A stretch of DNA of 597 nucleotides from the NCBI RefSeq assembly GCF_003334255.1, contig NZ_QOWU01000216.1. One strand, 5' to 3'. Origin of the DNA: Escherichia coli. Its GTDB lineage: Bacteria; Pseudomonadota; Gammaproteobacteria; Enterobacterales; Enterobacteriaceae. The notes beneath the pieces are model-generated. The model worked only from the letters and a program-made list of their open reading frames with translations. It ran no database searches and had not been told where the DNA came from. Both the position numbers and the translations under genes were made by a program. Below are positions 1 to 597 of the stretch, piece after piece (positions within the stretch are counted from its first letter, which is position 1; each line of letters starts with the position of its first letter).

Positions 1-21
1 AATTGTAAACCAGAATGCCAG

Positions 22-48
22 GAAAAAACAAAACCCGCCGAAGCGGGT
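22..48 (-). terminator. Rho-independent terminator of the hok mRNA
   Basis: Minus-strand reading is ACCCGC-TTCG-GCGGGT followed directly by TTTTGTTTTTT: a 6-bp GC-rich stem (33-38 pairing 43-48), a UUCG tetraloop and a U-tract. It sits 69 nt downstream of the hok stop. There is no T-run on the plus-strand side, so it looks unidirectional. Confidence 0.85.
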
Positions 49-49
49 T

Positions 50-68
50 AAGTGCGGGTGCGTTGAGG
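50..68 (-). promoter_or_regulatory. 3' fold-back (fbi-like) element of the hok mRNA, complementary to the 5' leader element at 431-448
   Basis: Plus-strand 50-68 AAGTGCGGGTGCGTTGAGG versus the reverse complement of 431-448, GACTGCGGGTGCTTGAGG: an 8-nt plus 6-nt perfect match separated by one extra G, with one further mismatch at the edge. In the mRNA this lets the extreme 5' end pair with the region just upstream of the terminator, as the tac/fbi interaction does in R1 hok mRNA (established knowledge; the assignment here is inference). Confidence 0.5.
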
Positions 69-117
69 ATGCCTGACACATCAGAGGTGGCGAGGGATTT
101 CTCCCCCGCCAGGTCTC

Positions 118-273
118 TTACTCCTCAGGTTCGTAAGCTGTGAAGACAGCGACCTCCGTCTGGCCGGTTCGGATTCGTACCTCGCAGAGGTCTTTCCTCG
201 TTACCAGTGCCGTCACTATGACGGTTAAACAGATGACGATCAGGGCGATTAACATCGCCTTTTGCTGCTTCAT
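118..273 (-). CDS. hokD: Hok/Gef family type I toxin (small membrane-depolarising peptide), HokD/RelF-like, 51 aa
   Basis: Minus-strand ORF from ATG (complement of 271-273) to TAA (complement of 118-120), 156 nt. Translation: MKQQKAMLIALIVICLTVIVTALVTRKDLCEVRIRTGQTEVAVFTAYEPEE. It has a single hydrophobic transmembrane segment and a conserved Cys-containing TRKDLCEV core, as in Hok/Gef proteins. It matches my memory of E. coli HokD (RelF) and is close to, but distinct from, HokC (Gef). Paralogue naming is from recollection and the context differs from K-12 hokD. An AGGAG Shine-Dalgarno lies 9 nt upstream. Confidence 0.93.
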   Translation of the reverse strand: MKQQKAMLIALIVICLTVIVTALVTRKDLCEVRIRTGQTEVAVFTAYEPEE

Positions 274-329
274 AGCCTGCTTCTCCTTGACCTTTCGGTC
301 CGTAAGAGGCTAATCTCTATGTGTCGCAT
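270..329 (-). CDS. mok-like leader ORF (19 codons), translationally coupled to hok through an ATGA start/stop overlap
   Basis: Minus-strand ATG (complement of 327-329) is preceded by GAGG with an 8-nt spacer. Translation: MRHIEISLLRTERSRRSRL, ending in a TGA (complement of 270-272) that overlaps the hok ATG. It starts 56 nt upstream of hok, at the position where mok starts in hok/sok loci, but in the +1 frame. The frame in phase with hok is closed by a TAG 13 codons upstream of the hok ATG. Whether the peptide is made is untested. Confidence 0.45.
   Translation of the reverse strand: MRHIEISLLRTERSRRSRL
283..287 (-). promoter_or_regulatory. Shine-Dalgarno sequence of hok (AGGAG)
   Basis: Minus-strand AAGGAGAAGCAGGCT-ATG; AGGAG with a 9-nt spacer to the hok ATG. 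Confidence 0.7.
287..316 (+). promoter_or_regulatory. Candidate sigma70 promoter for the Sok-like antisense RNA
   Basis: Plus-strand TTGACC (287-292), 18-bp spacer, TAATCT (311-316); predicted start near 322-324. The -35 overlaps the hok Shine-Dalgarno on the opposite strand. The -10 matches consensus only at T1, A2 and T6, so this rests largely on position. Confidence 0.45.
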
Positions 330-380
330 AGATATGGCCTCAGATTAATGTTAAGCGTCTTGCAGGACGCGTAATGTTAA
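322..380 (+). ncRNA. sok: Sok-like antisense RNA antitoxin (type I), boundaries approximate
   Basis: A plus-strand transcript from about 322 would be exactly antisense to the Shine-Dalgarno and AUG of the mok-like ORF (complement of 327-341). It ends in a stem-loop, GCGTC-TTGCAG-GACGC (355-370), extendable to an imperfect stem over 345-380. Size (about 55-65 nt) and position relative to the mok start fit known Sok RNAs. The 3' end is uncertain (378 to about 392) because no clean U-tract follows the stem. Confidence 0.5.
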
Positions 381-393
381 CTGGGGCTTTTCT

Positions 394-430
394 CTATCTG
401 CCTTTTGGTGTTCATGCCTGAGACAGATAG
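394..430 (-). repeat. Inverted repeat (hairpin) in the hok mRNA 5' leader
   Basis: Plus-strand CTATCTG (394-400) and CAGATAG (424-430) are perfect reverse complements, extendable to about 10 bp with one G-U pair, with a 17-nt loop. It lies immediately 3' of the leader element at 431-448 in the mRNA and may belong to the leader's regulatory fold. Confidence 0.4.
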
Positions 431-448
431 CCTCAAGCACCCGCAGTC
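431..448 (-). promoter_or_regulatory. 5' leader (tac-like) element of the hok mRNA, complementary to the 3' element at 50-68
   Basis: See the feature at 50-68. It sits directly downstream of the predicted -10, that is, at the extreme 5' end of the predicted transcript. Confidence 0.5.
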
Positions 449-476
449 ATTCTACTTAACTAAGATTTCCCCGCAA
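449..476 (-). promoter_or_regulatory. Candidate sigma70 promoter of the hok mRNA
   Basis: Minus-strand TTGCGG (complement of 471-476), 16-bp spacer, TAGAAT (complement of 449-454), with an A-rich stretch upstream. The predicted start near 441-443 gives a leader of about 113 nt to the mok-like AUG and about 169 nt to the hok AUG, similar to R1 hok mRNA. The complementary 5' element begins right at the predicted start. Confidence 0.4.
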
Positions 477-597
477 ACCGTTTTTGTCCGGCACAGTAAA
501 TATCCAACTAAACCAATGGCGTTCGCTGTATTTACCGCCAGTATTCAATGCACATGACCGCCATGAACACCCCTAAAAAAAGGGCATTTATATATCC

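Follow-up and report, generated by a model that had tools for sequence, protein, structure and literature searches.

The window analysed here, a 597-nt stretch of Escherichia coli DNA, contains a complete hok/sok RNA-controlled toxin–antitoxin module of the hokD type of lambda-like E. coli prophages. A first-pass annotation had proposed an intact hok/sok-type locus at positions 22–476. Mapping onto the sequence located every expected hok/sok element at the coordinates given below, with the minus strand as the hok-sense strand. Alignment of the phage matches showed that the conserved module reaches slightly past position 476, to about 488–490.

The toxin gene hok (273..118, minus strand) was present in the ORF list and encodes a 51-aa protein that corresponds to RefSeq hokD (WP_000813254.1). 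The protein matched the full 42-position Pfam model PF01848 (HOK_GEF) with E = 1.3e-23 and scored 48.5 bits against the NCBIfam Hok subfamily HMM, under its curated 73-bit cut-off. In alignment, the protein and its coding region are identical to HokD/RelF of K-12, and the HokD peptide is toxic on overexpression (bioRxiv 10.1101/2025.08.07.668861). The hok Shine–Dalgarno (SD) sequence AGGAG (287..283, minus strand) lies 9 nt 5′ of the hok AUG, within the mok ORF, and is kept in every aligned locus, K-12 hokD included. Support was lacking for the ORFs that run opposite hok on the plus strand (140..313, 57 aa, and others), and they were taken as chance.

Downstream of hok, the 3′ untranslated region (UTR) contains a hairpin, GGCGGGGGAGAAAUCCCUCGCC (110..89, minus strand), with a 10-bp stem in the minimum-energy folds; this hairpin is present in all relatives of the locus alignment. 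It is followed by the fold-back inhibitory element fbi, CCUCAACGCACCC (68..56, minus strand), which is complementary to the translational activator tac with one bulged C, and by a predicted intrinsic terminator of the hok mRNA (49..22, minus strand) made up of a stem-loop at 49..32 and a U tract to position ~22. The terminator scan returned seven pairs (five of them G–C) followed by TTGTTTTTTC. Kinship of the 3′ UTR to isrK was considered on account of a sub-threshold Rfam match (27.2 bits, E = 7e-4) and rejected, the match being to a generic hairpin plus terminator. As a test of an IsrK origin from the 3′ end of hok, a Salmonella prophage that retains a decayed remnant of hok was examined and showed no isrK match; Gifsy-1 isrK itself lies directly downstream of Q, beside the C4 antisense RNA and outside the nin region. 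Weak Rfam matches to ceN48, CRISPR-DR28 and rsmX fell far under their gathering scores, overlapped hairpins or the terminator and were treated as chance.

A putative hok promoter was assigned at 477..449 (minus strand), with a −10 element TAGAAT (454..449), a weak −35 element TTTGCG (477..472) and a 17-nt spacer. The candidate start point, G442, lies 7 nt past the −10 element. The R1-type locus (TATGAT, 6 nt, GGCGC), hokC and hokW align with an identical −10 to +1 spacing, and the R1 −10 positions have been validated by mutagenesis (PMC9841398). A consensus promoter scan of the window returned no promoter-like sites, leaving both the hok and the Sok promoter sub-threshold; the two promoters are therefore assigned by homology only, to R1, sokC and sokW. 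From G442, a hok mRNA of ~420 nt extending to position ~22 on the minus strand is predicted. The Rfam covariance search suggested in the first pass matched its leader (442..271, minus strand) end to end to RF01794, over model positions 1–157 of 157, at 106.7 bits (gathering score 59; E = 2.9e-25). Together with the Pfam match, this bears out the earlier assignment of the locus to a known family and not to a novel system.

The full set of boxes of the plasmid R1 model (tac, anti-tac, ucb, mok SD, dcb and fbi) was found. The tac element, GGGUGCUUGAGG (442..431, minus strand), forms the 5′ end of the mRNA and starts the RF01794 match; the anti-tac segment, GUCUCAGGCAU (424..414, minus strand), is its predicted partner in a metastable 5′ hairpin of the nascent or truncated RNA, as in the published model (PMC9841398). 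The upstream complementary box (ucb), AAGCCCC (389..383, minus strand), has two predicted partners, the mok SD when the mRNA is closed and tac when it is open. The downstream complementary box (dcb), GCCUC (310..306, minus strand), is predicted to bind the mok SD when the mRNA is open and translatable. The mok SD, GAGG (341..338, minus strand), lies 8 nt 5′ of the mok AUG and is invariant in alignment with R1-type hok, hokC and hokW.

RNA folding supported these pairings. The 419-nt mRNA folded at −175.1 kcal/mol compared to −124.6 ± 5.9 kcal/mol for shuffled sequences (z = −8.5). Its minimum-energy fold contains a 12-bp tac/fbi helix (mRNA positions 1–12 with 375–387) as well as the ucb/mok-SD helix. 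In the isolated leader, tac/ucb pairing formed by itself, and an 11-bp tac/anti-tac hairpin was predicted in the fold of the truncated mRNA. When the truncated mRNA was folded without constraint, the minimum was not the canonical open form; evaluation under constraint placed that form (tac/ucb plus mok SD/dcb) 1.1 kcal/mol above the minimum; the mok SD/dcb pairing agrees with the Rfam consensus structure. Across 89 relatives, the tac pairs and the tac/fbi pairs are retained in 86–89 and the ucb pairs in 88–89, all 11 tac/anti-tac pairs are retained in at least 87 (G–U/G–C and U–A/U–G switches included), and all five mok SD/dcb pairs are retained in all 89. A few two-sided changes occur among these sequences, an example being pair 15–47, which changes from A–U to G–C in 15 of them.

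On the opposite strand, a Sok promoter was placed at 287..316 (plus strand), with −35 TTGACC (287..292), an 18-nt spacer and −10 TAATCT (311..316). The −35 element and the spacing match those of K-12 sokC, and the −10 element is homologous to that of sokW (TAACCT), mutation of which abolished antitoxin activity (PMC8621323). The predicted Sok antisense RNA runs from 323 to ~393–397 (plus strand, ~71–75 nt), its ends placed by homology to the RefSeq sokC ncRNA and the 71-nt sokW (PMC8621323). It would begin with a 5′ tail of 13 unpaired nt that is complementary to the mok start region and continue into a long terminator hairpin followed by UUUUCUCU, with a predicted folding energy of −29.8 kcal/mol (z = −4.4).

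The leader reading frame mok, MRHIEISLLRTERSRRSRL (329..270, minus strand), has its AUG at 329, contains only 19 codons and spans the hok SD. Its UGA stop codon (272..270) overlaps the hok AUG (273..271) as AUGA, a standard arrangement for translational coupling. Because mok is shorter than the 20-aa floor of the ORF list, it was absent from that list. Alignment with the Sp5, Rac, PPompW and P1-like loci traced the short frame to a 2-nt deletion just past the mok AUG; the same deletion drops 2 nt from the region of the Sok 5′ tail.

Many E. coli strains, EC958, JJ1886 and H10407 among them, carry lambdoid prophage DNA that matches the window at 100% identity, as found in the genome comparison that the first pass had recommended. 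Prophage replication genes lie on one side and ydfU–rusA–Q on the other, and the locus is co-directional with the prophage early-right genes. The locus is part of a lambdoid prophage, where it occupies the nin region, and is not a core chromosomal gene. In agreement with the initial statement that no insertion sequence is nearby, the annotation of two genomes with the same 597 bases shows no IS element or transposase closer than 8 kb. Of 5,426 complete E. coli genomes, 1,849 have a place that covers 80% or more of the window, and a carrying genome often has several related copies (median 2, maximum 10 places). An intact hokD has already been reported in the AIEC strain NRG857c (PMC7232551). 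Searches of the literature for sokD, mokD and hokD-sokD returned nothing relevant. Intact hokD-type prophage copies are thus common and already catalogued, and nothing about this one is unusual save its very short leader reading frame.

Comparison with known systems places the window closest in coding sequence to hokD (relF) of the K-12 Qin prophage, which has an identical Hok protein and coding sequence, a nearly identical hok SD, 3′ UTR hairpin, fbi and terminator (2–3 mismatches), and the same prophage position upstream of ydfU and a Q-like gene. K-12 hokD, however, shares only window positions ~22..287, from the hok SD onwards; it lacks the hok promoter, tac, ucb, mok and the Sok gene and has relBE in their place, so that the window represents the unrearranged form. 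This alignment agrees with literature reports that IS elements, point mutations or rearrangement have inactivated the five hok loci of K-12 (PMC7232551; PMC12214031), as the first-pass annotation had noted. Another K-12 locus, hokC/mokC/sokC (gef), has a leader and a Hok closely related to those of the window and shares the −35 element TTGACC, but differs in that mokC (69 aa) shares the frame of hokC, the end of an IS186 copy lies 20 bp past the hokC stop codon (the locus is reported as IS-inactivated; PMC7232551; PMC12214031) and the site is core chromosomal instead of prophage.

The closest studied relative is hokW-sokW of the Sakai prophage Sp5, an Stx2 phage, which is ~91% identical in nucleotide sequence over 46..488, agrees at 47 of 51 Hok residues and has the same boxes and Sok promoter position. 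It is an experimentally proven type I toxin–antitoxin system, partly dependent on RNase III and Hfq, in which prophage induction leads to loss of Sok and synthesis of HokW (PMC8621323). The two loci differ in their terminators, in their prophage positions and in mok: mokW reads in frame with hokW for 70 aa, and the 19-codon mok of the window is in another frame. Plasmid R1 hok/sok (parB) is too diverged from the window for blastn, yet has the same architecture and the same alternative pairings (tac/fbi, ucb/mok SD, tac/ucb, mok SD/dcb and the metastable 5′ hairpin), an equal −10 to +1 spacing and a conserved UACG at the Tyr codon near the C terminus. In contrast to the window, R1 hok/sok is plasmid-borne with demonstrated post-segregational killing, its Sok hairpin is shorter than the one predicted here, and its mok has 70 codons in the +1 frame (PMC9841398).

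By analogy to R1, a weak constitutive promoter would produce the hok mRNA from 442 to ~22. In the nascent RNA, tac would be held by anti-tac; in the finished RNA, tac would pair with the 3′ fbi while ucb masks the mok SD, giving a closed full-length mRNA that is stable, untranslatable and blind to Sok. Slow 3′ trimming would then take off fbi and allow refolding to tac/ucb and the mok-SD/dcb hairpin. The short-lived Sok would bind the mok start region of this open form, and the duplex would be destroyed by RNase III. Once Sok is gone, ribosomes may read the 19-codon mok across the hok SD, halt at the overlapping UGA and start Hok, which would enter the inner membrane and kill or arrest the cell. 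We infer here where transcription starts and ends, that the 3′ end is processed and that Sok is unstable.

At a probability of roughly 0.7, we read the window as an intact hokD-type hok/mok/sok type I toxin–antitoxin locus from the nin region of a lambdoid (Qin/Rac-like) prophage that most likely works in an R1-like manner. What was observed is that all elements are there, how they are ordered and how they are predicted to pair, together with identity or homology to characterised loci; coupling of hok translation to the short mok, and toxicity at the native locus, are the parts of this reading that we infer.

An unlikely but not negligible competitor is that the locus is structurally intact yet physiologically silent, being transcribed but checked too tightly or activated too poorly to kill and carried as a neutral prophage passenger; it would then neither kill after segregation nor react when transcription is arrested. 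Both promoters are weak matches, and Sok from the other related copies in a genome might cross-protect. Against silence stand the preservation of all the alternative pairings across the 89 relatives, the intact hok ORF in every one of the viral contigs with the short mok (see below) and the activity of the 91%-identical hokW-sokW from its native single-copy prophage position (PMC8621323). Moreover, one chromosomal copy of R1 hok is enough to kill, and the chromosomal Sok RNAs of K-12 gave no cross-protection against it (PMC9841398).

The 2-nt deletion in mok raises a different alternative, in which ribosomes that stop at the hok start fail to reinitiate, no Hok is ever produced and what is left is a locus in decay. 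Long mok frames are indeed the majority form among relatives: among 109 viral contigs, 81 have a 70-aa mok in frame with hok (one cut to 56 aa by a premature stop), four have a 68-aa mok in the +1 frame and 18 carry the short-mok allele. Trimming of the Sok 5′ tail region by the deletion would also fit a lesion. The allele is, however, found in 798 of 5,426 complete E. coli genomes (14.7%), CFT073 and ST131 strains among them, and the 18 short-mok viral contigs represent 11 distinct sequence backgrounds with an intact hok ORF in 18 of 18. The short mok still crosses the hok SD and ends in the AUGA overlap. In R1, whose mok likewise has 19 codons ahead of the hok start, translation of mok is required only up to the hok translation start, and stop codons in mok past that point are without effect (PMC9841398). 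A disabling lesion is accordingly improbable, and the R1 mutagenesis, by analogy, indicates that a 19-codon mok would still suffice for Hok synthesis.

We consider it somewhat better than an even bet that the 19-codon mok with its AUGA overlap is a functional, natural ‘minimal mok’. In none of the tested hok loci that we found does mok end exactly at the hok AUG, and a literature search on anti-Sok and CFT073 turned up nothing that bears on the short-mok allele. In the near-full-length phage matches, ~88–98% identical to the window, mok occurs in all three frames relative to hok (70 aa in frame, 68 aa in the +1 frame and the 19-aa form). If the minimal mok is functional, these three frames would amount to a natural experiment in which ribosome passage to the hok start is all that matters, and coupling may switch from overlap read-through to termination–reinitiation with the toxin kept. 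Present in ~15% of complete E. coli genomes, the short-mok allele would be a handy natural variant for studies of mok–hok translational coupling.

For the intact, R1-like locus favoured here, the most probable role, by analogy, is like that of hokW-sokW, in which Sok would be lost on prophage induction and Hok would help with lysis or phage release. Because hokW sits at another prophage position, this induction-linked behaviour may not carry over to the window locus. Classic post-segregational killing by the window locus is doubtful and the less likely role; intactness of the locus does not imply it. According to the account of Pedersen & Gerdes (1999) given in bioRxiv 10.1101/2025.08.07.668861, intact chromosomal hokA, hokB and hokC mediated neither post-segregational killing nor a rifampicin response. 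That the main role is abortive infection, with host transcription shut-off by an infecting phage depleting Sok and freeing Hok, is very improbable: hok genes showed no enrichment near defence systems, the sole tested prophage hok/sok aids its own phage and does not block others, and the content of the window has no bearing on such a role.

As hok/sok is a textbook type I toxin–antitoxin system, the locus carries little weight as a discovery, and its practical value is for annotation. RefSeq annotates the hokD coding sequence alone here, omitting mok and Sok, and additionally lists an ORF opposite the hok 3′ UTR that is probably spurious.

An intact hok/sok-type module occupies 22..476 of the window, as the first-pass annotation had claimed, with the toxin ORF, a full leader match, a terminator and every pairing box of the plasmid R1 model in place. 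The hok ORF (273..118, minus strand) encodes 51 aa, reads MKQQKAMLIALIVICLTVIVTALVTRKDLCEVRIRTGQTEVAVFTAYEPEE and matched Pfam Hok/Gef over the whole model in a profile search (E 1.3e-23). Positions 442..271 (minus strand) matched Rfam RF01794 at 157 of 157 model positions (106.7 bits versus a gathering score of 59, E 2.9e-25), from GGGUGCUUGAGG, the mRNA 5′ end, to the hok AUG, so that the covariance search proposed earlier recovered the hok leader end to end. Because the match lies on the hok-sense and not the Sok-encoding strand, RF01794, named 'sok antitoxin', in effect models the hok leader; Sok is the exact antisense of the matched region, and RF01794 matches mark the wrong strand for the antitoxin. 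A terminator scan returned a sole terminator-like site in the window (49..32, minus strand, followed by TTGTTTTTTC). Together, leader match, ORF and lone terminator indicate that 22..476 brackets one transcription unit of ~420 nt plus its promoter. Despite the strong Pfam match, HokD scored below the curated cut-offs of the NCBIfam models for the Hok subfamily (NF007279, 48.5 versus 73 bits) and HokA (NF007290); some other rule must have supplied the name 'HokD' in PGAP.

In the R1 model, tac/fbi pairing closes the full-length mRNA with ucb covering the mok SD, 3′ trimming opens the RNA, which then pairs tac with ucb and the mok SD with dcb, and nascent RNA is protected by a metastable tac hairpin (PMC9841398). 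Each element was located on the minus strand: tac (442..431, GGGUGCUUGAGG), anti-tac (424..414, GUCUCAGGCAU), ucb (389..383, AAGCCCC), mok SD (341..338, GAGG), the leader ORF mok (329..270, 19 codons plus stop), dcb (310..306, GCCUC), hok SD (287..283, AGGAG) and fbi (68..56), the complement of tac with one C bulged. The 419-nt hok mRNA folded to −175.1 kcal/mol, compared to −124.6 ± 5.9 for shuffles (z = −8.5), and its minimum-energy structure is predicted to combine the 12-bp tac/fbi helix with the ucb/mok SD pairing. In the isolated leader, tac/ucb is predicted to form unaided; in the 3′-truncated RNA, the canonical open structure is predicted 1.1 kcal/mol above the unconstrained minimum, which contains the tac/anti-tac hairpin. 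When 89 related loci were aligned (from IMG/VR contigs, plus Rac, one P1-like phage and one R1-type plasmid), tac/fbi, ucb/mok SD and the other model pairs were retained in 86–89, with a few two-sided or wobble switches.

A hokD-type module with ~90% identity to the window occurs on P1-like phage-plasmids of ~90–120 kb, most of them non-mobilizable (P1-like locus L007, 1501..1888, and plasmid matches H73–H99). Homology covers precisely the stretch from fbi to tac/transcription start (window 56..445); promoter and terminator differ, and the core of the hok mRNA seems to be mobile as a cassette. A sub-threshold Rfam match to isrK at 28..109 (minus strand; 27.2 bits, E 7e-4), covering the 3′ UTR hairpin, fbi and terminator, was rejected, as true isrK in Gifsy-1 adjoins Q downstream, beside C4 antisense RNA. 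An Rfam search with a Salmonella hok remnant did not detect isrK, and the resemblance of the hok 3′ UTR is generic.

The promoters are putative assignments based on homology, and a generic consensus promoter scan of the window left both below threshold. The hok −10 (TAGAAT, 454..449, minus strand) lies 6 nt from G442; the R1-type locus has the same interval between TATGAT and GGCGC, and mutagenesis has validated its −10 (PMC9841398). The −35 is poor. The candidate Sok promoter on the plus strand (TTGACC 287..292, 18-nt spacer, TAATCT 311..316) matches that of K-12 sokC and places TAATCT where sokW has its −10 (TAACCT), replacement of which abolished antitoxin activity (PMC8621323). The predicted Sok RNA (G323 to ~393–397, plus strand; ends by homology with RefSeq sokC RNA and the 71-nt sokW) leaves its first 13 nt free as a 5′ tail, which is complementary to the mok start region, and then forms a long hairpin followed by UUUUCUCU (fold at −29.8 kcal/mol, z = −4.4). 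All family-defining hok/sok features testable in silico were found, apart from the Sok gene, which is predicted.

The closest characterized relative is hokW–sokW of Sakai prophage Sp5, ~91% identical over 46..488, with 47 identities among the 51 Hok residues. Experiments have established it as a type I toxin–antitoxin (TA) system: upon RecA-dependent prophage induction sokW vanishes and HokW is produced, and deletion of the pair delayed growth arrest and halved phage release (PMC8621323). The HokD peptide is toxic when expressed (bioRxiv 10.1101/2025.08.07.668861). By contrast, intact chromosomal hokA, hokB and hokC showed neither post-segregational killing (PSK) nor a rifampicin response (Pedersen & Gerdes 1999, as summarized in that preprint). 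The first of two main rival readings is that of an intact but silent passenger. Weighing these analogies, we consider the window locus probably a functional R1-type TA (~0.7), for which an induction-linked role is more likely than PSK. On induction, antiterminated early-right transcription could pass through the locus and disturb the convergent Sok promoter, as its co-orientation with the early-right operon would suggest.

Many complete E. coli genomes contain the window at 100% identity over its 597 bases, among them EC958 and JJ1886 (ST131) and ETEC H10407; of 5,426 genomes, 1,849 have places that span at least 80% of it. The locus in EC958 and H10407 is part of a lambdoid prophage, 3′ of cro/cI-like, YdaT, replication and DUF977 genes and 5′ of DUF968 (ydfU), rusA and the Q antiterminator, co-oriented with its neighbors, and the annotation shows no transposase within 8 kb, in keeping with the earlier remark that no insertion sequence is nearby. 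K-12 has hokD at the corresponding place in its Qin prophage. K-12 hokD is near-identical from the hok SD through the terminator, but homology ends at ~287, where K-12 has relE/relB upstream; the window therefore holds the unrearranged form. The alignment agrees with published accounts, and with the first-pass annotation, in which IS elements, point mutations or rearrangement have inactivated the hok loci of K-12 (PMC7232551; PMC12214031). The view of that annotation that this is a known family and not a novel system also holds: an apparently intact, IS-free hokD homolog is on record in the AIEC strain NRG857c (PMC7232551), and the locus is already known in kind. Two IMG/VR viral contigs (L018 and L021; compare L087, L104 and K-12 L003) carry a second leaderless hokD junction, broken at the same point as relBE–hokD, just 5′ of the hok SD (ACAGGAGAAGCAGG), with different upstream sequence.

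The second main rival is that a short mok disables the locus. Directly after the mok AUG the window is 2 nt shorter than close relatives, which leaves 19 codons (MRHIEISLLRTERSRRSRL) with a UGA overlapping the hok AUG as AUGA. Among 109 IMG/VR viral contigs with a window-type hok gene, mok is in frame with hok in 81 (70 aa, the form of mokW and K-12 mokC; one copy truncated at 56 aa by a premature stop), in the +1 frame in four (68 aa, as annotated in phage Rac) and of the short AUGA form in 18, the leader being absent from six; near-full-length phage matches (~88–98% identical) place mok in all three frames relative to hok. The short copies fall into 11 distinct sequences, and the hok ORF is intact in every one. 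A 44-nt probe centered on the deletion, with which alleles carrying the extra 2 nt could not seed a megablast match, matched exactly in 798 of 5,426 complete E. coli genomes, CFT073 among them. In R1, mok translation was needed as far as the hok start, which 19 mok codons precede, and not past it (PMC9841398); by that rule the short mok should suffice. Coupling by termination–reinitiation at AUGA is plausible, and the allele is a modest curiosity.

RefSeq annotates neither mok nor Sok at this locus. It does list a 59-aa hypothetical protein, WP_001112736.1 (window 1..76, plus strand; L001 7897..8076), opposite the hok 3′ UTR and terminator, an ORF that is probably spurious. The hok Tyr47 codon lies in a UACG motif (132..135, minus strand; A at 134, predicted unpaired P = 0.97) kept in R1 hok, hokC and hokW. 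In K-12 hokD, whose coding sequence is identical to that of the window hok, TadA is reported to edit the mRNA A-to-I at Tyr47 (Tyr to Cys) at 6% (PMC12214031).

Follow-up and report, generated by a model that had tools for sequence, protein, structure and literature searches.

A tac/fbi-type end-pairing helix in the predicted mRNA of a prophage-encoded hokD locus of Escherichia coli

The minus strand of the 597-nt stretch of Escherichia coli DNA analysed here (the window) carries a complete hok/sok-type type I toxin-antitoxin locus, and two boxes positioned close to the predicted termini of its hok mRNA are complementary to each other. With a probability that we put at about 0.9, these boxes are the tac and fbi elements of a hok-family mRNA that follows the full lock-and-processing model, in which the paired ends hold the transcript closed until its 3′-terminus is removed. 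The names stand for translational activator (tac, at the 5′-end) and fold-back inhibition (fbi, in the 3′-UTR), and hok mRNA control by tac/fbi fold-back is textbook knowledge. Its mechanism, the nomenclature of the elements and covariation-based evidence have all been published, with fbi located in the model just before the terminator (PMC9841398). The feature is already known and its recognition here is correct but ordinary; its value is one of annotation. The window holds an intact, fully equipped prophage version of hokD, a gene that is decapitated in E. coli K-12, and coordinates are provided for all of the regulatory RNA elements together with a predicted transcription start at G442 (Table 1).

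A complete hok/sok-type locus in a lambdoid prophage

The 597 bases are 100% identical to part of the chromosome of E. coli strain 4/0, in which the toxin ORF is annotated as HokD and the neighbouring genes (dicB, ydfC, RusA, an antiterminator, a holin and a lysozyme) are those of a lambdoid prophage. Pfam PF01848 is carried by all close protein relatives of the 51-aa ORF, which also matches the NCBIfam Hok subfamily with an E-value of 5.7e-13, passing the curated cut-off, and positions 442-271 of the minus strand match the full Rfam model RF01794 (sok/hok-leader) at 106.7 bits, against a gathering threshold of 59 (E 2.9e-25). RF01794 is named 'sok antitoxin'. At every locus matched, the match is to the hok-sense strand, beginning at the 5′-end of the mRNA and reaching as far as the hok AUG; what the family models in practice is the leader of hok and not antisense Sok RNA. 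Toxins of the same type are encoded by the hokW/mokW/sokW systems of Stx phages and further lambdoid phages; annotation of hokW/sokW loci in prophages is of long standing.

Table 1. Features of the hok/sok-type locus, in window coordinates
Feature	Position	Strand	Remarks
hok promoter -10 box, TAGAAT	449..454	-	aligned to the conserved TAnnAT box of 30 hok loci
tac element, hok mRNA 5′-end	431..442	-	GGGUGCUUGAGG; predicted +1 = G442; complementarity to fbi can reach 445
Metastable 5′-hairpin of the nascent transcript (predicted)	414..440	-	tac 440-430 with 424-414
ucb / anti-SD box, AAAGCCCC	383..390	-	partner of the mok SD in the full-length fold, of tac in the truncated fold
Sok-like antisense RNA (predicted)	323..391	+	located by alignment with the sokW misc_RNA annotated in phage VT2-Sakai
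Putative Sok promoter	287..316	+	-35 TTGACC 287-292, -10 TAATCT 311-316, start G323; read from the sequence
mok Shine-Dalgarno (SD) region, CUGAGGCC	336..343	-	GAGG at 341-338
mok-like leader ORF, 19 codons (MRHIEISLLRTERSRRSRL)	270..329	-	read from the sequence
dcb box, GCCUC	306..310	-	partner of the mok SD after truncation
hok toxin gene	118..273	-	51 aa, MKQQKAMLIALIVICLTVIVTALVTRKDLCEVRIRTGQTEVAVFTAYEPEE; identical to HokD (RelF), RefSeq WP_000813254.1
G+C-rich 3′-UTR stem-loop (GGCGGGGGAG...CCCUCGCC)	89..110	-	conserved; present in the full-length MFE structure
fbi element	56..68	-	CCUCAA-C-GCACCC, bulged C62; complementarity can reach 53
Intrinsic terminator of the hok mRNA	22..49	-	stem 49-32, then a U-rich tail

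The order of the elements is that of hok of plasmid R1 (parB; Thisted 1995 and Franch 1997, as described in PMC9841398), namely a -10 box, tac at +1, the metastable hairpin, ucb, the Sok target and mok SD, mok, hok, a 3′ stem-loop, fbi and the terminator. Both sets of alternative pairings are shared as well: tac/fbi with ucb/SD-mok in the full-length RNA and tac/ucb with SD-mok/dcb in the truncated RNA. The window differs from R1 in its host element, a lambdoid prophage rather than a plasmid, in the sequence of the helix and in mok. The window helix, GGGUGCUUGAGG with the fbi sequence listed in Table 1, has 12 pairs and a bulged C, whereas the R1-type helix consists of 7 pairs, with 2-4 further pairs around a G/G mismatch; in an R1-type locus in our alignment, GGCGCUU pairs with AAGCGCC at the equivalent columns. 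The window mok has 19 codons and ends as AUGA at the hok start, in contrast to the 70-codon out-of-frame overlap of R1.

The hokW/mokW/sokW loci of the Stx phages 933W and VT2-Sakai (Sp5) are much closer, with 390 of 430 aligned bases of the VT2-Sakai locus identical to the window. They too reside in lambdoid prophages, their tac is identical to that of the window, their fbi nearly so (CCUCAACGCACCCGCG), and Sok is annotated at the equivalent place. The HokW protein is 92% identical to the window Hok and differs at the C-terminus, and mokW is an in-frame 70-aa extension of Hok, unlike the window mok. At the Sp5 hokW the homology ends right after fbi (…CACCCGC, from ~820 on) and the terminator hairpin of the window is absent, so the hokW mRNA must end differently; another ORF is present in VT2-Sakai within ~100 nt after fbi. 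In E. coli K-12, hokD (relF) encodes a Hok identical to that of the window (WP_000813254.1) and has a 3′-UTR, including fbi and the terminator, that is ~99% identical. The homology with K-12 (strain C600, 501-765) starts at window position 287, with hokD located 72 nt behind relE, and the K-12 gene is without promoter, tac, ucb, Sok and mok. As everything upstream of 287 is missing, the K-12 fbi has no 5′ partner.

These relatives bear on the question of whether the window encodes a working killer. The tac and fbi boxes could be a real pair that is now a relic, in a prophage copy maintained by descent or in a non-toxin role, for example stabilising an RNA that is never translated. Three observations are in keeping with this: the chromosomal hok loci tested earlier, hokA, hokB and hokC, were unable to mediate post-segregational killing (bioRxiv 10.1101/2025.08.07.668861), the K-12 hokD is decapitated directly behind relBE, and the mok frame of the window is unlike the in-frame 70-aa Mok-Hok of close relatives. 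We nevertheless consider a relic unlikely. The -10 box, tac, ucb, the predicted Sok and its putative promoter, the mok SD and AUG, the hok SD, fbi and the terminator are all intact in the window, a short mok ORF with the AUGA stop/start overlap recurs in 11 other homologous loci and so looks like a normal variant rather than a lesion, and the related hokW-sokW is an experimentally functional toxin-antitoxin system of type I, affecting phage release (PMC8621323). Since the chromosomal loci that were tested gave no post-segregational killing, the physiological output of the window copy is uncertain.

Complementary boxes at the two ends of the transcript

Positions 54-68 of the plus strand are GCGGGTGCGTTGAGG; reverse-complementing 431-445 gives TGCGGGTGCTTGAGG. 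A repeat search of the window identified a perfect 9-nt core, 53-61 with 437-445, and a TTGAGG/CCTCAA arm, 63-68 with 431-436. As RNA, these form a helix with one arm of 8 or 9 pairs and one of 6 Watson-Crick pairs, on either side of a single bulged nucleotide (G62 on the plus strand, C62 in the RNA). The secure part of this helix, 442-431 with 68-56, has 12 Watson-Crick pairs in two blocks of six around the bulged C62, and a transcript that starts 2-3 nt further upstream could add 2-3 outer pairs, C443, G444 and U445 with G55, C54 and A53. When helices with one single-base bulge were scored in the window and in 300 dinucleotide-preserving shuffles of it, the best window helix had 15 pairs; 14 pairs were found in one of the 300 shuffles and 15 in none. 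An earlier note, made from the sequence, had described a near-perfect 14-15-nt complement between distant boxes at the predicted 5′-end of the transcript and just upstream of the terminator stem, and had judged such a match unlikely by chance. All of this is borne out, with the arms ~375 nt apart and the fbi arm ending 6 nt before the terminator stem 49-32.

Conservation and covariation of the helix

Homologous loci were collected with a search pattern that avoids tac, fbi and ucb, TAGCCTCT followed after 150-180 nt by GCTTACGAA, applied to one genome per species. Most of the 120 matches were random, in unrelated phyla, and filtering on an ORF with the Hok HMM retained 35 loci from Escherichia, Citrobacter, Enterobacter, Kluyvera, Leclercia, Pantoea, Cedecea, Photorhabdus, Serratia, Phytobacter, Pseudocitrobacter, Atlantibacter and Aeromonas. 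Plasmid hok loci, one from Vibrio, were added to the comparison. For the duplex search we used only the 14 nt that begin at the aligned +1 and the interval 15-125 nt past the hok stop codon; RNAduplex applied to long flanks, or to tac with 6 upstream bases, returned spurious long or G+C-driven duplexes with weak z-scores. All 30 loci with enough flanking sequence have, 42-75 nt beyond the hok stop, a box complementary to these 14 nt; the tac-fbi span is 360-410 nt, and a terminator-like hairpin often comes next. Compensatory changes keep the boxes complementary in 27 distinct hok loci from at least 15 genera.

RNAalifold, given 25 full-length homologues, predicted the end-to-end helix without guidance. 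Column pair 8/458, for example, is U-A in 14 sequences, C-G in 11 and broken in none. For the 12-pair helix named above, 87.8% of the alignment cells are paired, versus 34-52% after a shift of the 3′ partner by 1-3 columns, and there are 21 double-change cells in the true register versus 1-4 in the shifted ones; the observed values were reached by none of 500 shuffles. A single structure line cannot hold the bulged and the unbulged registers together, so the distal half of the helix is undercounted in this cell count, and the pairs were recounted for each sequence. That count gave 9-14 pairs in each of the 27 loci. The mean energy of each 5′ box with its own 3′ partner is -19.95 kcal/mol, versus -16.32 kcal/mol with swapped partners (0 of 10,000 permutations). 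Covariation across these 25-27 loci supports a helix that is formed at the level of RNA.

The wobble pairs separate this explanation from one at the level of DNA, namely that the boxes are terminal inverted repeats or recombination sites bounding a mobile hok/sok cassette and form no RNA helix. The boxes do bracket the whole ~390-bp module, and homology with other E. coli copies tends to stop near the module borders. However, of the 21 non-Watson-Crick pairs counted over the 27 loci, every one is G·U when read on the hok-sense strand and none is A·C, indicative of selection on one RNA strand and not on duplex DNA. Pairing also begins at the predicted +1 in every locus, and the boxes tolerate single-base bulges and vary freely while staying complementary, unlike repeats recognised by proteins. 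Given the strand asymmetry of the wobbles we reject the DNA-level inverted repeat, which we regard as very improbable. A chance match in a G+C-rich 600-bp window is scarcely credible and is likewise rejected, for although the window contains other imperfect inverted repeats of 13-21 nt and one perfect 10-mer, and perfect matches of at least 10 nt occur in ~12% of shuffles, this is refuted by the shuffle counts given above and by complementarity at the same two positions, with compensatory changes, in 30 of 30 homologous loci.

This perfect 10-nt inverted repeat, 407-416 with 562-571 (GGTGTTCATG / CATGAACACC), has one arm in the loop of the tac stem and the other ~110 nt upstream of the hok promoter; given how often perfect repeats of that length arise in the shuffles, it is probably due to chance.

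Several of the collected loci have features of their own. Tandem hok loci, 500-680 bp apart, are present in Photorhabdus akhurstii, P. namnaonensis, Leclercia and Atlantibacter, each copy having matching tac and fbi boxes. The hok loci found on contigs labelled Streptomyces morookaense (4269-4675) and Oscillibacter (a MAG; 4306-4710) encode a Hok identical to the R1/F-plasmid type and most likely result from contamination of these assemblies with enterobacterial plasmid or vector DNA. The Tyr47 codon of hok, UAC followed by G (GCUUACGAA; window 135-132, minus strand), is invariant in all loci, but is part of the search pattern. This UAC-G motif has been reported to be a site of A-to-I editing by TadA that changes Tyr to Cys in hokB, hokC, hokD and hokE (bioRxiv 10.1101/2025.08.07.668861).

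Predicted folding states and the proposed mechanism

For the predicted full-length transcript, 446-26, the MFE is -180.7 kcal/mol (z -8.65). The MFE structure contains the tac/fbi helix, which has a mean pair probability of 0.994 in the partition function for any start from 442 to 446. In the same ensemble the mok SD region, 343-337, is paired with ucb 387-381 (P 0.987). Shortening the RNA from its 3′-end retained the tac/fbi helix down to position 58, and by 62 it was gone (P 0). A comparison of the full-length with the 3′-truncated RNA had been proposed in the earlier note, together with a fit to the known hok mRNA mechanism. The predicted structures agree, with a helix that dominates the full-length ensemble and is lost without the 3′ box, and the fit is upheld by the placement of the boxes where tac and fbi are in the published model, by the RF01794 match and by the covariation.

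The states that precede and follow the closed fold are also recognisable. In the fold predicted for the first 35 nt, tac is sequestered in a hairpin (-16.9 kcal/mol, z -3.98) and, when 68 nt have been made, the nascent RNA is predicted to form the tac/ucb stem. In the MFE structure of the RNA cut at 69, GGG-UGCUU pairs with AAGCCCC (tac/ucb) and GAGGC with GCCUC (SD-mok/dcb), so that the mok SD exchanges its full-length MFE partner, ucb 381-387, for 306-310. The GCCCC of ucb is invariant in the hok-locus alignments, and TAGCCTCT, in the dcb region, is invariant across the hok family and is also part of the search pattern. The nascent, full-length and truncated folds match the states described for R1 hok (PMC9841398). 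In the ensembles, the probability of tac/ucb after truncation is 0.2 with the 3′-end at 69, 0.15 at 85 and 0.78 at 100, and ucb often keeps the mok SD paired, so that the switch is only partial; the truncation series contained no clean thermodynamic switch to tac/ucb. Because of this, we infer the open, active conformation mainly by analogy, and from the MFE structure of one truncation.

In the mechanism that we propose, the R1 hok/sok paradigm is the source for 3′ processing, for the kinetics of refolding, for the effects on translation and for the precise ends of the transcript. The hok mRNA would be transcribed from the minus strand, from ~442 to ~25. In the full-length mRNA, tac would pair with fbi to give a circle-like closed fold, leaving ucb 390-383 free to pair with the mok SD at 341-338. 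With the mok SD masked, neither mok nor the coupled hok would be translated, and the Sok target would be hidden. Slow exonucleolytic trimming from the 3′-end would then remove the terminator and fbi, allowing tac to pair with ucb and so release the mok ribosome-binding site. The refolded mRNA would be both translatable and a target for Sok, encoded on the plus strand at 323-391.

Transcript ends

Across the aligned leaders of 30 hok loci, a TAnnAT box is positioned six bases upstream of the first paired G, which is 442 in the window. The first position of RF01794 aligns to 442, and the first paired 5′ nucleotide is the G aligned with 442 in 27 of 27 homologues. A start at G442 is predicted on this basis, as the six-base -10 spacing, position 1 of the Rfam model and the limit of complementarity across the family all indicate that base. 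In R1, residues of the tac stem are numbered G4/C5/T6 (PMC9841398), which is consistent with an mRNA whose first bases, at the aligned column, are GGCGCT. A consensus sigma-70 scan of the window did not identify a full hok promoter, as the -35 is weak, and the -10 box was identified by alignment alone. The earlier note took the pairing as independent support for the promoter and start, and this stands in part. The comparative start, G442, is inside the 431-448 interval that it gave, but the complementarity overshoots G442 by 2-3 nt and so pairing alone does not fix the start to the nucleotide. The overshoot of 2-3 bases is confined to the hokD/hokW clade, whose sequences are ~90% identical, and therefore has no independent support.

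At the other end of the transcript, hairpins resembling terminators, with U tracts, are found 3′ of fbi in many homologues. The 3′-UTR stem-loop at 89-110 is itself supported by covariation, with alignment columns 383-385 pairing with 395-397 through GC/AU changes, and by analogy with the R1 model it is likely to be a stop for 3′ exonucleolytic trimming. The same region, 109-28 on the minus strand, spanning this stem-loop, fbi and the terminator, has a sub-threshold match to the Rfam family isrK (27.2 bits versus a gathering threshold of 50; E 0.0007). isrK is a prophage-encoded Hfq-binding sRNA of Salmonella. On the opposite strand, RefSeq annotates a 59-aa hypothetical protein, WP_001112736.1, at window 1-76 (6522-6701 in the genome region), antisense to the hok terminator and fbi; this call, made over a structured 3′-UTR, is probably spurious.

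Sok and mok

The predicted Sok-like RNA has a 5′ tail complementary to the mok SD and start codon, then a hairpin and UUUU. The GAGG of the mok SD is 8 nt upstream of the mok AUG, and the mok UGA stop codon (272-270) overlaps the hok AUG (273-271), giving the AUGA arrangement; an in-frame mok-hok reading is closed in the window by a TAG at 312-310. In the family as sampled, mok has three forms. The first, of ~70 codons and out of frame, is of the R1 type, the second is in frame, producing the 69-71-aa Mok-Hok of hokW and hokC-like loci, and the third is a short overlap form of 18-20 codons, found in Photorhabdus, Pantoea, Pseudocitrobacter and Kluyvera.

It is possible, although we hold it to be rather doubtful, that the lock of the prophage hokD/hokW loci is tuned differently from that of the plasmid paradigm, combining a longer end-pairing with termination-reinitiation from the 19-codon mok. 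If so, pairing 2-3 pairs past the family +1 would imply an upstream start or a stronger lock, and the AUGA-overlap mok, as in Photorhabdus, Pantoea and Pseudocitrobacter, would be a third mok architecture beside the out-of-frame and in-frame forms.

Follow-up and report, generated by a model that had tools for sequence, protein, structure and literature searches.

In E. coli K-12 the toxin gene hokD (relF) follows relBE. The 597-nt stretch of E. coli DNA analyzed here, referred to below as the window, carries a toxin gene of the same kind that appears to be preceded by a hok/sok-type leader. A sequence-only reading of the window had proposed that it could represent the ancestral, unrearranged form of the hokD locus or, alternatively, a paralogue residing in a different prophage or plasmid. 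The question is which of these it is, and what relates it to the K-12 arrangement.

Identity of the toxin gene

The toxin is encoded on the minus strand by a 51-codon ORF (273..118, 51 aa plus stop codon), the product of which is MKQQKAMLIALIVICLTVIVTALVTRKDLCEVRIRTGQTEVAVFTAYEPEE. The HOK_GEF profile (Pfam PF01848) matched residues 6-47 with an i-Evalue of 1.3e-23, all 42 model positions being covered. The product coincides with K-12 HokD at 51/51 residues, and RefSeq accession WP_000813254.1 is common to both. Identity to the other toxins compared was lower: 47/51 for HokW of phage 933W, 22/52 for the R1-type Hok and 18/51 for the PndA-type Hok. The paralogue comparison was made with these three; no other paralogue, HokA, HokB, HokC and HokE included, can exceed 100%. 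Judged by its sequence, the toxin is an orthologue of HokD (RelF), as had been recognized earlier.

The mRNA also has a UACG motif at the Tyr47 codon (132..135, minus strand). In sequence it corresponds to the motif at which hokD mRNA is reportedly edited from A to I by TadA, 6% editing being reported for K-12 hokD (PMC12214031).

Genomic context and distribution

A tblastn search of the window with K-12 RelE and RelB gave nothing beyond a chance match of 7 residues (E = 1.8). The chromosomes of E. coli 4/0 and Esc27 each contain the window with 100% identity. In strain 4/0 the locus belongs to a Qin-like lambdoid prophage adjoining tRNA-Ser/mtfA. Replication and nin-region genes are found upstream, and DUF968, RusA and Q antiterminator genes downstream; relBE is absent from this locus, and no relE lies immediately upstream of the toxin gene. 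These data bear out the proposed non-relBE context. Relative to its neighbours hokD has the same position in the 4/0 prophage and in K-12 Qin, with the DUF968 gene and Q downstream of it. The genes dicB-ydfABC are common to these prophages at 98%, as are several late genes at 86-92%. The tRNA-Ser/mtfA site presumably differs from the position of Qin on the K-12 map. The suggestion of a paralogue in a different prophage thus also holds in part.

Of 5426 complete E. coli genomes, 1849 contain at least 80% of the window; the number of related places per genome has a median of two and reaches ten. The part common to prophages corresponds to about 24-489 of the window. No feature was identified in positions 490-597, a stretch common to only 16 of 39 related loci. 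The region 118-597, to which the locus had been assigned at first, does hold a real locus, but has to be extended over positions 23-117 (3′ UTR, fbi and terminator) and can be shortened by 490-597.

Organization of the hok mRNA and of the predicted Sok RNA

The presence of a full hok-type leader was confirmed by a match to Rfam family RF01794 (106.7 bits against a gathering score of 59, E = 2.9e-25) that extends over 442..271 of the minus strand and takes in the full model (1-157). As this match is on the hok-sense strand and ends at the hok AUG, it supports a hok leader and not the antisense RNA itself. The full-length hokD mRNA is predicted to be about 420 nt long (23..442, minus strand), with the 5′ end placed by homology and the 3′ end at the T-run of an intrinsic terminator found by a terminator scan (23..49; stem-loop 49-32, T-run 31-23). 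A match to isrK in the hok 3′ UTR was set aside, its 27.2 bits being below the gathering score of 50.

All elements expected of such an mRNA could be located on the minus strand. The tac box GGGUGCUUGAGG forms its 5′ end (431..442), is invariant in 30/30 representative loci and is followed by a hairpin. Its partner near the 3′ end is the fbi box CCUCAACGCACCC (56..68), which is complementary to tac with one bulged C. The ucb-like box AAGCCCCAG (381..389) is named by analogy with R1 (PMC9841398); the complement of the Sok hairpin separates it from the mok SD. The mok SD, GAGG (338..341), is part of an invariant TGAGGC and stands 8 nt 5′ of the mok AUG (329-327). A dcb-like box, GCCUC (306..310), is an alternative partner of the mok SD in per-variant folds. 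The hok SD, AAGGAG (283..288), was read from the sequence and is retained in K-12. Between tac and the hok AUG there are 169 nt in the window, as against 168 nt in the R1-type locus.

A scan of the window for the sigma-70 consensus brought neither the hok nor the sok promoter above threshold; both were therefore placed by homology and are putative. The putative hok promoter, a weak one, consists of a -35 element TTTGCG (472..477, minus strand), matching the consensus at 3/6 positions, and, after 17 nt, a -10 element TAGAAT (449..454) situated 6 nt upstream of G442. The same -10 element is present in a related locus, L047. The putative sok promoter (287..316, plus strand) has the -35 sequence TTGACC (287-292), an 18-nt spacer and the -10 sequence TAATCT (311-316). 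Its hexamers were placed, in an alignment with the R1-type region, at what we take to be the location of the R1 sok promoter.

The predicted antisense RNA, SokD, would be about 70 nt long (323..393, plus strand). It would begin with a 13-nt tail (323-335) that is complementary to the sequence around the mok AUG, followed by a 53-nt hairpin (336-388) and a U-tail. The segment 313-396 of the plus strand folded at -34.6 kcal/mol (z = -6.76). In phage 933W the misc_RNA annotated as sokW corresponds to about 324-392 of the window, which is also the place of the predicted SokD.

RNA folding and conservation

The 417-nt RNA from position 442 to 26 had a minimum free energy (MFE) of -175.1 kcal/mol (z = -8.75), and 0/100 shuffled sequences were as stable. 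In the MFE structure the 5′ twelve nucleotides (nt 1-12) pair with fbi, with one bulge, and the mok SD pairs with the upstream ucb-like box.

Conservation of these pairings was analyzed in 80 viral-contig loci with identical HokD which, together with 933W and a Rac-like phage, yielded 66 distinct full-length mRNA regions; 30 representatives, 82-97% identical to the window, were aligned. In the consensus fold the tac-fbi pairing comprises 11 pairs, kept in 28-30 of 30 sequences. Its columns are almost invariant, so that it speaks for conservation only and not for covariation. The pairing of the ucb-like box with the mok SD (56-62/100-106) is found both in the MFE structure and in the RNAalifold consensus and is kept in 29/30 sequences. 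Compensatory changes occur in the same alignment beside tac, where a hairpin pair changes from A-U to G-C in 5 sequences, and at three pairs of the Sok hairpin (columns 62/100, 64/97 and 65/96).

The hairpin around the mok AUG was missed by RNAalifold in the 30-sequence alignment because indels misalign it there, and each variant was hence folded separately. All sequence variants of the SD-to-dcb segment (15/15) formed the outer stem GAGGC/GCCUC, with z between -2.7 and -4.1, and compensating changes were seen in the inner stem around the mok AUG. The mok SD can thus pair either with the upstream box or with the dcb-like box, which gives it two conserved alternative partners, as in the R1 scheme (PMC9841398). 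The MFE structure of a 3′-truncated RNA did not reproduce the published tac/ucb refolding; in it the mok SD stays paired with the upstream box.

Variation of the mok reading frame

The mok equivalent in the window is an upstream ORF of 19 codons, MRHIEISLLRTERSRRSRL (270..329, minus strand), the UGA of which (272-270) overlaps the hok AUG (273-271) in the sequence AUGA. The mok ORF of R1 is long and overlaps hok in a different frame. The mok SD and AUG of the window sit at the homologous position; there is no long stretch overlapping hok, and coupling is putative. An AUGA overlap is a standard arrangement for translational coupling, and in loci of the window type we infer that mok and hok would be coupled by termination and reinitiation at it.

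The mok AUG could be located in 78 hokD-type loci. Its spacing from the hok AUG is 57 nt in 55/78 of them, mok being in frame and giving a 70-aa extended Hok; 19/78 have the 56-nt spacing of the window, and 4/78 have 58 nt and an out-of-frame 68-aa ORF like that of R1. These differences stem from length variation in two small hairpins. The mok frame of the window is unlike the majority type, which could mean a weakened mok-hok coupling.

As all three frames accompany the same toxin, the Mok peptide would be irrelevant, with the delivery of ribosomes to the hok start being what counts. The use of all three possible mok frames by loci with an identical HokD would fit a requirement for the passage of ribosomes along the leader only, and for no Mok peptide. 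The occurrence of three mok frames among loci with the same HokD may be a new observation, and such natural variation bears on the mechanism of mok-hok coupling.

Origin of the K-12 relB-relE-hokD arrangement

Alignment of the window with the K-12 relE-hokD region showed identity (98.9%) only between about 24 and 287, that is, from the terminator T-run to 14 nt 5′ of the hok ATG. Pairwise alignment gave no DNA homology upstream of position 287. In K-12 the junction at 287 destroys the putative sok -35 sequence. It had been stated beforehand that K-12 hokD lies downstream of relBE and is devoid of its own mok/sok region, and these limits agree with that statement. Together with the identity of the toxin and the absence of RelE and RelB, they show that the earlier observation was correct.

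The relationship between the two arrangements became apparent from strain G5. In this strain the leader (homologous to 597-272 of the window) is followed by a 3274-bp insert and then by the SD and coding sequence of hokD. On either side of the insert stands the same 15-bp sequence, GGAGAAGCAGGCTAT, as an exact direct repeat (1402-1416 and 4691-4705 of locus L087). In the window this sequence, in minus-strand reading, occupies 272..286; it is present in single copy there and in every other locus examined. A 15-mer that is single in the window and duplicated around the G5 insert identifies the window as an empty site, which in turn supports the view that it is the ancestral, unrearranged form.

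The insert has the features of a mobile element. Its ends, TGTTAACACCAAGC... and ...GCGTTGACA, form an imperfect inverted repeat beginning with TGT, in which 19/26 positions agree. They share no 7-nt exact seed and were aligned directly with a random-pair control, in which 0/20000 random element pairs reached this value. The transposase, 437 aa in G5, matched NF033594 (ISNCY) with 453.7 bits and has HTH and rve domains; RefSeq names it 'IS1202-like element ISEsa1 family'. The cargo consists of flxA, ydfV, relB and relE.

Starting inside the transposase gene, the K-12 sequence agrees with that of G5 at 99.98%; the leader, the element's left inverted repeat and the greater part of the transposase are missing from it. 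The 49-aa 'ydfW' of K-12 is the C-terminus of that transposase. K-12 is thus a deletion derivative. The leader-element junction is present in 684/5426 genomes, and at least 80% of the element in 760. By comparison of these sequences, an flxA-ydfV-relBE element is inserted at the hokD site in many E. coli, and the relB-relE-hokD region of K-12 is a decayed copy of it. This result could provide a concrete molecular origin of the textbook relB-relE-hokD (relBEF). In two further loci (L010 and L054) an IS481-like transposase gene abuts hokD; only one copy of the 15-mer is present there, so no duplication is demonstrable.

Insertions in other hok families

Copies of the element that are 99.5-99.8% identical and 3301 bp long were found on Enterobacter, Salmonella and E. 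coli plasmids. On IncI plasmids (L089, L091) the element is present in a pndA-type locus with the duplication TGGAGGGGCTATGAT, and on an IncF plasmid (L090) in an R1-hok-type locus with the duplication GGAGAAGAAGGCCA. In the plasmid insertions examined it occupies the equivalent point in the same orientation as at hokD, and its left flank is the matching hok leader. The duplication of 14-15 bp begins at the hok SD, takes in the first bases of the start codon and immediately follows the GCCGNAAGGCA hairpin.

Three independent insertions at homologous hok positions indicate target specificity and suggest an insertion sequence directed to the translation-start regions of hok genes. Insertion at the hok SD/start codon in three hok families may be a new observation. 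Our literature search, in which key older work was reached via citing papers, found nothing that links ISEsa1 to hok or relBE.

Considering all these data jointly, we think it likely that the window is the intact target of a hok-specific element, that the K-12 'relBEF operon' is a decayed insertion, and that only ribosome traffic, not a Mok peptide, matters. The element would be a transporter insertion sequence of ~3.3 kb of the ISEsa1/IS1202 type, carrying the type II relBE and inserted independently in hokD, pndA-type and R1-hok-type loci. If this is true, each insertion severs the toxin gene from Sok/mok control and puts it behind relBE.

Proposed mode of action and alternative explanations

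Positions 23-477 of the window very probably represent an entire type I cassette, hokD/sokD, located in the nin region of a Qin-like prophage, with control like that of R1 and hokW, at a site that is unoccupied here and of which K-12 has a decayed insertion. The comparisons above show which toxin is encoded, that every sequence element is present and conserved, how the RNAs are predicted to fold and where the locus lies; its transcription, processing, control by Sok and coupling by termination and reinitiation at AUGA are inferred.

By analogy with R1 and with the closely related hokW/sokW, the weak promoter would give a stable hok mRNA of about 420 nt. Its 5′ tac would pair with the 3′ fbi and the mok ribosome-binding site with the upstream box; we propose that, owing to these pairings, the full-length RNA would be neither translated nor bound by Sok. 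Slow trimming of the 3′ end would remove fbi and allow the leader to refold. The short-lived Sok (plus strand, about 323-393) would then pair with the mok SD/AUG region, with translation of mok being blocked and the mRNA decaying; cleavage of the Sok-hok duplex by RNase III would be expected of such a system. Upon loss of Sok, ribosomes would translate the upstream ORF and pass on to hok, and the 51-aa membrane toxin would bring about cell death or growth arrest.

The same cassette could serve a purpose other than prophage maintenance, namely modulation of lysis or phage release, or abortive infection. Such a role, which we regard as possible but less probable than not, would fit the location of the cassette within the nin region, with Q and the lysis genes downstream. 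The sequence distinguishes no role, and the survey cited (bioRxiv 10.1101/2025.08.07.668861) found no enrichment of hok beside defence systems.

It is also conceivable, and in our opinion unlikely, that the cassette is complete but silent, a prophage relic in which the 19-codon mok frame or weak promoters prevent synthesis of Hok. The departure of its 56-nt spacing from the 57 nt of the majority and the failure of the promoter scan would agree with this, as would reports of chromosomal hok loci inactive in killing assays: the statement cited in bioRxiv 10.1101/2025.08.07.668861 is that chromosomal hokA, hokB and hokC are unable to mediate post-segregational killing. However, the 56-nt type occurs in 19/78 loci, several of them with other substitutions (L024, L039, L044), and therefore persists and is not a one-off lesion. 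In addition, neither the boxes nor the HokD protein show damage, 1849 genomes contain at least 80% of the window, and the AUGA overlap is in itself an established form of coupling.

There is next to no chance that the window is a misread K-12-type relBE-hokD region or that the toxin is another paralogue such as HokC/Gef or HokW: nothing was found in support beyond the closeness of HokW (47/51), and both versions were ruled out by the flanking genes of the 4/0 locus with no relBE, by the lack of RelE/RelB similarity and of K-12 DNA homology upstream of 287, and by the 51/51 identity and accession shared with K-12 HokD.

The explanation retained is thus that of an intact hokD/sokD cassette. As a finding, an intact hokD/sokD with K-12 rearranged by relBE is already known in outline, since the 933W annotation, the experiment on hokW-sokW, and the K-12 rearrangement and relBE integration are all in the literature. 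The locus of the window is a hokD of the kind annotated as a matter of routine, in a type of prophage that is common; its main use is as the reference 'intact' form beside K-12 hokD.

Comparison with known systems

The element resembles the ISEsa1/IS1202 family (formerly ISNCY) in the size of its transposase (437-446 aa) and in inverted repeats starting with TGT, which the literature on the IS1202 family describes for the ISTde1 and ISAba32 subgroups; another subgroup of that family targets dif sites. ISEsa1 proper is 1609 bp long and no target duplication was detected for it (PMC10132070), whereas the element described here is 3274-3301 bp long with cargo and shows duplications. Duplications of 15-17 bp are reported for the ISTde1 subgroup, a figure given as 16-17 bp in the results of the same paper, and the 14-15 bp of our element are at or just below this range.

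K-12 hokD in Qin is without the promoter, tac, ucb, mok, the Sok target and the sok promoter, whereas the window has the full leader. It lies 71 nt downstream of relE and is reported to be cotranscribed with relBE, which the window does not have. The K-12 hok loci other than hokB are described as inactivated by insertion elements or genomic rearrangement, according to the account that PMC12214031 gives of Pedersen & Gerdes 1999. For hokD in particular, PMC6379469 mentions, citing Ramisetty & Santhosh 2016, that an ancestral ORF of ~70 codons was cut to 51 by the integration of plasmid-acquired relBE.

The mokW/hokW/sokW locus of the Stx2 phages 933W and Sp5 is like that of the window in architecture and prophage setting, and survey data indicate an enrichment of hok genes within prophages. 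The 933W locus has 90.8% DNA identity to the window over 443 nt. The mokW, hokW and sokW features have been annotated in phage 933W (AF125520) since its deposition in 1999, and hokW-sokW was established as a toxin-antitoxin pair by experiment (PMC8621323). The terminator region of 933W differs from that of the window. Its mok AUG, at a distance of 57 nt, shares the frame of hok, and the product is the 70-aa 'MokW', an N-terminally extended Hok; in the window the two AUGs are 56 nt apart, and the upstream ORF ends at the start codon of hok.

The R1 hok/sok (parB) system has the same order and a similar spacing of elements, with the regulatory scheme given in PMC9841398. The R1-type locus shares with the window the tac-complementary 3′ box, the mok SD and AUG, the conserved UAGCCUCUUAC and the position of the sok promoter; its mok-hok spacing is 58 nt as against 56 nt. 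R1 hok/sok differs in being plasmid-borne and in its toxin, identical to HokD of the window at only 22/52 positions, and the Sok hairpin is longer in the window.

The relBE-carrying element and IS-type junctions at hok loci

Comparison of hok loci showed that flxA-ydfV-relBE is the cargo of a 3274-3301-bp element of the ISEsa1 family (IS1202 family). It was found in the chromosome of E. coli G5 (L087 1417-4690), where its target corresponds to window 286-272, in pndA-type loci of IncI plasmids (L089 and L091), and in an R1-hok-type locus of an IncF plasmid (L090). Three hok families, hokD, pndA-type and R1-hok-type, have thus been hit by this element, in one orientation throughout, and the insertions are accompanied by duplications of 14-15 bp that reach from the SD of hok to its start codon. 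The K-12 relBE-hokD arrangement is a derivative of such an occupied site from which the left end of the element has been deleted, and K-12 'ydfW' is the C-terminus of its transposase.

The transposase ORF encodes 437 aa in the G5 copy (L087 1491-2804) versus 446 aa in the plasmid copies (L089 975-2315). The G5 ORF is labeled partial in RefSeq despite a frame that is open from end to end; it is 27 nt shorter than those of the plasmid copies.

A different transposase gene, IS481-like (221 bits against NF033577), adjoins hokD on the opposite strand in two viral contigs (L010 1341-2429 and L054). In both the junction with hokD lies at the same point, between ...ACTTACAC and AGGAGAAGCAGGCT; the leader is absent and the 15-mer of window 286-272 is present in a single copy. 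This looks like a second sort of IS-associated truncation at the same hokD point. At the E. coli 50EVA locus (L086 2017-2409) an additional hypothetical gene of 130 aa separates hokD from the downstream module, and for this reason the locus matches the window in two pieces.

Variation in the leader and the mok frame

The peak of variability of the entire cassette falls on the mok-AUG hairpin (window 315-336, both strands; columns 107-131 in the alignment of 30 representative hokD-type mRNA regions). The 5′ tail of the predicted antisense RNA, Sok, has its target in this same hairpin. The stem is kept in 15 variants. Related copies number a median of 2 and a maximum of 10 per genome, and variation in this hairpin could diversify Sok specificity among co-resident copies. 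In some hokD loci (L021, L032, L071 and L050) a shorter unrelated sequence replaces the long Sok-terminator hairpin region (alignment columns 62-100), and the leader of L050 lacks about 40 nt.

Among loci with identical HokD (L003-L084), the distance from the mok AUG to the hok AUG is 56 nt (n=19), 57 nt (n=55) or 58 nt (n=4). These three spacings give three forms of mok: an upstream ORF of 19 codons that stops at AUGA, as in the window (329-270, minus strand), an in-frame 70-aa extended Hok, and an R1-like out-of-frame ORF of 68 aa.

The hokD 3′ region

Rfam gives a match to isrK (window 28-109, minus strand) over the terminator and the hairpin of the hok 3′ UTR, below threshold (27.2 bits against a gathering score of 50, E = 0.0007) and probably owed to the terminator. 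On the plus strand, the RefSeq annotation includes the hypothetical protein WP_001112736.1 (59 aa), whose ORF ends at window 76 (window part 1-76) and lies antisense to the terminator and 3′ UTR of hok; both it and a 42-aa plus-strand ORF at 15-143 look like overpredictions. The hokD mRNA carries the TadA A-to-I editing motif UACG, which contains the Tyr47 codon (window 132-135, minus strand); in K-12, hokD mRNA is reported to be edited at 6%, changing Tyr to Cys (PMC12214031).

Follow-up and report, generated by a model that had tools for sequence, protein, structure and literature searches.

The window, the whole 597-base stretch of DNA that we analyzed, is 100% identical to part of the chromosome of Escherichia coli 4/0. 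Its surroundings in that genome are those of a lambdoid prophage, with the replication genes on one side and the RusA/antiterminator (Q) region on the other. For this locus RefSeq records hokD alone, and the antitoxin RNA is unannotated. A match to the window at some level is present in 4,956 of the 5,426 complete E. coli genomes, and the number of matching places in a genome has a median of two and a maximum of ten. The window allele itself is common (428 records at an identity of at least 99%).

The hok toxin gene is encoded on the minus strand (118-273), and its 51-aa product is identical to HokD/RelF (RefSeq WP_000813254.1). The product matches the NCBIfam Hok family with E = 5.7e-13, but below the curated cut-off. 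From the sequence, the hok ATG is at 273..271, and the Shine-Dalgarno AAGGAG (288..283; plus-strand complement CTCCTT) is 9 nt upstream of it. A full-length hok mRNA of about 415 nt (28-442, minus strand) is delimited by a leader match to Rfam family RF01794, by a terminator, and by pairing between the RNA ends. Specifically, a consensus scan placed an intrinsic terminator at 49..32 on the minus strand, and in the minimum-free-energy fold of the 415-nt RNA (442..28) the 5' end (442..431) pairs with 68..56. Pairing between the 5' and 3' ends (tac/fbi) is a known feature of the R1 hok mRNA. Given the HokD open reading frame, the leader match, the terminator, and the end pairing, the window carries a complete hok mRNA unit. 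In K-12, the homology of hokD to the window ends at 287, the first base of the Sok -35 element described below, and everything beyond is lost.

A mok-like leader open reading frame of 19 codons (MRHIEISLLRTERSRRSRL) runs from 329 to 270 on the minus strand. Its UGA stop overlaps the hok AUG (cUAUGAag), and its Shine-Dalgarno, GAGG, is at 341..338. Based on the Rfam alignment and the folds of 17 variants, the Sok-target hairpin of the hok mRNA spans 306-341 (minus strand). It is closed by pairing of the mok Shine-Dalgarno sequence GAGGC with GCCUC, and its loop (CGACA) complements the extreme 5' end of Sok (GUCG).

Anatomy of the plus-strand Sok unit

A Sok candidate (323-397, plus strand) opposes the leader of this Hok/Gef-family toxin mRNA. 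Its putative -35 element, TTGACC (287-292), agrees with the consensus at five of six positions and has the same layout in R1-type, sokB, and sokC loci. The 18-bp spacer (293-310) contains the palindrome GACCTTTCGGTC and the family-invariant GTAAGAGGC; the palindrome corresponds to a small hairpin in the hok mRNA and covaries across loci (GCCTTTCGGC, GCGCAAAGCGC, and GACCGAAGGTC). The putative -10 element, TAATCT (311-316, of the form TANNNT), was assigned by homology to the 'pro-less' site of sokW and agrees with the consensus at just three of six positions. Across diverse loci, TANNNT directly follows GGC in 27 of 31. A simple consensus scan of the plus strand of the window reported neither a sigma-70 site nor a terminator; its criteria exclude -10 hexamers with three of six matches and long bulged hairpins, so this blank is uninformative. 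Given the three-of-six -10 element and the blank scan, the promoter call rests on homology and not on the consensus match. Judged by its sequence, the window keeps the conserved Sok register of CTCCTTG, 11-12 nt, GTAAGAGGC, TANNNT, 6 nt, and a purine. By analogy with the known genes, we predict sigma-70 promoter activity for the window allele.

The -35 element overlaps the complement of the hok Shine-Dalgarno, as a sequence-only reading of the window had pointed out, albeit by only 2 bp (287-288). Among loci picked by their Hok protein alone, CTCCTTG is kept in 73 of 75 intact ones. By comparison of the loci the overlap is a fixed feature of the family, and no peculiarity of the window.

The predicted Sok RNA is about 75 nt long (323-397), with its 5' end (G323) and 3' end (about 392-397) assigned by homology. 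After the -10 element TAATCT the window reads CTATGT and then G323. The curated sokC of K-12, with 59 nt (GUUCAGCAUAUAGGAGGCCUCGGG...CUCGGGGCUUUUCUCUAU), aligns at its start and end with window positions 323 and 397. The sequence upstream of sokC, CTCCTTGACCTTACGGTCAGTAAGAGGCACTCTACATGT, and window 283-322 align base for base, and on this basis the Sok start was placed at G323. The start near 322 that had been proposed from the sequence thus agrees to within 1 nt with the one predicted from the register of curated sokC and R1 Sok. At the other end, sokC terminates in GGGGCTTTTCTCTAT, 15 nt that recur unchanged at window 383-397.

The RNA is predicted to begin with a 13-nt 5' tail (GUCGCAUAGAUAU, 323-335), which the folds and the R1 precedent suggest is the target-recognition element. 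The 53-nt terminal hairpin that follows (336-388) would form the stem of an intrinsic terminator. Its base, GGCCUCAG/CUGGGGCU, is G+C rich, and its middle stem joins UUAAUGUUA (345-353) to UAAUGUUAA (372-380) through seven Watson-Crick and two G-U pairs. At the tip is a G+C-rich stem-loop, GCGUCU UGCA GGACGC (355-370); these 16 nt are an insertion with respect to the Rfam consensus and are confined to the prophage hokD/hokW clade. A compensatory change from G-C to A-U was found in this stem-loop at one locus (L201). Directly after the stem base lies the U/C-rich 3' tail UUUUCUCUAU (388-397), with six U in the 8 nt after C387. Fold energies are -7.1 kcal/mol for the tip (355-370), -13.3 kcal/mol for 345-380, and -28.2 kcal/mol for the whole hairpin, and folding of 322-392, 322-397, or 318-400 always gave one long hairpin at 336-388 tipped by 355-370. 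As modeled, the RNA has the architecture of Sok, in which a short unpaired 5' tail leads into one stable terminal stem-loop and then into a U/C-rich 3' tail, all within 55-75 nt.

These features suggest how the unit may operate. A sigma-70 promoter (-35 at 287-292, -10 at 311-316) would fire at G323, and the transcript would fold into a short free 5' tail and one long hairpin (336-388). The G+C-rich base of the hairpin, together with UUUUCUCU, would act as an intrinsic terminator and yield an RNA of about 70-75 nt. The region 323-397 is perfectly antisense to the hok mRNA (397..323). As had been noted beforehand, the predicted RNA covers the mok-like Shine-Dalgarno (GAGG, 341..338) and AUG (329..327); the Shine-Dalgarno (288..283) and start codon (273..271) of hok fall outside it. 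The 5' end of Sok would nucleate pairing in the loop of the target hairpin (341..306), and pairing with the hok leader from 397 to 323 would mask the Shine-Dalgarno and AUG of mok and leave those of hok free. The duplex would block translation of mok, on which translation of hok depends, and would be expected to be cut by RNase III. Tail-loop recognition, the block of mok, and RNase III cleavage are carried over from work on R1 and sokW (PMC1635323, PMC9841398, PMC8621323). From the same work, Sok would be short-lived and would have to be made continuously.

Correspondence with R1 Sok, the K-12 genes, and sokW

The founding member of the family, hok/sok of plasmid R1 (parB), is a plasmid-stabilization module, whereas the window is a prophage locus. 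R1 Sok is 64 nt long, with an 11-nt single-stranded 5' tail that recognizes the hok mRNA loop and one stable stem-loop, and primers give its ends as GACUAGACAUAGGG... and ...GGGGCUAUCUUCUU (PMC1635323). As in the window, the single-stranded 5' tail and the one stable stem-loop are accompanied by a pyrimidine-rich tail, and the RNA is antisense to the translation start of mok and spares that of hok. The promoter is also laid out alike, with a -35 element that overlaps the complement of the hok Shine-Dalgarno and a TANNNT -10 element directly after GTAAGAGGC. R1-type loci read CTCCTTGCGC, 11 nt, GTAAGAGGC, TATCCT, GATGTG, and then G, which is the register of the window. The R1 tail, UAUCUUCUU, is less U-rich than that of the window, R1 Hok is only 39% identical to the window toxin, and R1 mok is a 70-aa overlapping open reading frame.

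The RefSeq SokC gene of K-12 has the -35 element TTGACC and the GACCTT-CGGTC spacer palindrome (one loop base differs), followed by GTAAGAGGC, as in the window. It also shares the register of the start, the hairpin base GGCCUC/GGGGC, and the 20 nt after the hairpin. At 59 nt it is shorter, having neither the apical stem-loop of 16 nt nor the middle stem formed by UUAAUGUUA, and its tail differs in sequence from that of the window. SokC, SokB, and SokE are chromosomal loci disrupted by IS elements in K-12, in contrast to the prophage locus of the window. A literature search for Term-seq or transcription-start data for sokB and sokC returned nothing usable.

The closest studied relative is encoded by Sakai prophage 5 (Sp5, an Stx2 phage) of E. 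coli O157:H7, where hokW-sokW forms a type I toxin-antitoxin pair (PMC8621323, Takada et al. 2021). The sokW antitoxin has been demonstrated experimentally and depends in part on RNase III and Hfq, and its 'pro-less' mutation, TAACCTA to GAGCCGG, unmasks HokW toxicity (PMC8621323). We located the published sokW oligonucleotides first in an Sp5-type phage (L002) and transferred their positions from there to the window. The site of the 'pro-less' mutation corresponds to window 311-317, the fragment that gives functional sokW in trans to 270-424, and the northern probe that detects sokW RNA to the complement of plus-strand 323-350. The sokW locus is about 91% identical to the window and has the same lambdoid-prophage position, promoter layout, 53-nt G+C-tipped hairpin, and GGGGCUUUUCUCUAU tail. 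Compared with TTGCCT and TAACCT in sokW, the -35 and -10 elements of the window (TTGACC and TAATCT) each have one more match to the consensus, and the spacer has 18 bp rather than the 17 bp of sokW. The 5' tail of the window, GUCGCAUAGAUAU, is 2 nt shorter than that of sokW, GUUCAGCAUGGAUUG. Because of this 2-nt difference, mok is a 19-codon open reading frame ending at the hok AUG in the window, versus an in-frame 70-aa extended Hok in hokW. Unlike the hokW locus, the window carries the HokD sequence.

From these comparisons, the layout from the -35 element to the cover of mok is standard and conserved in R1, K-12 sokB and sokC, Sp5 sokW, and about 30 loci of other genera. By analogy with these genes, the window allele would be expected to have an active promoter, the ends assigned above, intrinsic termination, and antitoxin activity.

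Structure and strand of Sok across the family

Three sets of loci were used to examine the structure of the family: 80 phage loci with identical HokD; about 30 diverse loci from Citrobacter, Klebsiella, Photorhabdus, Pantoea, Enterobacter, Cedecea, and other genera; and the curated K-12 sok genes. The diverse loci came from a DNA-motif scan of species-representative genomes, filtered for an adjoining Hok-like open reading frame; before the filter, about three quarters of the motif matches were chance matches in unrelated phyla. A blastn search of plasmids with the window recovered only P1-like phage-plasmids that carry hokD and did not reach R1. R1-type loci were obtained by tblastn with the Hok protein, and two of them (L093 and L101) were used. 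A third R1-type locus (L007), in which IS150 is inserted inside the Sok hairpin, was excluded.

All 36 distinct Sok sequences fold in the same way, with a single hairpin built on GCCUC/GGGGC between a short 5' tail and a pyrimidine-rich tail. RNAalifold gave 14 consensus pairs, of which 7 show compensatory double changes, and the covariation score was 0.422 versus 0.209 for the shuffle control. Paired cells reached 94.5%, compared with 82.8% after column shuffling (0 of 500 shuffles reached the observed value) and 36-58% when the partners were slid by 1-3 columns. On the hok strand the same cells were paired in only 72.8%, a gap accounted for by about 110 G-U cells. The hairpin was stabler on the Sok strand in 36 of 36 sequences, with means of -19.5 versus -10.6 kcal/mol. 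A covariance model built from 30 sequences, with every G+C-tipped hairpin and hence the whole clade of the window left out, found the window on the plus strand only (321-397, 33.6 bits, E = 2.8e-6). The same clade-free model recovered sokW at L002 577-653 and a 64-nt RNA at an R1-type locus. SokC, SokB, and SokE were all recovered by one model, and for sokE, which was outside the training set, the annotated coordinates were returned exactly.

The Sok-type antisense gene that had been proposed for the plus strand is borne out by its sequence anatomy, by its exact-register homology to curated and studied Sok genes, and by the strand-specific, covarying hairpin. Overall, we regard the unit as very probably an ordinary, apparently intact prophage Sok-type antitoxin gene, with a normal long hairpin and U-rich tail.

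One alternative is that the window encodes no functional antitoxin, with plus-strand signals that simply mirror a conserved hok leader and a promoter of little or no activity, like those of decayed chromosomal hok loci. The weak -10 element and the blank plus-strand scan would fit such decay, as would the K-12 hokD locus, which lacks everything beyond window 287. Some chromosomal hok/sok loci have also been described as inactive in post-segregational killing, in reports cited by a recent survey of the family (10.1101/2025.08.07.668861). The leader is strongly constrained on the hok strand, and the structure of the overlapping hok mRNA could account for much of the conservation on the Sok strand. 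A mirror image, however, would not give 94.5% versus 72.8% pairing, nor a hairpin stabler on the Sok strand in all 36 sequences. TANNNT is moreover kept at a fixed distance, and the window -35 and -10 elements are each one base nearer the consensus than those of the experimentally supported sokW promoter. An intact hok gene and leader without an antitoxin should be lethal, yet the allele is present in the 428 records at an identity of at least 99%. We consider the absence of an antitoxin unlikely.

The 3' end was the feature that had seemed anomalous. In the sequence-only reading, the RNA ended in a small stem-loop followed by an atypical tract, so that both its end and the manner of termination were unclear. 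The stem-loop (355-370) and the GTAATGTT that follows it (371-378) are literally present; the stem-loop itself is no more than the tip of the 336-388 hairpin. The GUAAUGUU found after the small stem pairs with 345-353 and forms the 3' side of the middle stem. The real base of the long hairpin is followed by UUUUCUCUAU, the commonest tail in the family, which disposes of the atypical terminator. Nor is the 3' end obscure: the annotated end of sokC aligns with window 397, and the same 20 nt, GGGGCTTTTCTCTATCTGCC, follow both hairpins.

An antisense RNA could still be imagined that ends just past the small stem-loop (at about 371-378), or through a Rho-dependent or processing event, as a unit with an unusual terminator. 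The small hairpin does exist with GUAAUGUU after it, and the scanner reported no canonical terminator on the plus strand. RNA cut at 378, however, folds no better than shuffled sequences (z = -0.34; 68 of 200 shuffles as good), compared with z = -4.6 to -5.5 for RNAs extending to 392-400 (0 of 200 as good), and GUAAUGUU is paired with 345-353 inside the covarying hairpin. The apical hairpin is absent from most family members and cannot be the terminator of the family, in which a U-rich tail after the true stem base is the norm. In the first eight nucleotides, family tails average 5.5 U and 7.6 pyrimidines, and the window tail, TTTTCTCTAT, is the commonest (9 of 36). Curated sokC terminates at the homologous UUUUCUCUAU. 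An untranslated RNA of about 75 nt also offers little room for Rho loading. Such an early or irregular end thus seems very improbable. For the long hairpin, the G+C-rich base GGCCUCAG/CUGGGGCU and the adjoining UUUUCUCU, a U-tract that is interrupted, make up a predicted intrinsic terminator, and the stem base, the U-rich tract, and the little room for Rho together point to intrinsic termination of Sok.

A search with the Rfam Sok family had been suggested as a check. RF01794 ('sok antitoxin (CssrC)') did match the locus (271-442, 106.7 bits, E = 2.9e-25), but on the minus strand, so the match is no evidence on the orientation or boundaries of Sok. This was its only above-threshold match; the plus-strand match (383-565, 14.2 bits, E = 1.1) was weak and lay elsewhere than Sok. 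The model is 157 nt long and extends from the 5' end of the hok mRNA to the hok AUG. In K-12 it also matches the minus strand, that of hokC and hokB, whereas curated sokC (L005 553-611) and sokB (L006 520-576) are on the plus strand. Given the same strand inversion at both curated genes, RF01794 is a mislabeled model of the hok mRNA leader, which identifies the locus and is silent on the strand and ends of Sok. The failed plus-strand search reflects this mislabeling and not the absence of Sok from the window. Taken at face value, the 106.7-bit match would place Sok itself on the minus strand at 271-442, a reading to which we give practically no credence, refuted as it is by the K-12 matches lying opposite to curated sokC and sokB, by the extent of the model, which starts where the hok mRNA starts and stops at the hok AUG, and by the independent Sok-strand covariance model, which finds the plus strand only. 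Antitoxin annotation with the Rfam 'sok' model would give the wrong strand and the wrong extent.

A hypervariable 5' end and shifting mok frames

Among the loci with identical HokD, a sharply bounded hypervariable block (317-337), with near-invariant flanks, covers the 5' recognition end of Sok. Entropy in the block is 0.65 bit per column, compared with 0.05 in the hairpin, 0.07-0.12 in the promoter elements, and 0.044 at hok third-codon positions, which the block exceeds about 15 times. Use of hok synonymous sites as a neutral baseline that would prove positive selection was dropped, as these sites are constrained by mRNA folding. The variable part corresponds to the loop of the target hairpin and to mok codons two and three, that is, to the Sok 5' end, and the fold is retained in each of 17 distinct target hairpins. 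Tail types include GUCGCAU in the window and GUUCAGCAU in sokW, and two loci (L012 and L014) have further types.

Where two copies occur within one genome, 62 of 63 pairs have different tails (Photorhabdus tandem arrays included), and in pairs with 99% identical hairpins the tails are only 73% identical. This divergence, seen in sequence comparison, is suggestive of selection for distinct specificities. Non-identity of tails as a sign of avoidance was rejected as an argument: with the allele frequencies of the phage sample, identical tails would be expected in only about 13% of random pairs, and the informative pairs are few and give no statistical power. We tentatively propose, at somewhat less than even odds, that the first 5-14 nt of Sok and the matching target loop form an 'address' that differs between copies and keeps co-resident prophage modules orthogonal, with the mok frame drifting as a by-product. 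If so, the protection given by each Sok would be limited to its own hok. The authors of the recent family survey explicitly did not analyze the Sok and mok elements (10.1101/2025.08.07.668861).

The frame of mok also differs between near-identical loci, as indels in the 317-337 block shift the mok start among all three frames. In 54 loci mok is in frame with hok and predicts a 70-aa extended Hok, as in hokW. In 17 loci and the window it is a 19-codon open reading frame whose UGA overlaps the hok AUG, and in 3 loci it is in the classical overlapping frame. Mutagenesis of R1 indicated that mok translation is needed up to the hok Shine-Dalgarno but not past the hok start codon, and the variable mok frames agree with this result (PMC9841398). 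The survey of relatives confirms, from natural variants, that translation of mok does not have to run beyond the hok start codon.

The unit in the window belongs to a known and studied kind of gene, an unannotated Sok next to the annotated hokD of a prophage allele that is common in E. coli, and its supposed anomaly is removed. The plus-strand interval 323-397 can be used to annotate Sok where RefSeq has hokD alone. The mislabeled Rfam model and the observations on specificity and on the mok frame are worth a note. For E. coli genomes with two to ten copies of hok, the survey gives a testable handle on the specificity of their antitoxins.

Annotation of the hok/sok locus

The Rfam family RF01794, labelled 'sok antitoxin', is a model of the hok mRNA 5' leader, 157 nt long with the hok AUG at its end. 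Rfam search placed this family on the minus strand of the window at 271-442, and at 502-654 and 467-618 in the two K-12 loci with curated sokC (L005) and sokB (L006), where the matches lie on the strand opposite to the curated RNAs. Annotation pipelines based on RF01794 will assign 'Sok' to the wrong strand and overestimate its length by about 100 nt.

The 3' end of the hok mRNA, including the terminator and the fbi region that pairs with the mRNA 5' end, coincides with a match to isrK (window 28-109, minus strand; 27.2 bits, E = 0.0007) that falls below the gathering score of 50 for this family. The match may stem from structure near the terminator that both RNAs share, or from a remote relationship to a Salmonella prophage sRNA. 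Across the same terminator and fbi region, RefSeq annotates a plus-strand ORF (window 1-76; 5897-6076 in locus L001) as a 'hypothetical protein' of 59 aa, and the same ORF is named 'mobile element protein' in phage records. This ORF overlies the structured 3' end of an RNA and is probably a spurious call.

Enterobacterial R1-type hok/sok loci were also identified in assemblies of unrelated organisms, specifically a Streptomyces morookaense contig (L115) and an Oscillibacter MAG contig (L143), and a hokD-type locus with 95% identity occurs in an Actinobacillus phage record (nucleotide match H31). Contamination or wrong host assignment most likely accounts for all three.

Leader, promoter, and their loss

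The Sok promoter spacer contains a small palindrome, GACCTTTCGGTC (window 293-304), located between the -35 element and GTAAGAGGC. This palindrome covaries throughout the family, with the forms GCCTTTCGGC, GCGCAAAGCGC, GACCGAAGGTC, and CCGGATGGCGG. Presumably it corresponds to a hairpin in the hok mRNA immediately upstream of the hok Shine-Dalgarno, and the sequence of the Sok spacer would therefore be set by the opposite strand.

We compared the mok-like leader ORF (window 329..270, minus strand) across 80 phage loci encoding identical HokD (L011-L090). All three frames relative to hok are represented inside this single near-identical clade, which includes the window. The ORF is in frame with hok in 54 loci, giving a 70-aa fusion; in the window and 17 loci it spans 19 codons, with its UGA overlapping the hok AUG, and in 3 loci it is an overlapping ORF of 68 aa.

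Homology between the window and the K-12-type hokD found downstream of relBE (nucleotide matches H22 and H23) stops at 287, where the Sok -35 begins. In this K-12-type lineage hok and its Shine-Dalgarno survive, but the mok leader and Sok have been lost. Comparable replacements upstream of CTCCT were detected in 6 of the 80 phage loci. The short Sok-hairpin/mok region appears to be hit repeatedly by insertions, because IS150 sequence interrupts the Sok hairpin of an R1-type plasmid locus (L007), the same IS150-end sequence occurs in a phage locus (L058), and IS150 adjoins the mokA pseudogene of K-12 hokA (L092).

A hypervariable block at the Sok 5' tail

A block with sharp boundaries (window 317-337) comprises the Sok 5' tail, the hok-mRNA target loop, and mok codons 1-4. 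Among loci encoding identical HokD, entropy per column is ~0.65 bit in this block, whereas the flanking hairpin has 0.05 and the third codon positions of hok have 0.044. The fold of the target hairpin is kept in all 17 variants of the block.

Tandem arrays of hok/sok modules were identified at six loci (L118, L096, L138, L144, L151, and L204), including six copies within 11 kb in Photorhabdus thracensis (L118). Within arrays, promoters and hairpins are near-identical and the Sok 5' tails are unlike; the sole difference between the two copies at L204 is the Sok tail (TGTTGGGTTCATG versus TGTGTTGTTCATG). More broadly, the block differs in 62 of 63 within-genome pairs. It may serve as a specificity 'address'.

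Follow-up and report, generated by a model that had tools for sequence, protein, structure and literature searches.

A nine-nucleotide direct repeat in a prophage hokD/hokW-sokW locus of Escherichia coli as the probable arms of the Sok 3' hairpin

Introduction

The Sp5 hokW-sokW locus of the Sakai strain is a functional type I toxin–antitoxin (TA) system with an antitoxin RNA, sokW, of 71 nt, whose activity depends in part on RNase III and Hfq and whose promoter has been demonstrated by mutations in the -10 element (PMC8621323). The paper that describes the system contains no analysis of RNA secondary structure, hairpins or repeats (PMC8621323). For R1 hok/sok, the mok Shine–Dalgarno (SD)/anti-SD (ucb) stem-loop is described as 'closed', the substitution A106G locks the hok mRNA in this closed form and strongly inhibits Hok translation, and C74T has been recovered as a loss-of-function substitution (PMC9841398).

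Here we analyse a window of 597 nt from Escherichia coli in which the nonamer TAATGTTAA occurs twice on either side of a GC-rich stem. The two copies are very probably the arms of the middle helix of a single hairpin-encoding segment (336-388) within a hokD/hokW-sokW locus, a segment that provides the 3' stem-loop of Sok on one strand and the mok SD/anti-SD stem-loop on the other. The element is an ordinary part of a known system, hokW/hokD, whose SokW/SokD 3' hairpin and mok SD/anti-SD stem-loop it encodes, and it shows one small lineage-specific twist. Its significance beyond correct annotation is slight, as the feature belongs to a well-known antitoxin RNA.

A complete hok/sok locus in a lambdoid prophage

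The window harbours a complete hokD/hokW-type hok/sok type I TA locus on its minus strand, which is part of a lambdoid prophage. The Rfam sok family (RF01794) matches positions 442 to 271 of the minus strand over the full model (1-157), scoring 106.7 bits (gathering score 59; E = 2.9e-25), and the GC stem-loop at 355-370 forms a 16-nt insertion relative to the Rfam consensus. The window is identical over its whole length (100%) to E. coli chromosomal records in which the hok ORF is annotated as HokD; in these records it is embedded in a lambdoid prophage, with replication genes on one side and RusA and antiterminator genes on the other. Several hallmarks of hok/sok systems are found in the window, namely a Hok ORF of about 50 amino acids, the Rfam score, the antisense architecture, a coupled mok and tac/fbi pairing. 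The features of the locus are the following:

273 to 118, minus strand: hok coding sequence, 51 amino acids (HokD, WP_000813254.1, in a 100% identical record)
270 to 329, minus strand: mok leader ORF of 19 codons, with its AUG at 329 to 327 and a UGA stop that overlaps the hok AUG (AUGA)
419 to 445, minus strand: 5' end of the hok mRNA with the tac region, whose pairing partner is fbi near the 3' end (53-80); the start of the Rfam model falls at 442
32 to 49, minus strand: terminator-like hairpin at the 3' end of the hok mRNA, from the promoter/terminator scan
about 323 to 391, plus strand: putative SokW-type antitoxin RNA, its ends taken from the homologous sokW annotated in phage 933W (71 nt)
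287 to 316, plus strand: putative sok promoter read from the sequence, with the -35 element TTGACC (287-292), an 18-nt spacer and the -10 element TAATCT (311-316)
313 to 335, minus strand: neighbouring hairpin with the mok start codon (329 to 327); its sequence is the complement of the Sok 5' tail and varies strongly from locus to locus

The tac and fbi regions form inverted repeats in which 437-445 is complementary to 53-61 at all nine positions and 419-436 corresponds to 63-80; the MFE fold of the 415-nt hok mRNA accordingly closes both ends (z = -9.2). The ends of SokW are those of a 1999 annotation transferred by homology. A consensus promoter scan of the window called no promoters, the sok promoter included, and a terminator scan did not call the Sok hairpin either; these two assignments therefore rest on homology and on our reading of the letters. 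Hok toxicity, its neutralisation by Sok and cleavage of the duplex by RNase III are reported for hokW-sokW of Sp5 (PMC8621323).

A weak isrK-like Rfam match lies at 28-109 of the minus strand (27.2 bits against a gathering score of 50), where it overlaps the fbi region and the terminator; the terminator hairpin, rather than a separate sRNA, is its most likely source. The Rfam matches outside the sok family (isrK, ceN48, CRISPR-DR28 and rsmX) score far below their gathering scores, overlap either the hok terminator or the Sok hairpin, and were treated as chance.

Predicted pairing of the repeat copies in the Sok 3' hairpin

The sequence-only reading from which this analysis started had described a direct repeat flanking a GC stem, and both parts of that description are accurate: TAATGTTAA is found without mismatch at 346-354 and at 372-380, with a start-to-start spacing of 26, and GCGTC (355-359) and GACGC (366-370) sit between the copies. 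On the plus strand these elements assemble into one structure:

336 to 388, plus strand: full 3' hairpin of the SokW/SokD antisense RNA, 8 + 9 + 6 = 23 bp with 5 G.U pairs, -28.2 kcal/mol
346 to 354, plus strand: left TAATGTTAA copy, which together with T345 makes up the 5' arm of the middle helix
372 to 380, plus strand: right TAATGTTAA copy, the 3' arm of the middle helix, pairing with 345-353
355 to 370, plus strand: apical GC stem-loop GCGUCU-UGCA-GGACGC, absent from hokC, PPompW-gef and R1-type hairpins

In the MFE fold 336-343 pairs with 381-388 (8 bp), 345-353 with 372-380 (9 bp) and 355-360 with 365-370 (6 bp, closed by a UGCA loop), and the helix is broken only by a bulged A344 and an A354/G371 mismatch. 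The proposal that one copy pairs with the other, lengthening the GC stem to a long imperfect hairpin, is thereby borne out, with the difference that the hairpin spans 336-388 and thus reaches beyond the 345-380 originally suggested. It is also, as had been supposed, the 3' structure of Sok, namely the 3' stem-loop of a Sok-type RNA, given that sokW of 933W maps to about 323-391. In its fold (-29.3 kcal/mol, z = -5.0) the putative SokW of 69 nt consists of a 5' tail of 13 nt, the 53-nt hairpin and a terminal UUUU; the plus-strand folds have z = -4.8 to -5.0. The hairpin is followed by UUUUCUCU, whereby the U tract consists of UUUU and then CUCU, and the annotated 3' end of sokW maps within the U run. 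The consensus terminator scan did not flag 336-388, probably due to the interrupted helix and the short tract. By analogy with R1 Sok, this hairpin would terminate the short antisense RNA and protect it.

Why the arms of a helix should read as a direct repeat follows from their composition. The decamer UUAAUGUUAA (345-354) is self-complementary once U.G wobbles are allowed, and a sequence of this kind placed on both sides of a loop is at once a repeat and a pair of arms. The two wobbles of the middle helix, U349.G376 and G350.U375, are adjacent; if the central UG on one side is replaced by a dinucleotide compatible with Watson-Crick pairing, the helix is kept and the direct repeat is lost. What reads as a direct repeat is thus incidental to the quasi-palindromic arm and its tandem wobble. 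The wobbles also make the arms strand-specific, with nine of nine arm pairs forming on the plus strand versus seven of nine on the minus strand.

A weaker predicted stem-loop on the hok mRNA strand

The same segment, read on the opposite strand, encodes a second hairpin:

336 to 388, minus strand: mok SD/anti-SD (ucb) stem-loop of the hok mRNA, with the SD GAGG at 341 to 338 in its 3' side and the anti-SD at 387 to 383 (GCCCC box) in its 5' side, -17.8 kcal/mol

All five wobbles of the Sok strand turn into A.C mismatches on the hok strand, and the hok-sense stem-loop is predicted to be about 10 kcal/mol weaker than the Sok hairpin (-17.8 vs -28.2). The sequence-only reading had offered, as a further option, that the repeat might form the matching structured region of the hok mRNA targeted by Sok. 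A structured region does exist on that strand in the form of the ucb stem-loop, but it is not the loop that the 5' tail of Sok is expected to contact first. According to the R1 model the Sok 5' tail makes its first contact with a target loop of the hok mRNA; judged by its position, the counterpart in the window may be the neighbouring hairpin at 313-335.

The two strands also differ when the hokW/D clade is taken as a whole, with 394 of 411 cells paired in the Sok sense compared to 317 of 411 in the hok sense; G.U accounts for 81 cells on the Sok strand and 4 on the hok strand. The Sok-sense fold is more stable than the hok-sense fold by 4.8-12.1 kcal/mol in 19 of 19 hairpin types across hok clades as well as in the R1-type hairpin. 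In Pseudocitrobacter hairpins of the L231 type the asymmetry is small (about 2.5 kcal/mol). If both repeat wobbles were Watson-Crick pairs, the hok-sense stem-loop would gain a predicted 7.7 kcal/mol in stability, and the Sok hairpin only 2.9. The R1 substitutions A106G and C74T, whose numbering we checked on the R1-type sequence, each close the homologous A.C mismatch.

By homology with R1, the minus-strand segment would hold the mok SD by means of the anti-SD box in a translationally closed hok mRNA. The central UG of each repeat copy would appear as a tandem U.G/G.U in Sok and as a 2x2 A/C internal loop in the hok mRNA, providing a strong hairpin for Sok and a hok stem-loop weak enough to open after 3' processing. 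The exactness of the repeat and the difference in stability between Sok and hok would consequently share one cause, since the central UG wobbles in Sok and is mismatched in hok. We infer that the UG may be kept because it allows one DNA segment to encode both a strong Sok hairpin and an openable hok stem-loop, a selective reading of the tandem wobble that draws on one R1 pair and on thermodynamic prediction. The locus offers a clear case of one DNA segment encoding two hairpins of unequal strength, in which the wobbles are all on the Sok side, and the two in the middle of the repeat would account for about 8 kcal/mol of the predicted difference between Sok and hok.

Conservation of pairing and of repetition

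Of 5,426 complete E. coli genomes, 4,221 carry the hairpin, at 8,368 places in all, and the best place reaches at least 95% identity in nearly every record. No columns of the leader are better conserved than the two repeat copies, whose major-allele frequency is about 0.995 among 52 distinct hokW/D-type leaders. Two-sided covariation is absent within the E. coli hokW/D clade, where shuffle controls were not exceeded; as two-sided changes do not occur there, the clade alone is uninformative on covariation. The structural support comes from comparison across genera and clades, which comprises few independent lineages; the extended hairpins of Kluyvera and Pseudocitrobacter were recovered by scanning one genome for each species.

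An alignment of 15 distinct extended hairpins, drawn from Escherichia, Kluyvera and Pseudocitrobacter, has 94.3% of its cells paired, a value reached by none of 500 shuffles, and 11 cells carry two-sided pair changes such as G355-C370 to A-U, a count that likewise none of the 500 shuffles reaches. Sliding the partner by one to three columns as a control lowers pairing to at most 47%. Comparison with other hok loci, which had been suggested as a check on whether the repeat is conserved or covaries, hence gives a divided answer: the pairing is conserved with compensatory changes across genera, while repeat identity drops to 5-7 of 9. In E. albertii, Kluyvera and most Pseudocitrobacter loci pairing is kept at 7-9 of 9 positions while direct-repeat identity is 5-7 of 9. 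The individual substitutions have the same character. Each of the changes G350A (L006) and T375C (L020) replaces a wobble by a Watson-Crick pair at the cost of the repeat; in the left copy of E. albertii L227 a change of TG to CA makes both pairs Watson-Crick and leaves a repeat identity of 7/9. It is thus the pairing that is conserved, not the direct repetition.

Further afield, the basal stem covaries across hok hairpin types (position 6 is A-U or G-C; position 7 is G-C, C-G or A-U). The sister clades, encompassing hokC, the PPompW 'gef', the R1 type and about 12-15 further types, have a shorter and unrelated interior that contains neither TAATGTTAA nor the GC top. Absence of the repeat from otherwise conserved homologous loci had been proposed as a sign that it is under no functional constraint; the absence is real in these clades, but that conclusion does not follow, because a different hairpin occupies the same place.

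One locus departs from this pattern. A Pseudocitrobacter MAG (L230, about 7139-7201, minus strand) carries a different exact nonamer, TGAATGTTA, in both copies at the same 26-nt spacing, amounting to a parallel T to G change at the same repeat position on both sides; this is a single case, and it is not predicted by pairing alone.

Several further observations concern the distribution and variation of the hairpin. In L041 and L093 the apical 16-nt palindrome (equivalent to window 355-370) is inverted to GCGTCCTGCAAGACGC, that is, T360C together with G365A; this inversion and the TG to CA change of L227 are paired double changes of the kind made by template switching at quasi-palindromes. E. 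coli-type hokW/D loci also occur on short contigs of MAGs labelled Haemophilus, Collinsella, Scatousia and Lachnospiraceae (L234, L236, L237, L238 and L242), which are probably contaminating Escherichia prophage sequence in the bins. A long hairpin in Photobacterium (L233) has similar flanks and another interior; it was dropped, as it has neither an Rfam sok match nor a Hok-like ORF, and two matches in Stappia are due to chance.

Variable Sok tails and loci without hok

The Sok 5' tail and the target hairpin (317-335) form the most variable stretch of the leader, with a major-allele frequency of 0.79 as opposed to 0.98 for the hairpin (52 leaders; L002-L093). Many distinct tail variants occur among 32 distinct Sok sequences in loci that are otherwise near-identical hokW/D, and some genomes possess up to 8-10 copies of hokW/D loci. 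The hypervariable tails could mark distinct Sok specificity groups that avoid cross-talk. The mok of the window has only 19 codons because of a 2-nt gap at 325/326 relative to 933W; the tail/mok variant of the window is the commonest in the sample, being present in 16 of 83 loci with a Sok match.

P1-like phage-plasmids carry a copy of Sok without hok (L090:1460-1570, L091:1460-1620, and L094 (phage SJ46), L095 and L096 at about 1460-1580). This copy retains a sok-promoter-like TTGCTC-18-TAATCT, the 5' tail and the full hairpin, and it is located directly downstream and on the same strand of a 198-aa ORF, where related plasmids (L007) have hokD. The ORF belongs to PHROG 7522, a family of unknown function, and has no PADLOC match. 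In the diverged copies (L094-L096) three G.U-creating substitutions keep the pairing on the Sok strand only. The hok-less Sok could be an orphan antitoxin or a reused terminator.

Loss of the hok coding sequence with retention of the hok leader and Sok is also seen in some chromosomal loci (L244:1100-1210, L116 at about 6730-6770, and the contig ends L227 and L242); the E. albertii locus L227, with its fully Watson-Crick repeat helix, belongs to this class. The idea that a new toxin has been fused to the hok leader was rejected: in one class of candidates a partial ISNCY transposase abuts the hok start codon, and in the other the sequence after the hok SD leads into an unrelated ORF of 43 codons.

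Origin of the apical tip and alternative readings

The hairpin of the hokW/D lineage contains 26 nt more than an R1-like tip of the form GUUAAU-GAAA-AUUAAC. The additional 26 nt can be read as one copy of the arm plus a 17-nt palindrome, GCGTCTTGCAGGACGCG, and their removal leaves AUUAAUG/UUAAC, which resembles the R1-type tip GUUAAUG-AAAA-UUAAC. This tip is specific to the hokW/D lineage (Escherichia, Kluyvera and Pseudocitrobacter) and, by comparison with R1, most likely arose when a duplication or insertion enlarged the loop of a GUUAAU/AUUAAC hairpin like that of R1. The palindromic arm itself still calls for an origin, since the a priori odds of a 10-mer being self-complementary with wobble are about 0.7%, or (6/16)^5.

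It has been suggested that the repeat is a mere footprint of replication slippage. In its wider form this explanation holds that the repeat is mainly a mutational trace, left either by slippage or duplication of a 26-nt module or by a small palindromic insertion with a 9-bp target duplication, and that the repetition has no function. As a claim about origin it is compatible with our preferred reading, and it competes with it only insofar as it takes the segment to be functionless; we regard it as possible, if rather unlikely. The perfect identity of the copies (9/9) at 26-nt spacing would fit such an event, as would the R1-like tip left by deletion of the 26 nt, the treatment of the tip as an insertion in the Rfam alignment and its absence from hokC, PPompW-gef, the R1 type and about 15 other types that share the flanks and have a loop of 4-7 nt in its place. 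The second exact nonamer of L230, at equal spacing, points in the same direction. The intermediates that the event would have passed through are another matter. The empty-site sequence CAGATTAATGTTAACTGGGG has 0 exact matches in viral contigs, a 50-nt artificial empty-site query against E. coli genomes retrieved the filled, two-piece form throughout among the matches listed, and searches for the GC top with one arm copy (two gapped patterns with a short left or right arm) returned no hok-type hairpin; all ten one-arm pattern matches were chance hits in GC-rich phage contigs outside a hok context. Likewise, neither an empty site nor a one-sided intermediate of an insertion element with a 9-bp target duplication was seen among the viral contigs and the listed E. 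coli matches, and to our knowledge the 17-nt palindromic insert matches no mobile-element end (IS termini). Against a functionless segment stands its conservation, as it is the most conserved part of the leader and its pairing is kept by compensatory changes across genera.

A very unlikely reading is that the exact repeat as such is what is preserved, whether through concerted evolution (template switching or gene conversion between the arms) or because some reader requires the nonamer on both sides of the GC stem, which would make the tip a lineage-specific functional module of prophage SokW RNAs. The sole positive hint is L230 of Pseudocitrobacter with TGAATGTTA in both copies. If it were true, the maintained tip could, for example, tune SokW turnover during SOS induction and would not be a passive extension of the helix.

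It is highly improbable that each nonamer serves as a sequence-specific site needed twice, whether by a DNA-binding regulator, by a nucleoid protein or, at the RNA level, by a factor like Hfq; selection would then act on the identity of the sequence itself. The copies hardly vary in E. coli, the parallel T to G change of L230 affects both, and Hfq is partly needed for the antitoxin activity of sokW (PMC8621323), but in E. albertii, Kluyvera and most Pseudocitrobacter loci the copies have diverged from each other and the helix persists, and the substitutions fit RNA pairing (G.U to A-U or G-C) and not a shared motif. Both copies moreover lie inside both transcription units, downstream of both putative promoters, and are buried in a duplex in the predicted RNA. 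An RNA duplex is a poor site for Hfq.

By position alone the repeat is only modestly unusual: when the window is shuffled 5000 times with its dinucleotides preserved, an exact 9-mer direct repeat turns up at any distance in 37% of shuffles (mean 0.60) and within 40 nt in 4.4% (mean 0.058). A chance coincidence devoid of structural or historical meaning, for which the first figure leaves room, is nevertheless close to negligible given the rarity of a repeat at such short range, the strongly non-random fold and conservation at thousands of loci; the repeat is not chance, because the same hairpin is widespread in E. coli and the copies are the most conserved leader columns.

Comparison with described hok/sok systems

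The hokW-sokW locus of the Stx phages 933W and Sakai Sp5, like the hokD/relF-type prophage loci of E. coli, belongs to the same family as the window and has the same hairpin. The leader of 933W is about 90% identical to the window over 271-445, and the homologous locus is annotated as hokW, mokW and a sokW misc_RNA, the latter corresponding to about 323-391 of the plus strand. Its hairpin is built from the same two TAATGTTAA arms and the GC top, with TTGCCGG in the loop where the window has TTGCAGG. Differences reside in the Sok 5' tail and target loop (317-335), in a few C-terminal residues of Hok, and in mok: mokW of 933W is a 70-aa in-frame N-terminal extension of HokW, whereas mok of the window comprises 19 codons and ends on the hok AUG.

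The R1-type (IncF) locus, for which we used a sequence verified against 2,661 plasmid records at an identity of at least 99%, shares the overall plan of a Sok 5' tail and 3' hairpin, with a GCCUC.../...GGGGC basal stem and arms of the UUAAU/AUUAA type. On the hok strand the likeness extends to the hok-sense stem-loop (+70 to +110 of the R1 hok mRNA), whose 3' side contains the mok SD GAGG, and to an A.C mismatch opposite the SD A, where the unpaired C74 faces A106. The R1-type hairpin shows the same strand inequality (-23.0 kcal/mol Sok-sense vs -11.4 hok-sense). It is smaller, with 17 bp and a GAAA loop in the place where the window has a second arm segment and the 6-bp GC stem (23 bp, -28.2 kcal/mol), and it lacks a 9-mer direct repeat, a palindromic UUAA being all that its two arms have in common.

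In hokC/sokC (gef) and the PPompW-prophage 'gef' the flanks are conserved (about 90% for PPompW), including the sok promoter region, the basal stem, the U tract and the tac region. Their hairpin interior is unrelated, with 20-23 nt between GCCTC and GGGGC compared to 41 nt in the window, and contains neither TAATGTTAA nor the GC top.

Follow-up and report, generated by a model that had tools for sequence, protein, structure and literature searches.

Can a short inverted repeat in the leader of a hok-type toxin mRNA fold into a helix with a part in toxin control and, if so, in which state of the mRNA does this helix exist? The hok mRNA is the textbook example of a gene controlled through the order in which its RNA folds, and an intact, apparently complete hok machinery sits in a prophage of epidemic Escherichia coli lineages; the K-12 copy lost it. 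In this study, we analyzed a window of 597 nt (the whole stretch of E. coli DNA presented here), whose minus strand carries a single, complete type I toxin-antitoxin locus of the hok/sok type. A sequence-only reading had flagged an inverted repeat at positions 394-430 as a leader hairpin that may take part in metastable folding and thereby delay translation and Sok binding during transcription, possibly as the upstream complementary box (ucb).

The entire window is 100% identical to hokD-annotated loci on many E. coli chromosomes, e.g., that of the ST131 strain EC958, where the locus lies in a lambdoid prophage with DUF968, RusA, and antiterminator genes as neighbors. The hok toxin ORF (118..273, minus strand) encodes 51 amino acids identical to HokD (Hok/Gef domain PF01848, E 1.3e-23; RefSeq annotation HokD), and its NCBIfam Hok subfamily score is 48.5 bits, under the 73-bit cut-off. 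The Rfam family RF01794 matches over its full length at 442..271 on the minus strand (106.7 bits versus a gathering score of 59; E 2.9e-25). Despite its name, "sok", this family represents the leader strand of hok, its final three model positions being the hok AUG. With the hok ORF and the RF01794 match both on the minus strand, the repeat is located in the hok leader, as the sequence-only reading had claimed. Weak Rfam matches to ceN48, CRISPR-DR28, and rsmX were dismissed as chance or as the terminator hairpin.

For numbering of the mRNA, nt 1 was set to window position 442, so that nt n is window position 443 − n; this start agrees with a TAGAAT box (454-449) spaced like the TATAAT of K-12 hokC and with the alignment to the mRNA of plasmid R1. 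The box, read from the sequence 6 nt upstream of nt 1 (449..454, minus strand), is the probable −10 element of the hok promoter; a promoter scan of the window found no hok promoter and no Sok promoter site. Coordinates of the leader elements were anchored on the R1 numbering of PMC9841398, of which nine positions were verified on the R1 sequence; the R1 leader sequence used has exact matches in thousands of plasmids. Thereby, tac was assigned to the mRNA 5′ end (nt 1-12, GGGUGCUUGAGG; 431..442, minus strand; R1 anchor PMC9841398), and ucb, the mok anti-Shine-Dalgarno (anti-SD) element, to nt 54-62 (AAGCCCCAG; 381..389, minus strand), of which nt 54-60 can pair with tac or, alternatively, nt 56-62 with the mok SD. 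The mok SD itself, GAGG at nt 102-105 (338..341, minus strand), is homologous to R1 G105-G108 (PMC9841398). A dcb candidate, GCCUC at nt 133-137 (306..310, minus strand), was found by fold prediction as the partner of the mok SD in the processed mRNA. The mok leader ORF (270..329, minus strand) has 19 codons (MRHIEISLLRTERSRRSRL) and ends in a UGA that shares bases with the hok AUG (AUGA), which together with its own GAGG SD is a predicted translational-coupling layout. In R1, mok is long and overlaps hok, in contrast to the 19-codon mok of the window. Close relatives, among them L005, differ in length by 2 nt, and their mok frame thereby continues past the hok AUG. The intrinsic terminator of the hok mRNA lies at 32..49 (minus strand) and fbi at nt 375-387 (CCUCAACGCACCC; 56..68, minus strand); fbi pairs with tac nt 1-12 in 12 bp with one bulge, so the fold-back lock complementarity is present. 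At the sequence level, the locus has every testable hallmark of the hok mRNA family, except that the Sok gene is a prediction by homology.

The sequences CTATCTG (394-400) and CAGATAG (424-430) are perfect reverse complements, which bears out the claimed perfect 7-bp inverted repeat. The 17-nt loop ascribed to it was miscounted, and no strand had been given for it: the 7-bp arms are 23 nt apart (401-423), and a loop of 17 nt (404-420) fits only a 10-bp version of the stem (394-403 / 421-430) with one G-U pair on the mRNA strand. Read on the plus strand, this eighth pair (401/423) is a C-A mismatch. Reverse complementation leaves the layout of the repeat unchanged, and the same letters therefore make a stem in the mRNA, with the 5′ arm CUAUCUG at nt 13-19 (424..430, minus strand) and the 3′ arm CAGAUAG at nt 43-49 (394..400, minus strand). 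The interior of the hairpin (401..423, minus strand) is formed by a 3-bp extension (nt 20-22 / 40-42, including the G-U 423/401) and the 17-nt loop (nt 23-39; 420-404). In dinucleotide-preserving shuffles of the window, the mean number of perfect 7-bp inverted repeats with a spacer of 3-30 nt was 0.99 (at least one in 53% of the shuffles), and the window itself contains three. Since about one such repeat is found per shuffled window, the repeat alone is no evidence, and the case beyond chance rests on homologues rather than on the window.

For the comparison of homologues, leaders were taken from 35 genome loci found with the Hok protein, from K-12 hokC, hokB, and hokE, and from plasmids with R1-type, pndA, and srnB-like genes. 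Six plasmid loci (L038, L039, L041, L043, L057, and L058) were unusable since their leaders had been removed by insertion sequences or rearrangements. Alignments from nt 1 to ucb were calculated with MAFFT without structural input for 40 and then for 44 distinct leaders, the larger set additionally including hokB, hokE, pndA, and a srnB-like leader. Both arms of the stem were in register in these structure-blind alignments, and the 7-bp helix was paired in 99.3% of the cells with 40 leaders and in 98.4% with 44 leaders. When as a control the 3′ partners were slid by 1-3 columns, only 35-58% of the whole 17-pair structure was paired (40 leaders), and none of 500 shuffles matched the observed values of this structure (44 leaders). 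Compensatory changes were present among the 44 leaders at two of the seven pairs, i.e., in column 15/63 (AU 25, UA 14, GU 3, GC 1) and in column 17/61 (CG 35, UG 6, UA 2, AU 1). Four further pairs vary through wobble intermediates only, and the closing pair 13/65 departs only via three unpaired cells. Independent compensatory events are few, since double changes are limited to two of the seven pairs and the U-A in column 15/63 belongs mostly to one clade (R1-type). The pair counts are conservative, since MAFFT puts the arm of hokE one column out of register; hokE has an additional U-A to C-G change at another stem position. The same helix is found in the K-12 leaders of hokC (CUGUCUG/CAGAUAG), hokB (CUUUCUG/CAGAAAG), and hokE (CUUUCCGG/UCUGGAAAG), and the stem arms of pndA are CUGUAUGCCG and CGGUAUACAG. 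Length and sequence of the hairpin loop differ among the homologues, and the 3-bp extension is paired in 78%. With the alignment as sole input, RNAalifold predicted the helix de novo, nested within the tac/ucb helix, and the consensus of RF01794 contains it as well. The covariation analysis proposed with the original observation, for which a stem neither conserved nor covarying would have spoken against it, thus found a stem that is conserved and covaries in 44 leaders.

The stem is a real, functional, and evolutionarily maintained RNA helix. It is not new, because it is part of the curated Rfam consensus and corresponds to the upper part of the R1 "tac-stem" hairpin; it is an already described stable helix of the hok mRNA, for which the role assigned by the sequence-only reading was partly wrong. 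The repeat very probably encodes the conserved upper helix of the 5′-terminal tac-stem hairpin of hok-family mRNAs, a stable and not a transient element. Thereby, the flagged helix is assigned its correct place in the hok folding pathway.

Comparison with the hok mRNA of R1 (parB locus) is in line with this placement. There, the homologous helix C12-C20 / G56-G64 lies in the tac-stem hairpin between tac and ucb; in the window, the stem (nt 13-22 / 40-49) is flanked by tac (nt 1-12) and ucb (nt 54-62), the latter starting 4-5 nt downstream of the 3′ arm. The pairs of R1 tac G4, C5, and U6 with ucb C72, G71, and A70 were defined genetically, and R1 C74 faces A106 within GAGG, the mok SD (Le Rhun et al. 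2022, PMC9841398). The genetically defined tac/ucb positions fall exactly on the alignment columns used for tac and ucb, G4-C72, C5-G71, and U6-A70 being aligned with window nt 5-57, 6-56, and 7-55, so that the nesting is the same. In 44 leaders, 98.7% of the seven tac/ucb pairs are kept; in the window, ucb pairs with the SD in six pairs plus a C-A mismatch as in R1. Both mRNAs also have a competing 5′ hairpin, the tac/fbi and ucb/SD partners, and the C-A mismatch opposite the SD. Their stem sequences differ by compensatory changes (CUUUCUGCC/GGCAGAAAG in R1 versus CUAUCUGUCU/AGGCAGAUAG in the window), and the R1 loop is longer and has an extra inner helix. This makes the R1 stem hairpin alone far more stable than the R1 5′ hairpin (predicted −22.6 versus −13.3 kcal/mol), an order also predicted for R1-type plasmid loci; in the window, in prophage loci like it, and in most chromosomal leaders, the predicted order is reversed, with the isolated 5′ hairpin ahead of the isolated stem hairpin in stability. 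In RF01794, the flagged stem corresponds to the central part of a 13-bp helix, whose outermost two pairs (positions 11-12 with 48-49) are not formed in the window (G-G, G-A); the Sok-terminator hairpin of the window has a 16-nt insertion relative to the model.

The competing 5′ hairpin of the window (nt 3-13 / 19-29; 414..440, minus strand) is a candidate metastable hairpin with a predicted energy of −16.9 kcal/mol and covariation among the homologues. It was 93.1% paired over 8 bp and 87.6% over 11 bp, with double changes in column 12/20 (AU 16, GC 16, GU 10) and column 4/28 (UA 20, CG 12). The stem and this hairpin are mutually exclusive because the 5′ arm of the stem coincides with loop and 3′ strand of the 5′ hairpin (nt 13-19 cover the loop and the first 3′-strand base). 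In the literature, the metastable structure is tac paired with the region immediately downstream (PMC9841398), and the nt 3-13 / 19-29 hairpin, as modeled here, matches this published structure. According to the predictions, tac pairs within the 5′ hairpin while the RNA is nascent, with fbi once the mRNA is complete, and with ucb after processing. Energies were predicted for the flagged hairpin alone (−13.0 to −14.1 kcal/mol), for tac/ucb alone (−7.6 kcal/mol), and for the composite hairpin of both (−25.8 kcal/mol), with a direct-path barrier of approximately 10.8 kcal/mol separating the two 5′ states, which may point to a time scale of seconds.

Every structural state described here was predicted thermodynamically, and the balance of open and closed forms depends on the chosen 3′ end. 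In growing transcripts, the 5′ hairpin was the minimum free energy (MFE) structure at 30-55 nt, and the stem had a probability of 0.00 at 50 nt and 1.0 at 62 nt; the composite hairpin prevailed once ucb was present (60-110 nt). Between 110 and 175 nt, the states were near balance or the 5′ hairpin with ucb/SD won, with a stem probability of 0.16-0.48. The MFE structure of nt 1 to ucb had the stem with tac/ucb in all 40 of 40 homologues. The full-length fold of 419 nt contained tac/fbi with the stem (P ~1.0) immediately stacked on this helix, as well as ucb/SD including the R1-like C-A mismatch. RNAs cut to 330-360 nt had tac/ucb (P 0.77-0.86) together with the stem (0.82-0.90), and the SD was paired with GCCUC (dcb); when cut at 372 nt, the window mRNA was mostly closed (stem/open probability 0.24). 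The stem is thus predicted as a constant of both mature forms, and the competing 5′ hairpin would be the transient element. A barrier-gated co-transcriptional simulation was threshold-dependent: the stem and tac/ucb formed anywhere at nt 57-88, in some runs giving the open hairpin including the stem before synthesis of the mok SD, and two runs were trapped in the 5′ hairpin. In all runs, the stem never formed before approximately nt 57 and always together with tac/ucb.

That the flagged hairpin itself is the metastable hairpin delaying translation and Sok binding during transcription is highly improbable on these predictions. Its location in the 5′ leader, the participation of its 5′ arm in an alternative pairing, and its formation in the crude kinetic runs while transcription continues would fit such a role, but the co-transcriptional folding check went against a transient stem, which is absent at 50 nt, nearly always formed in the full-length mRNA, and mostly formed (0.8-0.9) in the processed mRNA except at the 372-nt end. 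Also, the stem alone (−14.1 kcal/mol) would not displace the 5′ hairpin (−16.9 kcal/mol), and the description in PMC9841398 fits nt 3-13 / 19-29 and not the stem. What stands of the proposed role in metastable folding is that the 5′ arm is common to the metastable 5′ hairpin; the stem itself is not that hairpin.

For the stem as stable upper helix of the tac-stem hairpin, the following pathway is proposed. Early in transcription, the 5′ hairpin (nt 3-29) would hold the 5′ arm of the stem and sequester tac, and the stem would be absent. In the finished full-length mRNA, tac would pair with fbi, the stem would adjoin this helix, and ucb would mask the mok SD, resulting in a closed and inactive form. 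Removal of fbi by 3′ processing would then allow pairing of tac and ucb directly below this stem, and the composite hairpin would trap the anti-SD and free the mok ribosome site, giving an open, translatable, and Sok-sensitive mRNA. In this composite hairpin, the stem would provide most of the free energy (~18 of 26 kcal/mol), and without it the processed mRNA would revert to the closed state with 5′ hairpin and ucb/SD. Since tac/ucb without the stem closes a 45-nt loop with only −7.6 kcal/mol, it would be too weak against ucb/SD. The keystone role of the stem and the timing of the switch are inferred from these folding models.

A further-reaching proposal, for and against which we see about equal grounds, is that a switch with three states has the stem as its energetic keystone and that single stem mutations lock the processed mRNA in the closed form. 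Because the 5′ arm of the stem is common to the metastable hairpin, one short segment (nt 13-22) would decide between "tac hidden" and "anti-SD trapped". In silico, the single changes G49U, A46C, G45C, U16G, and C17G shifted the processed mRNA from ~0.8 open to at least 0.94 closed. The double changes C13A+G49U and U16G+A46C fully restored the open form (0.93-0.98), and C17G+G45C did so partially (0.35-0.66). C13A alone failed to close the processed mRNA in silico since it also weakens the competing 5′ hairpin.

This proposal has a new and testable by-product, as it offers an explanation for the unexplained R1 mutant G64T from a recent mutational scan. G64T abolishes toxicity; the processed mRNA is present, the Hok protein is strongly reduced, and the authors offer no mechanism (PMC9841398). 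R1 G64 is the 3′-terminal base of the stem homologue and forms its closing pair C12-G64 (locus L044; homologous to window 430 and 394). In the model, G64U lowered P(tac/ucb) from 0.17 to 0.00 in an RNA of 361 nt and from 0.86 to 0.02 in one of 330 nt, and C12A+G64U restored it; cut at 345 nt, R1 was closed even for the wild type. The mechanistically explained R1 mutants G4A, U6C, and A70U of PMC9841398 lowered tac/ucb likewise. We propose that G64T acts through loss of the stem closing pair, while it might act otherwise; the comparison of mutants with the stem covers G64T, one of nine 5′ UTR positions of "unknown mechanism" in PMC9841398. If the keystone reading is true, it provides a mechanism for G64T, and C12A+G64U would restore killing.

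The suggestion that the repeat corresponds to ucb, i.e., that one hairpin arm is the anti-SD element, could not be upheld and is very improbable. The 3′ arm is only 4-5 nt away from ucb, and for 31 of 42 homologues constrained folding yielded pairing of a freed 3′ arm close to the start codon of mok. However, the genetically defined R1 positions A70, G71, C72, and C74 place ucb at nt 54-62, and in the full-length fold it is this segment, with nt 56-62 as the SD partner, that pairs with GAGG; the stem does not, its arms pairing with each other. The duplex of 3′ arm and start region was no better than shuffles (p 0.14 in the window; p ≤ 0.05 in 5 of 42 homologues), and none of the R1-type, hokB, Pantoea, and srnB leaders among the 42 homologues examined showed such pairing. 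Pairing of a freed 3′ arm with the mok start codon in a nascent closed state was rejected as unsupported, the energies being at the level of shuffles. By the mapped coordinates, the stem is neither ucb nor part of it but the helix that joins tac to ucb. The 3′ arm also belongs to a direct repeat in the window (308-323 and 385-400, 81%). In the mRNA, 3′ arm, spacer, and ucb (CAGAUAGAGAAAAGCC) are thereby similar to dcb together with the preceding 3′ half of the mok-start hairpin (CACAUAGAGAUUAGCC), so that the two partners of the mok SD, ucb and dcb, have similar upstream contexts.

On the opposite strand, the Sok antisense RNA was predicted by alignment to K-12 sokC, sokB, and sokE at approximately 323..397 (plus strand), with a 5′ single-stranded tail, a long hairpin at 336-387, and a UUUUCUCUAU tail; its predicted fold has −31.9 kcal/mol (z −5.1) with a U-tail. 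A possible Sok promoter, TTGACC (287-292) and TAATCT (311-316), was read by eye. The repeat had been placed between the 5′ leader element and the Sok target region, and it does lie between them, but the predicted 3′ end of Sok reaches 4 nt into the 3′ arm, whose last 4 nt are complementary to it; the annotated 3′ ends of K-12 sokC, sokB, and sokE are all located 4 nt inside the 3′ arm of the stem. The complement of ucb (383-393, plus strand) is the base of the predicted Sok terminator stem (336-387, plus strand), and the A-rich spacer between the 3′ arm and ucb encodes the Sok U-tail. Owing to this double use in hok mRNA and Sok, the bases of spacer and ucb are constrained by RNAs on both strands.

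The repeat might be thought to act on the other strand, as a Sok terminator or structure, or in the DNA, as a protein-binding palindrome near the hok promoter; the plus-strand RNA of 383-442 folds too (−22 kcal/mol, z −2.8), and the predicted Sok 3′ end overlaps the left arm by the mentioned 4 nt. Nevertheless, we consider this highly unlikely. In the 44 leaders, the 22 cells with G-U in the mRNA sense are A-C mismatches on the plus strand, and the reverse occurs in only 3 cells; pairing amounts to 98.4% in the mRNA sense versus 92.2% in the opposite sense. Wobble-type asymmetry of this kind would not be tolerated in a palindrome that acts as DNA. The extension pair 401/423 points in the same direction, being C-A on the plus strand. 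Furthermore, the annotated Sok RNAs stop before most of the repeat, no U-tract follows the plus-strand hairpin, and Sok has its own hairpin and U-tail at 336-397. A chance inverted repeat without function, for which the expectation of about one 7-bp repeat per shuffled window would speak, can practically be discounted, as the repeat is kept with compensatory changes in 44 leaders (Escherichia, Kluyvera, Citrobacter, Photorhabdus, Pantoea, and several plasmid families), belongs to the curated Rfam consensus, and is already refuted as chance by the covariation.

The conserved helix of the tac-stem hairpin is missing where hok genes have no leader. K-12 hokD (relF) has lost its entire leader, stem included, and the window looks like an intact form of the hokD locus. 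In the loci L004 and L033, the Hok protein is identical to that of the window, and the whole leader is replaced upstream of AGGAGAAGCAGGCTATG, which leaves these copies with neither tac, stem, and ucb nor mok and sok. L057 carries a more distant leaderless Hok-family ORF, which is ~40% identical to PndA and adjoins relBE. Transposase genes of IS150 or ISKpn8 are located within ~100-140 nt upstream of hok in L038, L043, and L058; in L039 and L041, an integrase or ISKpn28 gene lies ~70 nt upstream of hok and the leader is absent. Leader loss in K-12 hokA is likewise associated with IS150. With leaders lost beside insertion sequences or integrases, many plasmid and chromosomal hok genes are without the 5′ regulatory RNA domain. 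Photorhabdus genomes have many hok copies, and L016 (Photorhabdus thracensis) contains three tandem hok leaders at 29, 656, and 1288, i.e., ~630 nt apart.

Other mRNAs likewise governed by metastable 5′ structures are Helicobacter pylori aapA3/IsoA3 and the leader of the MS2 maturation gene. Their shared logic comprises transient 5′ hairpins, a long-distance 5′-3′ lock, and activation by 3′ processing (PMC6733600). They have no sequence relationship to the window, and their transient hairpins directly cover the SD; the 5′ hairpin of the window would instead work indirectly by withholding tac and the 5′ arm of the stem.

Two further observations concern the 3′ part of the mRNA. [quoted passage not shown] The hok 3′ UTR (109-28, minus strand) gave a sub-threshold match to isrK, a Salmonella prophage sRNA family (27.2 bits versus a gathering score of 50; E 0.0007). 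This match spans the post-stop hairpin and the terminator and could be due to chance or to a prophage 3′ UTR module in common.

Follow-up and report, generated by a model that had tools for sequence, protein, structure and literature searches.

Type I toxins usually have a single transmembrane helix and are accompanied by an antisense RNA, and class II holins have two transmembrane helices. In Escherichia coli K-12, hokA, hokC and hokE are chromosomal hok loci associated with insertion sequences (IS elements). The locus described here is another chromosomal hok homolog, carried on a 597-nucleotide stretch of E. coli DNA that we refer to throughout as ‘the window’; positions are counted from its first letter, and coordinates beyond 597 refer to the extended sequence to its right. 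[quoted passage not shown] Among described systems, the locus is best set beside hokD of the Qin prophage of K-12 (relF, of the relB-relE-hokD operon). The two loci encode identical HokD proteins (WP_000813254.1) and share the genes that follow downstream: rem, ydfU/DUF968 and a Q-like antiterminator. They differ in what precedes hok. The K-12 sequence matches the window only at 24–287 (98.9%), and lacks everything to the right of position 287, that is, the hok leader and Sok region, the hok promoter and the small open reading frame, ‘ORF59’, that is the main subject of this analysis; relE-relB-ydfV-flxA are found there instead.

As judged from its sequence, the window is a complete, intact hokD/sok-type module on the minus strand, with a leader, a promoter (recognized by its position) and a terminator. 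The hokD coding sequence (118..273, minus strand; 51 amino acids) appears in the list of open reading frames, and the protein is annotated as hokD, WP_000813254.1, in the strains EC958, H10407 and K-12. The hok mRNA leader, including the Sok target region (271..442, minus strand), matches the Rfam model RF01794 over its full length with 106.7 bits (E = 2.9e-25), against a gathering score of 59. The putative hok promoter (449..476, minus strand) consists of a −35 hexamer, TTGCGG (476..471), a 16-nt spacer and a −10 hexamer, TAGAAT (454..449), with +1 near 442. We infer this from position: the hexamers are correctly placed with respect to the start of the leader (position 1 of the Rfam model falls at 442), yet they fall short of the consensus threshold set in the promoter scan. 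At the other end, the intrinsic terminator of the hok transcript (32..49, minus strand), AACCCGCTTCGGCGGGTT followed by a T-run, is the sole terminator-like site on the minus strand from the nin genes to rem. A sub-threshold isrK-like Rfam match lies on the 3' end of hok, outside the flank discussed below.

Exact (100%) matches to the window occur in the chromosomes of many E. coli strains, including the ST131 strain EC958 and the ETEC strain H10407. Of 5,426 complete genomes, 4,956 have some match, which in 1,849 extends over 80% of the window or more. An earlier, sequence-only reading of the window had considered it too short to identify what it is inserted into, and rightly so; it took extension on both sides to show that the host element, in EC958 and H10407 alike, is a Qin-like lambdoid prophage. 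In EC958, the window maps to 12001–12597 of locus L001. It lies between the replication/nin genes and rem-ydfU-rusA-Q, with everything on the minus strand, where the order is Q-type antiterminator, rusA, DUF968/ydfU, a rem-like gene, hokD, an unannotated gap of ~600 bp, small nin-region genes, replication genes and cro. Farther to the right of cro come a cI-type repressor, dicB, an exonuclease, and an integrase adjoining tRNA-Ser/mtfA. ORF59, hok and all of the neighboring phage genes share a single orientation, and genes for a holin and a lysozyme are found ~5 kb from ORF59. The annotation shows neither an IS nor a transposase for 12 kb on either side of the module in EC958, and for 8 kb on either side in H10407. 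The prophage that holds the module is itself a mobile element, though the module is not IS-flanked in the window-matching genome. The earlier contention that no IS element lies beside the module in this genome is thus borne out to ±12 kb in EC958, and the hokD/sok locus is intact where K-12 retains only 24–287.

Elsewhere, the same locus is interrupted. The strains EC11 and 789, and the phage PhiR42_1, match the window from 597 to 272. In PhiR42_1, a segment of 3,273 bp follows position 272, and the hok coding sequence resumes at 287; the segment contains a split ISNCY-family transposase, flxA, ydfV, relB and relE. In EC11 and 789, for which the comparison covers the left (272) junction, a remnant of the ISNCY transposase lies next to the hok leader, the position that ISNCY also has in PhiR42_1. 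On either side of the insert in PhiR42_1 stands a perfect direct repeat of 15 bp, GGAGAAGCAGGCTAT (repeat D10; 15 nt, 100% identical). At 272..287 in the window, as (A)GGAGAAGCAGGCTAT, this comprises the hok Shine–Dalgarno sequence and the first two bases of the ATG, and it is duplicated on both sides of the insert; K-12 has the hok-side copy only. Because the repeat-finding tool detected no terminal inverted repeats in the 3.3-kb, relBE-carrying insert (a 10/13 match found by eye is weak), it would be unsafe to take the 15-bp duplication for a target-site duplication. Among 80 sampled phage contigs that carry ORF59, 46 are contiguous through hok, and in 28 homology with the window ends at ~270, the same place as the characterized insert of ISNCY and flxA-ydfV-relBE (window 272/287), in the K-12-type arrangement. 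The window is the uninterrupted state of the locus, from which the relBE-hokD arrangement of K-12 derives. Like hokA, hokC and hokE of K-12, then, it is a chromosomal hok homolog, and one that in other strains carries an ISNCY remnant beside its leader. It differs from them in the nature of the interruption, which in those other strains is an IS with cargo, lodged between leader and coding sequence and accompanied by a 15-bp duplication, rather than an IS downstream.

The right flank of the module, 477–597, departs from what had been supposed. The sequence-only reading described this flank as free of recognizable coding sequence and regarded the module as embedded in intergenic DNA. As an account of the letters within the window, much of this holds. 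The frames in 477–597 are short (30–50 amino acids, TTG-started, at 456..548 on the minus strand, and at 484..576 and 405..557 on the plus strand), and none is a complete ORF of note. A hairpin does occur at 571–586, in the letters given for it, CCCTAAAAAAAGGGCA. The flank is richer in AT than the rest of the window (GC 43% in 477–597 versus 50% in 1–476), and 477 is a sensible left boundary, just upstream of the hok promoter, with the leader match beginning at 442 and the hexamers at 454..449 and 476..471. Rfam, searched with the window and the 2 kb around it, returned no family in the flank. What fails is the denial of coding sequence. The minus-strand frame 597..532 is open to the edge of the window, and the extended sequence reveals it as the 3' part of a longer frame, a 59-codon ORF that has a strong Shine–Dalgarno sequence. 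The intergenic interpretation survives in part: IS elements are indeed absent from the flanks, but plain intergenic DNA this is not, for a probable gene, ORF59, runs through 532–597, and only 477–531 (~55 bp) is non-coding.

ORF59 extends from 711 to 532 on the minus strand. Its start codon, the ATG at 711, lies beyond the right edge of the window, and is preceded at a distance of 4 nt by AGGAGG (tAGGAGGaata); some alleles have AGGGGG instead, and maintain the pairing by means of a G·U wobble. Inside the window (532..597, minus strand) are the last 21 codons (39–59), GYINALFLGVFMAVMCIEYWR, and the TAA stop codon (534..532). The complete product is MKNALQFLFVAFWLFVSCMPIIFTARYMEKVDVLILIFGYINALFLGVFMAVMCIEYWR. 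Between the stop codon and the −35 region of hok lies the non-coding spacer (477..531, minus strand), part of which could join with the last codons of ORF59 in an imperfect hairpin (~538..491). The flank is probably, then, the 3'-terminal third of a small membrane-protein gene that RefSeq does not annotate (532–597), followed by a 55-bp spacer in front of the hok promoter (477–531). With a probability that we put at about four in five, the whole reads as follows: 532–597 is the 3' end of ORF59, which codes for a small, two-helix, inner-membrane hairpin protein; 477–531 is a spacer; and both belong to a Qin-like prophage.

Hydropathy analysis of the ORF59 product reveals two hydrophobic segments. 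AlphaFold2 predicts helices at residues 2–24 and 31–58 with a short loop between them (mean pLDDT 73), and the chain ends 1–3 residues past the second helix, with no charged tail. The product looks, on this prediction, like a two-helix membrane hairpin protein. The gene occupies an AT-rich island, with a GC content of 36.7% in ORF59 and 30.8% in the 120 bp upstream, against 46–55% in the neighbors. The ORF59/flank segment is present in 1,570 of 5,426 complete genomes (~29% of complete E. coli genomes), and 158 IMG/VR stretches encode a relative. Its presence varies: it occurs in some related prophages and is absent from others, and in other hokD prophages its slot is taken by unrelated sequence. 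Annotation is uneven. PGAP/RefSeq does not call ORF59; various GenBank submissions label it ‘hypothetical protein’, ‘putative membrane protein’ or ‘membrane protein’; and two phage records, ON470612 and ON470619, annotate the opposite strand, as ‘hornerin’.

Length alone is no evidence that ORF59 is real, since 11% of shuffles of the AT-rich island contain an ATG-ORF of at least 59 amino acids. The flank might be ordinary non-coding intergenic DNA and ORF59 a chance frame within it, AT- and T-rich DNA naturally giving rise to hydrophobic residues. Besides the frequency of such frames in shuffled DNA, the lack of a RefSeq annotation and of a family match fits that view, as does the lack of any promoter found for ORF59 itself. 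Polymorphism within the lineage can be read in the same way. Six sites segregate in ORF59, one synonymous and five non-synonymous, at a density (3.3 per 100 nt) barely under that of the flanks (4.5–5.0), and because of this 1:5 ratio and near-flank density, recent purifying selection within the ORF59 lineage cannot be demonstrated from the six sites, which are too few for a useful dN/dS within the lineage. The non-synonymous changes are all conservative (V/A, M/I, V/I, I/M and Y/H), and the variants I37M and Y40H switch to the residues of a paralog. It is comparison with this paralog that tells against non-coding DNA. When 1.84 billion representative proteins were searched exhaustively with HMMER for relatives of ORF59, the result was, besides near-identical copies, a homolog that is also of 59 amino acids and aligns from end to end with 41% identity; all of the matches are E. 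coli/Shigella-type sequences, and the divergent lineages number two only, both E. coli/Shigella. The two genes have the same start, stop and length, and their 180 nt align gap-free, with 59% of the nucleotides identical. Their homologous flanks, in contrast, are rich in indels, with seven gap events in ~165 columns upstream and a 3-nt gap after the stop. Differences are distributed 25/17/31 over the three codon positions, and 14 of the 24 identical residues are specified by different codons. By the Nei–Gojobori method, pN is 0.33 and pS 0.71, giving a dN/dS of 0.19–0.23, a rough value since dS is near saturation. In neutral simulations with the same number of random substitutions, the frame stays open in 2.6% of cases and the observed amino acid identity is reached in 0.56%. 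The frame of ORF59 is the only one of six that is open in both copies. Nineteen residues are invariant in both lineages (including W13, S17-C18, P20-I21-I22, G39, N42-A43-L44, E56, W58 and R59), and the frame is intact in all 46 full-length phage-contig copies, while indels occur in the 89-bp spacer and promoter of three of them. The strong AGGAGG 4 nt in front of the ATG, with AGGGGG alleles that still pair, tells against a chance frame as well. It is because of the paralog comparison—no indels, pN below pS, and one frame alone open in both copies—that we judge ORF59 probably to be a genuine protein-coding gene, and purely non-coding DNA to be an unlikely description of the flank.

Two further explanations assign the signal in this DNA to something other than ORF59. 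One is that the functional element of 477–597 is a nucleic acid structure, with the hairpins at 571–586 and 491–538 serving as a terminator or attenuator, as an insulator of the hok promoter against read-through, or as a place where the RNA is processed or stabilized. On the transcribed strand, the z-scores of the two hairpins are −3.1 and −2.3. The first (571..586; CCCT-A7-GGG) reads AAUGCCCUU-UUUUU-AGGGGUGUU in the mRNA, within the ORF59 codons N42-A43-L44-F45-L46-G47, spelled AAU-GCC-CUU-UUU-UUA-GGG. It had been called weak, which is correct for the plus strand (−4.5 kcal/mol, z −1.6) but not for the transcribed minus strand, where it forms nine pairs, G·U included (−9.2 kcal/mol, z −3.1). 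No other 28-nt window of the ORF59 mRNA is as stable; in the paralog, too, stability peaks at these codons, and there a U-rich run comes after the hairpin, which the scan flags as terminator-like. The register of pairing differs between the paralogs, however, so that the helix is not homologous, and no U-tract follows the hairpin of ORF59, which the terminator scan misses and the global fold of the ORF59 mRNA does not retain. As a terminator it is ruled out, then, by the missing U-tract, its place inside a run of codons and the other register in the paralog; we take it for a by-product of the codons GCC-CUU-UUU-UUA-GGG, not for a signal. The second hairpin (~538..491) is imperfect and spans the stop codon (−19.2 kcal/mol, z −2.3). 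It too has no U-tract after it, and in the paralog 7 of its 21 pairs are broken and the fold of the paralog’s own sequence has a z of −0.5; a conserved 3'-UTR hairpin is ruled out by this lack of preservation. With no Rfam match to either, and with a coding function compatible in any case with structure in the mRNA, we regard both hairpins as unexplained minor features rather than as the function of the flank, and find a structural element distinctly improbable as the explanation of 477–597. The other explanation is that the real gene lies on the opposite strand, as the 85-amino acid ‘hornerin’ ORF (window 548..805, plus strand). This is the longest ATG-ORF of the island as well as the one annotated in ON470612 and ON470619. 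Its frame, however, contains two stop codons in the paralog, no Shine–Dalgarno sequence precedes its ATG, and it is opposed to the orientation of every neighboring gene. Its wobble positions coincide with those of ORF59, and it behaves as a shadow ORF, because the least-variable codon position between the two copies (17 differences) is position 2 of ORF59 and position 1 of ‘hornerin’. The likelihood that it is the gene is close to nil, and the stops in the paralog and the want of a Shine–Dalgarno sequence rule it out.

The paralog has its place in the Rac attachment region, flanked by ttcA and uspF. It occurs in 1,045 of the 5,426 complete genomes, or ~19% of those of E. coli, and there it, too, goes unannotated. 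P0037/P0038 were considered as possibly deriving from a distant genus or from a degraded symbiont genome, and this was ruled out; they are this second E. coli locus at ttcA–uspF. The paralog is surrounded by a ~1.3-kb remnant in which an integrase is truncated and a permease gene frameshifted. Some 55 nt past the stop codon of the paralog lies the degraded C-terminal half of a hok gene, VTKKDLHQVRI*GGQMEV. Homology with the window at this locus runs from 588 to 494 and then jumps to 205..112; therefore, the ancestor had the same order, ORF and then hok, and a deletion took the hok promoter, the leader and the N-terminal half. The adjacency of ORF59 and hok is thus old but not obligatory, because the paralog survives without a functional hok and because many hokD loci have unrelated sequence upstream. 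In other prophage and plasmid hokD cassettes, homology with the window stops at 461/462, 485 or 489/490. These alternative flanks have unrelated, mini-hydrophobic ORFs of their own just upstream of hok (best PHROG E-value 0.005, none significant). Such ORFs, recurring upstream of hok in other flank types, might suggest a recurrent functional pairing.

How might ORF59 work? We propose that it would be transcribed within the rightward early (pR/nin) transcript, and possibly also from a weak promoter of its own. The genes share a single orientation, and from the nin genes onward no terminator-like site occurs before that of hok. Translation would start at the ATG at 711, by virtue of the strong Shine–Dalgarno sequence. 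The product would be inserted into the inner membrane with both termini inside (N-in/C-in) and the loop (residues 25–30) in the periplasm, a topology proposed because the N-termini are positive (K2; R2-K3 in the paralog) and the loop of the paralog is acidic. There, it may act as an accessory, moron-like phage cargo protein. A more specific role can be imagined, in which ORF59 and its paralog form a family of small membrane proteins with two helices, which accompanies hok and serves the lysogen in its own right, by modulating the action of Hok or the integrity of the membrane, or as an exclusion factor. This is compatible with what we see, because both lineages have the order ORF-then-hok and because the paralog is the sole intact frame of the decayed remnant at ttcA–uspF, but we consider it rather unlikely. 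Searches for external support were empty. No convincing sigma-70 promoter was found upstream of ORF59 or the paralog by a consensus-only scan, which weak signals could escape, and the counts at the paralog locus were at chance; a consensus scan found no terminator-like site flanking ORF59. Family and structure searches with ORF59 (PHROGs, NCBIfam, Pfam, PADLOC, a profile search of the PDB, and Foldseek against viral structures) gave no significant match, PADLOC matched neither ORF59 nor the paralog to an anti-phage defense family, and no papers on the ORF59 peptide sequences were found in the searchable literature.

If ORF59 is the gene that we take it for, the picture of the hokD locus is corrected: the upstream neighbor of hok is a gene, and the true non-coding spacer in front of the hok promoter is ~55 bp. 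A small membrane-protein family, with lineages in ~29% and ~19% of complete E. coli genomes, would have been missed by standard annotation, or placed on the wrong strand, a typical example of the annotation blind spot for small proteins. The uninterrupted reference state should help in interpreting the regulation of hokD or the phenotypes of relBE deletions. Interest in the family would be higher still if ORF59 were to interact functionally with Hok, or proved to be domesticated at the ttcA site.

Among known proteins, three groups invite comparison with ORF59. Hydrophobic type I toxins (e.g. Hok, TisB and Ldr) and class II holins/pinholins fall in a similar range of sizes and are likewise strongly hydrophobic in composition, and two helices are a feature that ORF59 shares with the class II holins. 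Unlike those holins, ORF59 lacks a charged C-terminal tail, sits outside the lysis cassette and matches no holin family; and unlike the type I toxins, it matches no toxin family, and evidence for an antisense RNA was not found with Rfam. The small membrane proteins encoded by phage morons and in early/nin regions are the third group. ORF59 differs from them in that neither a promoter nor a terminator belonging to it could be demonstrated, nor any homology to the phage families described so far. They resemble it in being specified by short genes of atypical GC content and variable presence, situated between conserved phage genes, and in having a predicted membrane product. ORF59 is, in these respects, a new member of a familiar kind: the small membrane proteins borne by prophages.

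The 59-codon reading frame upstream of hok, ORF59, has an intact paralog of 59 aa (41% identity), located between ttcA and uspF in what is left of a decayed prophage. This paralog is found in 1,045 of 5,426 complete E. coli genomes (e.g. strain PAR, L013 7130–7309; also L010 829–1008 and L011 6001–6204), and is without annotation in RefSeq. In strain PAR it is followed by a C-terminal fragment of hok that contains an in-frame stop (L013 7364–7429). The same codons, approximately 40–48, hold the most stable local mRNA hairpin in both ORF59 (window 565–592) and the paralog (L013 7251–7269), with different pairings. The hairpin in the paralog is followed by GGUUUUUAUU and was flagged as terminator-like; it lies within the ORF. 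In EC958 (L001 12882–13198, ∼285–600 bp to the right of the window end) and in H10407, ORF59 has a frameshifted pseudogene upstream of it; strains SCU-125 and 222 have this gene intact, coding for a hypothetical protein of 171–204 aa (L008 1855–2370; L004 1855–2469). Close to its lysis cassette, the EC958 prophage also carries two cargo genes on the opposite strand: iss (increased serum survival lipoprotein; L001 5070–5363) and a gene for an IraM-like anti-adapter (L001 7776–8111).

Two genes called on the plus strand are questionable. The strand opposite ORF59 is annotated ‘hornerin’ in phage records ON470612 and ON470619 (window 548–597, continuing to 805; L003 6555–6806). We rejected this frame as a gene, since it is interrupted by stops in the ORF59 paralog and is not preceded by a Shine–Dalgarno (SD) sequence; the call is probably a shadow-ORF misannotation. 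WP_001112736.1, a 59-aa ‘hypothetical protein’ to which some phage records give the name ‘mobile element protein’, begins ∼103 bp to the left of the window and ends at window position 76 (L001 11897–12076). Its ORF is opposite to, and overlaps, a rem-like gene and the hok terminator region, and its standing as a gene looks doubtful. On the minus strand, window 28–109, which spans the 3′ end of the hok mRNA and the terminator, gave an Rfam match to isrK that is sub-threshold, at 27 bits where the gathering score is 50 (E = 7e-4).

When the hokD cassette of the window is compared with the cassettes of other prophages and plasmids, homology repeatedly ends at the same positions: 24, 30/31, 46, 56 and 94 on the left, and 461/462, 485 and 489/490 on the right. 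The right-hand mosaic boundary falls inside the hok promoter or just upstream of it. In hokD prophages whose upstream flank differs, the ORFs that lie closest on the hok strand, just ahead of the hok promoter, encode unrelated mini-hydrophobic peptides of 25–34 aa that form two small families (minus strand; L016 2074..1985; L017 2123..2019 and 2317..2165; L018 2039..1959). One of these ORFs is annotated (WP_001278454.1), and none gave a significant match in a PHROG search.

Of the 80 phage contigs with ORF59 that were sampled, 28 lose homology to the window at ∼270. In phage PhiR42_1, the hok leader and the hok coding sequence are split apart by a segment of 3,273 bp (L014 994–4266) that contains a split ISNCY transposase, flxA, ydfV, relB and relE. 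This insert is bracketed by a perfect 15-bp direct repeat (L014 979–993 and 4268–4282; window 272–287) comprising the hok SD and the AT of the ATG; no terminal inverted repeats were detected for it. The left junction, at 272, is common to EC11 and 789, where an ISNCY transposase remnant adjoins it (L006/L007 1295), and the Qin prophage of K-12 (L015) retains the hok-side junction only (window 24–287). Integration of relBE beside hokD has been published already (Ramisetty & Santhosh 2016, as cited in PMC6379469), and the 15-bp repeat, together with the IS association, may refine that account.
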